DNA from: Escherichia phage 215Ecol030PP
Direction: 5' to 3' (one strand)
Sequence record: PP328843.1
DNA length: 64,000 nt
Part shown: positions 1 through 64,000 of the stretch, one piece after another
How the letters are laid out: every line of letters starts with the position of its first letter
Position numbering within the stretch: position 1 is the stretch's first letter
Made by a program: the position numbers and the translations under genes
Notes under the pieces: model-generated
Told to the model about the DNA's origin: nothing
The model's input: the letters and a program-made list of their open reading frames with translations, nothing else
Database searches by the model: none

Positions 1-465
1 AATAACTCGGCAGCGTGACTGAAGCGGTTTAATAATACCATCAATATTGTTAGCAGTAATAATAATACTACAGTTTGAACTATAAGCTTCCATAAAGGAA
101 CGAAGATGTCGCTGAGACTCTGCTAGCCCTGAACGGTCAAATTCATCAATAACGATTACTTTTTGACGACCATCAAATGAAGCTGCACTGGCAAAATTAG
201 TCAAAGGACCGCGAACGAAATCAATTTTACAATCTGATCCATTCACAAACATCATATCAGCATTTACATCATGACACAATGCTTTTGCTACAGTTGTTTT
301 ACCTGTTCCTGGAGAAGGAGAATGAAGAATAATATGTGGAATCTTACCTTTACTTGTAATAGATTTAAAGGTTTCTTTATCAAAGGCGGGAAGAATACAT
401 TCATCGATAGTAGATGGACGATATTTCTGTTCAAGAATGTGTTCTTTTTCATTTACGGTAATCAT
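1..465 (-). CDS. 44: clamp loader large subunit gp44, N-terminal part (gene runs off the window start)
   Basis: Reverse-strand translation from ATG (463..465) reads MITVNEKEHILEQKYRPSTIDE...GTGKTT (Walker A)...IDEFD (Walker B); matches remembered T4 gp44 N-terminus. Confidence 0.85.
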   Translation of the reverse strand, partial: MITVNEKEHILEQKYRPSTIDECILPAFDKETFKSITSKGKIPHIILHSPSPGTGKTTVAKALCHDVNADMMFVNGSDCKIDFVRGPLTNFASAASFDGRQKVIVIDEFDRSGLAESQRHLRSFMEAYSSNCSIIITANNIDGIIKPLQSRCRVI

Positions 466-500
466 AATTTCCTCATTCAAGTTTTAGTGTAAATTATAAA

Positions 501-512
501 GGGCCGAAGCCC
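501..512 (-). promoter_or_regulatory. C(UUCG)G tetraloop hairpin between genes 45 and 44
   Basis: GGGCcgaaGCCC on plus strand gives GGGC-UUCG-GCCC on the minus-strand RNA, directly after the gene 45 stop. Confidence 0.6.
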
Positions 513-516
513 TCTA

Positions 517-1203
517 TTAAAAATCGTGGGTAGAATCAGCTTCAAGAGCTACTACATAATTCGCGTGTTCACCTTCAAATTTAGCAGCGCCTTGTTTACC
601 TTTTGCCCAGAGCAGAAGTTTATAATTTCCTGGTTGCATTTTCATATTTGCCATATTGATAATGAAATTAAATGTATTTTCACCATCATAATCACCAAGA
701 GTCAAAGAATATTTAACACGGGTCAGAGCAGAATCTTCTACTTTATTAAAACCGTTAATTACGATTTTACCTTCTTTTACCGTGATAGCAATTGTATCAA
801 TTTGCAGACCACGAGATACACGCAACAGTTGTTGAAGGTCTTCAGCTTTAATTTCAGTAACAACAGATGCTATCGGGAATGGAATTGGTTTATTAGGAGC
901 AACTACTGTACTCGGATCGGCTGCTGGCCAAAAAATTGTTGAGCGAGCATCAGCAATTTTAATATTACCATCTTCTGACTGGGAAATTTCTGCATCATCA
1001 TTAACTAAAGACAGAATACCGAGAAAACCGTTCAAATCGTAAATCGCTACATCAAAATCAATAACGTCAGAAATATTTGCTTCCGCATAAGTTGTACCAT
1101 TAACTGCGCGAGTCATAATAAATTGACCGGATTTAAGCATAATACCGGAGTTAATAGTAGCGAAATTTTTCAAAATATTCAGTGTATCTTTAGACAGTTT
1201 CAT
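517..1203 (-). CDS. 45: DNA polymerase sliding clamp gp45
   Basis: 228-aa ORF, MKLSKDTLNILKNFATINSGIMLKSGQFIMTRA...; length and sequence match T4 gp45. Confidence 0.9.
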   Translation of the reverse strand: MKLSKDTLNILKNFATINSGIMLKSGQFIMTRAVNGTTYAEANISDVIDFDVAIYDLNGFLGILSLVNDDAEISQSEDGNIKIADARSTIFWPAADPSTVVAPNKPIPFPIASVVTEIKAEDLQQLLRVSRGLQIDTIAITVKEGKIVINGFNKVEDSALTRVKYSLTLGDYDGENTFNFIINMANMKMQPGNYKLLLWAKGKQGAAKFEGEHANYVVALEADSTHDF

Positions 1204-1232
1204 GTAATTTCCTTCAATTCAAATGAGATTTA

Positions 1233-1258
1233 ATTTTATAACTAATTTAATAAAGCAA
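1233..1258 (-). promoter_or_regulatory. candidate MotA-dependent middle promoter for gene 45
   Basis: Minus-strand TTGCTTTA (MotA-box-like) followed about 10 nt later by TATAAAAT, about 30 nt upstream of the gene 45 ATG. Confidence 0.4.
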
Positions 1259-1648
1259 TTAACGATTAAAATCAGCCGCAATTGTTTCCGCAACAATTTG
1301 TGCAGCAACAATTAGACGTTCATCTGCATTACCGCAATAATCATCTTCAAGGCGTTCACCACATGAAGTCATAATAAATTTAGCACCGGCGTTTAGGGAT
1401 TCTGCAGTATGTTTGCGCATTAGTTCAATCCATTTATTACTTACTTCACGATCGATAGCTTCATAATACGCATGACGAGCAGGTGCAGATTTAATTTTGT
1501 TCTGAATAACTTCCATTGCGTTATCAGAAAGAGACAAAACCCATGCTCGACGAATTTTATTTTGGTTTTGTGGATTTGATTCAGAACGCACGTGTTTTGG
1601 CTGAATATCTTTTACGTCAACAGTATAATTCACAGTAATTTTAGTCAT
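1259..1648 (-). CDS. rpbA: RNA polymerase-binding protein RpbA
   Basis: 129-aa ORF in the T4 position between 46 and 45; length matches T4 RpbA. Confidence 0.7.
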
Positions 1649-1657
1649 AATACACCT

Positions 1658-1846
1658 TTAGTCATAATAATCAGTAACAGTCCAAGCTTCATTTCTATTG
1701 GACATTATTTTTGTATATTCTGCTTTAAATGCATTCTTAAGCATAAATTCAGTAACTATATGCTCTTCATTAGAAAAATTATTTCTCAGAATATATCGTT
1801 TTATTTCAGGAATAGTTAATAGATGCTGTCCAGTTGAATATTCCAT
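1658..1846 (-). CDS. hypothetical small protein (62 aa)
   Basis: ORF in co-directional gene series between 46 and rpbA. Confidence 0.5.
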   Translation of the reverse strand: MEYSTGQHLLTIPEIKRYILRNNFSNEEHIVTEFMLKNAFKAEYTKIMSNRNEAWTVTDYYD

Positions 1847-1901
1847 GTTTTTCCTCCATAGAGATTATACTCTAATAAATTAAAGCATAATCTCTTATAA
1901 A

Positions 1902-3584
1902 TTAAACCATTACAGTAAATCGACCAACTTTCTTCATTTGAAGATGCTGACCATATTCTTGTGGGTCATGGTCTTTATGCGAAATTATAAAAACGTTAGT
2001 GTTTTTCATTGAATTTATAATATTAGCTACACCTTTAATACCTTCGGCATCAAATGACCCATCAAACACTTCATCAAGAATTAATGTACTAATACTAACA
2101 CCAGATACGATAGAAGCAATATCACGCCAAGTAAATAAAAGAGCAATATCAATTCTTGCTTTTTCACCTTCACTAAATGAAGCATAACTAAAATCTTCAC
2201 GACCACGGGATTTAATTGTCTCATTAAATTCTTCATCTAATGTAAACACATAATCCGCTTCCATTATTTTAAGATAATGGTTAATCTGCTTATTAAATAA
2301 TGGAATGTACTTTTTAATAATAGCACCTTTAATACCAGAATCTTTGAGCATATCAGTCAAAATTCCTCGGTGGTATTTTTCCATTACTAAATTAGTTTTT
2401 GTCTTAACAATTTTATCAAGTTCTTCTTGAAGCAGTGCTATTTCATCAGCATGGTCAATAAACTCAGAAGATGCTTTTTCTATAGCCGCTTTAACCTTTT
2501 TGGCTTTATCTACCGTCGTGATTAGAGATTGCTTTTTATTGCGAATATCATTTGCCAACGACTGTTGGGTTTTAATATTATCTCGGTATTCATCAACAAG
2601 AACTTTTAAATTATCACGGTGTGTTGAAAGCTGTTCAAACGAATGCGTGCATTCAGAAACTTTATCTTTAATTTTAGAAACAACTTTATCACCGGAACTT
2701 AATTGTGACAAACAGGTTGGACATAATCCACCTTCGTGATACATATTAATGACTTTATTATACGAGTCAATTTTTGATTTAATTAAAAATGCTTCTTGGC
2801 CGATTTTATTAAATGCATCAGTCGGGTCTTCATCCAAAACAATATTAACTAATCTTTCATTAGCTTCTTCTATTTCCGATTTTAGCGTTCTAGCTTCTTT
2901 TGCCAAATCATCATACATATTTTGAAGACGAGTAAGGTTGTCACCCGTTAATTTTTTCTGGCGTTCAACGTTATCATTATATATTTTAATTTGTTGGATA
3001 ATACTATCTTTTTTAACATCAAGCACTTGGTTCTGCGAATTTAATTCGCGTATTAGTGCTTTATTAAGCTTATCCATTTCAGCTAATGTTCCTACCTCAA
3101 GCAGGTCTTCCACAAGCTTTCTTCGCGCAGGGGTCGACAAACCCATGAAAGGGGTATACCCTGCTGTACCAAGGACAACAATCTGCTTGAAACTGGCATA
3201 TGACATTCCGATAAGCTGTTCAAATTCTGCTTGGAAATCTTTACTGCTGGCAGATTCATTAAGACGTGTACCGTTAACGGTGATTTCGAAAACGTTTGGT
3301 TTTTGTCCTCTTTTGATATAATACTTTTTCTCATCATATTCCATCCACAGTTCAACTAAAAGTTCTTTCTTATTTGTGCTGTTTATTAATTGGCCTTTCT
3401 TTACATCACGAAATGGCTTGCCAAAAAGCCCAAATGTGATGGCTTCTAGCATAGTAGACTTACCACCGCCATTTCGTCCAGTAATAAGAGTTTTTTGAAC
3501 CTTATCTAATTGAATGTCAATCCCATTTTGACCAACTGACATTATATTTTTATATTTTACTCTATTAAGTTTAAAATTCTTCAC
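1902..3584 (-). CDS. 46: recombination endonuclease subunit gp46 (Rad50/SbcC-like ATPase)
   Basis: 560-aa ORF; N-terminal Walker A GRNGGGKST, long central coiled coil, C-terminal LILDEVFDGSFD signature/Walker B region; length equals T4 gp46. Confidence 0.9.
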   Translation of the reverse strand: MKNFKLNRVKYKNIMSVGQNGIDIQLDKVQKTLITGRNGGGKSTMLEAITFGLFGKPFRDVKKGQLINSTNKKELLVELWMEYDEKKYYIKRGQKPNVFEITVNGTRLNESASSKDFQAEFEQLIGMSYASFKQIVVLGTAGYTPFMGLSTPARRKLVEDLLEVGTLAEMDKLNKALIRELNSQNQVLDVKKDSIIQQIKIYNDNVERQKKLTGDNLTRLQNMYDDLAKEARTLKSEIEEANERLVNIVLDEDPTDAFNKIGQEAFLIKSKIDSYNKVINMYHEGGLCPTCLSQLSSGDKVVSKIKDKVSECTHSFEQLSTHRDNLKVLVDEYRDNIKTQQSLANDIRNKKQSLITTVDKAKKVKAAIEKASSEFIDHADEIALLQEELDKIVKTKTNLVMEKYHRGILTDMLKDSGIKGAIIKKYIPLFNKQINHYLKIMEADYVFTLDEEFNETIKSRGREDFSYASFSEGEKARIDIALLFTWRDIASIVSGVSISTLILDEVFDGSFDAEGIKGVANIINSMKNTNVFIISHKDHDPQEYGQHLQMKKVGRFTVMV

Positions 3585-3844
3585 AAAAGATTCCTTTTAA
3601 TGTATCTTTTAGACCATTCTATCATATCATCATAATCTAAAAAGTATTCATCAAATTCAGCCATGCAAACAACACCTTGTGCTGCTTTTGATGTGATATA
3701 AATTATTCCAACATATCTAGAATCTTCTTCGGTATAATCAATGTTTGCTATGAATTCATCATTAATGTCAAATGTCGAAAACTTCACAGTATGCATCCTT
3801 AATACAAGATACGGCCATATCTCGCAATGATTTAGGTGTGTCAT
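3581..3844 (-). CDS. hypothetical protein (46.1-like position); true start may be internal
   Basis: 87-aa ORF overlapping the next ORF by 77 nt; an internal Met would give about 71 aa. Confidence 0.45.
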   Translation of the reverse strand: MTHLNHCEIWPYLVLRMHTVKFSTFDINDEFIANIDYTEEDSRYVGIIYITSKAAQGVVCMAEFDEYFLDYDDMIEWSKRYIKRNLL

Positions 3845-4031
3845 TATCTAAAATGTTGAAGTTAAAAGATACAGCCCAGTCAGTGCAGACCGTGACCTTT
3901 TTAATACAATTATCTTCAACCTCTAGCGGTTCAAACCAATATTCAATAATTTCTTTATGCCCAATATCATCTTTTACTTCGCATTCAAAATGCTGACTCA
4001 TCATAACATTTTTAAATTCATCAAAAGTCAT
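3768..4031 (-). CDS. hypothetical protein (46.2-like position)
   Basis: 87-aa ORF translationally coupled to gene 47 stop. Confidence 0.5.
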   Translation of the reverse strand: MTFDEFKNVMMSQHFECEVKDDIGHKEIIEYWFEPLEVEDNCIKKVTVCTDWAVSFNFNILDNDTPKSLRDMAVSCIKDAYCEVFDI

Positions 4032-5047
4032 TGTGTTGCCTCTACATATAGCTGATTTGCATATTGAATAAGTGCTTCGCGATCAGAATCAGTGATGTCT
4101 GGAATTGCATTAATATACTCTTCCATTAATGTCTGAAGCGATTGAACTTCAACTTCTTCACTGTCATCTGACTCGACAGAGTTATCAATCTTTGACACAA
4201 CTCGTAATGAATGCACAACTTTTTCTAGTTCAGATTCGAACTTCGTTAGATTTTTGTCTACTTCAGTTACTATAACACGTACTGATAGATTTGTAAAATC
4301 TTTATAGTCAATTTTTCCTTTAAATGGATAATGAATTCTACGATGCCAAGTAGTGTTGTTTGGAATAAATTCCATTCGTTCTGTTTCTGTATCAAACATC
4401 CAGAACCCACGAGGGTCATTCTCGTCACCTGCAGTTAGTGTCCATGGTGTCCCAATATATCTGACGTTAGCAGCCTCAGAGATAGTATGGAAGTGACCAG
4501 ACCACACTTCTTTATAAGTCTTAAGGAAATCAGGTTCAAGACCGTGAGATTTCATTCCTTTATAAAAATAAAATCCATTCAGTTCCCAGTGACCAACACA
4601 AAAAGAAGCAGATGAAGTTTTGATATGCTCAAGAATTTCACCAGTATTTTCTTCACACATCCAAGGAATTAAATCAATTAAACATCCGTCAAAATCTACT
4701 GTAGTAGGCTTATCATATACTTTAACATTAGGATATTTAGCCAAAAGCTCAGTAGAGGCATTTGGAGTTAAAGTATTTTTAAAGTGCATATCATGGTTTC
4801 CTACAACAGTATGTAGGGTAATACCAGCATCATCAAGCATTTGAACTATTTCACGAGCGAACTCCATAGTTTTATGCGTGATTGCTTTTCGCACATCAAA
4901 AATATCACCATATTGAATCCATACAGTAATTCCATTTTTCTTAGAATATTCTATCGCTTGCTTAATTCCATCAATTTGAATACCGCGAATCCACTCATCA
5001 TCAGCTTTAACGCCTAAATGCCAATCACCTAAATTTAAAATTTTCAT
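4028..5047 (-). CDS. 47: recombination endonuclease subunit gp47 (Mre11/SbcD-like phosphoesterase)
   Basis: 339-aa ORF with calcineurin-like motifs (GDWH, GDIFD, GNHD, GHWE, GHFH); length equals T4 gp47. Confidence 0.9.
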   Translation of the reverse strand: MKILNLGDWHLGVKADDEWIRGIQIDGIKQAIEYSKKNGITVWIQYGDIFDVRKAITHKTMEFAREIVQMLDDAGITLHTVVGNHDMHFKNTLTPNASTELLAKYPNVKVYDKPTTVDFDGCLIDLIPWMCEENTGEILEHIKTSSASFCVGHWELNGFYFYKGMKSHGLEPDFLKTYKEVWSGHFHTISEAANVRYIGTPWTLTAGDENDPRGFWMFDTETERMEFIPNNTTWHRRIHYPFKGKIDYKDFTNLSVRVIVTEVDKNLTKFESELEKVVHSLRVVSKIDNSVESDDSEEVEVQSLQTLMEEYINAIPDITDSDREALIQYANQLYVEATQ

Positions 5048-5207
5048 ATATCAAGAACCGTCATTGAAATGCAAAATAAAATTATTGAAATAAATTCATC
5101 TGGAGTACTAAAGAACCCAATCCAACACGCTCTGGTGAATAGATAAAATGCAAGAAAAAGTATCACATATCCAAGAAATATCATTATATCAAACTCCGCA
5201 TAAAGCT

Positions 5208-5225
5208 AAAGGGCCGAAGCCCTTT
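5208..5225 (-). promoter_or_regulatory. C(UUCG)G hairpin downstream of a-gt
   Basis: AAAGGGCcgaaGCCCTTT palindrome with UUCG loop on the transcribed strand. Confidence 0.6.
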
Positions 5226-6426
5226 ATTTTGTAATAATGTCAAACTGTTCTTTAAAGCAGAAGCTTGAATCTTGATGCTGATACAAAAATTCATATGCTT
5301 TTTCTCGCTCACGGTCATAAAGAGCTCGGTCAGATGACAGTTCTTTAATACGCTCGAATGTTGATTCCATGTCATTTTCATCAAACCAAACGATACCGCT
5401 ATCATGAGAAATTAATGGAGTGTTATCAACACGGAATTTTAAATTTTCGCCTGTAGATTTCCAAAATACCGGAATTGTTCCACATGCACCAAGCTCGAGA
5501 TGAGTATATTCTAAAGAACGTTGTAGATATTTTTTATCTAATTTACTCAGCTGATAACCAAATCCGGATTTACTCATGCGTTCAAGCATTTCGCTATTTA
5601 CATAACGATCGAGAATTTGCGTTGGCAAATTAGGAGCAATTTTAATTTGGTCTACTTGATGAAGACGATAATACTCGTATGGAATTCCTTTTTCTTTAAT
5701 AGGAATGAACGCTGGAGAACGTTCCAGACCTTCCATAATAGTACTCAATCCCGCAGGTTTAAGATGTTTTTCATGAAAATCAAACATCTGATAAAAGCCT
5801 TTCCATGTAGTAGTACGACCAATCCAACGGTTGATATTCATGTTAATTTCAGAAACATCTTTCCAGTAGGTTGATCGAACCTTCGCAATATCCATAGGAG
5901 GCTGAAAGTTATATACGGTCGGTGCTTCTTCAATATCATCAAACAAAGAAACAGTTTCCGGATACCATTCTTTCATTAAAACTTTATTAAAATCACCATT
6001 ATCAGAATGGCTAAAAATAACATCAGCTCGACGAACAGTTTCTTCTAATCCCAAATTTCGACGCAAAGAAAGAGAAGAATGGTCATGCTGATAAACTACA
6101 ACACGAACCGAAGGTTTAATGTTATCAATAATTTTTTTATAGTTATTAATAGTGTCTTCTTCGACTGAAGTAGCAGGAACTGAATTGATAACTAGAATAT
6201 CACAATCATTTACCAGCTTAAGTGTTTTATCGTATTCTTTTGCCAATAAAACCGGAATTGAAAATGATTTATAATCATGCGCGCAATTACGGGTAAATGA
6301 TTTATCTTTAGCATAAACCAAAGTTACTTCATGACCATTTTTAATAAACCAATCACGCTGCTCGAGTGAGAATTTTGTTACACCACAACCTTCAAGACCC
6401 CGAGCCATAAAAATGCAAATACGCAT
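5224..6426 (-). CDS. a-gt: DNA alpha-glucosyltransferase
   Basis: ORF beginning (internal Met) MRICIFMARGLEGCGVTKFSLEQRDWFIKNGHEVTLVYAKDK, matching T4 a-gt N-terminus; about 400 aa. Confidence 0.85.
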   Translation of the reverse strand: MRICIFMARGLEGCGVTKFSLEQRDWFIKNGHEVTLVYAKDKSFTRNCAHDYKSFSIPVLLAKEYDKTLKLVNDCDILVINSVPATSVEEDTINNYKKIIDNIKPSVRVVVYQHDHSSLSLRRNLGLEETVRRADVIFSHSDNGDFNKVLMKEWYPETVSLFDDIEEAPTVYNFQPPMDIAKVRSTYWKDVSEINMNINRWIGRTTTWKGFYQMFDFHEKHLKPAGLSTIMEGLERSPAFIPIKEKGIPYEYYRLHQVDQIKIAPNLPTQILDRYVNSEMLERMSKSGFGYQLSKLDKKYLQRSLEYTHLELGACGTIPVFWKSTGENLKFRVDNTPLISHDSGIVWFDENDMESTFERIKELSSDRALYDREREKAYEFLYQHQDSSFCFKEQFDIITK

Positions 6427-6484
6427 AGTTTTCCTCTTTTCATTCAATAAATCATGTAAATAATATTTTATTTTCTATAAAACG

Positions 6485-7279
6485 CTACGAATAGGCCCAA
6501 ACATATCCATAAGCAATTTTGCTTTTTCCAGATATGCACTTTTTAATATTAGACATGCATCCTTTAACGGATACAGCTGCGTCTTTAATTTTAGGAAATA
6601 CTCGTAATAATTTTCCAGTAGTATCATATTGAAATACTGGCACATTTCTTTTCTGAGTTATCCCACGTTTAGATTTAGACATTTTTTGTTTAGTTGCATT
6701 AGACATCCTAGAGGGCTTTCCTATGTTATCAGAATAATAATATTTCCATTGAAATCCTCCAGCGGTTTTCCTTTTCCCATCTACACATTGTTTAATTGAA
6801 CTTGAACAGCTATATGACATATCTTCTGCAGCATCTGTAATACATCTATATTTGCGAATAAAATTTCCATTTAAATCATATTGATAAATTGGTTTTCCAG
6901 CATTTCGTCTAGCGTTAGACATGTATTTTTTATTATCATCATCTTTCCAGAACTCTTTCATGCCTTCCGATATTGAGGAAGATACGGCTGTTTTAATCCA
7001 TCCATACATTTTATTATTTAGTCTTGTTCCGTCAGAACTATAACACATCATACGAATAGCTAAAGCCAATTTAGGAAGTCTATAAATTTTAAATAATAAT
7101 AAATGCGCGGTAAAATGTTCTTCTGGTGTCAAAAGAACTAAATTAGTTTTATCATCTGTACCACCCATACATCTAGGAATTATATGATGAGTTTCAGTAT
7201 AGTATGTCAAAAGACTTTTATCATTGCCTCTGTTTAGTCCTTTTTCGATCAGTAAATTATATATGTTTAAATAATTCAT
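6485..7279 (-). mobile_element. freestanding HNH homing endonuclease gene (Mob family, mobB-like position) with tandem C-terminal DNA-binding repeats
   Basis: 264-aa ORF: MNYLNIYNLLIEK..., HNH core HHIIPRCMGGTDDKTNLVLLTPEEHFTAH, two C-terminal repeats (IYQYDLNGNFIRKYRCITDAA... / VFQYDTTGKLLRVFPKIKDAA...) typical of intron-encoded-nuclease DNA-binding modules. Confidence 0.8.
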
Positions 7280-7312
7280 TTTAATTATTTTACCAAAAAT
7301 TTATAAAGCAAT

Positions 7313-7332
7313 ATAGGAGCCGAAGCTCCTAT
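7313..7332 (-). promoter_or_regulatory. C(UUCG)G hairpin
   Basis: ATAGGAGCcgaaGCTCCTAT palindrome. Confidence 0.55.
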
Positions 7333-7502
7333 CCACATAATACGCCATATAGAGGCTCATTTGAACTTTTAAATCGAATGGGCTTGTACGTAATAGTTCC
7401 TTCGGCTTTAGCTTTATCATAAGACTCTTTAAAACGTCTCATTCTTTCTGCTTTGCCTTTACGGATTTTATCGAAATTTTCAGAAGTCTGGATGTTCATC
7501 TT

Positions 7503-7709
7503 TCACAGTTGCCACCATTTTTTGACTTGATAAGAATCAACCCACACTTTCATATTAGGGTCTGCTCTTATAATAGGAGGATTAACTTCTTTAATTGAAC
7601 TATCATGGTATTCTTTTTCAGAAATTTTCACACAAAGATGACCGTTCAAAGATTCAGTAAATCCTGCATTAATTTTAAGACGCTTGAATTTTACGTGTGT
7701 AAGCATCAA
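7503..7709 (-). CDS. hypothetical small protein (68 aa)
   Basis: ORF in a-gt/55 intergenic gene block. Confidence 0.45.
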   Translation of the reverse strand: MMLTHVKFKRLKINAGFTESLNGHLCVKISEKEYHDSSIKEVNPPIIRADPNMKVWVDSYQVKKWWQL

Positions 7710-7992
7710 TCATATCCTCAATCTGTGATCTAGTAGTCTTCCAAAGAATACTAATGAGTTCATCGTTATATGGCTGTTTTAGAATATCCCGACTTTTCTT
7801 GATAGCATATTCGTATTGAGCAAAATTATTGTTTTCAGCTGCAATCTGAGCGTGCTTATAAAGACGATTCAGTTCGCGTTTGTTTTTAGACAATAACTTA
7901 TTTGCTTTTCTTTCTGCTTCAAGACGGTTCTTTTCTTCAATAGAAGAAATAAGCTTTTCCACTTCATCATTGATTTCGGGTTTATCAGTCAT
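7675..7992 (-). CDS. hypothetical protein (105 aa)
   Basis: ORF with charged coiled-coil-like composition. Confidence 0.5.
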   Translation of the reverse strand: MTDKPEINDEVEKLISSIEEKNRLEAERKANKLLSKNKRELNRLYKHAQIAAENNNFAQYEYAIKKSRDILKQPYNDELISILWKTTRSQIEDMIDAYTRKIQAS

Positions 7993-7993
7993 A

Positions 7994-8212
7994 TTATTTC
8001 TCTAATATAAAATAAAAATCATCATCTGTTAAATGATACCGATAGTTTAATTCTACACCATTAGATTTAAAAGCGGTATCATATGGATTTTCTGGATCAA
8101 TATCAATGTCAAGAGCTAAAACTTCCCTGAGATACATTTTAAGTAAATAGGGAATAGCTTCAACTTCAGGTATTTCTTCCAAGAATCCGGAGAGGTTAAT
8201 CGTTAGCCTCAT
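7994..8212 (-). CDS. hypothetical small protein (72 aa)
   Basis: ORF immediately downstream of gene 55. Confidence 0.5.
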
Positions 8213-8753
8213 ATAAAAAATCCAAACTAGGAGAATCGTCTACAACACTTTTCTTTTCAGCCCCCGGTGTTCTATAGGTTGATTCTTCGTAATGCGTCAT
8301 TTTATCGTAGATGTCTTGAATAAAAGTTTCATCTACTAACGCAACCATATCGTCGTCACGGCTGTCATAGACATTGTGAACGAAGTAACTATATTTCTTT
8401 GCAACTTCCTTACGTTCTTTTTTAATACGTTGGACGAATGCATTAAAACAAGCTTGAGTTATATACGCATGTGGGTTTTTATATTTCGTTTCATCAAAAT
8501 TATGAAGCCCCTTAATAGAAGCTTCTATACCATCTGCAATCATTTCTTGTTTCCAAGACTGGGTGTATCCTGAAAAGTTGAAACGTTTAGATAAGCCTTC
8601 TGCAATAAGCATAATGGCTAATCCGATAGTATCATTCTGACGAACTACTTTATTTGGGTCTTTATTATTTGCTAATTCTGTTTTCCAATCAATAATAGCT
8701 TGTAAAAGCTCTTTATTGTTTACGTAATTATATTTAGGCTTAGTTTCTGACAT
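8196..8753 (-). CDS. 55: late-transcription sigma factor gp55
   Basis: ORF (start at second Met) [24 protein letters not shown]..., about 185 aa, matching T4 gp55. Confidence 0.9.
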
Positions 8754-8831
8754 TTTCACCTCTTAGCTCAATTCATAGATCTATTATATCATAACATTTG
8801 AAGATCTATCTTAAAGCATAGAGGATATCAG

Positions 8832-9101
8832 TTATCTAAGTAAGCAGTATGCTTGGAATACTTTCTCCATCATCTTTTTAAATTCATGAATATCTATATA
8901 ATGACTAGTTAGATCAGCATGATATAAAAAGTCTAAAAACTTTTCATGTGTGCTAACATATTCGCTTTCATTTAATTCAGAAACATGGCTTTCCCAATAT
9001 CCAACACCAGTCTTATTTGGGAAAAATGAAATTTTCATGTATTGGTCAACATAGAAAATGCCATAATTTTCAATAGTAATAGAAATATTAATAAATTTCA
9101 T
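8832..9101 (-). CDS. hypothetical protein (89 aa)
   Basis: ORF upstream of 55 in co-directional series. Confidence 0.5.
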   Translation of the reverse strand: MKFINISITIENYGIFYVDQYMKISFFPNKTGVGYWESHVSELNESEYVSTHEKFLDFLYHADLTSHYIDIHEFKKMMEKVFQAYCLLR

Positions 9102-9313
9102 ACATTCATCAACTTAGCCGCTTCAAGAGCTGCATCTAGTGAATCAAATTGGTCAACGTATTCAATCAATTCGCCATAATTGGCATATAACCACCATTGG
9201 CTAAATTCATACTCAAGGATGAATCCGTTTCCTTCAATTTGAGTTAAACCAATGCCATTTGTATTTACTTCATATCCAGCAAGACGCAAATCGTTAATAA
9301 GAGCTTCGTTCAT
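9098..9313 (-). CDS. hypothetical small protein (71 aa)
   Basis: ORF, start overlaps upstream stop. Confidence 0.5.
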   Translation of the reverse strand: MNEALINDLRLAGYEVNTNGIGLTQIEGNGFILEYEFSQWWLYANYGELIEYVDQFDSLDAALEAAKLMNV

Positions 9314-9315
9314 AA

Positions 9316-9642
9316 TTATGCCTTAGTAATTTTCAGGTCAGCAAATTTTTTCTTGCGTTGATTTTTCATGCGACGAATAGTTTTATCGGAAATTTCATGC
9401 TTTTGATAAGCTTTAGATTCTACACCAAAAGCTTTAACATCAAATTCTGACAAGATATATTGAACCAACAATTCACGGACAGTATTGCGTCCAATCTTCT
9501 GATCATTCTGTTTCATCGTCTGATGAAGCTCTTTTTCCCATTTATCCAAAATTTGAGGAGTTACAATATCGCCTTTTTCTAGCAAAGAAACTACTTTATC
9601 ATATGCGTAAGAATTAATGACGTTTTTAATTTGAATAGTCAT
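9316..9642 (-). CDS. hypothetical protein (108 aa), basic C-terminus
   Basis: ORF with RBS; lysine/arginine-rich tail. Confidence 0.5.
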   Translation of the reverse strand: MTIQIKNVINSYAYDKVVSLLEKGDIVTPQILDKWEKELHQTMKQNDQKIGRNTVRELLVQYILSEFDVKAFGVESKAYQKHEISDKTIRRMKNQRKKKFADLKITKA

Positions 9643-9680
9643 ACATTATCCTCAATTACGTTAAAATTTTATTATCCAAA

Positions 9681-9696
9681 AAGGGCCGAAGCCCTT
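9681..9696 (-). promoter_or_regulatory. C(UUCG)G hairpin
   Basis: AAGGGCcgaaGCCCTT palindrome. Confidence 0.55.
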
Positions 9697-9895
9697 AGCT
9701 AAACTTTTTGGCACCCTTCCAGCCTTCGTACATCATTGCGACTGACAATGACAAAGCTCCTTCACATGCTGCATACTTATTATTCCAGAACCAATTTAGA
9801 AAAACTTCATCCTCAATACCATTGTGTTTCATGTTCTGGAAAAATTTGGCGCGTTCTTCAGCAATTCGCTGCGATAATTTAGATTCAGGATTCAT
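9695..9895 (-). CDS. hypothetical small protein (66 aa)
   Basis: ORF. Confidence 0.45.
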   Translation of the reverse strand: MNPESKLSQRIAEERAKFFQNMKHNGIEDEVFLNWFWNNKYAACEGALSLSVAMMYEGWKGAKKFS

Positions 9896-10114
9896 TTAAA
9901 TTTCCCACCAATTGCCATTTTCATCAATGAATTTAATCCAGTCATTTACTGACCACTTAGTTGTATCGCCTTTTGGAGTAACATTTAAAGTGTATAACCC
10001 TTGCTTAAAAAGCATTCGTTTGATATTCATATTTTCCTCAGCTGTAACGATAGCACTCGTTTGATTTACGTTTAGCAACTCGTTGAGAAGTATTATAATC
10101 AAAATCATCATCAA
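9896..10114 (-). CDS. hypothetical small protein (72 aa)
   Basis: ORF. Confidence 0.45.
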   Translation of the reverse strand: MMMILIIILLNELLNVNQTSAIVTAEENMNIKRMLFKQGLYTLNVTPKGDTTKWSVNDWIKFIDENGNWWEI

Positions 10115-10331
10115 TGTAAACTGATTTTTTCAACTTTCTTACTTCACTACGTAATTGACGATTTAGCTCATCTTTAACTTCTGAATCAATACCTTTCATT
10201 CTACGCCATTTATCTGAGCGAAAAATGTTTTCAACCATATCTTTATGACTTACACCATCAGGAGCTTTACGCTTTCCGAAATAGTCATAATCACGCACTT
10301 TTAAGTCTTTACGACGATACGTTTTACCCAT
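10038..10331 (-). CDS. hypothetical basic protein (about 97 aa from internal Met)
   Basis: ORF MGKTYRRKDLKVRDYDYFGKRK..., highly basic. Confidence 0.45.
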   Translation of the reverse strand: MGKTYRRKDLKVRDYDYFGKRKAPDGVSHKDMVENIFRSDKWRRMKGIDSEVKDELNRQLRSEVRKLKKSVYIDDDFDYNTSQRVAKRKSNECYRYS

Positions 10332-10506
10332 GGAGTTTAATTTCCTTAGCAACTGAACTAAATACAGCACGATCACAAATCATCTGTTTATGTAACTTGA
10401 GTATAAGATAATAAACTTCAAAACCGTTTACATAAGTAACACGAACAACATTACCATTAATAAAATAATATTGTCCCTTTTTAATTTCTTTATCAACCAC
10501 AACCAT
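10324..10506 (-). CDS. hypothetical small protein (60 aa)
   Basis: ORF directly downstream of an early promoter. Confidence 0.45.
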   Translation of the reverse strand: MVVVDKEIKKGQYYFINGNVVRVTYVNGFEVYYLILKLHKQMICDRAVFSSVAKEIKLHG

Positions 10507-10536
10507 ATCAAATCCTCAAAGGCAATTCATATGTTA

Positions 10537-10566
10537 ATAATACCATAGTTTGAACTTCTTGTAAAC
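10537..10566 (-). promoter_or_regulatory. T4-type early promoter
   Basis: Minus strand AAAGTTGTTTAC (-35 GTTTAC), 18-nt spacer, TGGTATTAT (-10). Confidence 0.6.
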
Positions 10567-10640
10567 AACTTTGTGAAAATTATTTTAGGGAATGATAAGA
10601 AGGGAACAATAGCTTAGAATGGTAATATACAGAATGTGAG

Positions 10641-10661
10641 AAAGAAAGGCCCAGAGGGCCC
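10641..10661 (-). terminator. intrinsic terminator downstream of nrdH
   Basis: GGCCC-aga-GGGCC hairpin followed on the minus strand by UUUCUUUCU. Confidence 0.55.
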
Positions 10662-10664
10662 GTC

Positions 10665-10973
10665 TTAGTCTTCTATGATATCTCTATCATATCCAAGTGA
10701 AATGAGAGTTTCTTTGAAGTGTTTAATGTTCTTTTGTCTAGAATCATTAATGAAAATGACTGGATAACGAATGTTAAGAGATGTGAATCCAGCGCGTTTA
10801 GCAAGAGATACAATCAGCGGACGATCATACTCAATCTTACCATTATTTGTAAGAACTTTATAGAAAGTAAAAGGAGCATTGAGCTCCTTTAGAAGTTTTG
10901 TAACTGATTGACATCCAGGACAACGACCTACTTCATCTGGAATTCCATAGACTTCAATCTTATTTTGTTTCAC
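10665..10973 (-). CDS. nrdH: glutaredoxin-like protein NrdH
   Basis: 102-aa ORF with CPGC redox motif near the N-terminus, adjacent to nrdG as in T4. Confidence 0.75.
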   Translation of the reverse strand: MKQNKIEVYGIPDEVGRCPGCQSVTKLLKELNAPFTFYKVLTNNGKIEYDRPLIVSLAKRAGFTSLNIRYPVIFINDSRQKNIKHFKETLISLGYDRDIIED

Positions 10974-10975
10974 AA

Positions 10976-11188
10976 CTATTCCTTACTAAGAGCAGCATTC
11001 AGCTTGTTAGTAATTTTATCCAGACGCTCACTGAACTCACTGGAAGATAAGCCTTTTTCTGGAGAAATTAAACTAATCACGAAAAATATAGCAATAAAAG
11101 GAATAAGGAAAATAGCTCCAACTGCCATAAACAGAAAGAATGTTACAGTTGTAAGAAAATCAGCTAAACCTTTACGAAATTTATACAT
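10976..11188 (-). CDS. small membrane protein (70 aa)
   Basis: ORF with one long hydrophobic helix (FFLFMAVGAIFLIPFIAIFFVISLI). Confidence 0.5.
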   Translation of the reverse strand: MYKFRKGLADFLTTVTFFLFMAVGAIFLIPFIAIFFVISLISPEKGLSSSEFSERLDKITNKLNAALSKE

Positions 11189-11303
11189 ATTTTACCCTTA
11201 ATTGATTAACCAAGCATTGATAAGCACTAAACTATACTGCGAATAAAATTCTGGACCAAAATGAAAAATCATATCATTTATAGTATCCATAATGCAATTC
11301 AAT

Positions 11304-11774
11304 TTAATCATGTTTCCACACCCCATCGGTATTTGACCAAAGTCGCTGATTATCTGATCCTCGCCACAACTTTTTGGTCGGAAGATTTTTCTCATACTTC
11401 CCATCAATAATAACATCAACATATTTAAGCATTTCTAGTTGTTTAATATCTTCAAACTTATATCCTGTCCACAACCAGATATCTTTCTTCGGAAATCTTG
11501 CTTTAACCCAAGAAACTAAATTTGAAATCTCTTCTCGGTTCTGTGGATAAAGTGGGTCACCACCGGTTAAGGTAAGGCCTTGGATATACGATTTGCTTAA
11601 ATGGGACGCAAGTTCTTTAACGGTATTCATAGTGAATAACTGTCCGTTACGAGCATTCCAAGTACTACGATTATAACAACCTTCGCATTTATGCAAACAT
11701 CCAGTGACGAAGAGAACGACCCTGCATCCAGGACCATTAACAAAGCAGCACGGGTATATTCTATCATAATTCAT
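11304..11774 (-). CDS. nrdG: anaerobic ribonucleotide reductase activating protein NrdG (radical SAM)
   Basis: MNYDRIYPCCFVNGPGCRVVLFVTGCLHKCEGCYN... (CxxxCxxC cluster motif), 156 aa from the Met at 11774. Confidence 0.85.
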   Translation of the reverse strand: MNYDRIYPCCFVNGPGCRVVLFVTGCLHKCEGCYNRSTWNARNGQLFTMNTVKELASHLSKSYIQGLTLTGGDPLYPQNREEISNLVSWVKARFPKKDIWLWTGYKFEDIKQLEMLKYVDVIIDGKYEKNLPTKKLWRGSDNQRLWSNTDGVWKHD

Positions 11775-12396
11775 CTTTATATTTCCAAGTATATCCCTTA
11801 TGAATAGATTGAATTCCTTTGCAACATTTATAAACAGCAGAATGAAAAAATCCTGCATTTCTTATTTCAGTTGCTCCAGTTAGTTCTATTGTATTTCCGT
11901 CTGGTGAATAGCCAATAACCGTTTTGGTGTTAAAGCGATTTCTAGAACTATTTTTGATATGCTCTTTATGACTAGTAGACAAAGTTCTTCCTGTTAGCCC
12001 ATCAGATATCCTTTTTCCAAAATCATCAGGAAGAGTTACTTTAGACCTAGCTATGCTCATTAGCTTCTTAGTTTTATCGCTTCTTTTTGCGCCACGCTGA
12101 TTTTCAAATTTCTTAGCTTTTGCATACGCGTATTGTGAAGAAGTAACTTTTCTATGCTTACTATTACTCATTATCCAATATGCATCATACATCTTTCCAC
12201 CATATATTTTAGCCAATAAATGGTGAGCAGTATAGTGGGCCTTATAAGTTAAAAATACTAAGTTGTCTAAATCATCTGAACCACCCATACTTCTTGGAAT
12301 TATATGATGAAGTTCATACCCGGCTTTAGTTTGACGGGGCTTAGATGGGTGTTCAGCAGAATTAACTAGATTTGAATAGATTCTGTCATAATTCAT
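11764..12396 (-). mobile_element. freestanding HNH homing endonuclease gene (Mob family, mobC-like position between nrdG and nrdD)
   Basis: 210-aa ORF MNYDRIYSNLVNSAEH..., HNH core HHIIPRSMGGSDDLDNLVFLTYKAHYTAH; stop overlaps the nrdG start. Confidence 0.8.
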
Positions 12397-12408
12397 TGGT
12401 GTTTAACC

Positions 12409-13708
12409 CTATGCATGTTTTACTCGTTTTACCATTTCTTTCATTTTACCTAAATTCCATGGAACAACGCTAGGAGTTCCAAGATATCCGCATGTTCTTC
12501 TTATTGTGTTCATCTTTTTAGGATCAGTTTCTCCACAAATAGAACAAACAAATCCGTTTTCAGTAGGAGTCATTTCATGGGTACTTCCACACGTAAAACA
12601 TTTATCTACTGGCATATTAACACCAAAATAATCTAAATGTTGTGCAGCATAATCCCATACAGCCTCAAGACCTTTTAAGTTATTTTTCATATCAGGAAGT
12701 TCAACATAAGAAATGTGACCACCTGTCGCAATGAAATGATATGGCGCTTCACGAGAAATCTTTTCAAACGGAGTAATATTTTCTTCTACTGAAACATGGA
12801 AACTGTTAGTGTACCAACCTTTATCAGTAACATCCTTTACACTTCCATATTTTTCTGTATCGAGTTTACAGAAGCGATAACAAAGGTTTTCAGCAGGAGT
12901 CGAATATAAACTAAAAGCAAATCCAGTTCTTTCAGTCCACTGTTTAAGACGAGCATTCATTTTAGTTAAAATTTCTCGTCCAATATCACGACCGGCAAGA
13001 ATATTCAATTCGTGAATACCAATGTATCCTAGGGACACTGAACTTCTACCGTTTTTAAATAACTCAATTATGTCGTCATCAGGTTTAAGACGAACCCCGA
13101 ATGCACCTTCTTGGTAAAGAATAGGAGCAACAGTCGCTTTAACTCCTTTTAAGGAACTAATTCTACACATCAAAGCTTCAAAACATAAATCCATTCGCTC
13201 ATTGAATAATTCAGTAAATTTCTGTTCATTGAACTGTGTTCCAATATAAGAATCTAACGCGATGCGAGGAAGATTCAGTGTTACAACACCAAGATTATTA
13301 CGTCCATCAAGAATTTCATTACCAGTCGAATCTTTCCATACGCTCAAGAAACTACGGCAACCCATTGGAGAAACAGGAATAGATGAACCAGTGATAGCTT
13401 TATTGTTCTTAGCTGAAATAATATCAGGATACATCCTTTTGCTTGCACACTCTAGAGCAAGCTGCTTAATATCATAGTTCGGATCGTCTTTATAAAGATT
13501 AACACCTTCTTCAACAAACATAACAAGCTTAGGGAAAATAGGAGTTATCCCATCACGACCGAGACCTTTAATACGATTTTTCAGAATTGCTTTCTGAATC
13601 ATTCGTTCAGTCCAGTCAGTTCCCGTACCAAATGTAATTGTTACAAAAGGAGTCTGTCCGTTTGAACTGAAAAGTGTATTTACTTCATCATTATATTCAG
13701 CATGAGTC
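12409..13708 (-). CDS. nrdD: anaerobic ribonucleotide reductase NrdD, exon 2 (5' boundary approximate, +/-15 nt)
   Basis: Translation ...EVNTLFSSNGQTPFVTITFG... to C-terminal glycyl-radical region (RTCGYLG) and Zn-ribbon CFTCGS...CSICG; no credible start codon of its own. Confidence 0.8.
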
Positions 13709-13714
13709 GCAAAT

Positions 13715-13919
13715 TCATGCTCGTTTATATGAAACAACAAAATTTGGATAGTCCATAGATATGCAACGTTCTTTTATAGTGCTAGGATGAAAATTTAGCG
13801 CTTTAGCTGCTTCTATATAAGACGTATACTTAATACCGTCAACAACCACATATTCAGGAACTTTATGAATAGTAGTCTTTATCTTTTATTTTAGTACAAC
13901 GTCTTTTTATCCATTTCAT
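13715..13919 (-). pseudogene. remnant of intron-encoded homing endonuclease (short N-terminal ORF plus out-of-frame C-terminal DNA-binding motif)
   Basis: ATG at 13917..13919 preceded by GAGGTGAAACA gives MKWIKRRCTKIKDKDYYS-stop; in another frame ...VVDGIKYTSYIEAAKALNFHPSTIKERCISMDYPNFVVSYKRA-stop resembles C-terminal helix-turn-helix tails of phage homing endonucleases. Confidence 0.55.
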
Positions 13920-13948
13920 TGTTTCACCTCGTATTCATAAGATAATCT

Positions 13949-13956
13949 TATTTATA
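13949..13956 (-). promoter_or_regulatory. late promoter (TATAAATA) inside the nrdD intron
   Basis: Minus-strand TATAAATA about 30 nt upstream of the intron ORF start. Confidence 0.55.
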
Positions 13957-14169
13957 CAAGATGACTGCTGCATGTCGCCATGCAGATTAGACTATATCTT
14001 CATCTTTCGATGCCGGCCGTTTCGAATAGCATTAGCTTCTATTCTACACCGCTACATTCATCACGGTTAGTCGTTAGGCATTTAGTTCAAAAGAACATTT
14101 AGCACGGGATTGTCTACTAGAGAGGTTCCCCGTTTAGACCGGTTTTACATGAGCCTGAATTAAATTAAC

Positions 14170-14705
14170 TCATACGCCTGGAATGCATCGTATACATCTT
14201 TTTCTGTTTTAGATTGAGCATAATTCAACGCATCAGCGATTTGCCATTTTTCTGCATCCTCAATATGTTTTGCATAGGTGCGTTTAACATAAGGAGAAAG
14301 TACTTTATCTACATTTGCAAAAGTCGTTCCGCCATATTGATGGGAAGCAACCTGCGCAGTAATTTGTGCCATAATTGCAGTAGCAACGCCAATTGATTTA
14401 GGAGTTTCAATCTGTGCATTACCTAGCTTAAATCCGTTCTCAAGCATTCCTTTTAAATCTACTAAACAGCAATTAGTAAATGGAAGAGCAGGGGAATAAT
14501 CAATATCATGGAAATGGATAATTCCGCTTTCATGCGCTTTCATAATAAAAGACGGGACCATATTTTTGGCAATGTGTTTAGACACAATACCAGCCATAAG
14601 GTCCCGTTGAGTTGGAAAAACACGAGAATCTTTATTAGCATTCTCGTTTAAAAGGTCTTTATTAGTTTTATGAATCAATCCTTCAATTTCTTTTTCAATT
14701 GTCAT
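14170..14705 (-). CDS. nrdD: anaerobic ribonucleotide reductase NrdD, exon 1 (3' boundary approximate)
   Basis: MTIEKEIEGLIHKTNKDLL...KDVYDAFQAY then in-frame stop inside the intron; continues in exon 2. Confidence 0.8.
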
Positions 14706-15175
14706 TTTAAACTCTTTCTAAGCTGCTTCTTAAATGAAGCTATTAACTGTGTTTTGGTGTCAGATTCATTATATTCAAATCCTCTTTGAAGCATCTCGGC
14801 CATCATTTCCTCTTTTCCTAAACGAGAAAATTCCTTTGATTTATCTCCAACAAAGTTAGGGTGAATATTATTTTGGGTGTAATCGGATTTTAAATAAGTA
14901 AGTAAATTTTCTAACCATTCAAGATAATCAACACCTTGTCCCTTTAAGCCAGAACGATTAAATTTATGCTTCATTTGACCTTCTGCAGCATTGCAGAGAT
15001 TACAAAGCAATCCACGTATCTTTCCTGCTTTTGGTCCATTTAATTCATGGTCATGATCAAGATGATTAGCTTGAACATCAGGATTTAGTTCTCGTTGGCA
15101 AATTAAGCATTTACCGTTTTGTGCATTATAAAATTTCTGTTTTTCTTCTTTGTATAATTTGCCAGTCAATAACAT
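14702..15175 (-). CDS. 49: endonuclease VII (Holliday junction resolvase) gp49
   Basis: 157-aa ORF with Zn/HNH-like motif CLICQ...HLDHDHELNGPKAGKIRGLLCNLCN; length equals T4 endo VII. Confidence 0.9.
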   Translation of the reverse strand: MLLTGKLYKEEKQKFYNAQNGKCLICQRELNPDVQANHLDHDHELNGPKAGKIRGLLCNLCNAAEGQMKHKFNRSGLKGQGVDYLEWLENLLTYLKSDYTQNNIHPNFVGDKSKEFSRLGKEEMMAEMLQRGFEYNESDTKTQLIASFKKQLRKSLK

Positions 15176-15181
15176 AATAAA

Positions 15182-15206
15182 ACCCTTACCTTAAATAGAT
15201 AAGGGT
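15182..15206 (-). promoter_or_regulatory. hairpin sequestering the gene 49 Shine-Dalgarno
   Basis: Minus-strand ACCCUUA-UCUAUUUAAGG-UAAGGGU followed by UUUAUU-AUG; the AAGGG Shine-Dalgarno lies in the 3' arm. Confidence 0.6.
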
Positions 15207-15217
15207 ATTTATTATTT

Positions 15218-15394
15218 TTAAGTATTGTAAAACATTCGATGCAATCGTTTATACTGTCGAATCATCTTTTTAGTAGGACGAGAATAGGTTCCTACGCAAG
15301 TGGTCATATGAGGGTCCGTAGAATGTCCTTTAATAAAAAGTTTCCAAACCTTACCGCCATTTAACTTTTCAGTATAAACCAATTCGGTTTTCAT
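15218..15394 (-). CDS. small ORF (58 aa) lying between a pair of direct repeats
   Basis: MKTELVYTEKLNGGKVWKLF...IRQYKRLHRMFYNT; shares its last 14 codons with the ORF at 15431..15934. Confidence 0.4.
   Translation of the reverse strand: MKTELVYTEKLNGGKVWKLFIKGHSTDPHMTTCVGTYSRPTKKMIRQYKRLHRMFYNT
15220..15266. repeat. direct repeat copy A (about 47 bp)
   Basis: aagtattgtaaaacattcgatgcaatcgtttatactgtcgaatc, near-identical to copy B at 15433..15479. Confidence 0.7.
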
Positions 15395-15430
15395 TAAAAT
15401 GCCTTGTCAGAAAAAGAATTTTGAGTTTTT

Positions 15431-15934
15431 TCAAGTATTGTAAAACATTTGATGCAATCGCTTATATTGCCGAATCTTTTGGTCAGAAAAAGAAATTTGA
15501 TTTTCAAGCCATTCAATGTATTCTGCGGCAGCTTGCATCAGGTTACCTTCATAGCCATCGTTATTTTCTTGTGCAGCTAATTTAGCTAATGCGTATGAAA
15601 TACGTTCACCTTGAAAATCGGCTTTAGGCTTCTGAACAACTTGATTAGTTTGCTCTACAACTTCTTCAATTTCGCCATTTTCTACTGATTCAGTATTCCA
15701 CAAACACCAATACGTAATTGGTTTATCGTAGATGTTAATAATCTTTCCATCAGAAAGTTCAATTTCAATAATTCCAGTATCAGGTTCTATATCATCTTCA
15801 CATTCTTTTGCAAGTTCACGAACTTTAAAGACAGTACCTGCACTAAGTTCCGGCCAGTAATTACATAGCCCTGTATCAGCACGATTAATTCTAAACCACT
15901 TATCTACTGTAATCATGTCCCATCTCCACATCAA
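15431..15934 (-). CDS. hypothetical protein (167 aa; possibly the T4 pin-position gene)
   Basis: ORF between nrdC and 49; acidic central region; C-terminus duplicated in downstream small ORF. Confidence 0.5.
   Translation of the reverse strand: MMWRWDMITVDKWFRINRADTGLCNYWPELSAGTVFKVRELAKECEDDIEPDTGIIEIELSDGKIINIYDKPITYWCLWNTESVENGEIEEVVEQTNQVVQKPKADFQGERISYALAKLAAQENNDGYEGNLMQAAAEYIEWLENQISFSDQKIRQYKRLHQMFYNT
15433..15479. repeat. direct repeat copy B (about 47 bp)
   Basis: aagtattgtaaaacatttgatgcaatcgcttatattgccgaatc. Confidence 0.7.
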
Positions 15935-16038
15935 TTAAGTCATTTATCGTTGGTTCATTATATACTGTTTCTTCATCAGTGTAAACCGGTTCTTCCGGCT
16001 CTGGCTCTACAGTTTCCCATCTAGCCGCCCACCAAGGT

Positions 16039-16233
16039 TTAACCCCGAAGCTTATTAAGTTCTTCATAACCAATCCAGGATTCTAATCCTGATGGCAGGT
16101 CACATTCAATTTCCCAAAGAAGTTCTTCAATTTTATGAAGACGATCTAATTCTTCAGCTGGAATAGTAACCATTGATGGAGTTCTTGATACACTAATATC
16201 GTAAATCATATTTACCCCAGTTTGACCATGCAA
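16039..16233 (-). CDS. hypothetical small protein (64 aa)
   Basis: ORF. Confidence 0.45.
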   Translation of the reverse strand: MHGQTGVNMIYDISVSRTPSMVTIPAEELDRLHKIEELLWEIECDLPSGLESWIGYEELNKLRG

Positions 16234-16427
16234 TCACCGTATTTCCACTTAGAAATAGACTTTTCACCATTAGAATAATAAACTTCGAGTTTAGCACGAT
16301 TATTTTTAATTTGAATAACCTTGGCTGTCATCAAAGTTCCATACCCATAGTAAACTGCAACTTCATCACCTACATATACCGCGCTTCCGCGGTAATCATG
16401 GATATAATCAGTTCCTTCGAGAATCAT
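16212..16427 (-). CDS. hypothetical small protein (71 aa)
   Basis: ORF, start overlaps nrdC stop. Confidence 0.5.
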   Translation of the reverse strand: MILEGTDYIHDYRGSAVYVGDEVAVYYGYGTLMTAKVIQIKNNRAKLEVYYSNGEKSISKWKYGDCMVKLG

Positions 16428-16687
16428 TTAAAGTATTCCCGCAATTGGTCAAATCCACCAATATGACTTCCATCAGGAGCAAATACCTGAGGCATCGTCA
16501 ATCCGATTTGAGTATCACGACCTAGTTTAGTCAGAAGCTCAGCAATTTTCTCATCATCAAAAACACCTTTTTCCGGCATAATGTTGATAAATTCAAACGG
16601 CTGTTTCTTCACAGTCAAAAGACGTTTTGCATTATCACAATACACACATTTATGAATGTTGCTATCATAACCATATACTTTAAACAT
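16424..16687 (-). CDS. nrdC: thioredoxin/glutaredoxin NrdC
   Basis: 87-aa ORF MFKVYGYDSNIHKCVYCDNAKRLL... with CVYC active site; length equals T4 NrdC. Confidence 0.85.
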   Translation of the reverse strand: MFKVYGYDSNIHKCVYCDNAKRLLTVKKQPFEFINIMPEKGVFDDEKIAELLTKLGRDTQIGLTMPQVFAPDGSHIGGFDQLREYFK

Positions 16688-16688
16688 A

Positions 16689-16931
16689 TTATTCCTTAAT
16701 TCCTAATACTTGTTTAAAAGTCTCGTCGTAATCAAGACTTTGGCCCGTTTGTTCTTTATGTTTGTATATAATATCACTTACTTCTGATAGCATATTTTTA
16801 TATGAACGAGTTAAAGCTGATTTAAGCACGCTGTATCTATCAGGAAATTTACCATGTTCATTATAATAAGCTATTGCTAATTCACGGACTGCCTTTTCAG
16901 CAGTCTCCATATATTCTTTACGCTTGGCCAT
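16689..16931 (-). CDS. hypothetical protein (about 81 aa from internal Met)
   Basis: [33 protein letters not shown]... Confidence 0.45.
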
Positions 16932-17235
16932 TTTCTTCTCGGTCAAATCGGTGTTTACAATGGCGACATTTATAACGAAGATTATTAGTCTGCCAATGGA
17001 CCAATTGCACCTGTTCAGTTCCACATTCAGGGCAATTAGGAACGTTTTTAGAAGCCCTTTCGCGACGTTCAACCATAACCATAATAGCATCCCAGGCTGG
17101 GGGTTTAAAATCTAAATCGTCACAGCCATGAATCTTTCCACGCATTTCCATATCATCTTCCTCACCAGCCATAATAATTTTAATTAGACTAGAATTACTT
17201 GAAGCTGCAATGTCTTCTAATAGACGCTTTTTCAT
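16918..17235 (-). CDS. zinc-ribbon protein (105 aa)
   Basis: C-terminal CPECG...(17)...CRHCKH four-cysteine ribbon. Confidence 0.5.
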
Positions 17236-18158
17236 TTCAATACCTCAATAGCATTACGTAAACCATTTGCTTTTGCATTAAGAGCTTTTAACAATTTGGT
17301 GTGTTCTGCAATTTGGGCTTCAACTTCAATCAAACGAGCATTGAGATATTCGCGTTCTTCACTCAGATTATCAACCTTTTCTACTTTAGGTTCTTTTACA
17401 ACTGGCTTATACGTATTAGGGTTCTTCAGTTTAATTAGAATGCGTGAACTGTATAACATTGAACCATTATCTTCGGTTTCGTCATACATTTCTACTACGT
17501 CCATAATTTTTAACATCATGCGAAGTTTATAAGACAACGAACGAATAGTTTTGTTGTGCTTATTAATTTCTCTAGCTGTCATGGTGCCGAGATTACGTGA
17601 GTAATAATAAGGAACCTGGATATTAATTAATACTGATGAACCACCTGGCTTGTGTGTTACTTCATCAGCAATAACCCAGTCCTTAACATGAACTGTATTT
17701 GTACGGTCATCACCCGCGGTAAACAGTTTGCGAGCATGCTTAAAAAGCATATTCACTTGGGTATTGAATTGACAAGCAAATTTATCAGCAAATTTAGTTT
17801 CAGGAATGGTAGATAACCAATCAGCCAAATGGGTCTTTTTAACATCGTTAACAATAGTAAATTCAACCAAATCGGTTATAGATGTCTCAGATTTAATAAA
17901 GCTCGGCTTCATAAAGTTTTCAATGTTATCACGAGCTACAGTAGAAGATAACATACGAGAACGTTTAAACCATTCAAGCAAATTGCCTAACGAATGAGAA
18001 TAAGCGTTTTGAGTATCTTTACAGATATGATTTTCCTGGCCAACATATTGAAGGAAATCACGAAGAATATTATTAATTACTGCTCTGTGTCCGATCTGAT
18101 AATTGCGGTGTTTAGTAATAAGACTGTCAAAATAATCAATATAATGTTTACGAGTCAT
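17232..18158 (-). CDS. hypothetical protein with C-terminal coiled coil
   Basis: About 308 aa from MTRKHYIDYF...; last 45 residues are a heptad coiled coil. Confidence 0.5.
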   Translation of the reverse strand: MTRKHYIDYFDSLITKHRNYQIGHRAVINNILRDFLQYVGQENHICKDTQNAYSHSLGNLLEWFKRSRMLSSTVARDNIENFMKPSFIKSETSITDLVEFTIVNDVKKTHLADWLSTIPETKFADKFACQFNTQVNMLFKHARKLFTAGDDRTNTVHVKDWVIADEVTHKPGGSSVLINIQVPYYYSRNLGTMTAREINKHNKTIRSLSYKLRMMLKIMDVVEMYDETEDNGSMLYSSRILIKLKNPNTYKPVVKEPKVEKVDNLSEEREYLNARLIEVEAQIAEHTKLLKALNAKANGLRNAIEVLK

Positions 18159-18186
18159 ATTAATCTCCTCAGTAGAAAGTAAGAAC

Positions 18187-18216
18187 ATTATACCACATCC
18201 TTGTGGCAAAGTAAAC
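18187..18216 (-). promoter_or_regulatory. T4-type early promoter
   Basis: Minus strand GTTTAC, 18-nt spacer, TGGTATAAT. Confidence 0.55.
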
Positions 18217-19238
18217 TAGTTCAGTGCATTTAGTGCGTTGTTCAGTTTAGAACGTTGCTTCGTAAGATTTTTGACTTTTTCTTGAGCTTTTTCCAGCATC
18301 TTTTCAGCTTCTAGCACTTCATTGGTCGCTTTAACGAGTTCATCATCTACTGCCTTAAGAGACTTCTCAATCGCATCCGCGTGCCATTTTTCAACAGGTT
18401 TAAGACTCGGATTTTCAATAGGAAGAAAATTCACTTTATTGAATTTCCATGCATCTTTATTACCTGAGCTATACATCCAAAATTTAGGATCGTTTGATGA
18501 GCAATTAGATAAATTTAAGTTATCTTGCACTTCCTGCTTTTTCTCTTGCGGGACTTCATCCTTTCTCAAAAAATCGTATTTAAATGAAACGATCATATCA
18601 AGTTCATACGTTGTTGTATGTTCCCAATTTCGCTCAAAATGAGGTAAAATCTTAGACTGAACAGCGGCAACAACATCCATATACTTAAATGCTTCTGTCA
18701 ACTGTGATTTAAGGCATTCACAAATTGAAAGAGAATTTTTTGTATTAGGTTTAAAGCTAATTCGTGCAGTTCTATTATTTTCTTTTAATGGTCTTACTTC
18801 CATCTGAAGAGTATAACCATCAAATTTCAGGTTCTTTAAGTTAATGTCAGAACCTTTTAATCGACTAGCCGTCGACAAAATTTGCTTTAATTGTTTACGG
18901 AATAGAGCAATAAATCTCCATTCAATACGATAATGATTTGGATTGAAAAATCCAGATGATAAATCGACCTTACTTTGACCAACGCCTTGAACAATCAAAG
19001 GATTTTTATAATCAATAGTTTTACAGAAATCGGTGAGCTGCTCACGAGCAGTCATTTGCGTAATATACCCTGCTTTATTAAAATTACGCACCCATTCACT
19101 GCTATTCTTATACTTAAAGTGATGAATAGTACGATTAACTTTATCAAGGTCTAAATTATTTTCACACAAAAATGTCATAACATCACGAGTATCGCTGGCA
19201 TTACGAACCATATCTTCAATTTGAGAACGAGTTTTCAT
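18216..19238 (-). CDS. hypothetical protein with C-terminal coiled coil (340 aa)
   Basis: ORF; C-terminal 50 residues heptad-rich. Confidence 0.5.
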   Translation of the reverse strand: MKTRSQIEDMVRNASDTRDVMTFLCENNLDLDKVNRTIHHFKYKNSSEWVRNFNKAGYITQMTAREQLTDFCKTIDYKNPLIVQGVGQSKVDLSSGFFNPNHYRIEWRFIALFRKQLKQILSTASRLKGSDINLKNLKFDGYTLQMEVRPLKENNRTARISFKPNTKNSLSICECLKSQLTEAFKYMDVVAAVQSKILPHFERNWEHTTTYELDMIVSFKYDFLRKDEVPQEKKQEVQDNLNLSNCSSNDPKFWMYSSGNKDAWKFNKVNFLPIENPSLKPVEKWHADAIEKSLKAVDDELVKATNEVLEAEKMLEKAQEKVKNLTKQRSKLNNALNALN

Positions 19239-19246
19239 GGTGTTCC

Positions 19247-20155
19247 TTAAGATTTAAGTAAATCAACAATTTTAATTAACTTTTCACGCTCAGATTTAGC
19301 TTTACTACTCAATCCAGATAGTCTGAAAATTTCATCGTCATATTGTTGAATAGAAATATTCAGCTCTTCAATCTGCTTATTAAAATAATCAATTTGTTCA
19401 GAATGTTTTTCGTTACTACGAACTGGTACAGGTTTTGTAGGCAATTTGGTTGAACTGGATTCATCCGGGCGATAAATTAAAATACAACTTGAACCAATCG
19501 GGCATTTTGCCCCAGATGAATATTCTAATGTTCCAGCTTCTTTTAAAACTTCAAAAGCCAAACAGAGATGATGCCCCATATTAACATAATCTGTAGAGCG
19601 AGCTCTGATGTAATAATCATCTCCACGAGTACTAAATTTAAAGCATTTAAGGTCTTCTGTATTATTGGTCTTAAAAATCATTTGTTTATCTAGACCTTTA
19701 GCTAATCGAGCGCCTAATGCTAATAATCGTCGTTGATTTTCCCACAAATCCGCAATCATTTGGTCAAATGATAATTTCGGCATTAGTCTACCATAAAGGT
19801 CATATCCTTTATTATAATTGCGAAGGATTTCACTCGCATTAATACGAGACAACGCTCCAATTTTATTAAGGGCTTTCATGATGCGATTAGATAAACCCAT
19901 TCCAGATCCGTTTGTTCGTTGCAAATGTTTATCTAACCCAAACCCAATATCAACTTTAAATTTATCTAAAATTTCAGCATGAACATCTCTGTCAATAACA
20001 TTCAAATCCAAAGTTGGGTTAAATCTATGAAAAAATTTATCTGGCTCTCCACGACGAAGTACAGTCCATTCATTTAATTTTTTATTAACTAAAGATTTAA
20101 TTACTGCATTGACATTATTAATTACTACTGACATATTTTCCTCACTCAATTTCAA
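19247..20155 (-). CDS. hypothetical protein with C-terminal coiled coil (302 aa)
   Basis: ORF; C-terminal coiled coil. Confidence 0.5.
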   Translation of the reverse strand: MKLSEENMSVVINNVNAVIKSLVNKKLNEWTVLRRGEPDKFFHRFNPTLDLNVIDRDVHAEILDKFKVDIGFGLDKHLQRTNGSGMGLSNRIMKALNKIGALSRINASEILRNYNKGYDLYGRLMPKLSFDQMIADLWENQRRLLALGARLAKGLDKQMIFKTNNTEDLKCFKFSTRGDDYYIRARSTDYVNMGHHLCLAFEVLKEAGTLEYSSGAKCPIGSSCILIYRPDESSSTKLPTKPVPVRSNEKHSEQIDYFNKQIEELNISIQQYDDEIFRLSGLSSKAKSEREKLIKIVDLLKS

Positions 20156-20549
20156 TTTTACTAAATATACAGAATAAGATGGAACAGACTATATAAGCAC
20201 CACACACAGATTGAACTAATACCATTCCAAAGAACCAAACAATATTATCAAACAATGTCTGTTTTACGTCGAAAGGACGTAAACTTACAGTAATATTATC
20301 GCCTTTTTCTATTGAAGAATACATCTCTGGGGAAATATATTCACTAAATCTATAACCGTCTTTGAGTTCATATACGGCAATAAACGATAAACTAGACCCC
20401 TTTCCTTGAGTTCCTATAAGGGTATTAACTACAGTAACATCATAATCTTTATAATGCATATAATCATTAATTGCATAATAACCATATGCAACTACTACAC
20501 ATAAACAACATATCAATAAATTCAATCTTTTAATTATCAACTGTTTCAT
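20142..20549 (-). CDS. membrane protein (135 aa)
   Basis: N-terminal and C-terminal hydrophobic helices. Confidence 0.5.
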   Translation of the reverse strand: MKQLIIKRLNLLICCLCVVVAYGYYAINDYMHYKDYDVTVVNTLIGTQGKGSSLSFIAVYELKDGYRFSEYISPEMYSSIEKGDNITVSLRPFDVKQTLFDNIVWFFGMVLVQSVCGAYIVCSILFCIFSKIEIE

Positions 20550-20604
20550 AATAATCTCAATTAAAAGGGCTTAGAACCATTATACCATCCTTGGTATAAA
20601 GCGG

Positions 20605-21132
20605 TTATGCGAGTACCGTCTTTAACCGTTCTTCAAACTTCCGAAGAGTATTTTGGCGTTCAGCTCTTTGCTTTTTGTAAGTTTCAATACGCTCTGAAAT
20701 GAGAGTGTATCGTTCATTTACTGATTCTTTCATAAAATCAGGAATTTCACGAGAAGCTTTAATCTCGTCAAATTTATCAATAACAGCTTGCTCTTCAGCA
20801 ATTAAGTTATCATACATCAAAATATCTTTCTTGATGAACTCAATATCTTCTTGAGTTACACGAGATAATTTAGATGCTTTATCCTTTTTGTACTGTTCAT
20901 TAGTATCACGAGACCAGTGTAATGTACGATTTTTATTCGTATTTTTGTAAATTTCTACAATACCAATCTCATCGATAATAACGATCCAATTCCAACGAGA
21001 TTTGTAAATTTGTCCTCCATCAACCGTGATTTCACCTCCAATTGAGATGTCATTAAAGAACTTGCTTTGAGCTTCAGATTTAAATTTACCATCATTGTAG
21101 TTTACCAAGTTGAAAATATCTTTAGCATTCAT
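20605..21132 (-). CDS. hypothetical protein with C-terminal coiled coil (about 175 aa)
   Basis: Start at MNAKDIFNLVNYN... preceded by GAGGAACAGAAA RBS. Confidence 0.5.
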   Translation of the reverse strand: MNAKDIFNLVNYNDGKFKSEAQSKFFNDISIGGEITVDGGQIYKSRWNWIVIIDEIGIVEIYKNTNKNRTLHWSRDTNEQYKKDKASKLSRVTQEDIEFIKKDILMYDNLIAEEQAVIDKFDEIKASREIPDFMKESVNERYTLISERIETYKKQRAERQNTLRKFEERLKTVLA

Positions 21133-21160
21133 TTTCTGTTCCTCCGTAGTTGATAGTTGT

Positions 21161-21190
21161 ATAGTACCACAAAGGAACAGTCTTGTAAAC
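21161..21190 (-). promoter_or_regulatory. T4-type early promoter
   Basis: Minus strand GTTTAC, 18-nt spacer, TACTAT. Confidence 0.55.
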
Positions 21191-21192
21191 AA

Positions 21193-21507
21193 CTAAAAGA
21201 AACTTCTTTCACAATTTTTTCCACTGAACCACGCGCTCACCGCTTTCTTAGTCTCAGGAGCAGTGTTATCCATAAACCATTCAAAAGCAGCCTTTTTATG
21301 ATTCTGGAGGGCTTCTCGGGCTTTAATCTGCTCACGGTCTATTAACACTAACATATGAGCCTTTCTTGTCACCATGGGCTTCTTATGATTTTTTGAATAC
21401 TCCCAATCATTTGTCCATCGCATCGTTGTTGCGAACTGAAATACAGCTTCTTTAATCTTAGTTTCGTAAATTTCACGAGCCTTTGAGTATAACATCACTA
21501 CCTCCAT
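21193..21507 (-). CDS. hypothetical protein (104 aa)
   Basis: ORF. Confidence 0.5.
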   Translation of the reverse strand: MEVVMLYSKAREIYETKIKEAVFQFATTMRWTNDWEYSKNHKKPMVTRKAHMLVLIDREQIKAREALQNHKKAAFEWFMDNTAPETKKAVSAWFSGKNCERSFF

Positions 21508-21596
21508 TTACCAGTTTAATTCTAGTCATCTTTTTGATGGCAGTCCATATAATCTATTTCTGAACTGCCTTTTTGTCTTAGAAGGCCTCTTATGAA

Positions 21597-22565
21597 TTAT
21601 TTCAGAAGAGTAACCTCAGCAATTTCTTCCCAACCGTTTTTGTCGGTCATAATAAAGTCAGCAAGATAAAGTGCAGTACGCAGTGAAACATTGCGTAAAC
21701 GGTTAACATTGACTTTCATCCATGATAATGCTTTATAAGTTTCTTCATCAGAAAGACCGCGCTTTTGCATCATGTCGGTTGAAAGAATAACATCTTCAAC
21801 CCTGACCATAATTTCTTCATTAGTGTGAACACCCAAATCTAAATAAACTGAGCGGGACACTAATGCTTGTAAATGTGGAGCGAGTTTAGTACCACGGTCT
21901 AATTCGCGGTCAATATCAACGTTTGTGATAAAAACAATCGTTCCTTTAAATTCAAACTCACGCTCAATGCCTTTTTCTTCTAAGTAAGAAGATGCAGTGC
22001 TCCAGCAGACTTTACGGGTCTCTCCAGTGTCCAGAGCAGCTTTCAGAAGATTAAGAATGTCCATATCAGAGAAAACATCCACATCATCAATCAAAAGGAC
22101 AGAATTCTCTTCACGATTATTCCAAAGCTGCTCATAAAGACCGATACCGGAGATTTTACCATTAATGCTTTTATACTCAATGTATCCAATATCATTTGCT
22201 TTATTCAAAGCTTTATCTAAAGAATACGTTTTACCAATACCTGCCGCACCAGAGATAATTAATGAACGAATGTTTCCGTTAATAATACCATTCGTCATCA
22301 TTCCCATAACATTAAATCTTTTATTAATGCGGGTTTTCATATCTTCATATGATTCTTTAACTTCTTCAACTTTTACACCATCATATGAAATGTCTGATTT
22401 GTAAACCCAAACACCGCGACGCTTACCGTCAATTTCAACAAAAACTTTACCATCTCCTTGTGCATCTACCGGAGCATTATCTGGGAACCATTCACCTAAG
22501 AGCTCAAAAGTTCCAGAGATTTCTTTACCGAAGTAGATACCCTTATTGATAGTTACAGTTTTCAT
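21597..22565 (-). CDS. P-loop NTPase (about 322 aa)
   Basis: Walker A GAAGIGKT and Walker B LLIDDVD. Confidence 0.6.
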   Translation of the reverse strand: MKTVTINKGIYFGKEISGTFELLGEWFPDNAPVDAQGDGKVFVEIDGKRRGVWVYKSDISYDGVKVEEVKESYEDMKTRINKRFNVMGMMTNGIINGNIRSLIISGAAGIGKTYSLDKALNKANDIGYIEYKSINGKISGIGLYEQLWNNREENSVLLIDDVDVFSDMDILNLLKAALDTGETRKVCWSTASSYLEEKGIEREFEFKGTIVFITNVDIDRELDRGTKLAPHLQALVSRSVYLDLGVHTNEEIMVRVEDVILSTDMMQKRGLSDEETYKALSWMKVNVNRLRNVSLRTALYLADFIMTDKNGWEEIAEVTLLK

Positions 22566-22601
22566 TTTATTCTCCAATTTCACATTTGTTTTGATAGGGT
22601 A

Positions 22602-22631
22602 ATAGTATCACACTACTACCCTTCTGTAAAC
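22602..22631 (-). promoter_or_regulatory. T4-type early promoter
   Basis: Minus strand GTTTAC, 18-nt spacer, TGATACTAT. Confidence 0.55.
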
Positions 22632-22634
22632 AAT

Positions 22635-22898
22635 TTATTTTAACGTTCGCCAAATTTTTACTGCTTCACGGCGAGATACTTCTACAGCTCCAAGTTCTAC
22701 AGCTTTTTGGCGTCGGCGAGCGTGTAAGTCATAATGTTTAATGCGTTTATCTTGAAACCAAGAACGTTTCATTCCTATTGCTTCTGCCATTTCATGAAGC
22801 TCTTCAATATCTCCATCAGTGAACATATGACAATTTTTAGTTGGATGACCGCGAAGTTTCCATCCATGATTCATTAAAACATCTACGTAAACTGTCAT
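22635..22898 (-). CDS. hypothetical protein (87 aa)
   Basis: ORF. Confidence 0.5.
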   Translation of the reverse strand: MTVYVDVLMNHGWKLRGHPTKNCHMFTDGDIEELHEMAEAIGMKRSWFQDKRIKHYDLHARRRQKAVELGAVEVSRREAVKIWRTLK

Positions 22899-23081
22899 TG
22901 ATTCTTCTCCAAATAAGTTTCGATAATTTTCTGGGCGAGATAAACCGCGTTATCTTCAGTTGCGTCTTCTAAGAAACTTTCAAAACACTCTGAAATTTCT
23001 TCTGTGTCAATCAACTTTTTTACTTCAATTGGTGTAATTTTCATTTTGTTTTTCCGTTTAAGTGTTTGTTTTGATAGTTGT

Positions 23082-23111
23082 ATAGTACCATAAAGCTTTA
23101 TGCTTGTAAAC
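23082..23111 (-). promoter_or_regulatory. T4-type early promoter
   Basis: Minus strand GTTTAC, 18-nt spacer, TACTAT. Confidence 0.5.
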
Positions 23112-23168
23112 TGTTTTGTGAAAAATTTTTGAAATAAAAAAAGGGACCTCTAAGGCCCCTTTATGCTT

Positions 23169-23654
23169 TTATTCCATTTCTATTATATGCATGTTCTTTT
23201 TGCTATCAAAATATATGTTTTTAACTGTTAACTCCGAATTAATTGGCAATAAAAACTCTCTTTCATAATCTACCATACAAAGGTTATCATAAAGCTTGTT
23301 AAGCTTATCATCGTCAGTTTGGCCAGATTCTTCAACTGCGATTAAATTTTCTAAAATGTCAATCATAGCAGTCGAATAGTCAAAAACGTTTGCATTTTTT
23401 AACACTACTAAAACATTAGTCATATAGCGTTCTGCAGCAAACGTTTCAGCTATATGAGACTCACTGCTAAAGGAAGTTATTCTTTTAAATTTGATTCTCC
23501 TATTAACTTCAAACTTATAAGATAGTACTTCCTCTATTGTAAGTCCTCTAAAAAGCACGTCTTTAATCTCAAGTTTGTCTTTAATGTAATCATTAACACG
23601 CTTATGATTAAAATCATTAATTTTGTTGCCAAGGCATTGCATTAAAATATGCAT
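23169..23654 (-). CDS. hypothetical protein with ADP-ribosyltransferase-like R-S-E motif pattern (161 aa)
   Basis: Ordered motifs VLFRG (Arg), SFSSES (Ser-rich strand), DYEREF (ExE) with spacing seen in R-S-E ADP-ribosyltransferases; motif-level only. Confidence 0.35.
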   Translation of the reverse strand: MHILMQCLGNKINDFNHKRVNDYIKDKLEIKDVLFRGLTIEEVLSYKFEVNRRIKFKRITSFSSESHIAETFAAERYMTNVLVVLKNANVFDYSTAMIDILENLIAVEESGQTDDDKLNKLYDNLCMVDYEREFLLPINSELTVKNIYFDSKKNMHIIEME

Positions 23655-23700
23655 TGTATTCTCCTCAATTTTTAAAGAGCAATTAATTAACTACACGTAT

Positions 23701-23730
23701 ATTATAATATGCTTTGCGGCAGAAGTAAAC
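23701..23730 (-). promoter_or_regulatory. T4-type early promoter
   Basis: Minus strand GTTTAC, 18-nt spacer, TATAAT. Confidence 0.5.
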
Positions 23731-23759
23731 AACTTTGTGACGTCATTTTAAACAAAAAA

Positions 23760-23775
23760 GGAGCCCGAAGGCTCC
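23760..23775 (-). promoter_or_regulatory. C(UUCG)G hairpin
   Basis: GGAGCCcgaaGGCTCC palindrome. Confidence 0.55.
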
Positions 23776-23778
23776 CTA

Positions 23779-24792
23779 TCATTTATAATAACTTCGGTGG
23801 TTTTCAAGATAGACCTTCTCAAGGAAGTCATCCCAGAAACTCATGTCTACTGTTTTAGGCATACCGTTCTTAGAAGCTTCAGTAGATGCTGCTTCTACTT
23901 GATCGACCACATCTTCCAAAAACTCTTGAACTGTTTTAAATGGATGTTTACCCAACTTCACGTCGAGAATAAATGGAGCATCTTGAAGTGGATAGACTAA
24001 GTCACCAGTTTTGTAAATTTCCAATAGTTGGAGTCCACCACGGCAAGCATGACTCAGAGCTTTCCAGTCAATGCCTTCATTGGCTTCGGCCTTACGAGCA
24101 CGTTCACCGTATTCAGCATCTAATTTGTTCAGTGACTGCTTAAGCTCAATAAGAGAAAGCGTTGTCTGATATTTACGACCCAACACAGTGTAGAACATTT
24201 GTGGGCCTGTTTTCTCATGATTATGGAACACCCATTCACAGAATTCGTTTTCTGGAAGACGATGCTTAATATCTTCAACTTTAGTACGACGCTGCTTAAT
24301 GGAACCGTCTTCTTGGTAATCAACCCATTGCTCAGGGATTTGATTAACTACTTTCAATACATCGCGTAATGCAGCCAAACGAGAACCCTTGACACCGTAT
24401 TTAGAAGCTTGCTTGCGAACATATCCTAAATAGGATTTCATGTTAGTCGTATAAAAACGAGAACGGTTGTCTTGAATAAACTTCCACACATCAGGCAAAT
24501 CAGATTTAACCACTAGTTCAGGTGGAGTGTGAAGCATATCCAACGCTACAGTTTCACCATCTGCTGCTAATTTAAAGAAATATTTAAGACTGTATAGTTC
24601 ATGGTCAATATCATCTTTAGTGTTTTTAGATGATGTGTTGTTAGTGTTTTTACTCATGTGCTCTTTGACATTTCCGATAAGAATATCGCGAGCAGGAGGA
24701 ACAAAGATTTCTTTAAAATCTACATCAGATTCTGGGGTAGAAGTTCCATAAAGATGGCTACCAAAATAACTTTTCATTACTGTTTTCATCAT
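23779..24792 (-). CDS. putative Pol-beta-superfamily nucleotidyltransferase (337 aa)
   Basis: N-terminal FGSHLYGTSTPESDVDF fits the NTase signature GS...G...SD[VI]D; a third acidic residue in TVALDMLH follows about 60 aa later. Confidence 0.5.
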   Translation of the reverse strand: MMKTVMKSYFGSHLYGTSTPESDVDFKEIFVPPARDILIGNVKEHMSKNTNNTSSKNTKDDIDHELYSLKYFFKLAADGETVALDMLHTPPELVVKSDLPDVWKFIQDNRSRFYTTNMKSYLGYVRKQASKYGVKGSRLAALRDVLKVVNQIPEQWVDYQEDGSIKQRRTKVEDIKHRLPENEFCEWVFHNHEKTGPQMFYTVLGRKYQTTLSLIELKQSLNKLDAEYGERARKAEANEGIDWKALSHACRGGLQLLEIYKTGDLVYPLQDAPFILDVKLGKHPFKTVQEFLEDVVDQVEAASTEASKNGMPKTVDMSFWDDFLEKVYLENHRSYYK

Positions 24793-25250
24793 TCAGCCTT
24801 ATATTCAATAACAGGACATACTTTAGCTTTACGAGCTTTTAAAAATTCAACGATAATCGATTTCTTGGGTTGAATAGGAGGTAAACCTTTATACGCTCTA
24901 TCAATATTTTCTACGTGTAAAGCATAATCCTTCTTCCATTTATAATCTTTATATTTTTCACGCAAATGTGCAGGAATAACAAATGAACCGATAATAAGTA
25001 AAACAACCAAAAGCGCAAGTATAAATGCTGATGGAAGCAAAGTCCATAAACTACCGAAAATAAGCCAACGTTGTAGACTTTCTGCACAAATAATTGTTAG
25101 CCCTACGAGTATAGTACATCCGAAAAAAGAAACGAAAAATGTAGGAATGGCAATAGACCAAAAGTATGCGCACAGCGTCTTAGGTCGTTGCCATTCATCG
25201 TTAAACAATTTGAATAATTTATAGTGCCAAGAGTTTTCATTAATAATCAT
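24789..25250 (-). CDS. membrane protein (153 aa)
   Basis: Three predicted transmembrane helices; stop overlaps the nucleotidyltransferase-like gene start. Confidence 0.5.
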   Translation of the reverse strand: MIINENSWHYKLFKLFNDEWQRPKTLCAYFWSIAIPTFFVSFFGCTILVGLTIICAESLQRWLIFGSLWTLLPSAFILALLVVLLIIGSFVIPAHLREKYKDYKWKKDYALHVENIDRAYKGLPPIQPKKSIIVEFLKARKAKVCPVIEYKAE

Positions 25251-25252
25251 AA

Positions 25253-25774
25253 TTATCCTTTCATTGAAGGTGTAACAGTTGTTAAATACTTAATCATAGC
25301 TTCAGCTTCTGATTTTGATAATGAAATTTCTTCATTGTTTTGACGAATAGAAATAAAATCCGGATGACGGTCACCACCAGCTTTTAAAACACACATATAA
25401 GTATCAGTTTCATCTTCAATATCTGAAATGATTGAAGCAGTTCCACATGAATGTGGTTTTTGATAAATCAATACAGCTTTTCTTCCACCGTTTGACTGTT
25501 CATAAACTTTTAACACATCAAACAAATCGCTTCTTTTATCAATAGCTAAGATGTTGTTTTCATCTTCAATATTAAATCCTTCGGATACTTCATAAAGTGT
25601 CACCCATAAATCACCAATATCAATAACAGCGTTCACTTTTCCATGACTTTCAAGAGTATGACAAATTTTCTTGATTTCGTCATAACTCATTTTAATAATA
25701 TCATCTCCTTGAATAAGGAAGATGTCATTTTTAAATTCAACACGAATTAAACCACTTCCACTTGAAATAAACAT
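25253..25774 (-). CDS. hypothetical protein (173 aa), paralogue of next ORF
   Basis: C-terminal ...EAEAMIKYLTTVTPSMKG resembles ...DEAIALKTYLDSVIPTMISK of the adjacent ORF. Confidence 0.5.
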   Translation of the reverse strand: MFISSGSGLIRVEFKNDIFLIQGDDIIKMSYDEIKKICHTLESHGKVNAVIDIGDLWVTLYEVSEGFNIEDENNILAIDKRSDLFDVLKVYEQSNGGRKAVLIYQKPHSCGTASIISDIEDETDTYMCVLKAGGDRHPDFISIRQNNEEISLSKSEAEAMIKYLTTVTPSMKG

Positions 25775-25780
25775 ATTTCC

Positions 25781-26338
25781 TCACTTTGAAATCATAGTTG
25801 GAATGACAGAATCGAGATAAGTCTTTAGCGCAATAGCTTCGTCTTTGGTAAATGTGACAATATACGATCGAAAATCATCAATTTGACGAATAGTTAAGAC
25901 ATCACCATCTTCATAGCATTTTGATACGTTTAAAACAGTTTCATCATTCTGATTGCAAGCGTTAGTAATAATAGCATTGCAATTTTTGAGCCATTTTAAA
26001 CTATGTTTTCTTTCATTAGAATAATAAAAATATTTAATCTTATCTATAAAACTATCCCAATGGATAACTGATAAACACATTGACTCACTTTTAATATTAA
26101 ATCCTGGGCATGAAGAATAAAAATGAATTTTGTGCTCATCATTGATGCTTACTATTTTATCAGTATAAGGATATTCAATTTGGGTTAAATGAATGATTTC
26201 ACTAGGCGTAAAATATAGCATATCGTCTTCTTGTGTCAAACGATACATATTATTTACTTTTTCTATAGCTAATTCACCAAAAAGCGGACTAACTTCTAAT
26301 ACTAATCGTTTCATATTGATTCTCTTCGACTCACCCAC
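25781..26338 (-). CDS. hypothetical protein (185 aa), paralogue of previous ORF
   Basis: See 25253..25774. Confidence 0.5.
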   Translation of the reverse strand: MGESKRINMKRLVLEVSPLFGELAIEKVNNMYRLTQEDDMLYFTPSEIIHLTQIEYPYTDKIVSINDEHKIHFYSSCPGFNIKSESMCLSVIHWDSFIDKIKYFYYSNERKHSLKWLKNCNAIITNACNQNDETVLNVSKCYEDGDVLTIRQIDDFRSYIVTFTKDEAIALKTYLDSVIPTMISK

Positions 26339-26668
26339 AATTACATACTCCTTTGAATAATATCAATAATGTTGTTCACCAGATTATAAGTAAACATTGG
26401 ATAATTATATTGAATCATCACATACACAACAAACAAAACTTTCATTCTCTTCTCCTTGGCAGTTGACAAGATTACTATATCATAATCTTGTCAACTTGTA
26501 AACCATTAAATGACGTTTTCAATAAAATTCTGAAGCTTTGTGTGAGCATCAACCATGATTTTCATTTCTTCTTTGGCGAAAGCTGTACCTCTTTCCCGAG
26601 AAGAACACTCATAGTCAGAAACTGCATTAGCATATTCTTCAATTAGTTTCATTAAAAACATCTGCTTT

Positions 26669-26863
26669 TCAGTTTTCATTGTTCCACCTAATCATTTCAA
26701 GATATTGAACTAACTTAGCTTTAGATTTATCCAAATCCTTTTTAGCTGCTTCTATACCATCGTATGAATATCCTTCACAATGCTCAACTGCTAATTGATA
26801 TGAATCTATTTCAATATCACGTGCTAATTTAATGATTTTTTCAAACTGTTCACGTGTTAGCAT
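26669..26863 (-). CDS. hypothetical small protein (64 aa)
   Basis: ORF. Confidence 0.45.
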   Translation of the reverse strand: MLTREQFEKIIKLARDIEIDSYQLAVEHCEGYSYDGIEAAKKDLDKSKAKLVQYLEMIRWNNEN

Positions 26864-26865
26864 AA

Positions 26866-27105
26866 TTAAACTCTCGTATTATGATCGATAATTTCATCAA
26901 GAAACATATCTAACGCTTCTAAAGCATTATCAACTTTAGCTTCAAATTTTTCAATACCTTTATTTGCAATGCCTGCCGAAAACCAAGCAAAGTCACTAAG
27001 TTCCTCATCTGCTTTACGAATTGAAGCCACTAATTCCTTGATTTTATCCGCTTGTTCGATACTAATCATTATTCCACCACATATGAAAGAGAGAACATTG
27101 CACAC
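26866..27105 (-). CDS. hypothetical small protein (79 aa)
   Basis: ORF. Confidence 0.45.
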
Positions 27106-27257
27106 GCCATATGAGTTGCAGCTTCATCACACATATCATAACGTTTCTTAAGAAGTTCTACAAGTTCTTCACTAGTAACTTCATCCATGTCGACGAAAAA
27201 ATCACCATTAATGATGACGTAGATATTTCCTTCTTGATTAAGTGCTTCAATTTTCAT
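27069..27257 (-). CDS. hypothetical small protein (about 62 aa)
   Basis: Start [19 protein letters not shown]... Confidence 0.45.
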
Positions 27258-27285
27258 GATGTTCTCCTCTTTATCCGATAGTTGT

Positions 27286-27315
27286 ATAGTACCACAGCTC
27301 AAACGGAAAGTAAAC
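27286..27315 (-). promoter_or_regulatory. T4-type early promoter
   Basis: Minus strand GTTTAC, 18-nt spacer, TACTAT. Confidence 0.55.
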
Positions 27316-27331
27316 CGGTAAAATGAAAAAA

Positions 27332-27347
27332 GTCTCCCGAAGGAGAC
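27332..27347 (-). promoter_or_regulatory. C(UUCG)G hairpin
   Basis: GTCTCCcgaaGGAGAC palindrome. Confidence 0.55.
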
Positions 27348-27352
27348 TAATG

Positions 27353-27739
27353 TTATTCGAGGGAAAGAAGATACTTACTCTGGTAAAACATTCCAGTAAT
27401 ATCATCTATCGTGCTTTGGATGGCTGGAGGCATTTCTTTATAAATGCTGTTAGATTGGTCTAGTATGCGATCAATCATTTTAATTGTGTCGGTAGGAAGT
27501 TTACTAGCATCTGGAATTGAAGGTGTGTATTTTCTACCAGAATACCCCAAATATCGCTCACCAAATTTATCAATCAAATCTGGCAACTCGGAGAAAATAA
27601 AATCGTATGCTTTGTGTCTAGCATAATTTTTAGTTTCAAAATGTGCAGAATGAAAATAAGCTTGTGCAGCCATTAATAAACCTAAGTATTCATCTGCCTT
27701 TGAAGGTTTTCCACTTTGTGAAAAGTCGCTGAATTTCAT
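27353..27739 (-). CDS. hypothetical protein (128 aa; rI.1 position)
   Basis: ORF downstream of rI. Confidence 0.5.
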
Positions 27740-28029
27740 TCAGTCTCCAATTTAATGTTCATAATTCTAGCGTATGATTGTGCCATCTCCGCGCCTCGTT
27801 CTATACATTCAAAATCAGAAGAGCACGGGTCATTTTTATAGGTCGTTCTCATAAAACTATAGAATTGTTCAGACGATTCTACGCTTTTATTTTCAAAAAG
27901 CATATAAACGTGCCTAATACCAGATTCCATAAATTTATCAAAATGAGGATCGACATTCGCTTCAATCGATGGAGATAAAACAAATGACAATCCTAGCATG
28001 GCAAATAGTGCCGTTGCTTTTAAGGCCAT
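27736..28029 (-). CDS. rI: lysis-inhibition regulator RI (periplasmic antiholin)
   Basis: 97-aa ORF MALKATALFAMLGLSFVLSPSIEANVDPHF... with signal-anchor; matches T4 RI. Confidence 0.85.
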   Translation of the reverse strand: MALKATALFAMLGLSFVLSPSIEANVDPHFDKFMESGIRHVYMLFENKSVESSEQFYSFMRTTYKNDPCSSDFECIERGAEMAQSYARIMNIKLETE

Positions 28030-28041
28030 AAAGGCCTCCTA

Positions 28042-28254
28042 TCATTTTTGCCCTGTATTTACTTTATGCCGATGCACGGCCTTAACTTTATCAAGGTATT
28101 TTTCAAAATTTCGCAATCTAGTATAGTCTGCCGGAGATTGGTTGAGTGATACTTCTCGACGCAAAGCTGAAATGATATTTCCAACTTCCCTACGAATTTC
28201 ATCTAATTGAAGAACGGTAAGATTGCGAAGTTGCTTTTCAGTTAATTGTAGCAT
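28042..28254 (-). CDS. hypothetical small protein (70 aa)
   Basis: ORF upstream of rI. Confidence 0.5.
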
Positions 28255-28296
28255 ATATACCCCTTTAGTTAGATAAACCTATTTATAACTTTTGCA

Positions 28297-28878
28297 CTAA
28301 CCGAGCTTTTTAGTTAATTCATTCCAATGTTTTCTACACAAAGAAACATAAATTTCATCACCAATACAGATTTGATTACCTTCTTTAACTGGTGTTCCAT
28401 CTTCCATTAATCGAGCTGTCATAATAGCTTTTTTACCACAATGACAAACTGCCTTTAGTTCAATAAGTTTATCTGCAATCGCTAAAAGTTCTTTAGAACC
28501 TTCAAACAATTTTCCAGCGAAATCAGTCCTTAATCCATAAGCCATAACAGGAACATTATATGTATCAACAATTCGACTTAATTGATGCACTTGTTCAGTT
28601 TTTAAAAACTGGGCTTCATCTACAAATACGCAATGAATATCTTTTTGTGCTTCAGCCCATTTATAGAACTCGAAAATATCCATATCATCTGTAATAATAT
28701 TTGCTTCCTGCCTAATTCCAATGCGAGAAACGACTTCACAGACAGAATCGCGAGTATCAATAGCAGGCTTAAGAACTAATACACTCATTCCGCGTTCTTT
28801 ATAATTATGTGCAGCAGTCAAAAGAGAAGCAGATTTTCCAGCATTCATTGCTGCATAAGTAAAAATTAAACTCGCCAT
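28297..28878 (-). CDS. tk: thymidine kinase
   Basis: 193-aa ORF with P-loop AAMNAGKS, VDEAQF and C-terminal zinc cysteines (CHCGKK...CRKH). Confidence 0.9.
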   Translation of the reverse strand: MASLIFTYAAMNAGKSASLLTAAHNYKERGMSVLVLKPAIDTRDSVCEVVSRIGIRQEANIITDDMDIFEFYKWAEAQKDIHCVFVDEAQFLKTEQVHQLSRIVDTYNVPVMAYGLRTDFAGKLFEGSKELLAIADKLIELKAVCHCGKKAIMTARLMEDGTPVKEGNQICIGDEIYVSLCRKHWNELTKKLG

Positions 28879-28887
28879 ATCACCTTC

Positions 28888-29073
28888 TTAAAGCGTATTC
28901 ACATAAGCTATTAATTCGTTTTCTTTCTTATCAAACCGATCAGCAAATTCTTCTTGCTGTTCGGGAGATAGCGGGCCGTATTCATCATAAAAGGTGTTTG
29001 CTTCTGTATGCTCATCTAGAAGTTCATGGATAAGCTCAAACAATTTGTCTTTTTGTTCTTTGCTTAGGCTCAT
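28888..29073 (-). CDS. hypothetical small protein (61 aa)
   Basis: ORF. Confidence 0.45.
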   Translation of the reverse strand: MSLSKEQKDKLFELIHELLDEHTEANTFYDEYGPLSPEQQEEFADRFDKKENELIAYVNTL

Positions 29074-29239
29074 ATATTAATTTCCAGAAGTTTTAAAATA
29101 ATTCGCTTTTGCTTAAATATTTCCACAGTTAAATGATCAGTATCTTTTTGACCAATTCCAATGGCAAAACCTTTATTAACAGCGAGTTCAATTAAATTAT
29201 CAAGTTCACGTAACACTTCATATTGTAACTCAGAACTAT

Positions 29240-29467
29240 TCATTTCGGTTTACCTTCTTTAACGAAATCTGGATAAGGATAAAATCCCGAATAAAATCCT
29301 TCACCTTTATGATTGATGCATCCTTTATTAGAACAATAGCACCAATAATCGAAATCACAAGCCATTTCATCATTACATAAAGCAAAAACAACAGGCCATT
29401 TACACTTTTCACAATGGGCATTTTTAAGAATACTAGTTTGGCTCATAACCATGTAACCTTTAAGCAA
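29240..29467 (-). CDS. cysteine-rich small protein (75 aa)
   Basis: ORF with 9 Cys (CEKCKW...CNDEMACDFDYWCYCSNKGC). Confidence 0.45.
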   Translation of the reverse strand: MLKGYMVMSQTSILKNAHCEKCKWPVVFALCNDEMACDFDYWCYCSNKGCINHKGEGFYSGFYPYPDFVKEGKPK

Positions 29468-29655
29468 TATTCTTCTACATGTTGTTTACGACCTTTCTTA
29501 TCAATAAAGGTATATTCAACGAATGTTCCAATGTAGTCTTTATCTACATCATGTGGACTATTAATTGGACATTTAGTACGGCAAATGCGTTCCCATTGAC
29601 GAATAATTTCCACTTTGTTTTTAGGATCAAACGGATGTGGGTAATGTACTTTCAT
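29443..29655 (-). CDS. hypothetical small protein (70 aa)
   Basis: ORF. Confidence 0.45.
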   Translation of the reverse strand: MKVHYPHPFDPKNKVEIIRQWERICRTKCPINSPHDVDKDYIGTFVEYTFIDKKGRKQHVEEYCLKVTWL

Positions 29656-30106
29656 AATCCACCACTATTAAATCAATATCAGGAGTAAACATGTCGATTA
29701 ATTTAGAAACCTTATCCCAATCGCCGCCAGCAATACCACAACCTATGCGTGGAATGTAAATTACTGGTTTAAACAAAAGGGTTTCTGCCTGTAGATTTAA
29801 TTCTATCATGCAGTTTACTAAAGCACCATAATCAAGATTAGGACCTGGTTCGTATTGCGTATACAGGTTATAGCATATACCAAAACCATTAGGTTTATGT
29901 TTAAAAACAATAGACATATCGCCTAATTTATCACGAGAACCGTACTCAGTAGTGGTTTTATCTATTTCTAAAATTTTGGGATAGGCTCTTGCTAATTGAC
30001 CAGCTACACCTGAACCCATAGTATGAAAACAATTGCACCCGTGCGCAATAATATTACCTTGAAGAAATAGGGCGACAATATCGCCCTTGATATATTTTAC
30101 AATCAT
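29627..30106 (-). CDS. macrodomain protein (ADP-ribose binding/processing)
   Basis: 159-aa ORF with macro signatures NIIAHGCNCFHTMGSGVAGQL and glycine-rich GCGIAGG loop. Confidence 0.6.
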   Translation of the reverse strand: MIVKYIKGDIVALFLQGNIIAHGCNCFHTMGSGVAGQLARAYPKILEIDKTTTEYGSRDKLGDMSIVFKHKPNGFGICYNLYTQYEPGPNLDYGALVNCMIELNLQAETLLFKPVIYIPRIGCGIAGGDWDKVSKLIDMFTPDIDLIVVDYESTLPTSV

Positions 30107-30444
30107 CTAGTACTCAATCCTCGATTATAAGAATCTACCAAACGGTCAACCATTGAATGACAAGCGGCTTTATCTTTCTCCTCCGCAACTGAACATTCTA
30201 AGGTATTCCACTTTTTAGCATATCGTTTTAATAAAGTATCATTTTTGTATCTGCTTGATTTATCTCTTTCTCCGTCTTTATATGCATATATTAATTTCTG
30301 CGCAAATTCAGCTTGGCATGCTTTATTTTTCCCGCAATAATCCGCTGCAGTACGGTTTACATACTCTCTAATTTCAGTATATGATGTATCTGCTAACGCA
30401 GAAAATGAAATTAATCCTATACATAAAACCAAAATTTTAGTCAT
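30103..30444 (-). CDS. small secreted protein (113 aa; positional equivalent of T4 vs, identity tentative)
   Basis: N-terminal signal peptide MTKILVLCIGLISFSALA. Confidence 0.45.
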   Translation of the reverse strand: MTKILVLCIGLISFSALADTSYTEIREYVNRTAADYCGKNKACQAEFAQKLIYAYKDGERDKSSRYKNDTLLKRYAKKWNTLECSVAEEKDKAACHSMVDRLVDSYNRGLSTR

Positions 30445-30982
30445 TTACTATTTCCAAAAGTTTATTATTTTTAAGGTAATTAGCCTTTTCTAGGACTTCA
30501 GAAGCATATTTAGAACCAGCTTTAACATTCCATCCCGAATTATAAGAGGATATTGCTTTTCTTATATCGCCCTTATGTATATTTAACCAATAAGAAAGTT
30601 CAATGTACGCCCAGGAAGCTGAATTGGATCGTTTATTCAACATTCTTTTTATTTCAGCATCGGTCATATTATAACCAAGTTCCTTAACTCTTGCTCGCAT
30701 AGTAGGCAAATAATTTTGGAACATTCCATAAGCGTGATGCTTTGGTTTAGATTTTAAATTAACTCCGCCAGAGCTTTCTTGCCATAAAATAGCAGCCATT
30801 ATATGACCTAATCCGCTCTTGTGGATATTTTTGTGTGTTTTATATTTTCCATCCTTAGAAAATTGTTCCCCGAATTGATACGCGTAACGCATGTTATCGA
30901 GTTGGACATTACTGAAAGTATGCTCGGAGCTATGTGCCATCATTGAAATGGCCAATAGACCAGCGAGTAGTGCTTTTCTCAT
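30437..30982 (-). CDS. secreted lytic transglycosylase-like protein
   Basis: Signal peptide MRKALLAGLLAISMMAHS; SLT-domain motifs LWQESSGG, YGMFQN, SYNSGWN. Confidence 0.55.
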   Translation of the reverse strand: MRKALLAGLLAISMMAHSSEHTFSNVQLDNMRYAYQFGEQFSKDGKYKTHKNIHKSGLGHIMAAILWQESSGGVNLKSKPKHHAYGMFQNYLPTMRARVKELGYNMTDAEIKRMLNKRSNSASWAYIELSYWLNIHKGDIRKAISSYNSGWNVKAGSKYASEVLEKANYLKNNKLLEIVND

Positions 30983-30989
30983 GTTTACC

Positions 30990-31451
30990 TCATTGAGTTT
31001 TAATTACTGCTTTAGAAGCCTTTCCTGGTAAACGACGACTGTTGATAATTGCCATCCTACATTGAAGTGACGGGTCTTTGAACTTCGCGTTAGGTTTACA
31101 AACTGTAAATCCAAGCCAAAGATTTCCATCTGTGATTTCTAAACGTCCAGGACGATATTCAACTCCATCAATAAAATCCTCATCAATGTCAGGACGCGGA
31201 GGCATACTCAGGAATTCATTAACTTCTAAAACATGGTCTTTTATTTTATGGAATAATTCAAAAACGTATGTCTCATCAATCTCCCGTTGAATTGCGCGAT
31301 CAAGAAGATGTTGAGAATATTTTAGATGAAACGATGAGACTCCTGCTGCTTTTGATGCCTCACGAATCTCATTGTTAATTTGACGAAACTCCGACTCAAA
31401 GTGACGACGAAGCTTATTTCGACGGATAAAAACTTCTGTATTGATAGTCAT
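30990..31451 (-). CDS. regB: endoribonuclease RegB
   Basis: 153-aa ORF in T4 regB position; length equals T4 RegB. Confidence 0.8.
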   Translation of the reverse strand: MTINTEVFIRRNKLRRHFESEFRQINNEIREASKAAGVSSFHLKYSQHLLDRAIQREIDETYVFELFHKIKDHVLEVNEFLSMPPRPDIDEDFIDGVEYRPGRLEITDGNLWLGFTVCKPNAKFKDPSLQCRMAIINSRRLPGKASKAVIKTQ

Positions 31452-31478
31452 GTTATTCTCCTCTTAACTGATAGAAAA

Positions 31479-31508
31479 ATTATACCACAGTCAAGAGGAA
31501 AAGTAAAC
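31479..31508 (-). promoter_or_regulatory. T4-type early promoter upstream of regB
   Basis: Minus strand GTTTAC, 18-nt spacer, TGGTATAAT. Confidence 0.6.
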
Positions 31509-31510
31509 AG

Positions 31511-31831
31511 TTATTCTTTAAATCTAATCAATTTATTCATAGACTTTGAAACTTCTGCACGAACCTCATGTAGATTTTTGAGCTGTTCAAGACGCTGCTC
31601 ATAGTAAGCAATTTCATCTTCTTCGAGACAGTCCTGTGAATCTTCTTTAAGATAACGTGCATAGTCCTGGAAAGCGTTACGAACTACTTCTTGGAAGTCA
31701 TCAAGACTTTGAATTTTCTTAGGAGCAACAGATACACGACGAGGGGCAGTATAATACTCATAACCAAACCCTGCGCTTAATTGAGCCATTAATATTTTTC
31801 CTCTGGTTGGAACACAGCACGACAAGCCCAC
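31511..31831 (-). CDS. hypothetical protein (about 92-106 aa)
   Basis: ORF; probable start [13 protein letters not shown]... Confidence 0.45.
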
Positions 31832-32091
31832 ATACTGGCTTCTTTGAGTTTCGTTTTAGCAATAGTTAACTGATCAAGACTTTCAGCATAATTCTTCGCG
31901 AATTCACAGTCTTCACAATTATCTAGTGCTTCCCAGAATTCATCATATAAAGCATCAAAGATAAGTCCTAAACGAACTTCAGCGTCTTTGATAGCATTCA
32001 CTTTACCGATTTTCTCTTCAGTATGTGGTTTATAACCCTTAATATCTTCAATCATATTTGACTTCCTCACCAGTGCATAAATCGTATTCAA
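31789..32091 (-). CDS. hypothetical small acidic protein (positional candidate for T4 vs.4/Acb2; unverified)
   Basis: 88-100-aa ORF two genes upstream of the GrcA-like gene; assignment by position only. Confidence 0.3.
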
Positions 32092-32269
32092 CTAAACGAA
32101 TAGGTTCATGAATGCCATATCCCTGAACAGAAATTTCTGTCGTAGGATAAATTCCATCAATATCACCCATATTCCAGGCTTCATTAAATTGCTGTTCGCC
32201 TGAATTACTAAACCACTCGGCGAAAGCATTTAGCACATCTTCAGAACCTTCAATAATTATCTTTGCCAT
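32048..32269 (-). CDS. hypothetical small protein (73 aa)
   Basis: ORF. Confidence 0.45.
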   Translation of the reverse strand: MAKIIIEGSEDVLNAFAEWFSNSGEQQFNEAWNMGDIDGIYPTTEISVQGYGIHEPIRLVEYDLCTGEEVKYD

Positions 32270-32631
32270 TACAAACTCTCGGTAAAGGTACGAGCGATAA
32301 CATCGCGCTGCTGTTCCGGAGTCAGAGAGTTAAAGCGAACTGCATAACCGGATACACGGATGGTCAGCTGCGGATATTTTTCCGGATGCTTAACTGCATC
32401 TTCCAGAGTTTCACGACGCAGAACGTTAACGTTCAGGTGTTGACCACCTTCAATTTTAACTGTAGGTTGTGTTTCAATTTCAATTTCACGGGCATGCAAA
32501 CCATAGAAAATTTCTGGGTCTACAAAAGAGTCCTCTTTAAAGGTTTTAGAAACGATAATTCGTGCTTGAATACCATCTTCAAAATAAATAGTACCTTTAT
32601 GTGTGCCTTCAAGAATTTGATATGCTTTCAT
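32269..32631 (-). CDS. autonomous glycyl radical cofactor (GrcA/YfiD-like)
   Basis: 120-aa ORF ending ...[60 protein letters not shown], the glycyl-radical domain (RVSGY). Confidence 0.8.
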
Positions 32632-32638
32632 ATAAACC

Positions 32639-33019
32639 TCAATTAGAAAATAAATTTATCCAAGATTGTTCTTTAATTAAAAATGGCTCAGAATCATATG
32701 CCATTAAACTCTGTGTGATTAGTCCTTTAAAAGGCCCATCAATAAATTCCATGGTAAAATATGGAATTTTATTCATTAGCCGTGCATTAGGAGCAGTACA
32801 TAAAACTCTGCATCCTTTGAATACACCTTTTTGTAATTTGTATTGCTTGGGATAAAATTCGCTCAAAATGTTATTATTTGCTAAAATTTCAAAATGATTC
32901 ACCAATTTATTTTTAATAGTTTTTGGCGAAAAATAAAGATATTCGAAAAGCTGAGTGTCTGTCATCATTGCATTCCGATTACGAAAAACTGTGGACGAGT
33001 AATACCACCAATACAACAT
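32639..33019 (-). CDS. hypothetical protein (126 aa)
   Basis: ORF. Confidence 0.45.
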
Positions 33020-33552
33020 TTAATATTACAGCAGCAGTGTACAGTGTCAATATGGACACTATAAATCTTATCCATATCAGGAGATTTGACAGGCTCATCA
33101 ATTATATACAAAATTCGCGAAAGCGATAAACCTCTGAACTTGCTTCCTTTATTACCAATAAAACTGCGTACAGAATCAGTAAATAAACGAAAACGTATAT
33201 CATCATTAGAATAACGTGAAAATTCCTTTTTAATGTTATTTGCAGAAATTTTAGCGTAAGCTGAAGTATTAGAAAGAACAATAACTGTTCCGCCATCATA
33301 CAACCAATTAGCAGCAAAGTTAGTCACAGCAATTGATTTACCAGATTGACGTCCACCGTCTAGTCGAAGTGTGCAATACTGTTTAAGTAAGTCTTCAAAT
33401 GGCGGGATATATTCGTTTTTACAAATTTCTTCTACTCTAGCATCAGAATGGTGTGTAAAAGCATTCATCAGGGATAGATAAGGACCAGTTAAAAATGTTC
33501 TCATTTTGTTCTCTCTAGGTTTGGGCCATTCCATGGCGCATGAATTGTCCAT
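32965..33552 (-). CDS. P-loop protein (195 aa)
   Basis: Walker A-like GGRQSGKS. Confidence 0.45.
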   Translation of the reverse strand: MDNSCAMEWPKPRENKMRTFLTGPYLSLMNAFTHHSDARVEEICKNEYIPPFEDLLKQYCTLRLDGGRQSGKSIAVTNFAANWLYDGGTVIVLSNTSAYAKISANNIKKEFSRYSNDDIRFRLFTDSVRSFIGNKGSKFRGLSLSRILYIIDEPVKSPDMDKIYSVHIDTVHCCCNIKCCIGGITRPQFFVIGMQ

Positions 33553-33649
33553 TTCTGTATTTACCCATTACCGCACTTGGGCTCGACCTTATTACAGGTT
33601 GGCGGGAATCCCTCACAGAATCATGAGGTCCAGGTTATTCCCATGTTAT

Positions 33650-34066
33650 TTAAATGTAAATATTTTTGCCGTAATACTTATACCAGTGTGGCTTCATTAA
33701 AATTTTTTCATCGAGTCGTTGTTGACTCAACTTAATAGCTGATTTACATGGATTATAATCATTTTTCCATTCTACTGGAATATCGCTGATGTCAGGAACT
33801 TCAGTATCTTTTATACTGAACCCGCGTTTTAAGCATTCCGTTATAATGTCCGATTGACGCTTTCGCAAAAATTCTAACTTATCGTAAAAGAAAGTAACAT
33901 GACCAGAACCTAAAATAAATTTAGAAGATATTTTAAAATCTTTAACGCGCTTACCGTTTGCCACATGCTTACGAACTATACCAAAAACACGCGGCAATTC
34001 ACGGTATTCTGCGATTAAATGTTGATCAGCAAGTTCAGATACTAAAGTCAAATTAATACGAGTCAT
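33650..34066 (-). CDS. denV: endonuclease V (pyrimidine-dimer DNA glycosylase) DenV
   Basis: 138-aa [32 protein letters not shown]...WYKYYGK; matches T4 DenV with a few substitutions. Confidence 0.9.
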
Positions 34067-34091
34067 TTTATCCCTCCAAGTAACTGTGAAT

Positions 34092-34121
34092 ATACTATCA
34101 CAGTTTTAGGAGAAAGTAAAC
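34092..34121 (-). promoter_or_regulatory. T4-type early promoter upstream of denV
   Basis: Minus strand GTTTAC, 18-nt spacer, TGATAGTAT. Confidence 0.5.
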
Positions 34122-34125
34122 AACT

Positions 34126-34656
<531 letters not shown>

Positions 34657-35112
34657 TTAAAAGAGGTTGTTCATTATTCGGTAAAGTGAAGGACCCATCA
34701 CATATTGCCACTGAGTACGAGGAATAAGAGCAAAAGCGTCCATCTCTGGAATCATAACGCCATCTTTATTTTCAAAATAAGACTCGCAATGGCAATTTCT
34801 AAACATCTCATGCTCTACTGGAATCGTATAATAAAATAACTGTAAGTCTTTATTACTAGAATATTTAAATACACCTAGGTCTTCTAGAAGGTCTGGATTA
34901 TAATCGATAAAACCAGTCTCTTCTGAGCATTCTCTTTTTGCAGCTTCCAGTGCATTCAAATCAGAACTTTCTACACGGCCCTTTGGAATATCCCAGCGAT
35001 GTGCCATCATTCCAGGCTTACGAGAACCAGTAACCCGACCCATAAATAAATCTTTATCTTCTGTCATAAAGATAATACCAGCTGATAGTGTTTTCATTTT
35101 AATTTCCTGCAT
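34657..35112 (-). CDS. nudE: Nudix hydrolase NudE
   Basis: Nudix box GRVESSDLNALEAAKRECSEETG. Confidence 0.85.
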   Translation of the reverse strand: MQEIKMKTLSAGIIFMTEDKDLFMGRVTGSRKPGMMAHRWDIPKGRVESSDLNALEAAKRECSEETGFIDYNPDLLEDLGVFKYSSNKDLQLFYYTIPVEHEMFRNCHCESYFENKDGVMIPEMDAFALIPRTQWQYVMGPSLYRIMNNLF

Positions 35113-35582
35113 TCAGTGATAAAGTTATTTAAATTTTGAGTATATTTCTTTTCATCAAAAATCTTTTGTTGTCTGCGTAAACGCCATGGCATTTCAATGA
35201 ACATACGCCATATTCCTGATAATACTGCTGCTGTAAAAATATTAACAAGTATAGTTAAAAGAACCCAATCTCCTATTCTGTCCATTGGATTTTTTATAAA
35301 AAAGTAAAATACGAACGATGATATAGGAAGACTAATGATATACCACAGAAGAACCTTCTTATCTGTGAACCAATCAGCATTCGTTAACTTAGCGCGACCG
35401 TTTTGAATACATACGAACTTATCATCTGTTACAGTAAATGGCTTAACTGGTTGATATCCCATTCTAAACTCCCTAATCAACAAATTTTTCATATCTTCGG
35501 AACAGCCAGTCCAGTCAACTCTATCAACTGAAATGCCATCATCCCCATCATCTAAATCATACCAGCGAGTTTTTAAAATCAT
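35094..35582 (-). CDS. membrane protein, paralogue family member 1 (162 aa)
   Basis: Two TM helices, basic segment WRLRRQQK, C-terminal ...FITECRKLK. Confidence 0.5.
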   Translation of the reverse strand: MILKTRWYDLDDGDDGISVDRVDWTGCSEDMKNLLIREFRMGYQPVKPFTVTDDKFVCIQNGRAKLTNADWFTDKKVLLWYIISLPISSFVFYFFIKNPMDRIGDWVLLTILVNIFTAAVLSGIWRMFIEMPWRLRRQQKIFDEKKYTQNLNNFITECRKLK

Positions 35583-35941
35583 CTGATTTTCCTACAATCA
35601 CTCACAAACTCTTTCATTGATTCATTTTCAATATAAGACATATAGCTATTATATTCTTTTAATTGTATTTTGTAATCCTTTTTTCTTTGCCAATTTATTT
35701 TAAAATTATCATAATGAAAATATAGTATAGTGCCAAAGAATGAAAATAATGAAATTGCTATAGTAAAACGAAGTTCACTCCAAACCTCTGTTATAATTGC
35801 TGAACCATCGATGTTTAAAATAAAACAGTCAATCATTAATCCAATAAGACTACCCGCAAGAGCTGCAAATACTGACACGGCAAGAATTAACAGTGCCTCA
35901 AGAAACGAATATTTGACTTTATTTAGTTTTGGCTTTTGCAT
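35579..35941 (-). CDS. membrane protein, paralogue family member 2 (120 aa)
   Basis: Two TM helices, WQRKKDYK, C-terminal ...FVSDCRKIR. Confidence 0.5.
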   Translation of the reverse strand: MQKPKLNKVKYSFLEALLILAVSVFAALAGSLIGLMIDCFILNIDGSAIITEVWSELRFTIAISLFSFFGTILYFHYDNFKINWQRKKDYKIQLKEYNSYMSYIENESMKEFVSDCRKIR

Positions 35942-36336
35942 CGTGATTCCTTAACAAATTTCATAATTTCATTAAATTCATACTCAGCAAGTTTAAGCTG
36001 GTGTTCCTTTTTAATCTTTTTACACTGAGCTTTCCAATCACGTACGCGTTTACGATAATGCCTTCCTTGATACCAGTATCCTACCCAATTTACGGGTACT
36101 AATAAAAGTGGAACTATTAATGGAAGAATTAGCATTAACACAAGTATTTCGCCAGAATCAATATCAGTCATAACATCTAAAACACCTCCAATAATCAATA
36201 GAATTACAAATGATATGAGTATAACAGGACCTATTAACACATCAGTAGAAATTATCTGACGCTTTGGTTCATACTTCACAGGTTTACTTGGAAGGTATAG
36301 TGATGGTTTTGACATATTCTCTACATTCCTTAACAA
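35923..36336 (-). CDS. membrane protein, paralogue family member 3 (137 aa)
   Basis: Two TM helices, YRKRVRDWK, C-terminal ...FVKESRCKSQN. Confidence 0.5.
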   Translation of the reverse strand: MLRNVENMSKPSLYLPSKPVKYEPKRQIISTDVLIGPVILISFVILLIIGGVLDVMTDIDSGEILVLMLILPLIVPLLLVPVNWVGYWYQGRHYRKRVRDWKAQCKKIKKEHQLKLAEYEFNEIMKFVKESRCKSQN

Positions 36337-36898
36337 ATTTTTCTAGTAATAAATCACTTTCAAAATTAGGATTTTCCACTAATTTATCAAAAAGATCATC
36401 AACAATATTCAAGATATTTCTTTTACTAAGAATACGTTTATTTTCATGCTTCGTTTCAGAATCAACTATAAGAGTAAAGAAATATTTCTTGCCCTGAAAT
36501 TTTACAGTAGTATCAATATAAAATAAATTTGACTTTTGTAAATTACGTTTAAACCATGCGTCACTTAAACTATAAACACCGAGATAATCAAAATCGTCGT
36601 TTAAATAACAAACCGTCCATTCAGGAGAAATGAAATCAGTAAATTCAACATCAAAATCACACGTCAATGAATGAATTGATTCAATACTGTTAATAAGTAT
36701 TCCAGGACGTATTAAAGACTTTTTACCTCTGGAAAATCTTCCAGAAAGACTTTCATCAGTTTCATATGAAGACCCCCAATAGTAATTACGTCCTTCTGCC
36801 ATGCGTTTAAGAGCATTTAGTAATTGGTCTGGAACATCAACCTGTCTTTGGAACTCTTCAAACATTGAATTGAAATCACTTTGCATTTTCATTTTCAT
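36284..36898 (-). CDS. hypothetical protein (204 aa)
   Basis: ORF. Confidence 0.5.
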   Translation of the reverse strand: MKMKMQSDFNSMFEEFQRQVDVPDQLLNALKRMAEGRNYYWGSSYETDESLSGRFSRGKKSLIRPGILINSIESIHSLTCDFDVEFTDFISPEWTVCYLNDDFDYLGVYSLSDAWFKRNLQKSNLFYIDTTVKFQGKKYFFTLIVDSETKHENKRILSKRNILNIVDDLFDKLVENPNFESDLLLEKFVKECREYVKTITIPSK

Positions 36899-36915
36899 TC
36901 CTATTTACTCCAAGT

Positions 36916-36937
36916 ATAAGGGGCCGAAGCCCCTTAT
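36916..36937 (-). promoter_or_regulatory. C(UUCG)G hairpin
   Basis: ATAAGGGGCcgaaGCCCCTTAT palindrome. Confidence 0.55.
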
Positions 36938-36939
36938 CA

Positions 36940-37533
36940 TTATTTCAGAGAATTAATGTATTCCTGAACATCGGCAGAGGTAGTTTCAACCCCAGAAATA
37001 TTACCGTTAAAGGTTTCAACTCGAGCAAGGGTATCTTCAATATCAACCTTAGTCAGCGCTGCAATTTCAACTACATCATCAGCAGTACTAATTCCAAGGG
37101 CATTCGCTGCACGAGTTTCACGGATATATTCCAATTTAACTGCAAGTTCTTGGCGAGCATCATCTAACTCAACTACTTTCTTAGCGATTTCAATTCGCAT
37201 TTCAGCATAACCATCAGCTTTAGTAGTCAACTGCTCAGCTGTTCGACGATATAGTAAACCGAGTTTAGCATGCATTGTTACATCTTGACCTTCGGAAAGA
37301 AGCTTGCGAATTTCACGCTCTTTTGATTCAGCCTGTTTATTCTTTTCAACGATAAGTTCACGAATACGCTTTTCTTCATTAATAGATTTAACGGAAGCAG
37401 TTTTTAGATCTTTAATTTTATCAAGTAGTTTTGCTGCCGCAGCAGTATACTGTTCTTCAACAGATAGATTTTTAGCCATAGCAGAACCAAGTTTAGTGCG
37501 AATAAACTCAACAATTTTCTTCAGTGTGTTCAT
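36940..37533 (-). CDS. coiled-coil protein (197 aa)
   Basis: Long charged heptad-rich helices. Confidence 0.5.
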
Positions 37534-37824
37534 AGTATTTCCTTAGGTTAATTAAGGGTTTTATAATCCATGGGAGTATTATACTCCGGATAGTTTGTAA
37601 ACTATTTCAACATCGCCTTTTGCTGCTTTATAACCTTCAGCCCAAGATACAACCGAGTTTTTATCCGAAGATTCAAATTCTGGCATTGGGCTTTCGCCAA
37701 TGTTCACGCAGTATGTTTCTTCATTTTCGTCGAACCAAATAATTAAAGTAGTCATTTATTTCTCCGTTTTCTGTATTTGTTTTGATAAGTCTATAATAAC
37801 ACCGTCCTTGGCGTTTGTACACAA

Positions 37825-38100
37825 TTATTTCATATTATTGAAATATTCTTCTGCGATTTCATCGTTATCATGGTAAACTTTAGAAGACAGTTTAACATAA
37901 CCTTCAGCAGTGAACATGTTAATCACAACCTTTACAGTATACCACTGACCATCTTCATTACCCATTACTGCGTAAGTTTCAAACATCGGATGATCAGGAC
38001 CGATAACTTTAATATCATTCACTGTACGACCAAAATCTTCTGAAACGCATTTCATAAAGAAGTTGAACAGTTCGCCGTAATTATCCATTTCGTTCTCCAA
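37825..38100 (-). CDS. hypothetical protein (91 aa)
   Basis: ORF downstream of an early promoter. Confidence 0.5.
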   Translation of the reverse strand: MENEMDNYGELFNFFMKCVSEDFGRTVNDIKVIGPDHPMFETYAVMGNEDGQWYTVKVVINMFTAEGYVKLSSKVYHDNDEIAEEYFNNMK

Positions 38101-38131
38101 GTTGTTTTCTGTATCAGTAGTTGATAGTTGT

Positions 38132-38161
38132 ATAGTACCATAGAAGAACAGGGATGTAAAC
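38132..38161 (-). promoter_or_regulatory. T4-type early promoter
   Basis: Minus strand GTTTAC, 18-nt spacer, TACTAT. Confidence 0.55.
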
Positions 38162-38295
38162 CGTTTTGTGAAAAATTTTTTAAAAAGTTTTGGGGGAATT
38201 CTAGGGCAGGGAGGGGCAATTAAAGGATAGGATAATATATTATAAAGGATAGAAACTAAATGATGCCTAGAGAGGCCCGGAAAGGCCTAGATACC

Positions 38296-38322
38296 AAAAA
38301 GCCCCAACCTTTTGGTCGGGGC
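38296..38322 (-). terminator. intrinsic terminator (twin copy 1)
   Basis: Minus-strand GCCCCGACC-AAAA-GGUUGGGGC then UUUUU. Confidence 0.7.
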
Positions 38323-38330
38323 TAAGAATG

Positions 38331-38804
38331 TTATTTGATTTGTTTAGCAGACCAAATGCGGTCTTTAATAATTTTTTGGATGTCTTCAACATACTCAAGA
38401 GAGTGAACATGTGGATTATCTTTGAAACTATAAGCACGGGCTAACTTTTGGCCTTCGGTTTTGATTACTAAAAGCTCTTTAAGGATAGCTTCATATTTGG
38501 AGATAATTCCTTTAACAATATTTTTCTCTTGTGTGACTTTAGGATCTGCTTTAGGAGCAGGTTTACCTGAAGCCTTTGCAAAAGCAGCTCCAGTAGCAAC
38601 TAAACTTTTCCAAGCCATACTAACTGCATTCCCTGTAAATCCTTCGGCTTTCATATCACGAGCAAATTGGAATCGTGATTCATCGGAAGCATCTTTATAG
38701 GAATATTTACCCGCGGCAATGGCAGCTTTTGCAACAGCTTGAATTTCAGTGCTAGATGCTTCATTTAACACCGCTTCATTTAAAAATTGAGTATATGATT
38801 TCAT
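38331..38804 (-). CDS. internal-protein-like protein with capsid-targeting-sequence-like N-terminus (157 aa)
   Basis: Start MKSYTQFLNEA... resembles the T4 internal-protein leader MKTYQEFIAE; RBS AGGAAA; late promoter immediately upstream; flanked by twin terminators. Confidence 0.5.
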   Translation of the reverse strand: MKSYTQFLNEAVLNEASSTEIQAVAKAAIAAGKYSYKDASDESRFQFARDMKAEGFTGNAVSMAWKSLVATGAAFAKASGKPAPKADPKVTQEKNIVKGIISKYEAILKELLVIKTEGQKLARAYSFKDNPHVHSLEYVEDIQKIIKDRIWSAKQIK

Positions 38805-38842
38805 CTTATTTCCTGTTTTAATTCGGGGTTTTAATATACTAA

Positions 38843-38850
38843 TATTTATA
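38843..38850 (-). promoter_or_regulatory. late promoter (TATAAATA) for the internal-protein-like gene
   Basis: Plus-strand tatttata about 40 nt upstream of the ATG at 38804. Confidence 0.55.
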
Positions 38851-38852
38851 CT

Positions 38853-38879
38853 AAAAAGCCCCAACCTTTCGGTCGGGGC
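38853..38879 (-). terminator. intrinsic terminator (twin copy 2)
   Basis: Minus-strand GCCCCGACC-GAAA-GGUUGGGGC then UUUUU; differs from copy 1 by one loop base. Confidence 0.7.
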
Positions 38880-38886
38880 TAAGCCT

Positions 38887-39196
38887 TGCGGCAACCTTGT
38901 CGGGGTTCCACCTGCTAAGGCAAGTGTTTGTACGAAACGCCGGGATTCGAACCCGGTTATTAAGCAGTTGACGCTACTCAATATTTTTAAAAGGCCATAT
39001 CTCGACCATATCCGAACGTTCCGTCAAAAACGCTACTCGGCTTATGGCAAAGATATTTCCTCGAATCGATAATTCGGTGCGCCGTTTCTGCTGTGATATA
39101 AGGGGGCATTAACAAAACATAAAGATTTATTAATGCCAGTCCTTAAACAGGGAACATCAGTCCGACGACTTGCCGGTAGCGACCCGGCTTCTTGTC
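38887..39196 (-). ncRNA. structured RNA region downstream of tRNA-Arg (positional equivalent of the T4 small stable RNAs)
   Basis: About 310 nt non-coding between tRNA-Arg and the terminator; tRNA-like T-arm CCGGG-TTCGAAT-CCCGG at 38941..38956 but no full cloverleaf. Confidence 0.35.
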
Positions 39197-39272
39197 TGGT
39201 CGAGGCAGTAGGGATCGAACCTACGACCCAGGACTTAGAAGGTCCTTGCTCTTCCTTCTGAGCTATGCCCCG
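39197..39272 (-). tRNA. tRNA-Arg (anticodon UCU)
   Basis: Hand-folded cloverleaf: acceptor CGGGGCA/TGCCTCG, anticodon loop CTTCTAA, T-loop TTCGATC, CCA encoded. Confidence 0.8.
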
Positions 39273-39276
39273 TAAT

Positions 39277-39352
39277 TGGGGTGACCGATGGGAGTCGAAC
39301 CCATGACTACGAGAATCACAATCTCGAGTTCTACCAACTGAACTACGGCCAC
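39277..39352 (-). tRNA. tRNA-His (anticodon GUG), no encoded G-1
   Basis: Acceptor GTGGCCG/CGGTCAC, anticodon loop TTGTGAT, discriminator C73, CCA encoded; base at -1 is U. Confidence 0.75.
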
Positions 39353-39466
39353 ATTAATACCTACTCCAACAATCAAGATGTCTTCACACGAAATTAAGAG
39401 AAGAGTGATCAGTTCAACCCCTATAATCGCGTCAAGTAGATATTAATGTGACAGTTGTCACAAATT

Positions 39467-39541
39467 TGGCGGACGTGATAGGATTCGAACCTATAACCAA
39501 TCGCTTAACAGGCGATCGCTCTGCCATTGAGCTACACATCC
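39467..39541 (-). tRNA. tRNA-Asn (anticodon GUU)
   Basis: Acceptor GGATGTG/CACGTCC, D-arm GCTC..GAGC, anticodon loop CTGTTAA, T-loop TTCGAAT, CCA encoded. Confidence 0.8.
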
Positions 39542-39545
39542 AAAT

Positions 39546-39632
39546 TGGTGGGGAGTGATGGAGTCGAACCACCCGAGTCGCAATGACAATGGATTTACAG
39601 TCCACACCGCTACCTCTACGGGATAACTCCCC
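39546..39632 (-). tRNA. tRNA-Tyr (anticodon GUA), long variable arm
   Basis: Acceptor GGGGAGT/ACTCCCC, anticodon loop CTGTAAA, about 14-nt variable arm, T-loop TTCGACT, CCA encoded. Confidence 0.75.
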
Positions 39633-39645
39633 TTAATTCTTAATT

Positions 39646-39720
39646 TGGTGGCCCTGGGTGGAATTGAACCACCATCTGGCGATTATGAGTCGCTTGCTTG
39701 AACCTTCCAGCTACAGGGCC
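39646..39720 (-). tRNA. tRNA with anticodon CAU (probably Ile, lysidine-type, as in T4; Met by naive reading)
   Basis: Acceptor GGCCCTG/CAGGGCC, anticodon loop CTCATAA, T-loop TTCAATT, CCA encoded. Confidence 0.7.
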
Positions 39721-39728
39721 AAATTTTC

Positions 39729-40214
39729 TTATTTTATGTAATATTTATTTAAAAACTTTCTAGCTTGAGTATGGCTAACATTTATAGCGTTTGCATAATT
39801 TTTAATAAAACCTCGTTCATCCATATTAAAATTTTCTAATATTTTTAATCGTCTAGTTATCTCATCTTGACTTAAGGTACTTGCATTATTTTTAGAAATT
39901 TTTTCTAAGGACTGTGCCGAGTGTTTTCGACCATTAAAATTAAAATTTTTAGATTTTGGAGGAAATCTAGCATTTAATCTCGCATCTTTTGTATTTTGAT
40001 TATTAGTTGCGCAATATATGTTATTTAATGAATATGGTCCTTTATCGCCGAAACGGCACATGCAGTATTCATGACCCTTTCTTCCACGCTTATCATAATT
40101 TCCCGTTGATTTCCACCAATGCAGCCATTCATCAAAAGTTAAATTCCATTCAATGTTTCTACGTATAGCAGAATTCCGCTGAGAAATATATTTTGCATAA
40201 TCTTCTTTCATCAC
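39729..40214 (-). CDS. hypothetical basic protein inside the tRNA cluster (segB position), possible DNA-binding/nuclease-like; family unresolved
   Basis: 161-aa ORF; no GIY-YIG or HNH motif recognised; Cys/His cluster GHEYCMCRFGDKGPYSLNNIYC and C-terminal helix-turn-helix-like tail. Confidence 0.45.
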   Translation of the reverse strand: MMKEDYAKYISQRNSAIRRNIEWNLTFDEWLHWWKSTGNYDKRGRKGHEYCMCRFGDKGPYSLNNIYCATNNQNTKDARLNARFPPKSKNFNFNGRKHSAQSLEKISKNNASTLSQDEITRRLKILENFNMDERGFIKNYANAINVSHTQARKFLNKYYIK

Positions 40215-40258
40215 AAATTTCTCTACTTATTCAATACACTGAGCTAAATCAGCAAAAC

Positions 40259-40348
40259 TGGCGGAGGCGATAGGATTTGAACCTATGAGTCGCCGGAGCG
40301 ACTGCCGGTTTTCAAGACCGGTGCATTAAACCACTCTGCCACGCCTCC
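40259..40348 (-). tRNA. tRNA-Ser (anticodon UGA), long variable arm
   Basis: Acceptor GGAGGCG/CGCCTCC, anticodon loop CTTGAAA, long variable arm, CCA encoded. Confidence 0.8.
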
Positions 40349-40350
40349 AG

Positions 40351-40424
40351 TCTCCGCGGCAGGATTTGAACCTACGACATTCTGCTCCCAAAGCAGACGC
40401 TCTACCAAACTGAGCTACACGGAG
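40351..40424 (-). tRNA. tRNA-Pro (anticodon UGG)
   Basis: Acceptor CTCCGTG/CGCGGAG, D-arm GCTC..GAGC, anticodon loop TTTGGGA, T-loop TTCAAAT. Confidence 0.8.
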
Positions 40425-40434
40425 TAAATTAAAT

Positions 40435-40508
<74 letters not shown>

Positions 40509-40513
40509 AAATT

Positions 40514-40600
40514 TGGTGCGAGAAGTGGGACTCGAACCCACAAGGAAATCATTCCGCAGCATTTTAAGTGCTGTGCCTTTACCAATTTGGCCATTCTCGC
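40514..40600 (-). tRNA. tRNA-Leu (anticodon UAA), long variable arm
   Basis: Acceptor GCGAGAA/TTCTCGC, anticodon loop CTTAAAA, long variable arm, T-loop TTCGAGT, CCA encoded. Confidence 0.8.
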
Positions 40601-40601
40601 G

Positions 40602-40674
40602 CTGGGAATAAAGGACTCGAACCTTTGCATCCTGGAATCAAAATCCAGTGCCTTACCAACTTGGCTAATTCCCA
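40602..40674 (-). tRNA. tRNA-Gln (anticodon UUG)
   Basis: Acceptor TGGGAAT/ATTCCCA, anticodon loop TTTTGAT, T-loop TTCGAGT. Confidence 0.8.
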
Positions 40675-40771
40675 ATTATTAACAAAGGCTCTTAAGCAAG
40701 AACCCTTGATGATAGAGGGTATTAATCAGTGCGATATGAGTTAATAATAACAAATAATTCTTAAAGCATAT

Positions 40772-41059
40772 TTACCATTTATAATAATACATATTTACGA
40801 TGCATTCAAGACCCAAAGGATTCTTGAAAATATCATATTCAAGAGGACCTTTTTCTGTTTCAATAAAGAAATCAAAATTTACTGTATTAAATTTACGTTC
40901 TTCCTTCACTAATTTAACTTGAGAAGATGAACGGTCAATGTAAACCTTTTCAACTTCAAAACATGTTAAAATGCCATAATCATCAATCAAAGCTTTAGCC
41001 GCGTCTTGATCATATTTATATCCATTTTCAACGGACGATACTTTCGCATAAAGAATCAT
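40772..41059 (-). CDS. hypothetical protein (95 aa)
   Basis: ORF upstream of the tRNA cluster. Confidence 0.5.
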   Translation of the reverse strand: MILYAKVSSVENGYKYDQDAAKALIDDYGILTCFEVEKVYIDRSSSQVKLVKEERKFNTVNFDFFIETEKGPLEYDIFKNPLGLECIVNMYYYKW

Positions 41060-41061
41060 TA

Positions 41062-41460
41062 TCAGCCTTCATCAACAATAGTGTGAGTATTAGCATTTAC
41101 GATTTGCCACCAATCAAAGCGATTAGAATCCATCGGTTTGTTTTCATTTTCTTTGATAATGTCACGGAGTTCATCTTCAGAGAATGCTTTAGCAATTAAA
41201 TCGGTATACCCACCACGGGGATAATAATTATCACCTGCAAACAAAAGGAAATTTACCTTCCCGGAAGCAACATATGCTTCCTTAGGATACTTGTTTCCTG
41301 CGTGGTCAACCACTTCAATATAACGGTAAGGAATATCGGTTCTTTCAACCCATTGCCATGCCGCCGCAGGGGAATCGAAAGCATCTACACCTAAACGATT
41401 ATCTTCATCTTTAGACGGATTATTTTCGTAATCCGCATATACATAATATTCAACGTTCAT
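41062..41460 (-). CDS. hypothetical protein (132 aa)
   Basis: ORF. Confidence 0.5.
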   Translation of the reverse strand: MNVEYYVYADYENNPSKDEDNRLGVDAFDSPAAAWQWVERTDIPYRYIEVVDHAGNKYPKEAYVASGKVNFLLFAGDNYYPRGGYTDLIAKAFSEDELRDIIKENENKPMDSNRFDWWQIVNANTHTIVDEG

Positions 41461-41645
41461 TATTCACCTTTAGAAATTTTATCCATAACAATAGCAATTA
41501 AACCAATTAAAAATGCTACTACAAGTGAAAAAACATTTTCTGCCGTAGTCAATAATCCGCATATAAATCCAACAAACATTGAAAAACTGAAAGCGGAAGC
41601 AGAAATTGCAATAGCAACATTTCGAATTAATTCACAACGTTTCAT
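41460..41645 (-). CDS. small membrane protein (about 61 aa)
   Basis: MKRCELIRNVAIAISASAFSFSMFVGFICGLL..., two hydrophobic helices. Confidence 0.45.
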   Translation of the reverse strand: MKRCELIRNVAIAISASAFSFSMFVGFICGLLTTAENVFSLVVAFLIGLIAIVMDKISKGE

Positions 41646-41673
41646 TTTATTCTCCTCAGTAGTAGATAGGGTA

Positions 41674-41703
41674 ATAGTATCACTACCCCATCTAAAAGTA
41701 AAC
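41674..41703 (-). promoter_or_regulatory. T4-type early promoter
   Basis: Minus strand GTTTAC, 18-nt spacer, TGATACTAT. Confidence 0.55.
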
Positions 41704-41937
41704 TTATTTTTTACGAAAAATTGATTTATTTTCTGCTGCCCATTTTTCAATAACTGCAGCAGGACCAGTAACAACAATTTTATCACCGTAATCTTCTGCG
41801 GCGAGTTGACCGAAATTATCTAATGCATCACGAAGAACTCCATGAGGCATTTCACCCATTTTATCTTTCTTGCCAGTGTAAATAAACTCAACTTTTACAT
41901 CAGCAGTTTCAGCAATAAATTCTTGGTAAGTTTTCAT
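41704..41937 (-). CDS. internal protein with canonical capsid-targeting sequence (77 aa precursor)
   Basis: Begins MKTYQEFIAE, the T4 internal-protein leader, followed by a small acidic protein; adjacent to 57B as ipI is in T4. Confidence 0.65.
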   Translation of the reverse strand: MKTYQEFIAETADVKVEFIYTGKKDKMGEMPHGVLRDALDNFGQLAAEDYGDKIVVTGPAAVIEKWAAENKSIFRKK

Positions 41938-41971
41938 TTTGATTTCCATTTGGTTTTGTTTTGATAGGGTA

Positions 41972-42001
41972 ATAGTATCACAACTAAAACCCTATGTAAA
42001 C
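41972..42001 (-). promoter_or_regulatory. T4-type early promoter
   Basis: Minus strand AAAGTTGTTTAC, 18-nt spacer, TGATACTAT. Confidence 0.55.
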
Positions 42002-42013
42002 AACTTTGTGAAA

Positions 42014-42271
42014 TTATTTTAAATCTTCTAATCGTTTCTTCATCTTAGAGCCATTTTTAGCAATTTCTCCTGCATCGGAGCATAATGCTAAAAGTGCTTT
42101 AACTTTAGTTTGGTCTCCTTTAAAAGATGAAGGATCGACCGCAGCAGCAAGTTCTTTAATACGAGAGAAAAGACGCTCAGCTTCAGCTAAAGCCATTCCA
42201 AGCTTTACTTCCATACCGTGGGAAGATTCAGTGATAGTAGTTTTTGTAGCAAACTCTTTGAAAGTTTTCAT
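42014..42271 (-). CDS. second internal-protein-like protein with variant capsid-targeting sequence (85 aa)
   Basis: Begins MKTFKEFATK, a variant of MKTYQEFIAE. Confidence 0.5.
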   Translation of the reverse strand: MKTFKEFATKTTITESSHGMEVKLGMALAEAERLFSRIKELAAAVDPSSFKGDQTKVKALLALCSDAGEIAKNGSKMKKRLEDLK

Positions 42272-42302
42272 TTTTATTTTCCTAATTAATTTTGATGAGG
42301 TA

Positions 42303-42332
42303 ATAGTATCACTACCTCATCAGTATGTAAAC
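42303..42332 (-). promoter_or_regulatory. T4-type early promoter
   Basis: Minus strand AAAGTTGTTTAC, 18-nt spacer, TGATACTAT. Confidence 0.55.
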
Positions 42333-42344
42333 AACTTTGTGAAA

Positions 42345-43029
<685 letters not shown>

Positions 43030-43030
<1 letters not shown>

Positions 43031-43743
43031 TATAGTACCTTTAGTGTATTTTTAATTTTAGAAAAAAGTTCTTCAAGAGAACCATCGTTTGTAATTACTA
43101 AATCGCCATCACGAATTGGCAATCCAGCTTCTGTAATATGAGTATCATTGGATTTTTGACCAGAACGAACTACATGAATTACTGTAGCACCCATCGCCCT
43201 AGCCGCATCCATTTCATGATCTTGACGAGTATCAGGAACGATATAATAATCATAACCTGAGTTAAATTTATCAAGATAATCTAAAGCAAATAATTTTACC
43301 CAATACATGCGGTCGAAGTTATTAACAATCAAATCCGTACCTAGGGCTTGCATCAGACGACGGACTGACCATTGATCTTCAATATTATTTATAACGTCAG
43401 TAATCTTATTAAATGCTACGAAATTAACTGCGTCATCAAAAACAAACACACCCTTAATTGGGCTTTTACCGTTAAGATAGCAAAATGCTTGTTCCATAAT
43501 CGTGATTACTTCTGATTTAGTCAGATTTAAATTAGTCTCACGATCATAGTCAATTCCTTCAAACTCTTTACGAGTTAAGCAAGGATAGTCAGTGTTTGCT
43601 GCAAATACTCCCCATGCATAAGCCAATGCATCCTTAATAGGACCAGCAAGTTGGTATTTAACTGCAGAATAATTGCTCATGATAAAATCAGCAGTAGTAT
43701 CTTTTCCACTACGCTTTACGCCGCTTAAAAAGATTAGTTTCAT
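43030..43743 (-). CDS. 1: deoxynucleoside monophosphate kinase gp1
   Basis: MKLIFLSGVKRSGKDT (P-loop) start; about 237 aa; T4 gp1. Confidence 0.85.
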
Positions 43744-43792
43744 ATGTTTCTCCTCAAATTTAATTAAGATTATAACACACAAAACTGAAGCA

Positions 43793-44323
43793 TTAAACTT
43801 CTGCTATAATTTTACCATCTTTTTCTACTTGAAAATAGGTGTAAGGAATCGTAGCTGTACATACTAAAGCCGGGTCTGAATCTTCTGTGTAGCTAAATTC
43901 TACTTCAGATAGGTCAGAAACCCAAGGCTTATAAAAATTTATTGACATCACGATTTCAGTTTTGCTATTATCTAAGATGTAAAGCGTAATGTACTCAGGA
44001 CCTGTTTTTTGGGCAGTATTTTCACCTGTAAGATAGTTGCTAGTTCCTAGCATCCATTCATACATTCCTATCCATGACTTAAGTTCTTCATCAACTATAA
44101 ATCTCACAATGAGTGGATCATACTCAAATGTAACACCTGGACGTTGTGCTCGGCCCAGTCCAAACGGCCCAGTCACGGTATCAGTAACAGGTATTCTAAT
44201 TCCTGGAATAGGAACTGACTGAGCATTTAAAGTAAAAGCAGATGTAGTATTACTATGTGGTATTGATACTACAAAGTTAGTTGTATTTGCTTGGTTAAAA
44301 ATTTGTTGCAGAGCTTGCGACAT
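43793..44323 (-). CDS. 3: tail sheath stabilizer/terminator gp3
   Basis: 176 aa from MSQALQQIFNQ...; T4 gene order 1-3-2-4. Confidence 0.75.
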   Translation of the reverse strand: MSQALQQIFNQANTTNFVVSIPHSNTTSAFTLNAQSVPIPGIRIPVTDTVTGPFGLGRAQRPGVTFEYDPLIVRFIVDEELKSWIGMYEWMLGTSNYLTGENTAQKTGPEYITLYILDNSKTEIVMSINFYKPWVSDLSEVEFSYTEDSDPALVCTATIPYTYFQVEKDGKIIAEV

Positions 44324-44429
44324 ATATTCCTCATAATGCTTTATAATTGTTGGTGGTATAATGGGTCTAAGTCCCTTCCATTCAATTCCATTTAGAACAA
44401 ACAACAGAAAAGAATGGAAGATAATAGAA

Positions 44430-45254
44430 TTAGATATTTGACCAGACTTTGTTTGCAGAGAAACGTTTTCCTTTGGAGTAGAAGCTTTGGAGTGGCATCA
44501 ACACAACGTTCGCCCAGTCTTTCGGGGCGATTTCAACAAGGCTACCCATAATATTACCAGGTATATATGCCTTAATCATTTGGTCTGCACCCCTAAATCC
44601 TTTCACTTGACTCCAATCAATTTTTAATTTCGTTTTATTAGTAATAGTAGGTGTATTTGCATATTGCTTTAAAAGCTCTTCTAGAAACTGTTGACGAGCT
44701 TTAGGTGGAATATAGTGCAAGTTTAATCCGTACATTAAATTATGCTTACCTAAACCAAGGTAAATTATCAAAGGAAATTTATCCCAGTAAGGAAGAGTTT
44801 CCTTGTGTTTAGCGTCATAAACAAAAGCATATATTCGTCCCGGCTGCGGGCGAACAACTTTATGTCCTTTTACTTGCTTAATAGTTTCAGCAAACCACTT
44901 TCTGGTTTTATTATTAATTGCTGCGCCTTCATTACGAATTTTATCACGCAATGTTTGCCTGAATGAATTTATCATAAGCAGTTGTCTTTCTTGCTTATTG
45001 AGTTTATTCATTGGTTTTGATTCAAGTTTTTGAATCTTTTCAGCTGTTTTAATTCCTGAAGCATATTTTGACATTGCTGAAGTAAACGTAGAGTATTTAA
45101 TTCCTCTTTCTTCAGCAAATTGCTTTCCTGTCATTCCTTTTGCTTTGGCCTTTTTATATTCAAGACCTATCTGAATCCATTTCTTTTCGTTTAATGATTG
45201 CTTAACCTTTGGAACTTGGGGAGTGCTTTCATTAATTATTTGAAAAATAGCCAT
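44430..45254 (-). CDS. 2: DNA end-protector protein gp2
   Basis: 274-aa basic ORF; length equals T4 gp2. Confidence 0.8.
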
Positions 45255-45706
45255 TATGCCCCCTTAAAGCCAAGAGCTCGTAATCCATCTTCTGTTAAAA
45301 TTCTAAATTTTATTCCACGCTTTTCAGCTAAAGCTTGCGCTGCTTTCCATTTGTCAGTATTAACGGAATATGTATAAATTTCATTCATAAATCTTTTCTT
45401 CGCTGCGGTTGTTAGATGTGCTGGTTTAACTGGTGGTTGTGTTTCTTTTTTAGGTTTTATTTCAATAAAAAATTCTTGTCCAGAAGAATCTTTCATCCAA
45501 ATATCCATGAAGTATCTACGTTTTTTCCCTTCTGCATTACAAAAATAAGGAATTACTGCTGTTTCACTACCCCATGCAATAATTTCTGGATTTTTATCTA
45601 ACCATTCAAAAAAGAATTTTTCCCAATTTGATCTATACGTAATTTTTTTAGGGTCACCTCTATACTTTGATATATTTTTAGGAACCCATTTTCCAGAATA
45701 TGCCAT
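45254..45706 (-). CDS. 4: head completion protein gp4
   Basis: 150-aa ORF; length equals T4 gp4. Confidence 0.8.
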
Positions 45707-45717
45707 TGGATTCTCCT

Positions 45718-45725
45718 TATAAATA
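45718..45725 (+). promoter_or_regulatory. late promoter (TATAAATA) for gene 53
   Basis: TATAAATA 29 nt upstream of the gene 53 ATG. Confidence 0.6.
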
Positions 45726-45732
45726 GATAATA

Positions 45733-45740
45733 TATTTATA
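45733..45740 (-). promoter_or_regulatory. late promoter (TATAAATA) for gene 4, divergent from the gene 53 promoter
   Basis: Plus-strand tatttata; about 27 nt upstream of the gene 4 ATG on the minus strand. Confidence 0.55.
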
Positions 45741-45753
45741 AACAGGAGGGCCC

Positions 45754-46344
45754 ATGCTCTTTACATTTTTTGACCCGATTGAATATGCGGCCAAAACGGT
45801 TAATAAAAACGCGCCGACTATTCCTATGACAGATATTTTTAGAAACTATAAAGACTATTTCAAACGTGCTCTTGCGGGATACCGCTTACGTACTTATTAT
45901 ATTAAAGGTTCACCCCGCCCGGAAGAATTAGCAAATACTATATATGGAAATCCACAGCTGTATTGGGTTTTATTGATGTGTAATGATAATTATGATCCAT
46001 ATTATGGATGGATTACTTCACAAGAAGCTGCTTATCAAGCATCTATACAAAAATACAAAAATGTAGGTGGAGACCAGATAGTATATCATGTGAATGAGAA
46101 CGGTGAAAAATTTTATAATTTAGTATCATACGATGATAATCCATATGTTTGGTATGACAAAGGCGATAAAGCTAGAAAATATCCTCAATATGAAGGAGCA
46201 CTTGCTGCGGTAGATACGTATGAAGATGCTGTTCTTGAAAATGAAAAACTTCGTCAAATAAAAATAATAGCAAAATCAGACATCAATTCATTTATGAACG
46301 ACCTTATACGTATAATGGAGAAATCTTATGGAAATGATAAGTAA
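45754..46344 (+). CDS. 53: baseplate wedge protein gp53
   Basis: 196-aa ORF; length and T4 gene order. Confidence 0.85.
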   Translation: MLFTFFDPIEYAAKTVNKNAPTIPMTDIFRNYKDYFKRALAGYRLRTYYIKGSPRPEELANTIYGNPQLYWVLLMCNDNYDPYYGWITSQEAAYQASIQKYKNVGGDQIVYHVNENGEKFYNLVSYDDNPYVWYDKGDKARKYPQYEGALAAVDTYEDAVLENEKLRQIKIIAKSDINSFMNDLIRIMEKSYGNDK

Positions 46345-48058
46345 TAACCTTAATTGGTTTGTTGGTGTTGTTGAAGATAGAATGGACCCATTAAAATTAG
46401 GTCGTGTTCGTGTTCGTGTGGTTGGTCTGCATCCACCTCAAAGAGCACAAGGCGATGTAATGGGTATTCCAACTGAAAAATTACCATGGATGTCAGTTAT
46501 TCAACCTATAACTTCTGCAGCAATGTCTGGAATTGGAGGTTCTGTTACTGGACCGGTAGAAGGAACTAGAGTTTATGGTCATTTTTTAGACAAATGGAAA
46601 ACTAACGGAATTGTCCTTGGCACGTATGGTGGAATAGTTCGCGAAAAACCGAATAGACTTGAAGGATTTTCTGACCCGACTGGGCAATATCCTAGACGTT
46701 TAGGAAATGATACTAACGTACTAAACCAAGGCGGAGAAGTAGGATATGATTCGTCTTCTAACATTATCCAAGATAGTAACTTAGACACTGCAATAAATCC
46801 CGATGATAGACCACTATCAGAGATTCCAACCGATGATAATCCAAATATGTCAATGGCTGACATGCTTCGCCGTGATGAAGGATTAAGACTAAAAGTTTAT
46901 TGGGATACCGAAGGATATCCGACAATTGGTATTGGTCATCTTATCATGAAGCAGCCAGTTCGTGATATGACCCAAATTAATAAAGTTTTATCAAAACAAG
47001 TTGGTCGTGAAATTACCGGAAATCCAGGTTCTATTACAATGGAAGAAGCGGTAACTTTATTTGAACGCGATTTGGCTGATATGCAACGTGACATTAAATC
47101 ACATTCTAAAGTTGGCCCAGTTTGGAAAGCAGTTAATCGTTCTCGTCAAATGGCGTTAGAAAATATGGCATTTCAGATGGGTGTTGGTGGTGTAGCTAAA
47201 TTTAACACAATGTTAACTGCTATGTTAGCCGGAGATTGGGAAAAAGCATATAAAGCCGGTCGTGATTCATTGTGGTATCAACAAACAAAAGGCCGTGCAT
47301 CCCGTGTTACCATGATTATTCTTACGGGGAATTTGGAATCATATGGTGTTGAAGTGAAAACTCCAGCTAGGTCTTTATCGGCAATGGCTGCTACTGTAGC
47401 GAAGTCTTCTGACCCGGCTGACCCTCCTATTCCAAATGACTCGAGAATTTTATTCAAAGAACCAGTTTCTTCATATAAAGGCGAATATCCTTATGTGCAT
47501 ACAATGGAAACTGAAAGTGGACATATTCAGGAATTTGATGATACCCCTGGGCAAGAACGATACAGATTAGTTCATCCGACTGGAACTTATGAAGAAGTAT
47601 CACCATCAGGAAGAAGAACAAGAAAAACTGTTGATAATTTGTATGATATAACCAACGCTGATGGTAATTTTTTGGTAGCCGGCGATAAAAAGACTAACGT
47701 CGGTGGATCAGAAATTTATTACAACATGGATAATCGTCTTCACCAGATAGATGGAAGTAATACAATATTTGTACGTGGCGATGAAACTAAGACAGTTGAA
47801 GGTAATGGAACTATCTTAGTTAAAGGTAATGTTACTATTGTAGTTGAAGGTAATGCTGACATTACAGTTAAAGGAGATGCTACCACTTTAGTTGAAGGAA
47901 ATCAAACTAACACAGTAAATGGAAATCTTTCTTGGAAAGTTGCTGGGACAGTTGATTGGGACGTTGGTGGTGATTGGACAGAAAAAATGGCATCTATGAG
48001 TTCTATTTCATCTGGTCAATACACAATTGATGGTAGCCGTATAGACGTAGGTTTATAA
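46328..48058 (+). CDS. 5: baseplate hub/tail lysozyme gp5
   Basis: 576-aa ORF MEMISNNLNWFVGVVED...; T4-lysozyme-like middle domain (DMLRRDEGLRLKVYWDTEGYPTIGIGHL) and C-terminal beta-helix repeats (VEGNGT..VKGNVT..VEGNAD..). Confidence 0.95.
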   Translation: MEMISNNLNWFVGVVEDRMDPLKLGRVRVRVVGLHPPQRAQGDVMGIPTEKLPWMSVIQPITSAAMSGIGGSVTGPVEGTRVYGHFLDKWKTNGIVLGTYGGIVREKPNRLEGFSDPTGQYPRRLGNDTNVLNQGGEVGYDSSSNIIQDSNLDTAINPDDRPLSEIPTDDNPNMSMADMLRRDEGLRLKVYWDTEGYPTIGIGHLIMKQPVRDMTQINKVLSKQVGREITGNPGSITMEEAVTLFERDLADMQRDIKSHSKVGPVWKAVNRSRQMALENMAFQMGVGGVAKFNTMLTAMLAGDWEKAYKAGRDSLWYQQTKGRASRVTMIILTGNLESYGVEVKTPARSLSAMAATVAKSSDPADPPIPNDSRILFKEPVSSYKGEYPYVHTMETESGHIQEFDDTPGQERYRLVHPTGTYEEVSPSGRRTRKTVDNLYDITNADGNFLVAGDKKTNVGGSEIYYNMDNRLHQIDGSNTIFVRGDETKTVEGNGTILVKGNVTIVVEGNADITVKGDATTLVEGNQTNTVNGNLSWKVAGTVDWDVGGDWTEKMASMSSISSGQYTIDGSRIDVGL

Positions 48059-48084
48059 ATTTACATCATTAGAGAATTCAACAA

Positions 48085-48621
48085 TTGGCTAATATACTTC
48101 CAATGAGCGCTGATTTAGGAGAATCCATGGAAGGTTCTTCTATCGACGTCACCTTTACCGCTCAATTAGAAACAGGTGAAACGTTAGTATCTATAAATAT
48201 AACTAGTTACGAAGAAACTCCTGGGGTTTTAGTAGAAGAAAATCGCTTATACGGAACATATGAATCTGTGTTTGGATTTGGAAATGACGCGTTGAAATAT
48301 CGTTTAGGCGATGAATTTAAAACTGCTGCTTCATGGGAAGAACTTCCTACTGATTCTGATACTCAGTTGTATTTATGGAAAGCTCCTCAAAACCTCCAGA
48401 AGACATTCACTTACGAAGTAACATTAATATATGACTACCAAGAACAAAGTGAATCTGGAGGTTCTGGCAGTAATTCTAGGTCATCTTCTGATACTACTGA
48501 ACCGACAGATCCTCCTGCTCCAGTAAGAAAAACTCTCGTTAAAAATTATACTAAAACTATAGTTGGAAATTGGAGTCGTTGGGCTAATAAATTAAGAAGC
48601 TATGTGTATGAGAGGTCATAG
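48085..48621 (+). CDS. hypothetical protein (5.1 position, 178 aa)
   Basis: ORF between 5 and 5.4. Confidence 0.55.
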
Positions 48622-48915
48622 ATGTCAGGATTAAGTTATGATAAATGTGTTACTGCTGGTCATGAAGCATGGCCTCCAACAGTTGTGAATGCTACACAAA
48701 GTAAAGTATTCACTGGAGGAATTGCTGTTCTCGTAGCAGGTGATCCAATTACAGAACATACAGAAATTAAAAAGCCATATGAAACACATGGCGGAGTGAC
48801 ACAACCCAGAACTTCTAAGGTATATGTCACTGGAAAGAAAGCTGTTCAAATGGCTGATCCAATATCATGCGGTGATACTGTGGCTCAGGCATCATCTAAA
48901 GTATTCATTAAATAG
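48622..48915 (+). CDS. 5.4: PAAR-type spike tip protein gp5.4
   Basis: 97-aa ORF; length and position equal T4 gp5.4. Confidence 0.8.
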
Positions 48916-48923
48916 GATTTAAA

Positions 48924-50906
48924 ATGGCAAATACCCCTGTAAATTATCAATTAACAAGAACAGCAAATGCTATTCCCGAGATATTCGTCGGGGGTACGTT
49001 TGCTGAAATAAAACAAAACCTCATTGAATGGCTTAATGGCCAAAATGAATTTTTGGATTATGATTTTGAAGGCTCAAGATTAAACGTTCTGTGTGACCTT
49101 TTAGCTTATAATACATTGTACATTCAACAGTTTGGTAATGCTGCTGTGTATGAAAGCTTTATGCGTACTGCTAACTTACGAAGTTCAGTTGTTCAAGCTG
49201 CACAAGATAACGGATATTTACCTACTTCAAAATCCGCTGCGCAGACCGAAATTATGTTAACATGCACCGACGCATTGAATAGGAATTACATTACTATTCC
49301 TCGCGGAACTCGCTTTTTAGCATATGCAAAAGATACTTCTGTTAATCCATATAACTTCGTTTCTACCGAAGACGTTATTGCTATTCGTGATAAAAATAAC
49401 CAATATTTTCCGCGTTTAAAATTGGCCCAGGGACGTATAGTAAGAACTGAAATCATTTATGATAAATTAACACCTATTATCATTTATGATAAAAATATTG
49501 ATAGAAACCAGGTTAAATTATACGTTGATGGAGCAGAATGGATTAACTGGACAAGAAAGTCAATGGTTCATGCTGGTTCTACATCGACAATTTACTACAT
49601 GCGTGAAACTATTGATGGAAATACTGAATTCTATTTTGGTGAAGGTGAAATTTCTGTTAATGCTTCTGAAGGAGCTTTGACCGCTAATTATATCGGAGGT
49701 CTTAAACCTACTCAGAACTCTACGATTGTTATTGAGTACATCAGTACTAATGGTGCTGACGCGAACGGAGCAGTCGGATTTTCATACGCAGATACATTAA
49801 CAAATATAACTGTCATCAATATTAATGAAAATCCAAACGATGACCCAGATTTTGTTGGGGCAGATGGCGGCGGTGATCCAGAAGATATTGAGCGTATCCG
49901 CGAATTGGGTACTATTAAACGCGAAACCCAGCAACGCTGCGTAACTGCGACTGACTATGATACATTCGTTTCAGAGAGATTTGGTTCTATTATTCAAGCA
50001 GTTCAGACTTTCACTGATTCTACTAAACCTGGTTATGCATTTATTGCTGCTAAACCTAAATCAGGTCTGTATTTAACTACTGTACAGCGTGAAGATATTA
50101 AAAATTATCTCAAAGACTATAATTTAGCTCCTATTACGCCATCAATTATTTCTCCTAATTATCTTTTTATTAAGACTAATTTAAAAGTCACATATGCTTT
50201 AAATAAGCTGCAAGAATCCGAACAGTGGCTCGAAGGTCAAATAATTGATAAAATTGATCGTTATTATACCGAAGACGTAGAAATTTTTAATTCATCTTTC
50301 GCTAAATCTAAGATGTTGACATATGTAGATGATGCAGATCATTCTATCATTGGCTCATCAGCGACAATTCAAATTGTTCGTGAAGTACAAAACTTCTATA
50401 AAACGCCTGAAGCAGGTATTAAATACAATAATCAAATAAAAGATCGTTCTATGGAATCTAATACGTTTTCATTTAATTCTGGACGAAAGGTTGTAAATCC
50501 TGATACTGGTTTAGAAGAAGATGTATTATATGACGTTCGCATAGTATCAACAGACCGAGATTCTAAAGGAATTGGTAAAGTTATTATTGGTCCATTTGCT
50601 TCTGGCGATGTTACAGAAAATGAAAACATTCAGCCATATACAGGCAACGATTTTAACAAATTAGCAAATTCTGATGGACGCGACAAATACTATGTTATCG
50701 GTGAAATAAATTATCCAGCTGATGTGATTTATTGGAATATCGCTAAAATTAATTTAACATCTGAAAAATTTGAAGTTCAGACCATCGAATTATATTCTGA
50801 CCCAACCGATGATGTTATCTTTACTCGCGACGGTTCACTGATTGTATTTGAAAATGACTTACGTCCACAATACTTAACTATCGATTTGGAGCCTATATCA
50901 CAATGA
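48924..50906 (+). CDS. 6: baseplate wedge protein gp6
   Basis: 660-aa ORF; T4 order and length. Confidence 0.85.
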   Translation: MANTPVNYQLTRTANAIPEIFVGGTFAEIKQNLIEWLNGQNEFLDYDFEGSRLNVLCDLLAYNTLYIQQFGNAAVYESFMRTANLRSSVVQAAQDNGYLPTSKSAAQTEIMLTCTDALNRNYITIPRGTRFLAYAKDTSVNPYNFVSTEDVIAIRDKNNQYFPRLKLAQGRIVRTEIIYDKLTPIIIYDKNIDRNQVKLYVDGAEWINWTRKSMVHAGSTSTIYYMRETIDGNTEFYFGEGEISVNASEGALTANYIGGLKPTQNSTIVIEYISTNGADANGAVGFSYADTLTNITVININENPNDDPDFVGADGGGDPEDIERIRELGTIKRETQQRCVTATDYDTFVSERFGSIIQAVQTFTDSTKPGYAFIAAKPKSGLYLTTVQREDIKNYLKDYNLAPITPSIISPNYLFIKTNLKVTYALNKLQESEQWLEGQIIDKIDRYYTEDVEIFNSSFAKSKMLTYVDDADHSIIGSSATIQIVREVQNFYKTPEAGIKYNNQIKDRSMESNTFSFNSGRKVVNPDTGLEEDVLYDVRIVSTDRDSKGIGKVIIGPFASGDVTENENIQPYTGNDFNKLANSDGRDKYYVIGEINYPADVIYWNIAKINLTSEKFEVQTIELYSDPTDDVIFTRDGSLIVFENDLRPQYLTIDLEPISQ

Positions 50907-53900
50907 CAGTAAAAGCACCTTCAGTCACTAGTCTCAGAATTTCCAAGTTATCCGCAAATCAGGTGCAAGTACGCTGGGATGACGTTGGTGCTAATTTCTA
51001 CTATTTTGTAGAAATCGCTGAGACAAAAACGAACTCGGGGGAAAATCTCCCGAGTAATCAATACAGATGGATTAACTTAGGATATACTGCAAATAACAGC
51101 TTCTTTTTTGATGATGCTGACCCATTGACATCATACATTATCAGAGTAGCTACAGCTGCGCAAGATTTTGAGCAGTCTGATTGGATTTATACCGAAGAGT
51201 TTGAAACTTTTGCTACAAATGCTTATACATTTCAAAACATGATTGAAATGCAATTAGCCAATAAATTCATTCAGGAAAAATTTACTCTTAATAATTCTGA
51301 TTATGTTAATTTTAACAATGACACTATAATGGCTGCATTGATGAATGAATCATTTCAATTCAGCCCATCGTATGTTGATGTTTCATCAATAAGTAATTTT
51401 ATTATTGGTGAAAATGAGTATCATGAAATACAAGGTTCTATTCAGCAAGTATGTAAGGATATTAACCGAGTTTATTTGATGGAATCAGAAGGAATTCTAT
51501 ATCTTTTTGAGCGCTATCAACCTGTAGTTAAAGTATCCAATGATAAAGGACAAACCTGGAAAGCCGTAAAGCTCTTCAATGACCGTGTAGGATATCCTTT
51601 ATCTAAGACAGTATATTACCAATCTGCGAACACAACATACGTTCTAGGATACGACAAGATTTTCTATGGCCGTAAATCGACTGACGTTAGATGGTCAGCA
51701 GATGATGTCAGATTCAGTTCGCAGGATATAACATTTGCTAAACTTGGCGACCAGTTACATTTAGGATTTGATGTAGAAATCTTTGGTACTTATGCGACTT
51801 TACCAGCGAATGTATATCGTATAGCTGAAGCCATTACTTGTACGGATGATTATATCTATGTTGTTGCCAGAGATAAAGTTAGATATATAAAAACGAGCAA
51901 TGCACCTATAGATTCTGATCCATTATCTCCAACATATTCGGAAAGGCTATTTGAATCTGATACAATGACTATAACTGGAAATCCTAAAGCAGTATGCTAT
52001 AAAATGGATTCTATTGGTGATAAAGTTTTTGCTCTTATTATCGGTGAAGTTGAAACATTAAATGCTAATCCTAGAACGTCAAAAATAATTGATTCTACTG
52101 ATAAAGGAATATATGTTTTAAATCATGACACAAAAACGTGGAAAAGAGTTTTTGGCAACACTGAAGAAGAAAGAAGACGTATTCAACCTGGGTATGCGAA
52201 TATGTCAACTGATGGTAAATTAGTTTCTCTATCTTCGAGTAATTTTAAATTTTTAAATGATAACGTTGTTAATGACCCTGAAACTGTAGCAAAATATCAG
52301 TTAATCGGTGCCGTTAAATATGAATTTCCTCGTGAATGGTTAGCTGATAAGCATTATCATATGATGGCATTTATAGCAGATGAAAAGTCTGATTGGGAAA
52401 CTTTTACGCCTCAGCCAATGAAATACTACGCAGAACCGTTCTTTAATTGGTCTAAAAAATCTAACACACGCTGTTGGATAAACAACTCTAATAGAGCTGT
52501 AGTAGTTTATGCTGATTTAAAATACACTAAAGTTATAGAAAATATTCCGGAAACATCACCAGATAGATTAGTTCATGAATACTGGGATGATGGTGATTGT
52601 ACGATAGTAATGCCAAATGTTAAATTCACGGGATTTAAAAAATATGCGTCTGGGATGCTTTTTTATAAATCTTCTGGTGAAATAATTTCTTATTATGATT
52701 TTAACTATCGAGTGAGAGACACGGTTGAAATAATTTGGAAGCCAACTGGAATATTTTTAAAAGCATTTTTACAAAACCAAGAGCGTGAAACTCCTTGGTC
52801 ACCGGAAGAAGAGCATGGATTAGCTGATCCTGATTTAAGACCATTGATTGGCACAATGATGCCTGATTCTTATTTACTACAAGATTCGAATTTTGAGGCA
52901 TTTTGCGAAGCATATATTCAATATCTTTCTGATGGATATGGAACTCAGTATAACAATTTACGAAATTTAATTCGTAACAAATATCCACGAGAAGAGCATG
53001 CATGGGAATATTTGTGGTCAGAGATATATAAAAGAAACATTTATTTAAATGCTGACAAACGTGATGCTGTTGCAAGATTTTTTGAATCACGTAGCTATGA
53101 TTTTTATTCTACTAAAGGAATTGAAGCATCATACAAGTTTCTTTTTAAAGTTCTTTATAATGAAGAAGTTGAAATTGAAATTGAATCTGGGGCTGGTACT
53201 GAATATGACATAATCGTTCAATCTGATTCTTTGACTGAAGATTTAGTAGGACAAACGATTTATACAGCCACAGGAAGATGTAATGTTACTTATATAGAAA
53301 GAAGTTATTCTAATGGTAAATTGCAATGGACCGTAACTATTCATAATCTTTTGGGAAGATTAATTGCTGGTCAAGAAGTTAAAGCAGAAAGACTCCCTAG
53401 TTTTGAAGGCGAAATTATTCGTGGCGTTAAAGGAAAGGATTTGCTTCAAAACAATATAGACTATATTAATAGAAGTAGATCATACTATGTAATGAAAATT
53501 AAATCCAATTTACCTTCTTCCCGCTGGAAATCTGACGTTATTCGTTTTGTTCATCCAGTAGGATTTGGATTTATAGCAATTACCCTTTTAACAATGTTTA
53601 TTAATGTTGGTTTAACTCTTAAACATACAGAGACTATAATTAATAAATACAAAAACTATAAATGGGATTCTGGATTGCCTACTGAATATGCTGATAGAGT
53701 AGCTAAATTAACTCCAACTGGTGAAATTGAGCATGATTCAGTAACAGGCGAAGCAATTTATGAGCCTGGCCCAATGGCTGGTGTAGAATATCCTCTTCCT
53801 GATGACTATAATGCTGAAAATAATAATTCAATATTTCAAGGTCAATTGCCGTCTGAACGACGTAAATTAATGAGTCCCCTATTTGATGCTTCTGGAACAA

Positions 53901-54001
53901 CATTTGCGCAATTTAGGGATTTAGTTAATAAACGTCTAAAAGATAATATAGGAAATCCAAGAGACCCTGAAAATCCAACACAGGTTAAAATAGATGAATG
54001 A
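50903..54001 (+). CDS. 7: baseplate wedge protein gp7
   Basis: 1032-aa ORF; T4 order and length. Confidence 0.85.
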   Translation: MTVKAPSVTSLRISKLSANQVQVRWDDVGANFYYFVEIAETKTNSGENLPSNQYRWINLGYTANNSFFFDDADPLTSYIIRVATAAQDFEQSDWIYTEEFETFATNAYTFQNMIEMQLANKFIQEKFTLNNSDYVNFNNDTIMAALMNESFQFSPSYVDVSSISNFIIGENEYHEIQGSIQQVCKDINRVYLMESEGILYLFERYQPVVKVSNDKGQTWKAVKLFNDRVGYPLSKTVYYQSANTTYVLGYDKIFYGRKSTDVRWSADDVRFSSQDITFAKLGDQLHLGFDVEIFGTYATLPANVYRIAEAITCTDDYIYVVARDKVRYIKTSNAPIDSDPLSPTYSERLFESDTMTITGNPKAVCYKMDSIGDKVFALIIGEVETLNANPRTSKIIDSTDKGIYVLNHDTKTWKRVFGNTEEERRRIQPGYANMSTDGKLVSLSSSNFKFLNDNVVNDPETVAKYQLIGAVKYEFPREWLADKHYHMMAFIADEKSDWETFTPQPMKYYAEPFFNWSKKSNTRCWINNSNRAVVVYADLKYTKVIENIPETSPDRLVHEYWDDGDCTIVMPNVKFTGFKKYASGMLFYKSSGEIISYYDFNYRVRDTVEIIWKPTGIFLKAFLQNQERETPWSPEEEHGLADPDLRPLIGTMMPDSYLLQDSNFEAFCEAYIQYLSDGYGTQYNNLRNLIRNKYPREEHAWEYLWSEIYKRNIYLNADKRDAVARFFESRSYDFYSTKGIEASYKFLFKVLYNEEVEIEIESGAGTEYDIIVQSDSLTEDLVGQTIYTATGRCNVTYIERSYSNGKLQWTVTIHNLLGRLIAGQEVKAERLPSFEGEIIRGVKGKDLLQNNIDYINRSRSYYVMKIKSNLPSSRWKSDVIRFVHPVGFGFIAITLLTMFINVGLTLKHTETIINKYKNYKWDSGLPTEYADRVAKLTPTGEIEHDSVTGEAIYEPGPMAGVEYPLPDDYNAENNNSIFQGQLPSERRKLMSPLFDASGTTFAQFRDLVNKRLKDNIGNPRDPENPTQVKIDE

Positions 54002-54998
54002 TTCAAGTGTTATCTATCGTGCGATAGTTACTTCAAAATTTAGAACAGAAAAAATGTTGAATTTTTATAATTCAATTGGAAGTGGTCCGGATAAAAACAC
54101 TATCTTTATTACATTTGGAAGATCAGAACCGTGGTCATCAAACGAAAATGAGGTGGGATTTGCCCCACCTTATCCCACCGATTCTGTGTTAGGTGTAACT
54201 GACATGTGGACTCATATGATGGGAACCGTGAAGGTTCTTCCATCTATGCTTGACGCAGTTATTCCTCGTCGAGATTGGGGAGATACTAGATATCCGGATC
54301 CATACACATTTAGAATTAACGATATTGTAGTGTGTAACTCAGCTCCTTACAACGCTACTGAATCAGGCGCAGGCTGGTTAGTATATCGTTGTTTAGATGT
54401 TCCTGATACCGGAATGTGTTCAATCGCATCTTTAACTGATAAGGATGAATGCCTTAAATTAGGCGGAAAATGGACACCTTCTGTTAGGTCAATGACTCCT
54501 CCTGAAGGTCGAGGAGATGCTGAAGGAACAATTGAACCTGGGGACGGGTATGTATGGGAATATCTATTTGAGATTCCACCCGATGTATCTATAAATAGAT
54601 GCACGAATGAATATATCGTGGTTCCTTGGCCTGAGGAATTAAAAGAAGACCCAACTAGATGGGGGTATGAAGATAATCTCACTTGGCAACAAGATGATTT
54701 TGGATTAATTTACCGGGTTAAGGCAAATACTATCCGTTTTAAAGCATATTTAGATTCAGTTTACTTTCCTGATGCTGCATTGCCAGGAAATAAAGGATTT
54801 AGACAAATATCAATAATCACGAATCCTCTTGAAGCTAAAGCTCATCCAAATGACCCAAACGTTAAAGCTGAAAAGGATTATTATGATCCAGAAGATTTAA
54901 TGAGGCATTCGGGTGAAATGATTTATATGGAAAATAGGCCACCTATTATCATGGCAATGGATCAAACAGAAGAAATCAATATTCTGTTTACATTTTAA
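53994..54998 (+). CDS. 8: baseplate wedge protein gp8
   Basis: 334-aa ORF; T4 order and length. Confidence 0.85.
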   Translation: MNDSSVIYRAIVTSKFRTEKMLNFYNSIGSGPDKNTIFITFGRSEPWSSNENEVGFAPPYPTDSVLGVTDMWTHMMGTVKVLPSMLDAVIPRRDWGDTRYPDPYTFRINDIVVCNSAPYNATESGAGWLVYRCLDVPDTGMCSIASLTDKDECLKLGGKWTPSVRSMTPPEGRGDAEGTIEPGDGYVWEYLFEIPPDVSINRCTNEYIVVPWPEELKEDPTRWGYEDNLTWQQDDFGLIYRVKANTIRFKAYLDSVYFPDAALPGNKGFRQISIITNPLEAKAHPNDPNVKAEKDYYDPEDLMRHSGEMIYMENRPPIIMAMDQTEEINILFTF

Positions 54999-55003
54999 AT
55001 TAA

Positions 55004-55029
55004 GGGAGCCCATGGGCTCCCTTTTTCTT
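55004..55029 (+). terminator. intrinsic terminator after gene 8
   Basis: GGGAGCC-CATG-GGCTCCC hairpin followed by TTTTTCTTT. Confidence 0.7.
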
Positions 55030-55037
55030 TATAAATA
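55030..55037 (+). promoter_or_regulatory. late promoter (TATAAATACTAT) for gene 9
   Basis: Exact TATAAATACTAT 25 nt upstream of the gene 9 ATG. Confidence 0.7.
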
Positions 55038-55061
55038 CTATAAACTCATAAGGAAACCGCT

Positions 55062-55928
55062 ATGTTCATTCAAGAACCAAAGAAATTGATTGATACCGGC
55101 GAAATTGGTAACGCTTCTACTGGTGATATCTTATTCGACGGTGGTAATAAAATTAATAGTGATTTTAACGCAATTTATAATGCGTTTGGCGATCAGCGTA
55201 AAATGGCAGTAGCAAATGGCACTGGAGCAGATGGTCAAATTATCCATGCTACTGGATATTATCAAAAGCACTCTATCGCGGAGTACGCAACTCCAGTGAA
55301 AGTTGGCACTAGACATGATATTGATACCTCTACTGTAGGTGTTAAAGTTATTATTGAAAGAGGAGAACTTGGCGATTGTGTTGAATTCATTAACTCTAAT
55401 GGATCAATATCAGTTACTAATCCTTTAACGATTCAGGCTATTGATTCAATTAAAGGCGTTTCAGGTAATTTAGTAGTAACTAGCCCATATAGTAAAGTAA
55501 CTTTACGCTGTATTTCATCTGATAATTCTACATCGGTTTGGAATTATTCTATTGAAAGTATGTTTGGACAAAAGGAATCACCAGCTGAAGGTACATGGAA
55601 TATTTCTACATCCGGATCAGTTGATATTCCACTATTTCATCGCACTGAATACAATATGGCTAAATTGCTAGTTACGTGCCAATCAGTAGATGGAAGAAAA
55701 ATTAAAACAGCAGAAATAAATATTCTTGTAGATACTGTTAATTCAACGGTCATTTCTTCTGAATATGCTGTCATGCGGGTTGGGAATGAAACCGAAGAAG
55801 ACGAAATCGCTAATATTGCATTTAGTATTAAAGAAAATTATGTAACGGCGACTATAAGTTCTTCAACTGTCGGTATGAGAGCAGCAGTTAAAGTTATCGC
55901 TACGCAGAAAATCGGGGTGGCTCAATAA
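55062..55928 (+). CDS. 9: baseplate wedge/long-tail-fibre socket gp9
   Basis: 288-aa ORF; T4 order and length. Confidence 0.85.
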   Translation: MFIQEPKKLIDTGEIGNASTGDILFDGGNKINSDFNAIYNAFGDQRKMAVANGTGADGQIIHATGYYQKHSIAEYATPVKVGTRHDIDTSTVGVKVIIERGELGDCVEFINSNGSISVTNPLTIQAIDSIKGVSGNLVVTSPYSKVTLRCISSDNSTSVWNYSIESMFGQKESPAEGTWNISTSGSVDIPLFHRTEYNMAKLLVTCQSVDGRKIKTAEINILVDTVNSTVISSEYAVMRVGNETEEDEIANIAFSIKENYVTATISSSTVGMRAAVKVIATQKIGVAQ

Positions 55929-57733
55929 TGAAACAAAATATTAATATCGGTAATGTTGTTGATGATGGTACCGGTGACTACCTGCGTAAAGGTGGTATAA
56001 AAATAAATGAAAACTTTGATGAACTTTATTATGAACTTGGCGATGGAGATGTTCCATATTCAGCCGGTGCCTGGAAAACTTATAATGCTTCATCCGGTCA
56101 AACATTAAAAGCTAAGTGGGGAAAATCATACGCTATTAATACCTCTTCTGGAAGAGTAACTTTACAACTTCCTAAAGGAACTGTTAATGATTATAATAAA
56201 GTAATTAGAGCTAGGGATGTATTTGCAACATGGAACATTAATCCAGTTACTTTAGTAGCTGCTTCTGGGGATACAATTAAAGGGTCGTCATCGTCAGTTG
56301 AAATTAATATTCAATTTAGTGATTTAGAGCTCGTTTATTGTGCTCCAGGACGTTGGGAATATGTCAAAAACAAACAAATTGACAAAATTATTAGTTCAGA
56401 TATTAGTAATGTAGCACGTAAAGAATTTTTAGTCGAAGTTCAAGGACAAACAGACTTTTTAGATGTTTTCCGCGGAACTAGCTATAATGTTAATAACATC
56501 CGAGTAAAACACCGCGGTAATGAATTATATTATGGCGATGTATTTAGTGAAAACAGTGACTTTGGCTCTCCTGGGGAAAATGAAGGAGAATTGATTCCTC
56601 TTGATGGATTTAATATTAGGTTAAGACAGCCTTGTAATATTGGTGACACTGTTCAAATTGAAACATTTATGGATGGTATATCACAATGGAGAAGTTCATA
56701 TACAAGACGCCAAATAAAAGTATTAGATTCAAAATTAACGTCAAAAACTTCTTTAGAAGGAAGTATTTACGTTACTGATTTATCAACAATGAAATCAATT
56801 CCATTCTCTGCATTTGGATTAATTCCTGGAGAACCTATTAATCCTAATTCTCTTGAAGTTCGTTTTAATGGAATTTTACAACAACAAGCTGGAACAGCAG
56901 GATATCCTCTGTTTTTGTGTGAAGGTGCTAACTCAGATACGCAAGCAGGATGTATATCTCTTGGTGGTGAATGGAAAGAATCGAACACAGATTATTCTAT
57001 AGAATATGAAGATGGAAAACCTACCAGTCTTTTATTTGATAGAAAATTTGAATCAGGTGATATAATCGTTATAACATGGTTTAATAATGATTTAGGAACT
57101 CTTTTAGAAAAAGATGACATTATTGAATTAACTGATGACCGTTATGTTAGTAAAGGATCATCTACTGAAGTTACTGGGGATGTAGCCTTAACAGATTTTG
57201 ATAAAATCGGTTGGCCAAATGTTGAAAAAGTTGATTCTTATACTAGAACGTATAATTCAATATCATCTATTTTCGATAGCATTTATCCCGTAGGTTCAAT
57301 TTATGAAAATGCTATAAACCCAAATAATCCGGTGACTTATATGGGGTTTGGTTCGTGGAAATTATTTGGTAAAGGACAAGTTTTAGTAGGATGGAATGAT
57401 GATGTTACGGATCCAAACTTTGCTTTAAACAATAATGATTTAGATTCTAGCGGAAATCCTTCACACACTGCCGGTGGAACAGTTGGAACAACGTCAGTAA
57501 CGCTTGAAAATGCAAATCTTCCTGCGACTAAAACTGACGAAAGAGTTTTAATTGAAGATGAAAATGGATCAGTTATTATTGGAGGTTGTCAATATGACCC
57601 AGACGAAACTGGTCCTATATATACAAAATATCGTGAAGACTACGCAACAACAAACTCTTCACATACTCCTCCTACTAATATTAGTAATATTCAACCGTCT
57701 ATTACTGTATACCGTTGGATAAGGATTGCATAA
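55928..57733 (+). CDS. 10: baseplate wedge protein gp10
   Basis: 601-aa ORF; T4 order and length. Confidence 0.85.
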
Positions 57734-58392
57734 TGAGTTTACTTAATAATAAAGCGGGAGTTATTTCCCGCTTAGCAGATTTTCTTGGTTTTAGAACTAA
57801 GAAAAATGATATTTCGGTTATGAATAATCAGCCAGTAGGCGCTGTAACAATTTCACAAATAGCAAAAGGTTTTTATGACCCGAATGTAGAATCTGCTATC
57901 AATGATGTTAGAAATATGGCAGAGCAACCGGTTGGAGCTGTATTAGTTAATATAAGCGGCGTATCTCCTACTGGCGTGCAACAAACCGACTATTGGTCAT
58001 TTGAAGGAACTGTTACTGATACTTCAGTCAAATCAGGTGACCCAGTTATTGTTAACATGTTTGGTATTCCAGTTAAAGCTACTAATGGAATGACTTCAAT
58101 TGAATTTACTAGTGCCGTTAGAATAGCTCTACAGGAAATGGTTGTAAAATTTATTGCAATTGATTCATTTGAAGACCATCCTACCATAGGAAATAAAATA
58201 CAAGTTAAGTATTTAGATAACCAAGAACATATCTTAGAACAATACTCTGATAAAGGAATTACTTTCAAACAGGAAATAATTTCTCCTTCTAAACCTGGGT
58301 ATGGAACTTGGCAATTATTAGGTGCGCAAACTGTTACGCTAGATAGTCACACACAACCTACAGTATTTTATTATTTTGAGAGAGTAGCATGA
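57733..58392 (+). CDS. 11: baseplate wedge protein gp11
   Basis: About 219 aa from [20 protein letters not shown]; ATG overlaps gp10 stop (TAATG). Confidence 0.85.
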
Positions 58393-59939
58393 GTAACAAT
58401 ACATATCAGCACGTATCAAATGAATCAAAATATGTTAAATTCGATCCTACTGGATCGAATTTTCCTGGCACTGTTACGACAGTACAGTCTGCATTATCAA
58501 AAATAAGTAATATCGGCGTAAATGGTATTCCTGATGCAACTATGGAAGTTAAAGGAATAGCAATGATTGCGTCAGAGCAAGAGGTTTTAGATGGAACTAA
58601 TAATTCTAAAATCGTTACACCAGCTACATTAGCAACAAGATTATTGTATCCAAATGCTACTGAAACTAAATATGGTTTAACGCGTTATTCAACAAATGAA
58701 GAAACATTAAAAGGCTCAGATAATAATTCATCAATAACACCACAAAAACTGAAATACCACACTGACGATGTGTTCAAAAATAGATATTCGTCTGAGTCAT
58801 CAAACGGGGTTATTAAAATATCATCTACACCTGCAGCTTTGGCTGGAGTTGATGATACTACTGCGATGACTCCGCTAAAAACCCAAAAACTTGCAATAAA
58901 ATTAATTTCGCAAATAGCTCCTTCAGAAGACACTGCAACAGAATCGGTGAGAGGAGTAGTTCAATTATCTACTGTTGCACAAATTCGTCAAGGAACTCTC
59001 CGCGAAGGATATGCAATTTCCCCGTATACCTTTATGAATTCTGTTGCAACACATGAATATAAGGGTGTTATACGCCTAGGAACGCAGACTGAAATTAATA
59101 ATAATTTGGGTGGTGTTGCAGTAACAGGTGAAACACTAAATGGTCGAGGAGCTACCGGTTCTATGCGTGGAGTAGTTAAATTAACGACGCAAGCCGGTAT
59201 TGCCCCTGAAGGTGATAGCTCTGGAGCATTAGCATGGAACGCAGATGTAATTAATACTCGTGGTGGACAAACTATTAATGGTTCTTTAAATTTAGACCAT
59301 CTTACAGCAAATGGAATTTGGTCACGCGGTGGAATGTGGAAAAATGGCGATCAACCTGTTGCCACTGAAAGATATGCGTCCGAACGAGTTCCGGTTGGAA
59401 CTATTATGATGTTTGCGGGTGATTCAGCACCTCCAGGTTGGATTATGTGTCATGGTGGAACCGTGTCAGGTGACCAATTTCCTGATTATAGAAACGTAGT
59501 TGGAACAAGATTTGGTGGCGATTGGAATAATCCTGGCGTTCCTGATATGCGGGGTCTTTTCGTCAGAGGAGCCGGCACAGGCGGTCATATTTTAAATCAA
59601 CGTGGACAAGATGGCTATGGAAAGGATAGACTGGGCGTAGGATGTGACGGAATGCATGTTGGTGGTGTTCAGGCACAACAAATGTCATACCATAAACATG
59701 CTGGTGGTTGGGGTGAATATAACAGAAGTGAAGGCCCATTTGGCGCGTCAGTTTATCAAGGATATCTTGGAACTAGAAAATATTCCGACTGGGATAATGC
59801 TTCATACTTCACTAATGATGGATTTGAATTAGGTGGACCGAGAGATGCTCATGGTACACTTAATCGTGAAGGATTAATTGGTTATGAAACTAGACCATGG
59901 AATATATCATTAAACTATATTATTAAAGTTCATTACTAA
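58389..59939 (+). CDS. 12: short tail fibre gp12
   Basis: 516-aa ORF with Ser/Thr-rich fibrous repeats; T4 order. Confidence 0.85.
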
Positions 59940-59948
59940 GGATTACAA

Positions 59949-61406
59949 ATGATTGAATTAAAAGAGTTACCTTTTGTTGATAGCGTTCCTGACGAAGGTC
60001 AGGAACGTATTTCATGGATTAAAAATGGTGAAGAAATATTAGGAGCTAGTACTAAGTATGGAAATGATGGATCAATGAATAGACCAATTGTTTCCGTGTT
60101 TAAAAACGTCGAAGTTCTTGATGAAAATGTGGGAATTCTTAAAACTGCCATTGAAACATCACAGAAAGATATTAAAACAATTCAAGGAGTTTTAGATGTA
60201 TCAGGAGATATAGAAGCACTATCGCAGATCAGTGTTAATAAAAATGACATATCGAATTTAAAGACACTTACCAGTGAACACACTGATATATTAACTGGAA
60301 CTAATAATACAGTTGACAAAATTATTGCTGATATAGGTCCATTTAATGATGAAGAAAACTCTGTTTATAGAACAATTAGAAATGATTTATTGTGGATTAA
60401 ACAGGAATTAGGACAATATTCTGGCCAAGACATTAACGGTCTTCCTGTTGTTGGTAATGCTAGCACAGGAATGAAACACAGAATAATAACAAATAGTACA
60501 TTATTATCTTCACAAGGCATTCGTTTAAGCGAATTAGAAAATAAATTTACTGAATCTGACGTAGGATCATTAACTGTTGAAGTTGGTAAATTACGTGATG
60601 AACTTGGTAATAAACCAGTAGATTTTGGGCCAAATATTTATAATAGATTAAACACTATAGATGATAAACAAACTTTAATAAATTCTGATATAGCAGAAAT
60701 TAAATCTTCTATTGGATACCCAGAAAATGTTTCTATAATAACAGAAATTAATAATAACAAAAGTAGCATTGAAGCTATTAATAATGAATTAAATCAGAGT
60801 GAAGGTGTTAAACAGCGCTTAACGGCTATTGAAACTTCTATAGGTTCAGATGATATTCCTTCTAGTATTAAAGGAAAAATTAAAAATCACACAACTTCTA
60901 TTGAGTCTTTAAACGGAATTGTTGGTGAAAACACTTCGTCTGGATTAAGAGCGAATGTTTCGTGGTTAAATCAAATTGTTGGAACTGACTCTAGCGGAGG
61001 ACAGCCATCTCCTTCTGGATCTCTATTAAATAAAGTTTCAGTGATTGAAGGAGAAGTTTCAGTTTTAAACAATAATGTTCAAAATATACAAGTTGAAATA
61101 GGAAATAATAGAACAGGAATTAAAGGTCAAGTTATTGAACTTACTTCACTTATAAATGGAAATAATCCTGACGGATCAACTGTTGAAGAACGAGGATTAA
61201 CTAATTCTATAAAAACGAATGAAACCAACATTGCGGCAGTCACACATGAAGTAAATACAGCTAAAGACAATATATCCTCTTTACAGAGCAGCGTTCAAGC
61301 TCTACAAGAAGCAGGTTATATTCCTGAAGCTCCAAAAGATGGCCAAGCTTACGTTCGTAAAGACGGCGAATGGGTATTGCTTTCTACCTTTTTATCACCA
61401 GCATAA
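59949..61406 (+). CDS. wac: fibritin (whisker) Wac
   Basis: 485-aa coiled-coil ORF ending in the foldon [27 protein letters not shown]. Confidence 0.95.
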
Positions 61407-61409
61407 CAT

Positions 61410-61425
61410 GGGGCCGCAAGGCCCC
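61410..61425 (+). promoter_or_regulatory. stable GNRA-loop hairpin between wac and 13
   Basis: GGGGCC-GCAA-GGCCCC; no clear U-run after it, so more likely a processing/stability element than a terminator. Confidence 0.5.
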
Positions 61426-61437
61426 AAAGGATTTTAA

Positions 61438-63948
<2,511 letters not shown>

Positions 63949-63989
63949 TAAATATTATAAACTAATTAAAGCCCAGATTAGGAGAAATC

Positions 63990-64000
63990 ATGTTTGGTTA
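63990..64000 (+). CDS. 15: start of tail sheath stabilizer gp15 (gene runs off the window end)
   Basis: RBS GGAG then ATGTTTGGTTA (MFGY...), matching the T4 gp15 N-terminus. Confidence 0.6.

Follow-up and report, generated by a model that had tools for sequence, protein, structure and literature searches.

The homing endonucleases of the Mob family (mobA-E) share with MobC of phage T4 an HNH motif, a promoter-less cassette layout of the gene and an overlap with the upstream open reading frame (ORF) (PMC2988022). In Table 1 of the same account, neither an activity nor a target is assigned to mobC (PMC2988022). The gene described here is mobC itself, encoding a protein 99.5% identical to that of T4 and occupying the same slot between nrdD and nrdG. 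As a gene it does not differ from T4 mobC; the 3' flank of nrdD does differ, the nrdD stop codon overlapping the mobC ATG in T4 (ATGA) whereas a 12-nt spacer, with no such overlap, separates the two genes in the present phage. The nrdD-nrdG interval is said to have been sequenced in 18 phages in the 2005 work of Sandegren, Nord and Sjoberg (NAR 33:6203). An alternative endonuclease gene, segH, can occupy the same slot; its start ATGCATAGG falls within the last part of nrdD, and the nrdG ATG is overlapped by its stop codon. Unlike mobC, segH belongs to the GIY-YIG family, has its left joint in the nrdD 3' end and shows no repeat of the nrdG start. That mobC and segH are alternative occupants of this slot was already known (Sandegren et al., 2005, as represented in the papers that cite it).

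A comparable mode of entry has been described for the td intron, in which one-sided homing makes use of long homology at one flank and of an illegitimate junction at microhomology on the other (Parker, Belisle and Belfort, 1999, Genetics 153:1513, as described in PMC2988022). The mobC insertion resembles this in having homology on the nrdG side only, a junction in an 11-nt stretch (GACAGAATCTA) and an unrelated flank on the other side. However, the td experiments employed engineered laboratory substrates, whereas mobC represents a natural, intergeneric case concerning a free-standing gene, and, unlike in the td intron, the microhomology used by mobC lies in coding sequence, where an in-frame fusion supplies the start codon of the endonuclease. 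Insertions which remodelled the ends of host genes have also been reported for mobA in gene 39/60 of T4 and for mobE in nrdA of Aeromonas phage Aeh1 (PMC2988022; bioRxiv 10.1101/2022.08.31.505936). As with mobC, the inserted gene and the host gene ends are structurally interlocked in these cases, but mobA and mobE split the host gene, whereas mobC leaves nrdG whole, and the first nrdG codons, present in duplicate, serve the endonuclease. In fungal mitochondrial group I introns, endonuclease ORFs are fused in frame to the upstream exon. Translation initiation of the endonuclease relies on host-gene sequence there as well; unlike these ORFs, mobC involves neither an intron nor splicing, and the few shared codons are duplicated rather than read through.

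Locus and gene assignment

The window, that is the whole stretch of 64,000 nt of Escherichia phage 215Ecol030PP which was analysed (PP328843.1), derives from a Tequatrovirus genome, and its nrdD-nrdG locus is ~99% identical to those of phages ELT1 and SHFML-11 and 96% identical to that of T4. The nrdD 3' exon, mobC and nrdG are all encoded on the minus strand (Table 1). MobC was assigned by the Pfam HNH domain (PF01844; 26.9 bits, cut-off 21.4; residues 28-50) and by a structure search in which its segment ELHHIIPRSMGGSDDLDNLVFL...H aligned with solved HNH domains. NrdG was assigned by the Pfam domains Fer4_12 (E = 2.7e-50) and Radical_SAM (E = 1.1e-7), by the cluster-binding CX3CX2C motif (CLHKCEGC) and by its position adjoining nrdD. 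No NrdG structure was found among the solved structures searched, and for MobC the HNH core only was matched. The longer, mechanically called nrdG ORF, which opens at an ATG farther upstream, is wrong, the true start codon being that at 11774. The preliminary description had the nrdG start codon overlapping the stop codon of the HNH gene: the two ORFs do overlap, by 11 nt (ATGAATTATGA), with the mobC stop TGA (11766..11764) forming nt 9-11 of nrdG, but the start and stop codons themselves do not. On the other side of mobC, the final ~100 nt of nrdD correspond to the allele of segH-carrying phages (...KEMVKRVKHA*), and the spacer GGTTAAACACCA is a remnant of the last codons of a T4-type nrdD (AGG GTT AAA CAC CAA TGA) which is now untranslated. 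A scan of the junctions for promoter and terminator consensus sequences returned fewer promoter-like sites than shuffled sequence.

Table 1. Coordinates of the features discussed, listed in the direction of transcription
Feature	Position	Strand	Basis or remark
nrdD 3' exon	12409..13740	-	ORF extent as listed
Spacer, 12 nt, GGTTAAACACCA	12397..12408	-	Between nrdD and mobC
mobC, free-standing HNH homing-endonuclease gene, 210 aa	11764..12396	-	1 base different from T4 mobC (nt 425)
Left 21-mer copy, mobC codons 1-7, ATGAATTATGACAGAATCTAT	12376..12396	-	At the nrdG-start position of empty-slot phages
Insertion relative to empty-slot phages, 622 bp	11775..12396	-	21-mer spacing and empty-site alignment; one possible register, all registers within the repeat being equivalent
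Right 21-mer copy, nrdG codons 1-7, ATGAATTATGATAGAATATAC	11754..11774	-	Includes the mobC stop TGA
nrdG, anaerobic ribonucleotide reductase activase, 156 aa	11304..11774	-	Pfam and T4 annotation
nrdG nt 63-110, around the radical-SAM CX3CX2C motif	11665..11712	-	Candidate MobC target or immunity region, putative
nrdG nt ~105-300, Jiaodavirus-type tract	11475..11670	-	Co-converted flank, arrived with mobC

Similarity of the gene starts within the genome

The first 21 nt of mobC (ATGAATTATGACAGAATCTAT) and of nrdG (ATGAATTATGATAGAATATAC) both encode MNYDRIY, and the near-identity recorded in the preliminary description can be read directly from the sequence, 18 of the 21 bases being shared, with mismatches at nt 12, 18 and 21. 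When the two 5' ends were aligned together with their flanks, the similarity ended sharply on either side of the 21-mer, identity outside it being at background level (22/60 upstream and 13/69 downstream). With up to three mismatches allowed, the 21-mer occurs at these 2 sites only in the window against an expectation of 0.01 calculated for raw DNA; however, this figure overstates its significance, because the 21-mer encodes a protein-family signature.

The extent of this signature was established with an exhaustive HMMER search (13,297 cluster representatives, E <= 0.001), which superseded a word-indexed protein search that had found 12 MobC relatives only; 160 sequences were retrieved, namely the best 150 and relatives from the earlier search. 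A start of the form M[N/D]Yxx[I/V/L/H/C][Y/H] is present in 107 of these 160 retrieved relatives (the best 150 of 13,297 plus the earlier ones), among which MNYQRIY occurs most often and R is found at position 5 in 33%, K or R in 78%. Within these family N-termini position 3 is Tyr in 107/107 and Phe in none, and Asp at position 4 is rare (2/107). The MobC start MNYDRIYSNLV fits the consensus M-[N/D]-Y-x-[K/R]-I-Y-x-x-L-[I/V], whose register relative to the HNH core it also keeps. Its closest non-identical relatives, a MobC-like gene of KP27 (44% identical) that lies directly upstream of nrdG with its own upstream context and P0013 (47% identical), both keep starts of their own, MNYQKIY and MNYHKIY respectively. 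A scan of IMG/VR for further MobC relatives returned one weak partial match.

In 27 T4-like loci, some occupied by an endonuclease gene and others not, NrdG for its part starts with MN[Y/F]DR[I/F]Y or V[R/K]YDRIY, and these first seven residues precede the conserved fold, the alignment with pyruvate formate-lyase activase beginning at residue 8. The first of the two explanations offered in the preliminary description, a coincidence of the Mob motif with the NrdG N-terminus, is thus borne out by the 107 of 160 relatives and the 27 NrdG loci that carry the respective motifs. Because Mob proteins natively start MNYx[K/R]IYxxL[I/V] and NrdG proteins MN[Y/F]DRIY, the 5' ends of their genes are ~70-85% identical by chance.

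Unrelated Mob genes match nrdG nearly as well. The 21-mer of the present nrdG is matched at 17/21 positions by the Mob gene between genes 13 and 14 of the window, at 15/21 by the Mob gene upstream of alpha-gt, at 18/21 by the KP27 gene and at 18/21 by the distant relative P0069, which also starts MNYDRIY and is located between the gp5-like and gp6 baseplate genes. The other Mob-type HNH genes of the window lie at unrelated loci (62364+ and 7279-, the latter starting MNYLNIYNLLI), and these two controls had no 5' end in common with the genes downstream of them. Degenerate codons agree between the mobC and nrdG copies of the window in 3 of 6 cases. From this window alone, the similarity of mobC and nrdG therefore cannot be told apart from the Mob family signature. 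A 5' sequence common to Mob genes regardless of location had been named as the finding that would speak against a local duplication, and for the within-genome evidence, though for that evidence only, the pattern came very close to it.

Empty and occupied nrdD-nrdG sites

Among 842 related records, up to 587 carry an uninterrupted nrdD-nrdG junction, which is the commonest arrangement; the count is an upper bound, as a few of these records span a segH-like insertion. At an empty slot nrdD is followed directly by nrdG, the stop codon of the former overlapping the start codon of the latter (ATGA). The mobC gene is carried by 31 records, which represent three occupied contexts only (T4-type, window-type and Jiaodavirus). 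In the empty sites of nine Tequatrovirus contigs from IMG/VR and of phage U5, catgcatagggttaaacacca is followed immediately by ATGAATTATGA at the nrdG start or, read over a longer part of that start, by ATGAATTATGATAGA. The same string, spacer included, stands upstream of mobC in T4 and in the window, and an empty-site query aligned with T4 (H134) over query positions 1-321, ending exactly at the 21-mer. On this sequence comparison, the insertion of 622 bp is therefore bounded on either side by a copy of the 21-mer, the two copies forming an imperfect direct repeat, and the comparison with phages lacking the HNH gene that had been suggested placed their nrdG start where the left 21-mer now stands.

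Traces of the opposite event were also sought. A query composed of the T4 nrdD end and a T4-type nrdG, which represents precise loss of mobC via the 21-bp repeats, found no record holding the product intact, and there is no evidence of repeat-mediated excision of mobC in the records searched. Exact-string scans of IMG/VR and JGI metagenome contigs with a mobC-specific 26-mer gave 0 matches.

The joint in Jiaodavirus

Three Klebsiella phages of the genus Jiaodavirus, Shark_ER15, Wolf_ER13 and Boboto, carry mobC, and the junctions of Shark_ER15 and Boboto were read. Their empty relatives PKO111, L001 and L024 have an extra ORF of 80 codons between nrdD and nrdG and read gaggtaaggttca, then ATGAATTTCGACAGAATCTAC, then ccttct, with an nrdG start encoding MNFDRIY. 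In Shark_ER15 and Boboto, gaggtaaggttca is followed by ATGAATTTCGACAGAATCTAT, then by tcaaatc and the body of mobC, while the nrdG downstream of mobC begins with the T4-type ATGAATTATGATAGAAT. Upstream of the joint Shark_ER15 agrees with the empty relative at 92-100% (mostly 98-100%) of positions and with T4 at 44-85%; over the length of mobC, its identity to T4 is 98-100%. Boboto mobC matches T4 mobC at 631/633 bases, and the only two differences, at nt 8 and 9, are those of codon 3 of the resident nrdG (TTC, Phe). As Phe is absent from 107/107 family N-termini, this residue is not a family variant. The two 21-mers of Boboto match each other at 17/21 positions, the left copy being of recipient type and the right copy of donor type, and the adjoining nrdG is T4-like to ~nt 110 (with differences at nt 66 and 114) and of local type from nt 124.

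Since nt 8-9 are of resident type and the sequence upstream is local, the left joint falls within the 21-mer and mobC has its start codon from the host. More precisely, comparison of donor and recipient places the joint of the Jiaodavirus transfer between nt 9 (recipient TTC) and nt 21 (donor T), an interval that consists of the 11-nt stretch GACAGAATCTA common to both. The left flanks are unrelated, the donor having the nrdD 3' end and the recipient the 80-codon ORF, so that long homology exists on the nrdG side only. The start codon, the translation start region and codons 1-3 of Jiaodavirus mobC are thereby shown directly, at the level of aligned sequence, to be those of the resident nrdG. 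The second explanation of the preliminary description, which derives the 5' end of the endonuclease gene from nrdG, accordingly holds for the Jiaodavirus copies; for the T4 lineage, where nt 1-17 are ambiguous, it is likely. The diagnostic value of nt 8-9 would be lost if native Jiaodavirus nrdG genes were found to start ATGAATTAT or Mob genes elsewhere to start ATGAATTTC. Shark_ER15, Wolf_ER13 and Boboto may go back to one ancestral transfer, in which case the use of microhomology could have been a one-off. In KP27 the right boundary of the MobC-like cassette falls within the first ~15 nt of nrdG, which shows again that the nrdG 5' end serves as the joining place of such cassettes.

Alternative explanations

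A purely coincidental resemblance, in which MNYDRIY is native to MobC and a gene with its own start was inserted exactly before the nrdG ATG with no 5' end taken from nrdG, would accommodate the MNYx[K/R]IY signature at many unrelated loci, the exact seven residues of P0069, the matches of 15-18/21 between nrdG and unrelated Mob genes and synonymous codons that agree no better than expected. It was nevertheless judged unlikely, because in the Jiaodavirus copies the only two differences recreate the resident TTC (Phe) that no family member has and the resident upstream sequence has been kept, and because Asp4 is rare, with QK or HK standing at that point in the nearest MobC relatives. The Jiaodavirus joint already refutes it as a complete explanation, and it can hold only for the source of nt 10-17 in the T4 lineage. 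The reverse direction, with the nrdG 5' end acquired from mobC, draws on nothing beyond the similarity itself and is barely conceivable, nrdG having such a start in 27 T4-like loci of several genera, most related records having an empty slot and mobC being confined to 31 records.

An insertion flanked by direct repeats is what a transposition-like event with a staggered cut would leave if 21 bp of the target were duplicated, but such a duplicate would start out identical, and it is for this reason effectively ruled out: the repeats of Boboto, which are recent in that its mobC equals that of T4 over nt 10-633, differ at 4 of 21 positions, one copy being of recipient and the other of donor type. 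Transposition by target-site duplication is not known for HNH homing endonucleases. Gene conversion after insertion, by which a differing mobC start was homogenised to that of nrdG, gains some plausibility from the distance of 622 bp between the copies in a highly recombinogenic phage and from the unusual 'DR' for a Mob protein, and is to be given slightly more weight, although it too is very improbable. The left copy in Jiaodavirus equals the ancestral local nrdG, an allele gone from that genome, and is unlike the adjacent nrdG, and later homogenisation is ruled out by this match; moreover, the copies have been homogenised in no genome (17-19/21), and none was seen in which the left copy tracks the adjacent right copy.

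Origin of the T4-lineage copy and the nrdG mosaic

In the T4 lineage the sole cassette marker within the left copy is nt 18 (C), where empty Tequatrovirus alleles have T or A; nt 1-17 may be of either host or cassette origin, and the 'DR' codons are perhaps native to the cassette. An origin of 'DR' by fusion nevertheless appears likely from the family comparison, because the closest relatives have QK or HK and Asp4 was found in 2/107.

The nrdG gene itself carries a clearer record. Over nt ~105-300 the T4-type nrdG is ~95% identical to Jiaodavirus nrdG, and all other Tequatrovirus alleles examined are very different there from T4 and the window; within that genus the Jiaodavirus-type tract was found only where mobC is present. 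Judged by these sequence identities, mobC clearly reached T4 by lateral transfer. The donor nrdG transferred together with mobC amounts to ~110 nt in Boboto and Shark_ER15, and ~300 nt of nrdG are foreign in T4 and the window; flanking markers converted along with a gene are the footprint that homing leaves. Ten nrdG positions (nt 63, 72, 75, 96, 106-110 and 136) are fixed in 4/4 mobC-carrying alleles and absent from 15 others; they surround the codons of the CX3CX2C motif, and nt 63-110 hold nine of the ten, including the change AAATC -> CGTAG. They mark the smallest tract that accompanies mobC in every case, and with low confidence, three lineages only being represented, the tract is proposed as a candidate target or immunity region of MobC. 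In the window the mosaic is patchy, with a segH/U5-type patch at nrdG nt 18-51, T4-type sequence elsewhere and a segH-type nrdD end. A single simple history for these flanks was rejected, as any scenario needs at least 4 crossovers.

Proposed mechanism and implications

Taking together what was observed, namely the repeats, the place of the left joint in Jiaodavirus, the tracts co-converted with mobC and the Mob signature, the two 21-mers are probably the ends of a mobC insertion that spreads by one-sided homing, the cassette lacking a start codon of its own and being completed by the start of the resident nrdG. The mobC part of such a cassette would begin no earlier than nt 10 and no later than nt 18 and run to nt 633, followed by a fresh nrdG 5' end, and would bring no start codon; at the new site the resident nrdG would supply a translation start region and first codons, to which the cassette would be fused in frame. 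We infer that MobC makes the break in the recipient nrdG, and the place of the cut and the repair pathway are likewise part of the model, in which the break would be repaired from a mobC-carrying phage. On the right side, repair would draw on ordinary homology within nrdG and so carry over 110-300 nt of the donor gene; on the left side, in all cases where unrelated DNA precedes nrdG, the joint would form in the short microhomology that the 21-mer provides. The inserted mobC would then take over the start signals of nrdG, namely the nrdD overlap in T4 and a GAGG/AAGG ribosome-binding site in Jiaodavirus, while the 11-nt overlap would link nrdG again to the end of mobC, with a presumed restart inside the last 11 nt of mobC. 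The fusion would keep the Mob motif in register because the Mob and NrdG 5' ends are ~70-85% identical. The chance similarity of the motifs thus makes available the microhomology for the joint, and in this way the two alternatives of the preliminary description are linked.

A stronger form of this proposal can be imagined, in which mobC has no start of its own, its N-terminus is held NrdG-like by selection, any nrdG start serves both as left homology arm and as translation signal, and cleavage would occur in nrdG at nt ~60-115 (the region of the radical-SAM cysteine motif); on present sequence comparisons it is doubtful. If it were true, the element could invade an nrdG whose upstream DNA is unrelated.

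The proposed one-sided homing of mobC introduces no new system, but it refines the picture of a known endonuclease slot by a natural and finely mapped case of microhomology-mediated entry of an endonuclease gene with a chimeric start. In the literature naming mobC, no mention of the shared codons or of the joint was found; the primary account of the slot from 2005 lay outside this search, and an earlier notice is possible there. Two predictions follow from the model, in that the linked tract predicts a MobC target within the first ~120 nt of nrdG and the 21-mer would be required where mobC enters a recipient whose upstream DNA is unrelated. The translation start region of mobC is odd because the start is that of nrdG. 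For annotation, the locus advises caution, a sequence shared by neighbouring genes that looks like a scar being mostly a family motif and yet a recombination joint.

The first entry of free-standing homing-endonuclease genes into a site and their spread across phages with scant homology at the flanks have so far been mostly a matter of inference, and here one natural junction is mapped to 11 nt. The transfer took place between two phage genera, the gene being identical except at the joint, and part of T4's own nrdG is foreign DNA that was brought in with mobC.

The nrdD terminus and the occupants of the nrdD-nrdG interval

The nrdD terminus of the window was identified as the allele known from phages that carry segH, RB3 and ECO4 among them, ending in ...KEMVKRVKHA with a TAG stop codon. 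Downstream of this stop, the terminal codons of the T4-type allele (GGTTAAACACCA followed by ATGA) persist as an untranslated leftover, and the two alleles meet in an out-of-register joint at the string common to both, CATGCATAGG. These 16 extra bases are absent from T4, in which the nrdD stop codon overlaps the mobC ATG. An overlap of 24 bp between mobC and the upstream ORF, with a ribosome-binding site 27 nt upstream, is given in a review, in its section on translational regulation (PMC2988022), whereas the RefSeq annotation of T4 and the sequence give an overlap of 4 nt, ATGA.

For segH, the alternative occupant of the interval, the start codon must be placed at ATGCATAGG (MHRYYIIYKITN...), because the GIY-YIG motif is otherwise left out. 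This ATG sits within the last codons of nrdD, and the segH stop codon overlaps the nrdG ATG. In the RB3 annotation, segH is named 'segD' and starts at a downstream ATG, while nrdG starts at an internal TTG; both annotated starts look incorrect. In Klebsiella phage KP27, a MobC-like gene replaces the initial 15 nt of nrdG as well as approximately 530 nt of an unrelated ORF found in relatives with no endonuclease gene in the interval, and NrdG begins with MNYIRIY versus MNYDRIY in these relatives.

A GTG start codon of nrdG (encoding VRYDRIY or VKYDRIY) was found in the T4-like IMG/VR contigs L002-L004 and L013-L018. The nrdD stop codon of these contigs is a TGA at nt 9-11 of nrdG (numbered, as throughout, from each gene's own start codon), as for the mobC stop codon in T4, and nt 10-21 of nrdG are identical to nt 10-21 of mobC, reading GACAGAATCTAT in L013-L018.

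Coordinates of the features compared
Feature	Location	Strand	Remarks
nrdD 3' end and spacer	window 12397..12470	minus	allele comparison
nrdG nt 18-51	window 11724..11757		short patch, type of segH phages and U5 (no endonuclease gene in interval)
nrdG nt ~105-300	window 11475..11670		Jiaodavirus-type tract
nrdD group I intron	window 13968..14203	minus	Rfam RF00028, 70.9 bits; region 13715..14203
44-codon ORF	window 13715..13849	minus	overlaps nrdD exon ORF
Mob-type HNH gene, 270 aa	window 62364..63176	+	ATG overlaps upstream stop (ATGA)
KP27 MobC-like gene region	L035 (KP27) 2468..3153		compared with L023 (relative with no endonuclease gene in interval) 2471..3015
segH	L034 (phage ECO4) 1985..2815		GIY-YIG; also in L033 (phage RB3)

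The nrdD intron and a further Mob-type gene

Since the two nrdD ORF pieces of the window are only ~420 nt apart and the 44-codon ORF overlaps the exon ORF, the intron appears either to lack its endonuclease gene (I-TevII in T4) or to retain only a remnant of it. The protein encoded by the further Mob-type gene is Cys/His-rich in its C-terminal part (CPHCG...CPHC). The ORFs flanking this gene are presumably genes 13 and 14, between which T4 is not known to carry an endonuclease gene.

Composition of nrdG

The segH/U5-type patch lies within an otherwise T4-type nrdG and encodes PCCF versus PCDF in T4. Part of it is also present in the mobC-carrying Klebsiella phage Shark_ER15, and its history is patchy. 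At residues ~45-100 (QLFTMNTVKELASHLSKSYIQ...), the T4-type NrdG matches the type of the Klebsiella Jiaodavirus phages rather than the Tequatrovirus type (IPFTGETLEQLIECLNNDYIE...), which makes the reference T4 nrdG an intergeneric chimera.

Follow-up and report, generated by a model that had tools for sequence, protein, structure and literature searches.

Endonuclease loss through a single internal deletion as the probable history of a group I intron in nrdD of a T4-like Escherichia phage

The nrdD gene of Escherichia phage 215Ecol030PP (PP328843.1) very probably carries a self-splicing group I intron which occupies the site of the T4 nrdD (sunY) intron, belongs to a sister lineage of it, and has lost its homing-endonuclease gene through a single 566-bp deletion. 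Our analysis covered a stretch of 64,000 nucleotides of this genome (hereafter the window, whose positions are used as coordinates throughout). The window comes from a T4-like (Tequatrovirus-like) phage: the best matches to a 25-kb sample of it in the phage collection reach about 96-97% identity over about 91% of the sample, and no identical match was found there.

Results

The split nrdD gene and its surroundings

The genes around nrdD all lie on the minus strand in the same order as in T4, and nrdD itself is split into two reading frames, as the first-pass annotation of this DNA had recognised:

14702-15175, minus: gene 49 (endonuclease VII)
14168-14705, minus: nrdD exon 1, 538 nt, with 3' end ...GCGUAUGAGU (ORF list, T4 nrdD alignment, in-silico splice)
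13689-14167, minus: group I intron, 479 nt (Rfam RF00028; boundaries from the T4 alignment)
12409-13688, minus: nrdD exon 2, 1280 nt with the stop (T4 alignment, in-silico splice)
11764-12396, minus: mobC, a free-standing HNH homing-endonuclease gene just downstream of nrdD (comparison with T4, Pfam)
11304-11774, minus: nrdG

Removing the intron in silico restores the nrdD reading frame: 14168-14705 joined to 12409-13688 encodes a NrdD of 605 aa that ends in a single terminal stop and is identical to T4 NrdD at 590 of 605 residues (97.5%). At the predicted ligated junction ...GCGUAUGAGU is followed directly by AUGAAGUAAAU..., the longer exon-2 side being AUGAAGUAAAUACAC. The boundaries were set by T4, where a gene span of 2851 nt less 1818 coding nt leaves an intron of 1033 nt. 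An intervening sequence of about 460 nt had been proposed at 13709-14169; it is indeed present, with a true length of 479 nt at 13689-14167, so that the proposed boundaries miss the true ones by 2 nt on the 5' side and by 20 nt on the 3' side. Position 13709 is not the 3' splice site but lies directly beyond the stop codon that ends the endonuclease remnant described below. The intron starts with UAAUUUAAUU, which introduces an in-frame UAA three codons in, and ends with ...AAUAUAAUG, its terminal G at 13689. The insertion site, between ...UAUGAGU and AUGAAGU..., is the same as that of the T4 nrdD (sunY) intron and splits the Tyr180 codon after its first base. For annotation, this means that gene callers give two nrdD ORFs here which need to be joined across 13689-14167.

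An exact-protein look-up finds the exon-1 product in many contigs. At all ten of the places listed there is an endonuclease ORF of full-length size, which in one of the ten (236Ecol005PP) is broken by a +1 frameshift.

Several features of the surrounding region are worth recording in their own right. The MobC protein has a Pfam HNH match (E = 5.5e-6) and is identical to T4 MobC at 209 of 210 residues. The NrdD C-terminus that adjoins mobC (residues 584-605; 12409-12480, minus) differs from T4 at 11 of 22 residues (GTPSVVPWNLGKMKEMVKRVKHA in the window versus GNPNERGFNLGKNKEIMHRVKHQ in T4), whereas the remaining protein is about 99% identical. The gene at the nrdD-nrdG junction varies between phages: BYEP01 (OR757453.1) has one for a NUMOD3 protein, JM10 has none, and the window shares mobC with T4. 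Additionally, mobC (12376-12396, minus) and nrdG (11754-11774, minus) begin with the same seven residues, MNYDRIY, likewise in T4, and it looks like the 5' end of nrdG was duplicated when mobC inserted between nrdD and nrdG. Far from this locus, Rfam reports ten tRNA matches in two groups (39200-40674, minus), one of which (39551-39630) is barely above threshold at 30.2 bits versus 29; a 161-aa ORF (39729-40214) lies between the two groups, in the gap where T4 carries segB.

Group I ribozyme

The group I assignment is borne out by the Rfam Intron_gpI model (RF00028), which matches 13968-14203 on the minus strand at 70.9 bits (E = 5.5e-16), well clear of its gathering score of 50. The match covers model positions 1-253 of 253, is of the phage IA2 type and is the sole Rfam intron match within the window. 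The parts of the ribozyme are as follows:

13968-14167, minus: ribozyme core, intron positions 1-200, with the P1 3' strand/internal guide, P3-P6, P6a, P7, P7.1, P7.2, P8 and P9
13699-13721, minus: P9.2 hairpin AGCAUGA/UCAUGCU, seven standard pairs
13689-13691, minus: last three intron bases, the P9.0 3' strand plus the terminal G; AU pairs with A181 and U182 of J7/9

We drew the helices from the Rfam alignment and the T4 comparison and then checked each pair. Pairs are standard throughout P1, P10, P3, P4, P5, P6, P6a, P7, P7.1, P7.2, P8, P9, P9.0 and P9.2, which includes all pairs of the P3/P7 pseudoknot and of the core helices P3-P8. In P1, exon bases AUGAGU (14168-14173) pair with intron GCUCAU, with a U(-1).G14 wobble at the 5' splice site, and in P10, exon 2 bases 2-5 (UGAA) can pair with intron UUCA. 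An unconstrained minimum-energy fold of the intron (-133.9 kcal/mol, z = -5.58 versus 100 shuffles) recovers P3, P4, P5, P6, P6a, P7.1, P7.2, P8 and P9. From the model match and this predicted structure, we identify the feature as a group I intron that is predicted to be self-splicing. One element is lacking from this picture: in T4 an outer helix can be drawn just after P9 (CUGUUUAU/AUAAACGG), and no obvious counterpart of such a P9.1-type helix was found in the lineage of the window, which leaves our model of the 3' domain incomplete.

Relationship to the T4 intron

The first-pass annotation had likened the 5' part of the interval to the T4 sunY ribozyme core and had correctly described the T4 intron as about 1 kb long with an intact I-TevII gene (1033 nt and 258 aa). 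The likeness holds as far as family and site are concerned, but not as descent from T4. We considered the possibility that the window intron is a deletion derivative of the T4 intron itself and rejected it: over 220 nt the core is 73.8% identical to that of T4, compared with 100% to the sister lineage introduced below.

The overall layout is common to both introns, with a catalytic core followed by an ORF in the 3' loop and then by P9.2 and P9.0, and both have a late promoter and a hairpin that hides the ribosome-binding site (RBS). P7.2 is longer and P8 shorter in the window, and at the place equivalent to P9.2, T4 has GGUAGAG/CUCUACU (read by hand from the alignment). Mapping the pairs onto the T4 intron, we found 47 unchanged, 7 changed on one side, and 14 changed on both sides and still pairing. 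The double compensatory changes lie in P3, P4, P6a, P7.1, P7.2, P9.0 and P9.2; for instance, a P9.0 pair is U-A in the window and A-U in T4. For P9.2 the automatic column mapping gave one double change, a figure to be read with the knowledge that a 1-nt gap disturbs the mapping there, and the 16 apparent non-pairs of the mapping stem from alignment indels and an indexing offset in the long-range helix (see below), with no real mismatches among them. The shared site, the 73.8% core identity and the resemblance of the parental ORF to I-TevII (56% identity) bear out the proposed homology to the sunY intron, and the sequence comparison as a whole supports placing the window intron in the T4 nrdD (sunY) family as a distinct lineage.

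A different relationship appears in one part of the core. The 42 nt at 14097-14138 (minus; intron positions 30-71, P3 through P4/P5) are 100% identical to the intron that T6 and many other T-even phages carry in td, the thymidylate synthase gene, whereas the nrdD intron of T4 has a different sequence there. Core segments may thus have been exchanged between different introns of the same phage.

The 566-nt deletion in the endonuclease gene

The window core is 100% identical to that of many coliphage, Shigella-phage and Salmonella-phage genomes. The full-length form of this sister lineage is 1045 nt long and is present in 44 phage records (RefSeq/GenBank duplicates counted), for example 235Ecol030PP, JM10, HY03 and SHSML-52-1, with the same site and the same flanking exons as the window. 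Full-length copies with an uninterrupted frame encode a 256-aa protein that aligns with I-TevII from end to end at 56% identity (E = 1e-101) and has Pfam matches to SegE_GIY-YIG (residues 9-86) and NUMOD1.

The 479 nt retained in the window are 100% identical to the 235Ecol030PP intron and differ from the JM10 intron by 1 nt. The sole other difference from these two is a 566-nt gap flanked by the 5-nt repeat AAGAC; in the full-length sequence the left endpoint reads ...GATAAAGAC and then GCATTT..., and the right endpoint ...GTATTAAGAC and then TACTAT.... The deletion endpoints could in this way be mapped by alignment to within the ORF. The loss extends over codons 16-202, from the nuclease domain through the linker to the first NUMOD1-like helix-turn-helix inclusive; nearly all of the SegE_GIY-YIG region has gone (residues 16-86 of 9-86), and since 566 is not divisible by three, the frame is shifted. 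What is left of the gene and its signals is the following:

13949-13956, minus: late-promoter consensus TATAAATA (from the sequence; aligns with the T4 intron motif; putatively active)
13927-13961, minus: RBS hairpin, GAGG (13927-13930) paired with UCUUGUAU, eight standard pairs (minimum-energy fold)
13908-13926, minus: 5' strand of a long-range helix, UGAAACAAUGAAAU...GGAUA, which includes the endonuclease ATG (minimum-energy fold)
13863-13919, minus: remnant ORF of 18 codons, MKWIKRRCTKIKDKDYYS then stop (translation; ATG 13917-13919, stop 13863-13865)
13875-13879, minus: deletion junction, a single AAGAC where the full-length form has two copies 566 nt apart (alignments with 235Ecol030PP and JM10)
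13715-13879, minus: C-terminal 54 codons and stop of the endonuclease, KTTIHKVPEYVVVDGIKYTSYIEAAKALNFHPSTIKERCISMDYPNFVVSYKRA then stop, in the +1 frame relative to the ATG and without an RBS of its own
13730-13750, minus: 3' strand of the long-range helix, UAUCC...AUUUUGUUGUUUCA, in the last endonuclease codons (minimum-energy fold)

Most of these remnants had been spotted before, namely the late promoter and GAGG upstream of the ATG (the promoter presumably being active), the 18-codon ORF and the C-terminal tail in another frame, and all are present. The first 15 codons of the short ORF are native to the I-TevII-like gene, while YYS-stop is the out-of-frame readout past the junction. The tail of 54 residues, which includes ...IEAAKALNFHPSTIKERCIS... 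and ends in ...IEAAKALNFHPSTIKERCISMDYPNFVVSYKRA, aligns to I-TevII residues 205-256. No intact endonuclease ORF with a GIY-YIG domain is left, translation from the ATG stopping after 18 codons, and in this respect the element is not a homing intron with an endonuclease of its own. On the other hand, the promoter, hairpin, RBS, start codon and both ORF stubs show no change besides the deletion. The endonuclease had been described as decaying, which does not agree with a single deletion and 479 retained nucleotides identical to an intact relative; judged from these alignments, the gene was killed by one clean deletion and there was no gradual erosion. Short-homology recombination or replication slippage between the AAGAC repeats would be the likely cause.

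The intact signals raise the question of expression. In T4, the counterpart of the RBS hairpin is CCUCGUAU/AUACGAGG, and relative to it a 9-nt insertion upstream of the ORF puts an extra stem atop the hairpin of the window. The same arrangement is described for the three T4 intron endonucleases, where early read-through transcripts mask the RBS, and late transcripts start within the hairpin and so expose it (PMC2988022). A late promoter, a regulated RBS and an ATG that are all intact could suggest that the remnants have a function, either a role for the 18-residue peptide or a use of the 54-residue tail, which aligns to the DNA-binding C-terminal region of I-TevII, as a small repressor or decoy for I-TevII-type enzymes; I-TevI, for comparison, is an autorepressor through DNA binding (PMC2988022). 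We find this hardly credible, given that the tail lies in another frame than the ATG and has a GTG without an RBS as its sole candidate start, that Pfam found no significant match in the C-terminal fragment alone, that the independent deletion in BYEP01 leaves a different and smaller remnant, and that perfect identity to the parent speaks of a fresh lesion and not of an adapted product.

An artefact has to be weighed as well: the 566-nt gap might have arisen in assembly or sequencing, or during laboratory propagation, and not be a natural allele. The exact junction (as a 32-nt query) is absent from the phage collection, IMG/VR, GTDB genome contigs and JGI metagenomes, and the exon-2 ORF product has no entry on exact-protein look-up, both of which would fit such an origin, while the identity of the rest of the intron to intact relatives is expected of a very recent event as much as of an artefactual one. 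We nevertheless regard an artefact as quite improbable. Clean deletions between 5-nt repeats are typical of genuine illegitimate recombination, short-read assemblers seldom collapse 566 nt of unique sequence across a 5-nt repeat, and BYEP01 carries an equivalent, independent deletion in another isolate; a deletion acquired in the laboratory would, moreover, still be a genuine biological allele.

Expected consequences for splicing and mobility

The deletion lies wholly inside the ORF loop and leaves the 5' core, P9.0, P9.2 and the helix closing the ORF loop untouched. Both strands of the long-range helix between the ATG region and the ORF 3' end are kept in the window and in the BYEP01 deletion, and T4 can form an equivalent pairing, UGAAACGAUG/CAUUGUUUCA (read from the alignment); this helix may have a function. 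Because the deletion is confined to the ORF loop and spares both strands of the helix, splicing would be expected to be unaffected, and the pre-mRNA should still yield full-length NrdD. With no endonuclease made, the intron would be unable to home by itself and could spread only passively, by ordinary recombination, with the help of a co-infecting relative's intact endonuclease, or by gene conversion from a neighbouring endonuclease site.

A contrary outcome can be envisaged, in which the deletion disabled splicing, for example through misfolding of the 3' domain, and nrdD persists as a pseudogene tolerated where anaerobic ribonucleotide reduction is dispensable in the growth conditions. The gene is in fact dispensable for T4 growth in air, so that the viability of the phage is no proof that the shortened intron splices. 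In the minimum-energy fold, moreover, 3' sequence captures a portion of the guide region, so that P1 does not form cleanly, and a P9.1-type outer helix is not evident in the lineage. Yet no core or 3'-terminal helix was touched by the deletion, and engineered sunY derivatives without the ORF are catalytically active in vitro. Both exons are intact, free of additional stops and 97.5% identical to T4 NrdD, but this last argument is a weak one, as no substitution has occurred since the deletion and exon decay could not yet have set in. On balance, loss of splicing seems decidedly unlikely to us, and an intron that still splices remains our preferred reading.

Other inactivated alleles

We collected 15 distinct alleles of this intron lineage, and in 5 of the 15 the endonuclease gene is dead:

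Window allele: 566-nt deletion
BYEP01 allele (OR757453.1): 700-nt deletion
F1/FN allele: +1 in an A-run
F27 allele: -1 in an A-run
236Ecol005PP allele: +1

The A-run frameshifts of F1/FN and F27 could be sequencing errors. The BYEP01 intron, of the same lineage and 345 nt long, has lost 700 nt between the imperfect repeats ATAAAAAGACGTTG and ATAAAAGAACGTTG. Like the window intron it has one internal deletion with the core and the 3' end untouched, but the endpoints are other ones and the remnant is different and smaller, so the two deletions are independent. The free-standing endonuclease neighbour also differs, being the NUMOD3 protein in BYEP01 and mobC in the window. As a side effect of the BYEP01 deletion, the endonuclease ATG is in frame with nrdD exon 2 (locus 1798-3174), for which reason the depositors annotated a single ORF that starts in the intron and continues through the splice site to exon 2.

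Inactivation is also seen outside this lineage. The U5 nrdD intron (AY262145.2, a deposit from the T-even intron survey of Sandegren & Sjöberg 2004) is of the T4 type, and a 2-nt deletion stops its I-TevII ORF at 39 codons; at 1031 nt its length is nearly unchanged, a small frameshift in contrast to the large deletion of the window. The classic precedent is the T4 nrdB intron. Its I-TevIII gene is described as having arisen by deletion from the intact form seen in RB3 (Eddy & Gold 1991), and the intron as having no mobility of its own, in the passages of PMC2988022 and PMC1865063 that deal with it; it is still inherited efficiently because neighbouring MobE nicks nrdB (PMC2790892). As in the window, the ribozyme has been retained and the endonuclease inactivated by a large internal deletion, albeit in another gene, in an endonuclease of the HNH family and with the ORF in a different loop.

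Distribution and diversity of the intron

About 820 related phage records match the nrdD region and about 70 have an intron at this site, comprising 44 full-length copies of the sister lineage, 1 of the BYEP01 form and 25 of the T4 type, all counts including RefSeq/GenBank duplicate records. Most relatives are therefore intron-less and empty target sites are abundant. Sequence identity among copies of the lineage is 99% or more, and the ORF and the ribozyme are alike in how few substitutions they carry: there are about 12 variable sites in the 771 nt of the ORF and 8 in the 274 nt that are ribozyme only, 4 of those 8 from a single event. The MAFFT alignment of the lineage misplaced the tail of the window sequence, and the columns in which the window alone differs are artefacts of this.

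This bears on the statement, made in the first-pass annotation, that the ribozyme is under selection while the endonuclease decays. Within the lineage this is not seen, diversity being too low in ribozyme and ORF alike. Structural constraint is visible, as far as sequence comparison goes, in the 14 compensated pairs relative to the T4 lineage and in a P6a variant of FL44, in which GUUC/GAAC is replaced by GUUUU/AAAAC, a compensated change.

Similar cores in other phage introns

We also noted a 25-nt motif spanning J8/7, P7 and P9 (TGAAGATATAGTCTRAWCTGCATGG) which occurs exactly in 115 IMG/VR viral contigs (L003-L117). Nearly all of these are unrelated group I introns of other phages or genes, and one is a T4-type nrdD intron; by this sequence measure the segment appears remarkably conserved across phage group I introns. 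The cores of rV5-like and FelixO1-like phages, at about 80% identity and with HNH endonuclease ORFs, were rejected as copies of the same intron. Four IMG/VR contigs (L022, L087, L090 and L112) have cores 75-78% identical in the nrdD of unrelated phages, with the intron located between NrdD residues 282 and 290 instead of at residue 180. The nrdD match of L112 comes in six segments, so that several intervening sequences may be present there.

Discussion

The exact junction of the window allele is new, while the type of event is well known and the same gene has often been knocked out independently. What the allele offers is a base-resolved snapshot of how a phage intron loses its homing endonuclease, through a single deletion between 5-nt repeats. 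Additionally, the shortened introns of the window (479 nt) and BYEP01 (345 nt) could serve as compact ribozyme variants of natural origin.

The intron had been proposed as an intermediate in the cycle of endonuclease gain and loss. One part of this idea stands, namely that the intron was kept and the endonuclease is dead. The other part does not fit with the distribution of the intron. In the classical cycle, known as the Goddard-Burt model, the endonuclease decays after fixation, once empty sites are exhausted and selection is relaxed. Here, only about 70 of about 820 records have the intron, and since empty sites are abundant, the window allele is a sporadic loss of function and not decay after fixation.

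A more speculative extension, which we think unlikely, concerns the neighbouring endonuclease. Comparison of the alleles would allow that the intron is moved into intron-less phages by MobC, encoded 1.3 kb downstream, and, given that the window and BYEP01 deletions both spare the long-range helix, that the two may mark the smallest 3' domain tolerated in vivo. MobC would then play the part that MobE plays in T4, where it drives trans-homing of the nrdB intron with its defunct I-TevIII gene. If this were true, losing its own endonuclease would cost the intron little, and repeated loss (window, BYEP01, F1, F27, 236Ecol005PP, U5) would be expected from the redundancy provided by a neighbouring endonuclease.

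Overall, an endonuclease gene that has been inactivated repeatedly, by deletion in the window and BYEP01, by frameshifts and in U5, although most relatives still offer empty sites, fits the textbook gain/loss cycle poorly. Sporadic loss that happens often, or redundancy with neighbouring free-standing endonucleases, would account for the pattern better.

Follow-up and report, generated by a model that had tools for sequence, protein, structure and literature searches.

In Escherichia phage 215Ecol030PP, a short segment of DNA is present in two copies upstream of gene 49; the copies bracket a small open reading frame, and a hairpin lies directly in front of the gene 49 start codon. This layout raises the question of how the repeat came about, whether the small reading frame was inserted at this site or is lost from it, and whether the hairpin controls gene 49 in the manner of phage T4. 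We studied these questions in a stretch of DNA of 64,000 nucleotides (sequence record PP328843.1; referred to in the following as the window) and in the corresponding regions of related phages. The account of the locus that we consider very probable combines the duplication of a gene end, followed by repeat-mediated loss of the small reading frame, with a gene 49 switch of the T4 type.

Layout of the pin-49 interval

The region stems from a T4-like coliphage (Tequatrovirus). Over 1.25 kb at the site, it is 97.8-99.4% identical to the best 40 of 709 matching records, with phage D5505 as the nearest relative over this distance; 438 of the 709 records are at least 95% identical, and 507 records have an identity of at least 90% in the 1.25-kb region. 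All genes of the locus are carried by the minus strand, and their order in the direction of transcription is pin, a 36-nt spacer, a small reading frame of 58 codons (ORF58), a 42-nt leader, gene 49, and nrdD. The pin gene (positions 15431-15916, with the ATG at 15916) codes for PinA, an inhibitor of the host Lon protease. A first-pass annotation of this DNA had listed it as a 167-aa ORF that shares its end with ORF58; the shared end is indeed present, but the gene is pin and encodes 161 aa from its ATG, the same length as that of the T4 pin gene annotated in NC_000866. The spacer (15395-15430) separates pin from ORF58 (15218-15394), and gene 49 (14702-15175) encodes the recombination endonuclease VII of 157 aa, as judged from its matches to PF02945 (75.9 bits) and PF09124 (115.1 bits) and from the alignment of its start with that of T4 gene 49.

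The direct repeat

The repeat search aligned positions 15201-15263 with positions 15414-15476 as a direct repeat of 63 nt with 83% identity and a spacing of 213. In the best ungapped 47-nt window, 42 of the 47 positions match at this offset, whereas 100 dinucleotide-preserving shuffles of the 1.8-kb region yielded a mean of 28.4 matches and a maximum of 32. These data uphold the earlier description of a segment of roughly 47 bp that is present twice about 210 bp apart. A dispersed repeat was considered as well and ruled out, since a 28-nt core of the repeat has exactly two copies in the 64-kb window (0 expected).

The coding part of the repeat comprises the last codons of two genes: copy Y2 (15218-15262) corresponds to codons 45-58 of ORF58 plus its TAA stop codon, and copy Y1 (15431-15475) to codons 148-161 of pin plus a TGA. 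The two copies differ at five of 45 nt (Y1/Y2: CGG/CGA, CAA/CAG, AAG/AAA, CAA/CGA, and TGA/TAA); three of these differences are synonymous, one exchanges Q for R, and the fifth affects the stop codon. As the first-pass annotation had stated, and as is seen in the translations, both proteins terminate in the same 14 residues, IRQYKRLH(Q/R)MFYNT. A second repeat family (X1/X2) connects positions 15397-15422 with positions 15473-15498 at a distance of 76 nt, and this pair and the Y1/Y2 pair (213 nt) are nested. The coding strand consequently reads, in order: the core of pin, X1 (..NQISFSD), Y1 with its TGA, a run of A residues, X2, Z (codons 1-44 of ORF58), Y2 with its TAA, a late-promoter-like box and the hairpin, and gene 49. 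In the alignment with the pin-49 interval of T4, the repeat holds: T4 is colinear with the window from end to end except for 213 bp by which the window is longer, and this is the repeat period.

Conservation of ORF58 next to gene 49

ORF58 is a member of the Pfam family DUF7279 (PF23945; 62.7 bits at a cut-off of 24.5, with residues 7-56 aligned to positions 1-53 of the 53-position model) and of PHROG 3272 (phrog_3272; E = 3.4e-34). A search of IMG/VR gave six ORF58 loci, too few for a census, and we used the GenBank phage collection instead; there, tblastn found full-length matches to ORF58 in 363 phage records. In comparison with six homologues, pN/pS of ORF58 is 0.19-0.41, and the gene is therefore under purifying selection. 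Some records, e.g., those of S2_01 and ESh34, leave ORF58 unannotated.

At every inspected locus that possesses gene 49, the DUF7279 gene is positioned directly upstream of it. This order is found in HY01 and ZCEC14 (Tequatrovirus), G53 and AV114 (Mosigvirus), JS10 (Dhakavirus), and VR5 and VR7 (Gaprivervirus). Comparison of these genomes thus indicates that ORF58 is a conserved resident gene that adjoins gene 49 in at least four T4-like genera, and not an insertion. ORF58 normally starts in a TAATG overlap with the stop codon of pin; in the window, a Shine-Dalgarno-like AAGG motif for ORF58 sits in the 36-nt spacer. A search of a large protein database gave only 10 clusters for the ORF58 family, which fits a confinement of this family to T-even-like phages, and we found no mention of DUF7279 in the literature.

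One of five AlphaFold2 (AF2) models of ORF58 reached a pLDDT of 81.6, and the other four reached about 53. The model consists of three beta-strands and a C-terminal helix, the latter formed by residues 42-56, which make up the repeated tail. Because AF2 was confident in one of the five runs only, we regard this beta3-alpha fold as tentative. Searches against PDB sequences gave no match for ORF58, and a Foldseek comparison of the model with the PDB returned nothing better than E = 0.27; in a fold search of BFVD, the sole significant match was an uncharacterised member of the same family from Salmonella phage S16.

Could ORF58 nevertheless be a mobile cassette that was inserted between pin and gene 49, with the 47-bp repeats as its target-site duplication? 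The extra DNA relative to T4 is bounded by the repeats and amounts to exactly one period, and the presence or absence of ORF58 is polymorphic among close relatives, both as one would expect of such an element. The downstream repeat copy, however, is an integral and conserved part of ORF58 that lies inside the DUF7279 model in several genera, and ORF58 adjoins gene 49 in these genera even in phages whose Pin has no tail. The unit contains no transposase, homing endonuclease or terminal inverted repeats, the repeat is found nowhere else in the window, and the spacer derives from pin (see below) and not from an element. We therefore judge an insertion of this kind to be very unlikely and treat ORF58 in the following as an old resident of the locus.

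Origin of the C-terminal tail of Pin

The window Pin matches PF10465 with 164.5 bits (cut-off 27) over residues 4-141, and its C-terminal 15 residues fall outside of the family; likewise, phrog_2167 covers aa 1-146. Residues 1-146 are thus a full-length match to the family of T4 PinA (PF10465, MEROPS I24). The remaining residues, 147-161, match instead the ORF58 family phrog_3272 (E = 0.0098). The tail motif, IRQ(Y/F)KRxHRxFY, is present in all DUF7279 homologues examined, in all genera, and lies within the DUF7279 model. Pin proteins of the outgroups, wherever present, are without a tail of the IRQYKRLH type. The C-terminus of Pin is ..SFSDRAF in the Tequatrovirus phages HY01, teqsoen, and Kha5h (types A and D, see below), ..RFSD(K/E)AF in VR5 (Gaprivervirus) and JS10 (Dhakavirus), and ..YLERRLS in G53 and APCEc01 (Mosigvirus). 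Since all DUF7279 proteins carry the tail and the Pin profiles stop before it, the tail originally belongs to ORF58 and is a secondary acquisition of Pin.

The opposite polarity, in which the tail belonged to Pin from the beginning and ORF58 took it from pin, might be suggested by its presence in the reference protein, T4 Pin, and in 300 or more records. Pin is tailless, however, in Mosigvirus, Gaprivervirus, and Dhakavirus and in types A and D of Tequatrovirus, every DUF7279 homologue has the tail, and the Pin profiles exclude it. This makes an origin of the tail in Pin extremely improbable. The comparisons argue instead that Pin of the window and of T4 carries a captured copy of the 3' end of its neighbour; Y1 would thus be a captured DUF7279 tail and Y2 its native counterpart.

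In T4, the Pin sequence ends with ..SFSDR-MIQQYKRLHQMFYNT, and the stop codon is followed directly by the hairpin and gene 49, without ORF58. Judged from these alignments, T4 PinA is a chimera whose last 15 residues derive from an adjoining gene that T4 has since lost. Pin proteins of the T4 and window type consequently differ from the rest of the PinA family in that their last 15 residues are foreign and DUF7279-derived, whereas types A and D encode a Pin of 148 aa.

The spacer between pin and ORF58 provides a further trace of this event. Its sequence (X2; ACTCAAAATTCTTTTTCTGACAAGGCATTTTAATG) reads ..TQNSFSDKAF followed by a stop codon and terminates in a TAATG that overlaps the start of ORF58. 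Apart from a single base, X2 is the 3' end of pin as found in ZCEC14 (type A), whose ORF58 allele is nearly identical to that of the window, and it resembles the pin ends of HY01 and VR5 as well. Given this match to a type-A pin end, the 36-nt spacer is therefore best read as a relic of an ancestral pin-ORF58 overlap.

Four structural alleles in T4-like coliphages

To describe the variation at this locus, we took a census of the GenBank phage collection with junction-specific megablast queries; the numbers given here are coverage counts, with the genomes not inspected one by one. Four arrangements were found. Type A has a pin gene of 148 codons that overlaps ORF58, followed by gene 49 (HY01, ZCEC14), and is represented by 72 records, a number that agrees with the 178 Tequatrovirus-level matches to ORF58 minus 109. 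Type B is the arrangement of the window, shared with RB32, RB33, D5505, and the PYps Yersinia phages (109 records). Type C possesses the tailed pin without ORF58 (T4, T2, T6, RB14, PST), and type D possesses the 148-codon pin with neither the tail nor ORF58 (teqsoen, Kha5h, HY03, IME339; 69 records). The deletion junction of type D, TTTTAAT/ACTTGA, is located at a TTTTA(C)AAT microhomology.

Type C accounts for about 230-270 records. Counting by coverage also takes in type-A records, whose matches are joined into one place, and this was corrected with junction-centred 50-mers; one estimate starts from 299 records and subtracts these joined type-A matches, and the other starts from the 316 records with the common junction, subtracts 109, and adds about 65 records with T4's own junction. 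These 316 records, of types B and C, share with the window an identical pin-tail junction. Taken together, the four types sum to about 480-520 records, consistent with the 507 records that are at least 90% identical in the 1.25-kb region.

The census also bears on the question of whether the 47 nt owe their retention in two copies to a function of their own (e.g., promoter, RNA element or protein-binding site) rather than to an accident of recombination. Both copies are well conserved in B-type phages, and they contain the hexamer TACAAT that resembles a -10 element; a promoter scan, however, found no sigma-70-like site in either copy. A search of Rfam at the locus likewise gave nothing, the only match being the group I intron of nrdD. 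Moreover, most of the differences between the copies leave the encoded residue unchanged, as coding constraint predicts, and many isolates exist of each of the types A, C, and D, in which the segment is single or absent. We consider a dedicated function of the duplicated segment to be highly improbable and regard the repeat as the outcome of recombination.

Recombination at the repeat and order of events

The five nucleotide differences between Y1 and Y2 serve as markers for the origin of the tails in type-C phages, which have a single copy. T6 and RB14 carry all of the Y1 markers. In fPS-65, the first three markers are those of Y1 and the last two those of Y2, and the tail of 4E10 exhibits another mixture. 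PST has the Y2 state at all five markers, including the TAA, behind an unchanged X1-Y1 fusion junction. The B-type Y2 copy is recognised by its TAA stop codon and the AAAATAATAAATA behind it; type A has TGA at this place. Such chimeric tails are the products expected of crossovers at varied points within the 47-bp repeat of a B-type phage. Since the crossover points differ among the type-C tails, the 213-bp deletion must have occurred at the repeat on more than one occasion, and the lack of ORF58 in T4 is explained by such a deletion. The first-pass annotation had interpreted the repeat as a trace of insertion or duplication by recombination; recombination at this site is borne out by the chimeric tails, but the proposed direction of an insertion is not, since ORF58 is an old resident, and the direction documented by the alleles is, in our reading, that of ORF58 loss.

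We propose the following sequence of events. An ancestor shared by many T4-like coliphages would have acquired an in-frame fusion of the final 14-15 ORF58 codons to pin, and this fusion would have displaced the native pin end, ..SFSD(R/K)AF. The B arrangement consists of the fused pin gene, 36 nt left over from the former end of pin, and an intact ORF58; the tail is found twice, 213 bp apart, because the fused pin and the intact ORF58 each carry a copy. Homologous recombination between the two tail copies would then delete ORF58 and generate the T4-type arrangement, a step that has taken place in nature repeatedly.

The order of events behind the window arrangement is inferred, and two routes lead to it between which we make no choice. 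In the first, an in-frame deletion would convert type A into type C, and an illegitimate join between C and A, from the end of Y to a point just before X, would give rise to type B; both sites of this join contain CTTGAAA, and the junction is CTTGAAAAAACTC. In the second, a tandem duplication of X-Z-Y in a type-A phage and the subsequent loss of the first Z would yield type B, from which type C would be formed by homologous deletion. By our reconstruction, each of the two routes would need two illegitimate events. The fusion junction of T4 and T2, CGAATGATTCAG (GAC CGA ATG ATT CAG), differs at three of 12 nt from the common junction, CAAAAGATTCGG (GAC CAA AAG ATT CGG), and there may therefore have been either one fusion that was changed later or two separate fusions.

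Deletions between short direct repeats of T4 are known from classical studies of rII. The deletions described here resemble them in that exactly one repeat period is lost and in that the crossover points are spread within the repeat, and the microhomology at the type-D junction is a further likeness; they differ from them in that they constitute a natural polymorphism among sequenced isolates and in that one of the products is an in-frame gene chimera. Arbiol et al. reportedly described in 2010 a modular shuffling of T4-type genomes mediated by PeSLs. PeSLs are cassettes of a promoter and a stem-loop that are repeated at many loci. As in PeSL shuffling, short repeats that flank small non-essential ORFs drive the gain and loss of genes in plastic regions; unlike PeSLs, the repeat of the window is coding sequence and exists in two copies only.

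The gene 49 leader: hairpin and late-promoter-like box

Barth, Powell, Trupin, and Mosig reportedly found in 1988 that the early RNA of T4 gene 49 is translationally silent and that the late RNA is active. The leader of gene 49 in the window is that of T4 save for one extra T. Its core hairpin (15182-15206, minus strand) comprises 10 pairs (ACCCUUAUCU/AGGUAAGGGU), one of them a G-U pair, closed by a 5-nt loop, and has a predicted energy of -12.9 kcal/mol; the Shine-Dalgarno sequence AAGGG resides in the 3' arm. An A/U-rich extension adds eight more pairs between positions 15207-15215 and 15174-15181, includes the A and the U of the AUG, and lowers the energy to -18.1 kcal/mol. The 7-bp hairpin that the first-pass annotation had noted is thus real and holds the AAGGG in its 3' arm, but it is larger than stated, with 10 core pairs and 18 pairs in its extended form. 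Relative to shuffled sequences, the 111-nt context of the hairpin has a z of -3.8. In folding calculations with a 181-nt read-through RNA, the probability that the AAGGG is unpaired is 0.00.

Directly abutting the stem, we read from the sequence a late-promoter-like box, AATAAATA (15206-15213, minus strand), whose final A also belongs to the stem as its first base. The consensus of T4 late promoters is TATAAATA, and the box fits it at seven of eight positions. We modelled RNAs that start 5-8 nt past the box: the 5' arm is lost from them, the leader retains -3.8 to -5.2 kcal/mol, and the GGG of the Shine-Dalgarno sequence is 0.8-0.9 unpaired, the start site in these calculations being a modelled one.

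We compared the leaders of 44 IMG/VR loci whose gp49 proteins have identities of 49-99%; these loci represent 28 distinct leaders. In all 28, an nnTAAATA box directly precedes the stem, the stem has 7-12 bp and contains the Shine-Dalgarno sequence in its 3' arm, and the AUG (a GUG in one leader) follows within a few bases. The sequences of the stems vary and include CCCUUAUCU/AGGUAAGGG, GGUUCAUCU/AGGUGAACC, CUCUUAUCU/AGGUAAGAG, and GAGUCAU/AUGACUC, among others. In the alignment of the leaders, 90% of the cells are paired, compared to 36-48% when the partners are slid against each other. Five of the 10 pairs exhibit changes on both sides, with 54 double-change cells vs 16.6 in shuffled alignments, and none of 500 shuffles reached the observed covariation score. 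This alignment indicates that compensatory changes have preserved the structure across distant T4-like phages, and it lends strong comparative support to the proposed gene 49 switch.

Hairpins at this position might alternatively act mainly as intrinsic terminators of the pin and ORF58 transcripts, with the occlusion of the Shine-Dalgarno sequence being incidental. Such a function could be read from the TTTTATTAT that follows the stem, which was flagged by our pattern scan, and GenBank records including those of D5505, Kha5h, G53, and G2540-3 carry the annotation of a terminator predicted by ARNold. The U run, however, is short and interrupted (a stem with four G-C pairs and the tail UUUUAUUAU), and a U tract is lacking in about 15 of the 28 distinct leaders, whose stem leads straight into the (U)AUG. 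Every leader retains the stem, the TAAATA box, and the Shine-Dalgarno sequence in the 3' arm. A terminator would also cost gene 49 all transcription from upstream, and the nested products annotated for T4 gene 49 imply that read-through RNA is present at this gene. Because about half of the 28 leaders are without a U tract, termination cannot be the conserved function of the structure; as a main role, we consider it unlikely, although a partial terminator activity may exist in Tequatrovirus.

The reading that we prefer is that of a translational switch. On read-through RNA from upstream promoters, the hairpin would hold the Shine-Dalgarno sequence, and the AUG in part, in base pairs, and full-length endonuclease VII would remain untranslated. 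Late RNA would start inside the 5' arm, from the box that abuts the stem; with its start at this place, the late RNA would not form the hairpin, and we propose that gene 49 is therefore translated from it. The T4 annotation lists two nested gene 49 products of 157 and 105 aa, and this fits what Barth et al. (1988) reportedly found. The claim of the earlier annotation that the hairpin matches the mechanism of T4 gene 49 agrees with these comparisons: in addition to the near-identity of the leaders, the window and T4 have in common the paired Shine-Dalgarno sequence in the 3' arm, the box abutting the stem, and the place in front of endonuclease VII. The two loci differ in the gene upstream of the leader, which is pin in T4 and ORF58 in the window, and in nothing of substance otherwise.

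According to a review, the sequestration of ribosome-binding sites has been demonstrated for a number of late genes of T4, with Barth et al. (1988) cited for gene 49 (PMC2988022). Release by a late promoter is described there for I-TevI, and hairpins on the transcripts of late genes located in early regions, namely e, soc, I-TevI/II/III, segB, and mobE, render the long early and middle RNAs silent, with late RNAs starting inside the structure (PMC2988022). The logic of these hairpins is that of the window hairpin; their sequences are unrelated, and the likeness is one of mechanism and not of homology.

Implications for T-even phages

The gene 49 hairpin is an already known switch for late expression, and the rearrangement at the repeat is ordinary in kind: it is repeat-mediated and affects a plastic region of T-even genomes. 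In a limited literature search, we found no paper on the captured gene end, the chimeric T4 Pin or the four-allele polymorphism; these features, including the mapped crossovers, appear to be undescribed so far. One could speculate that the captured 14-residue basic helix is a portable interaction module and that DUF7279 and PinA share a host target, either Lon or a partner of it. If this were true, the helix fused to Pin would partly replace the lost ORF58, which would account for its in-frame retention in more than 300 phages, including T4; we regard this idea as improbable.

The value of these findings lies mainly in annotation and in evolutionary history, and they leave the current understanding unchanged. 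The comparative leaders add support from covariation to the gene 49 switch of 1988. Work on the structure and function of PinA, and the domain limits of its family, should allow for the chimeric end of the T4 protein. With its four alleles and mapped crossovers, the pin-49 junction lends itself to measurements of repeat-mediated deletion in T-even phages on a set of naturally occurring variants.

A putative promoter and a leader variant upstream of gene 49

A pattern scan of the window revealed a near-consensus sigma-70 promoter-like site (TTTACA-17-TATAAT; 15957-15985, minus strand) about 40 nt upstream of pin, the gene for the Lon protease inhibitor PinA; its assignment reflects a consensus match only, at 11 of 12 positions. 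Judged by its sequence, this candidate promoter could supply the read-through RNA that would fold into the hairpin preceding gene 49, the endonuclease VII gene. In the leader of gene 49 from phage teqsoen, which possesses a pin gene without the tail and no ORF58, the Shine-Dalgarno sequence and the 3' arm of the stem read GGTAAGGA instead of GGTAAGGG, a replacement that weakens the ribosome-binding site and, within the stem, one C-G pair.

Further downstream, the nrdD gene of the window is split by a group I intron (region 13715-14203, minus strand; Rfam match to RF00028 at 13968-14203, minus strand, 70.9 bits). T4 positions 44878-45624, nearly the entire reading frame for the homing endonuclease I-TevII, are absent from the window, and their place is taken by about 190 unrelated bases whose sole ORF encodes 44 amino acids (13715-13849, minus strand).

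Variation in pin and at the junction with gene 49

The pin codons that immediately precede the tail shared with the DUF7279 gene read GAC CGA ATG ATT CAG (D-R-M-I-Q) in T4 and T2, while the common allele, present in 316 other records, reads GAC CAA AAG ATT CGG (D-Q-K-I-R). These alleles differ at three positions within 12 nt; the rest of the genomes is about 98% identical. In phages JS10 (Dhakavirus) and VR7 (Gaprivervirus), the Pin-like reading frame comprises only 57 amino acids and ends in ..RFSDEAF* or ..RFSDEVF*. In both phages another ORF of 90-100 amino acids separates this short frame from the downstream DUF7279 gene; the pin region has thus itself been rearranged outside Tequatrovirus.

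The Dhakavirus-like phage IME341 carries an additional 30-codon ORF, coding for the hydrophobic peptide MDALITVFWVGVVLFGLLLVLSCTAKLLGY. It lies within the roughly 90 nt that separate the DUF7279 gene from the late TAAATA box and its adjoining hairpin. Its presence again points to this junction as a hot spot where small genes are gained and lost.

Follow-up and report, generated by a model that had tools for sequence, protein, structure and literature searches.

Tandem nrdC.3, nrdC.5 and nrdC.6 genes of a T4-like phage encode a candidate counter-defence family with conserved coiled-coil tails

The T4 gene nrdC.5 restores infection of cells carrying Dsr1 (Srikant, Guegler and Laub, eLife 2022, PMC9391042), and the Dsr1 sensor is triggered by a phage major capsid protein (bioRxiv 10.64898/2026.01.04.697583). 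The nrdC.5 report describes genetic rescue only, without domains, a coiled-coil tail or a paralogy with nrdC.3, nrdC.4 and nrdC.6 (PMC9391042). The neighbouring genes, too, serve counter-defence or host takeover: the product gp49.2 inhibits OLD (PMC13096335), and pin carries the annotation of a Lon inhibitor. The hyperplastic regions of T4-type phages contain PeSL cassettes, i.e., promoter-early stem-loops (Arbiol et al. 2010, PMC2839356; Comeau et al. 2014, PMC4122927), with the consensus TTTACW-N17-TAYWAT for the T4/PST pair (PMC4122927).

We analysed a window of 64,000 nucleotides from Escherichia phage 215Ecol030PP (PP328843.1), a T4-like phage (Tequatrovirus) with a genome G+C of 33-36%. 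The locus is the nrdC-to-tk hyperplastic early region, from which T4 nrdC.4 is absent. Four ORFs with coiled-coil ends had been singled out in the initial annotation, and all four are present at its coordinates on the minus strand, corresponding to the T4 early genes nrdC.3, nrdC.5, nrdC.6 and nrdC.8. The start of the third had been placed at TTG 20155, but ATG 20134 is most likely, giving 295 amino acids and matching the homologues. The ORFs had also been called consecutive, which is true of the first three, whereas nrdC.7 sits between the third and the fourth. The genes are as follows.

17232..18158, minus strand: nrdC.3, 308 amino acids, assigned to the nrdC.3/4/5/6 paralogue family
18216..19238, minus strand: nrdC.5, 340 amino acids, orthologue of T4 NrdC.5
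19247..20134, minus strand: nrdC.6, 295 amino acids from ATG 20134, probable remote family member
20142..20549, minus strand: nrdC.7, 135 amino acids, predicted membrane protein (phrog_2547), outside the tail pattern
20605..21132, minus strand: nrdC.8, 175 amino acids, unrelated family phrog_2274

Identity and synteny with T4 support these assignments. The nrdC.3 protein is a divergent allele, 60% identical to T4 nrdC.3 (blastp, E 1e-133); it also matches T4 nrdC.4 across 271 amino acids (blastp, E 1e-7) and falls into phrog_1435, and Pfam PF26897 is precomputed for its homologues. The nrdC.5 protein (phrog_2351) is 93% identical to T4 NrdC.5, has the same neighbours and matches Pfam DUF7235 over its full length (423.6 bits, cut-off 30); it is thus the counterpart of an early, non-essential T4 gene that affects host range. 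The nrdC.6 protein is 97.7% identical to that of T4 along 259 amino acids (phrog_2257; homologues carry PF26899). A frameshift in the T4 reference nrdC.6 removes the tail, and the nrdC.6 tail is therefore dispensable for laboratory growth. Identity to T4 is 91% for nrdC.7, whose T4 counterpart is annotated as a predicted membrane protein, and 99% for nrdC.8. Many GenBank records mislabel genes of the nrdC.3, nrdC.4, nrdC.6 and nrdC.8 types as 'thioredoxin'.

All four ORFs end in a charged, proline-free, heptad-periodic stretch, in line with the charged heptad-repeat helix of the initial annotation. By our own heptad score (the best 28-residue window, with all seven registers tried), the values were 0.88 for nrdC.3, 1.00 for nrdC.5, 0.85 for nrdC.6 and 0.88 for nrdC.8 (z = 3.5-5.5), and each was reached by 0-1 of 200 shuffles of the protein concerned. 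The neighbours nrdC.7, nrdC.9 and nrdC.10 scored 0.35-0.67, which was not significant; nrdC.7, at 0.35, has no such tail. When the last 45 residues were ranked among the 100 non-overlapping ATG ORFs of the window, nrdC.5, nrdC.3 and nrdC.8 came first to third and nrdC.6 sixth; a score of at least 0.8 anywhere in the protein was found in 8 of the 100. Sub-threshold matches of the tails in Pfam, NCBIfam and PDB were to coiled-coil families only (CENP-F zipper, prefoldin, matrilin, Mer2, lamin). The tails are kept across four genera, and when orthologues are compared they are mostly better conserved than the heads, which diverge much faster; in nrdC.3, orthologues are 66-88% identical in the tail and 53-62% in the head. 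These tails are real, conserved C-terminal helices of the coiled-coil type. The tails and linkers lie at the following positions.

17235..17378, minus strand: nrdC.3 tail, 48 amino acids, seven unbroken heptads (coordinates checked by translation)
17379-17426, minus strand: Pro/Lys-rich linker ahead of the nrdC.3 tail
18219..18383, minus strand: nrdC.5 tail, 55 amino acids, unbroken heptads, ending in KQRSKLNNALNALN (coordinates checked by translation)
19250..19411, minus strand: nrdC.6 tail, ending in EREKLIKIVDLLKS
19412-19471, minus strand: disordered, Pro-rich linker before the nrdC.6 tail
20608-20733, minus strand: nrdC.8 tail proper, 42 amino acids

The tails of nrdC.3, nrdC.4, nrdC.5 and nrdC.6 are alike in length, keep one heptad register and carry a terminal L-x-x-A-L-x-x-L-K motif. 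Heptads are uninterrupted in nrdC.3, nrdC.4 and nrdC.5, with an identical register counted from the C-terminus, and nrdC.6 ends in the same L(d)-K(e) motif. When tails were compared by BLOSUM62 from their ends, a shift of 0 was the best of 15 in five of the six family pairs. The register that the initial annotation required to be common therefore holds for nrdC.3, nrdC.5 and nrdC.6 when anchored at the C-terminus, but nrdC.8 is offset against all three; its tail is also shorter (about 36-42 residues), and the best core register of this tail contains two Arg. In the AlphaFold2 models, the nrdC.3 tail is a single helix (266-307), and nrdC.6 (pLDDT 78) has helices at 242-271 and 277-294 after a disordered linker, with an SGLSS break between them. 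The nrdC.6 tail, interrupted at RLSGLSS, may be a helical hairpin instead of one continuous coil.

The N-terminal domains had been described as unrelated, and plain blastp among the window ORFs indeed gave no pair below E 0.4. Profile comparison nevertheless linked the heads of the first three. The nrdC.3 and T4 nrdC.4 heads matched at an hhalign probability of 98% (E 3e-13), and the nrdC.4 and nrdC.5 heads at 51-83% (E 1e-5 to 1.5e-4); the latter value was 78-83% (E 1e-5) and fell to 51% with larger alignments and a permissive alignment setting. A merged nrdC.3+4+5 profile found nrdC.6 at 70.6% (E 3.9e-5), against P of at least 0.055 for reversed decoys and for 98 other window ORFs. In pairwise profile tests alone, nrdC.6 gave P 0.0015-0.056, so its membership is probable, not proven. 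A 24-sequence alignment including proteins of Citrobacter phage Merlin and Acinetobacter phage Acj61 contains four collinear motif blocks. In the models, nrdC.6 and nrdC.3 agree in the succession of their elements (beta-beta, alpha, beta-beta, disordered linker, tail helix); as the nrdC.3 model is poor (pLDDT 55), head structures are comparable only as secondary-structure order. Foldseek with the nrdC.6 model retrieved proteins of 300-335 amino acids in five other T4-like phages (13-17% identity, probability 0.98-1.0). In Acj61 and Merlin, the two that were checked, the interval from nrdC to nrdC.10 encodes a protein of equal length with a coiled coil at its C-terminal end.

These comparisons suggest that nrdC.3, nrdC.5, probably nrdC.6 and the lost nrdC.4 are tandem, strongly diverged paralogues of a Straboviridae accessory family. 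Head, linker and coiled coil would be the ancestral architecture, the array being found in Citrobacter and Acinetobacter T4-like phages as well. The ancestral protein would have begun with a helical part, followed by a beta-beta-alpha-beta-beta unit; a flexible Pro-rich linker (about 15-20 residues) would have led to a C-terminal heptad helix (about 48-55 residues) ending in L-x-x-A-[LIV]-x-[AL]-L-[KN]. Leave-one-family-out tail HMMs never recovered the omitted family, so that the case for tail homology is made by length, register and end motif and not by the statistics of sequence matches. No DNA repeat shared between the tails was found either, and these two results together argue that head and tail diverged jointly from one ancestor by tandem duplication.

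The nrdC.8 protein stands apart, as the initial annotation had it for all four heads. A conserved N-terminal domain of about 90 amino acids (NNGxFKSEKQ...GVV...W.R) precedes its charged helical C-terminal region; 37 representative relatives match mainly via this domain, and in nearly all of them the C-terminal part scores for heptads. All 34 aligned members match phrog_2274, and no profile link to the nrdC.3/4/5/6 family was found (P 0.39). Its likeness to the other three is generic, and the helical tail is inherent to its own family.

Sequences around nrdC.3 preserve the event by which nrdC.4 was lost. This is the one rearrangement mapped in the region, where promoter scan and spacer sequences gave the following sites.

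18215-18187, minus strand: PeSL-type early promoter with stem-loop, TTTACT-N17-TATAAT, upstream of nrdC.3
18148..18215, minus strand: promoter and junction segment
18158-18148, minus strand: nrdC.4/nrdC.3 junction ATGACTCGTAA, where the nrdC.4 5' end is joined in frame to the nrdC.3 body
21161..21189, minus strand: PeSL-type early promoter, TTTACA-N17-TACTAT, upstream of nrdC.8
22602-22630 and 23082-23110: similar PeSL-type sites, upstream of nrdC.10 and nrdC.11

Upstream of the junction, 81 nt are 100% identical to the T4 nrdC.4 5' region, and downstream the sequence follows T4 nrdC.3.

We consider it reasonably probable that this tandem array is a diversifying, tail-oligomerised counter-defence family, to which nrdC.8 is unrelated. 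Gene content and alleles vary along the array in the manner of arms-race genes, nrdC.4 having been lost and nrdC.3 sharing just 60% identity with its T4 counterpart. Fast-diverging heads and slow tails fit the idea that a constant tail for oligomerisation or docking carries variable heads. Each nrdC.3/4/5/6 protein would be made early from PeSL-type early promoters, and its fast-evolving head would bind one host immunity protein; for the nrdC.5 head, the target system would be Dsr1, a SIR2 NADase with a sensor that recognises the infection through a late protein, the major capsid protein of the phage. The slow-evolving tail would make the inhibitor dimeric or of higher order and so provide avidity for oligomeric immune sensors, and duplication and divergence of the head would retarget copies to other defences. 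The nrdC.8 product is an unrelated small early protein, pairing its N-domain with its own helical tail throughout the family. Functional data concern one member; they are genetic, come from T4 nrdC.5 and not from the 215Ecol030PP allele, and do not show binding. Direct binding and tail-driven oligomerisation are what we infer, and counter-defence roles of nrdC.3, nrdC.4, nrdC.6 and nrdC.8 are likewise putative.

Instead of self-associating, the tails may dock onto a single shared partner, be it a chaperone or protease of the host or another early protein of the phage, which would gather the various heads at one site; or the paralogues may hetero-oligomerise through them. Conservation above that of the heads extends to polar positions (DDEIFRLSGL in nrdC.6), nrdC.5, nrdC.6 and Merlin gp91 share an Arg at one 'a' position, and both the common register and end motif and the possible hairpin of nrdC.6, in place of a canonical coiled coil, would suit docking. 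However, a run of seven regular heptads with a Leu/Ile/Val/Ala core ordinarily signals self-association, and the differences between the family tails do not obviously favour one common partner. We regard this explanation as unlikely, though with a real chance of being right.

It is rather doubtful that counter-defence is limited to nrdC.5, with other host-takeover roles for the remaining members, such as nucleic-acid binding, where the tail would dimerise a DNA-binding head. A defence target is demonstrated for one member only, and the N-terminal region of nrdC.3 matches the SAM-like core-binding domain of tyrosine recombinases below threshold (Pfam E 0.074; NCBIfam E 9.6e-4 and 0.011). This match, however, occurs in only 2 of 24 family members, a PDB-sequence profile search yielded only designed helical repeats and not a SAM-like domain, and the genes are non-essential, variable and placed among known counter-defence genes.

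In the initial annotation, the tails were read as a shared C-terminal oligomerisation or targeting module on different effector heads, a pattern of modular toxins. Recombination would then have placed this module on heads of unrelated origin, as in polymorphic toxins. The tails look alike, the heads seem unrelated to the eye and in plain blastp, PeSL recombination cassettes flank genes of the region, and nrdC.8 does carry a heptad tail on an unrelated head. Against this, the other heads are homologous by profile comparison, the tails lack DNA-level similarity and their profiles are blind to the other families, head and tail divergence track together inside each orthologous group, and the nrdC.8 tail is out of register and intrinsic to its own family. 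The shared-module proposal is accordingly very improbable. Finally, that the heptads are a structurally meaningless by-product of AT-rich, Lys/Glu/Asn/Ile-rich coding is scarcely credible: despite the low G+C and the eight high-scoring ORFs, composition-preserving shuffles almost never attain the observed scores, the C-terminal ranks are 1st, 2nd, 3rd and 6th of 100, the tails outlast the heads across genera, and AlphaFold2 gives helices for nrdC.3 and nrdC.6.

Compared with known systems, the tail-oligomerised family that we favour is closest to T4 NrdC.5 itself. That nrdC.5 overcomes Dsr1 was already known; the paralogy of nrdC.3, nrdC.4, nrdC.5 and probably nrdC.6 and the tail architecture are drawn here. 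In the databases, T4 nrdC.3, nrdC.4, nrdC.6 (PF26897, PF26899; phrog_1435, phrog_2257) and nrdC.8 (phrog_2274), the hypothetical genes of which the window ORFs are orthologues, are separate families of unknown function, whereas nrdC.3/4/5 and probably nrdC.6 are joined here in one superfamily of common architecture. The spacers ahead of nrdC.3, nrdC.8, nrdC.10 and nrdC.11 resemble PeSL cassettes in fitting TTTACW-N17-TAYWAT with an internal palindrome, but the loss of nrdC.4 crossed over at an 8-nt microhomology within the paralogous coding 5' ends, outside the PeSL. DSAD1 of phage SPbeta, which inhibits the SIR2 defence protein DSR2, is comparable in outline: a SIR2 NADase that a late structural protein sets off is blocked by a phage protein, with the tail tube as the trigger of DSR2 and the capsid protein as that of Dsr1. 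In polymorphic or modular toxins and in the T4 internal proteins, which have a short capsid-targeting sequence in common, a constant short module lies next to a variable part with counter-defence roles (IPI acts against GmrSD, and IPIII is implicated by PMC9391042). There, recombination exchanges the module between unrelated cargoes, whereas here the whole proteins appear to be paralogous, without visible exchange.

The four ORFs of the run were named nrdC.3, nrdC.5, nrdC.6 and nrdC.8 by comparison with the annotated T4 genome. They were found where the initial annotation had placed them, with the third taken as 19247-20134, but they are not strictly consecutive, because nrdC.7 intervenes between the last two.

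Genes of the array in the window, with identity to the T4 counterpart
17232-18158, minus strand, nrdC.3, 308 aa, 60% identity
18216-19238, minus strand, nrdC.5, 340 aa, 93% identity
19247-20134, minus strand, nrdC.6, 295 aa, 97.7% identity over 259 aa
20142-20549, minus strand, nrdC.7, 135 aa, membrane protein, 91% identity
20605-21132, minus strand, nrdC.8, 175 aa, 99% identity

T4 nrdC.4 (333 aa), located between nrdC.3 and nrdC.5 in T4, is missing from the window. Escherichia phage ECML-134 shares 97% identity with the 6.5 kb around the array, which matches 774 phage records, nearly all from T4-like phages of enterobacteria. The ORF at 18216-19238 matched Pfam DUF7235 with 423.6 bits (cut-off 30), residues 1-340 aligning to profile positions 1-307 of 307. 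Its position flanked by nrdC.3/nrdC.4 and nrdC.6 as in T4, together with the 93% identity over 340 aa, identifies it as the orthologue of T4 nrdC.5. In PHROGs, each gene of the array has a separate family of unknown function, and the precomputed Pfam labels on homologues are PF26897 for nrdC.3 and PF26899 for nrdC.6. NCBIfam gave nothing further of use for the array proteins.

The heptad tendency of the C-terminal tails was scored with a home-made scale of well-known position preferences, using the best 28-residue window in all seven registers. The four tails scored 0.85-1.00, with z = 3.5-5.5 against 200 shuffles per protein, and the observed score was equalled by 0-1 of the 200 shuffles for each protein. 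The scores of nrdC.7, nrdC.9 and nrdC.10 were unremarkable relative to their shuffles. When the last 45 residues were scored for 100 non-overlapping ATG ORFs of the window, nrdC.5, nrdC.3 and nrdC.8 ranked first to third and nrdC.6 ranked sixth. AlphaFold2 models were used as a helix test for nrdC.6 and nrdC.3. The tail of nrdC.6 was modelled as helices 242-271 and 277-294 preceded by a disordered linker at 222-241 (block pLDDT 70-91), and that of nrdC.3 as a single helix at 266-307 preceded by a low-confidence linker (block pLDDT 58-85). Weak library matches to the tails were to coiled-coil families in every case. The charged heptad helix originally proposed at the end of each ORF is thus borne out. 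In the same ranking, the fifth place was taken by an ORF at 15431-15931 (minus strand), which is probably pin from its position adjoining gene 49, with a moderately heptad-like stretch at C-terminal residues 131-158 (score 0.75); two small ORFs at 26669-27069 gave similar scores.

The tails of nrdC.3, nrdC.5 and nrdC.6 contain seven heptads with L, I, V or A at the a and d positions, apart from one or two polar exceptions, and the heptads of nrdC.6 carry an SGLSS break. The tail of nrdC.8 contains about six heptads with two Arg residues in the core. This agrees with a canonical coiled coil, which calls for a minimum of 4-5 uninterrupted heptads whose a and d positions are hydrophobic and which lack helix breakers, the SGLSS break of nrdC.6 being a caveat. 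In nrdC.3, T4 nrdC.4, nrdC.5 and their orthologues from Mosigvirus, Dhakavirus and Gaprivervirus phages, the heptads start right behind a Pro-rich linker and run unbroken for ~48-57 residues, and the register counted from the C-terminus is identical, with the final Leu at d and the final Lys/Asn at e. Across nrdC.3, nrdC.4, nrdC.5 and nrdC.6, the tail is a heptad helix of ~48-55 aa in a common register with the end L-x-x-A-[LIV]-x-[AL]-L-[KN].

Between families, the tails were compared without gaps, anchored at the C-terminal end, and a BLOSUM62 score was taken at each shift from 0 to 14 residues. Shift 0 gave the top score in five of the six pairs among nrdC.3, T4 nrdC.4, nrdC.5 and nrdC.6, and secondary peaks fell at 7 and 14. 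Every pair with nrdC.8 scored strongly negative at shift 0. The common register expected of the four tails thus holds for nrdC.3, nrdC.5 and nrdC.6 and fails for nrdC.8. An Arg at one a position near the end is common to nrdC.5, nrdC.6 and gp91 of Citrobacter phage Merlin, within the motif [QER]-R-x-K-L-x-x-A/I-[LIV]-x-[AL]-L-[KN]. Leave-one-family-out tail HMMs did not recover the omitted family (E at least 0.005, at wrong positions), and hhalign of the tails alone reached 35% probability at most. Homology of the tails is not established by sequence statistics alone. A marginal match of the T4 nrdC.4 tail to BrxC (E 0.0044) was the sole result from PADLOC.

Since plain blastp among the window proteins showed no paralogy, profiles were needed for comparison of the N-terminal parts, or heads. 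The window nrdC.3 matched T4 nrdC.4 by blastp (E 1e-7 over 271 residues), and profile-profile comparison of the heads only linked nrdC.3 with nrdC.4 (98% probability, E 2.7e-13) and nrdC.4 with nrdC.5 (78%, E 1.8e-5; 83% at full length); the latter value drops to 51% with larger alignments and a permissive setting. Against the pairwise family profiles nrdC.6 was not linked (P 0.0015-0.056), yet the alignments were always collinear. A merged nrdC.3+4+5 profile matched the nrdC.6 profile with 70.6% probability (E 3.9e-5) through two blocks, F-[KN]-x-x-[GR]-x-[LI]-[ST]-x-x-x-A-x-x-x-[LI]-x-N-[FY] and a helix with the end [AS]-[RK]-L-x-x-G-x-D. In the controls, reversed alignments gave P of at least 0.11, the other 98 ORFs of the window at least 0.055, and nrdC.8 0.39. 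A MAFFT alignment of 24 sequences contained four collinear blocks present in all members, and the C-terminal halves of the AlphaFold2 models of nrdC.6 and nrdC.3 showed an identical order of long helix, beta hairpin, helix, beta hairpin, disordered linker and tail. The nrdC.3 model is poor (pLDDT 55), and its Foldseek search against BFVD gave no overlap above noise with the matches of nrdC.6. By these profile and alignment comparisons, the heads of nrdC.3, nrdC.4 and nrdC.5 are homologous and that of nrdC.6 is probably linked to them, contrary to the first impression of unrelated N-terminal domains.

In two libraries, residues 29-85 of nrdC.3 (window 17904-18074) matched, below threshold, the SAM-like core-binding domain found at the N-terminus of tyrosine recombinases (E 0.074 in Pfam; 9.6e-4 and 0.011 in NCBIfam), and the matched stretch overlaps the most conserved head motif of the nrdC.3/4/5/6 family. 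The resemblance was not reproduced: two of the 24 members matched, and a profile search of PDB sequences returned designed helical repeats only.

When 1.8 billion representative proteins were searched in full with HMMER, 37 relatives of nrdC.8 emerged. Most of them match solely via an N-terminal domain of ~90 residues with the motif L-x-x-x-N-N-G-x-F-K-S-E-K-Q ... G-V-V ... W-x-R, and the C-terminal part is charged and heptad-scoring in nearly all of them. All 34 aligned members belong to phrog_2274. Pfam searches with distant relatives and a PDB profile search gave generic coiled-coil matches only. With its own PHROG, its negative tail score and its failure to match the merged profile, nrdC.8 does not belong to the superfamily proposed here for nrdC.3, nrdC.4, nrdC.5 and nrdC.6; it is a separate family, and the helical tail is a feature of that family itself.

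The window nrdC.3 bears the promoter, leader and first codons of nrdC.4, with a precise junction within 18148-18225 (minus strand). A stretch of 81 nt with the end ATGACTCGTAA is 100% identical to the 5' region of T4 nrdC.4, and downstream of it the window follows T4 nrdC.3 (42 of 45, then 48 of 60 nt identical). This switch indicates that nrdC.4 was deleted by recombination at the 8-nt microhomology ACTCGTAA, common to the 5' ends of the paralogues. The closest relative, ECML-134, has about 1,050 additional bases at the nrdC.4 site, which fit an intact nrdC.4 there, and the same kind of deletion event is documented in T4 (Srikant, Guegler and Laub, eLife 2022, PMC9391042). The 60% identity of nrdC.3 to the T4 allele compares with 91-99% for the flanking genes, whereas the nrdC.3 copy of the Mosigvirus Shigella phage JK42 is 80% identical to that of the window, which suggests allelic replacement or exchange across genera.

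Other members showed further rearrangements. In the T4 reference (NC_000866, about 9990-10200), a 1-nt deletion in nrdC.6 (275 aa), from CTGAATATT to CTG-ATATT, shifts the reading frame so that the tail is lost, and the 'intergenic' DNA downstream still codes for the tail almost unchanged as compared with window 19247-19400. The T4 record KJ477686 gave a single tblastn alignment to the complete 295-aa nrdC.6 of the window. In Shigella phage Sf25, residues 176-258 of nrdC.6 are duplicated in frame within the protein, and the junction of the duplication (…KQIEEL) lies at the same codon as the T4 frameshift. A 299-aa database protein is a chimera of nrdC.5 residues 146-272 and nrdC.3 from about residue 141, joined at a short FN..VN similarity. 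Comparison of the tail DNA found no direct repeats between the tails, so that recent gene conversion is not indicated.

Searched with Foldseek against predicted viral structures, the nrdC.6 model matched uncharacterised proteins of 300-335 aa (13-17% identity, probability 0.98-1.0) from Enterobacter phage IME523, Pectobacterium phage PM2, Acinetobacter phages fHyAci03 and Acj61, and Citrobacter phage Merlin. Acj61 p121 (304 aa, the length of the Foldseek match) and its neighbour p120, as well as Merlin gp91 (334 aa), sit between nrdC and nrdC.10, and all three have a C-terminal Pro-linker and heptad tail that shares the register and end motif of the array paralogues, gp91 ending in ...RRQKLASAVEALNE. 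The architecture of head, linker and tail is therefore old within Straboviridae. HMMs of each family did not match the Acj61 proteins, and single-sequence hhalign of gp91, p120 and p121 against the family profiles was not significant (P at least 0.0017). In orthologue comparisons the tail was usually more conserved than the head (56-69% versus 24-41% in nrdC.6; 66-88% versus 53-62% in nrdC.3).

The hyperplastic region contains four sites that fit the promoter-early stem-loop (PeSL) consensus of T4-type phages, TTTACW-N17-TAYWAT (PMC4122927).

PeSL-like promoters matching the consensus
18187-18215, minus strand, upstream of nrdC.3
21161-21189, minus strand, upstream of nrdC.8
22602-22630, minus strand, upstream of nrdC.10
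23082-23110, minus strand, upstream of nrdC.11

A scan found a 7-bp stem at 18208-18191 between the hexamers of the first site, and the palindromes in the other three spacers were seen by eye only. A strong terminator-like hairpin at 23162-23140 lies directly upstream of the last site. The neighbourhood also holds further genes of counter-defence or host takeover, including gp49.2, an OLD inhibitor (PMC13096335), and pin, annotated in T4 as a Lon inhibitor. In addition, nrdC.10 (21597-22583, minus strand) gave weak P-loop, AAA and novel-STAND NTPase matches (E 6e-5 to 7e-3), and nrdC.2 (16918-17235, minus strand) has a C-terminal zinc-ribbon signature matching several zinc-ribbon families (E 1e-4 to 1e-2).

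Many GenBank phage records label nrdC.3 to nrdC.11 as 'thioredoxin', with up to 11 such genes per locus. No thioredoxin or reductase match was found for these proteins in Pfam, PHROGs or NCBIfam, and the labels evidently derive from the gene names. In one 2026 paper nrdC.8 is treated as though it were a nucleotide reductase, apparently on the strength of its name alone. The shared family view corrects this widespread mis-annotation of the array genes.

Functional evidence is available for T4 NrdC.5. An evolved T4 clone with deletions was unable to infect ECOR17 owing to Dsr1, a SIR2 NADase defence protein, and plasmid-expressed nrdC.5, called an early gene in that study, restored infection of dsr1-carrying MG1655; the overcoming of Dsr1 was shown by this plasmid complementation for the T4 allele only (PMC9391042). 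In the literature searched, NrdC.5 was the sole phage factor reported to act against Dsr1, and no subsequent study of its mechanism or of the sister genes was found. A 2026 preprint describes a sensor domain common to Dsr1 and Avs7 that is triggered by a phage major capsid protein (bioRxiv 10.64898/2026.01.04.697583). Given such a late trigger, the simplest mechanism would be that the early-made inhibitor occupies or disables the Dsr1 sensor beforehand.

The run is best explained as a tandem array of the diverged paralogues nrdC.3, nrdC.5 and probably nrdC.6, with nrdC.4 in addition in T4, joined by the unrelated small gene nrdC.8. In each paralogue a flexible linker connects a rapidly diverging head to a conserved coiled coil, which spans about seven heptads. 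The tail most likely oligomerises the protein and the heads are retargeted inhibitors of host immunity proteins, a role that is supported by evidence for nrdC.5 only among the array genes. It is unlikely that the tails serve as a common assembly or docking code, by which mixed paralogue oligomers would present several heads as an 'anti-immunity hub' or all tails would bind one shared partner. If this were true, each head would neutralise its own host sensor, among those that respond to late phage proteins, for instance relatives of the Dsr1 and Avs7 sensors, and the array would be a retargetable inhibitor scaffold, family-wide across Straboviridae. The initial annotation was right in spirit about a constant tail under variable heads, but one module shared across unrelated effectors is not supported, as the heads are related and module exchange, which would show as tails closer than heads between families or as DNA repeats, is not in evidence: no tail was detected across families, and no direct DNA repeats between tails were found.

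For the paralogue array, the shared architecture of nrdC.3, nrdC.4, nrdC.5 and probably nrdC.6 gives a domain map by which NrdC.5 can be dissected with tail-deleted and tail-swapped forms. Candidate inhibitors of other defences are the sister genes, along with the corresponding genes of T4-like phages of Citrobacter, Pectobacterium, Enterobacter and Acinetobacter, and the array offers a clean natural case of paralogue loss through microhomology recombination in a phage accessory region. The proposed action of NrdC.5 on the Dsr1 sensor would be analogous to that of DSAD1 on DSR2, although DSAD1 has no detectable sequence or fold similarity with NrdC.5. As a system the array is not of a new type; that the hyperplastic regions of phages carry tandem, diversifying genes for counter-defence is well established.
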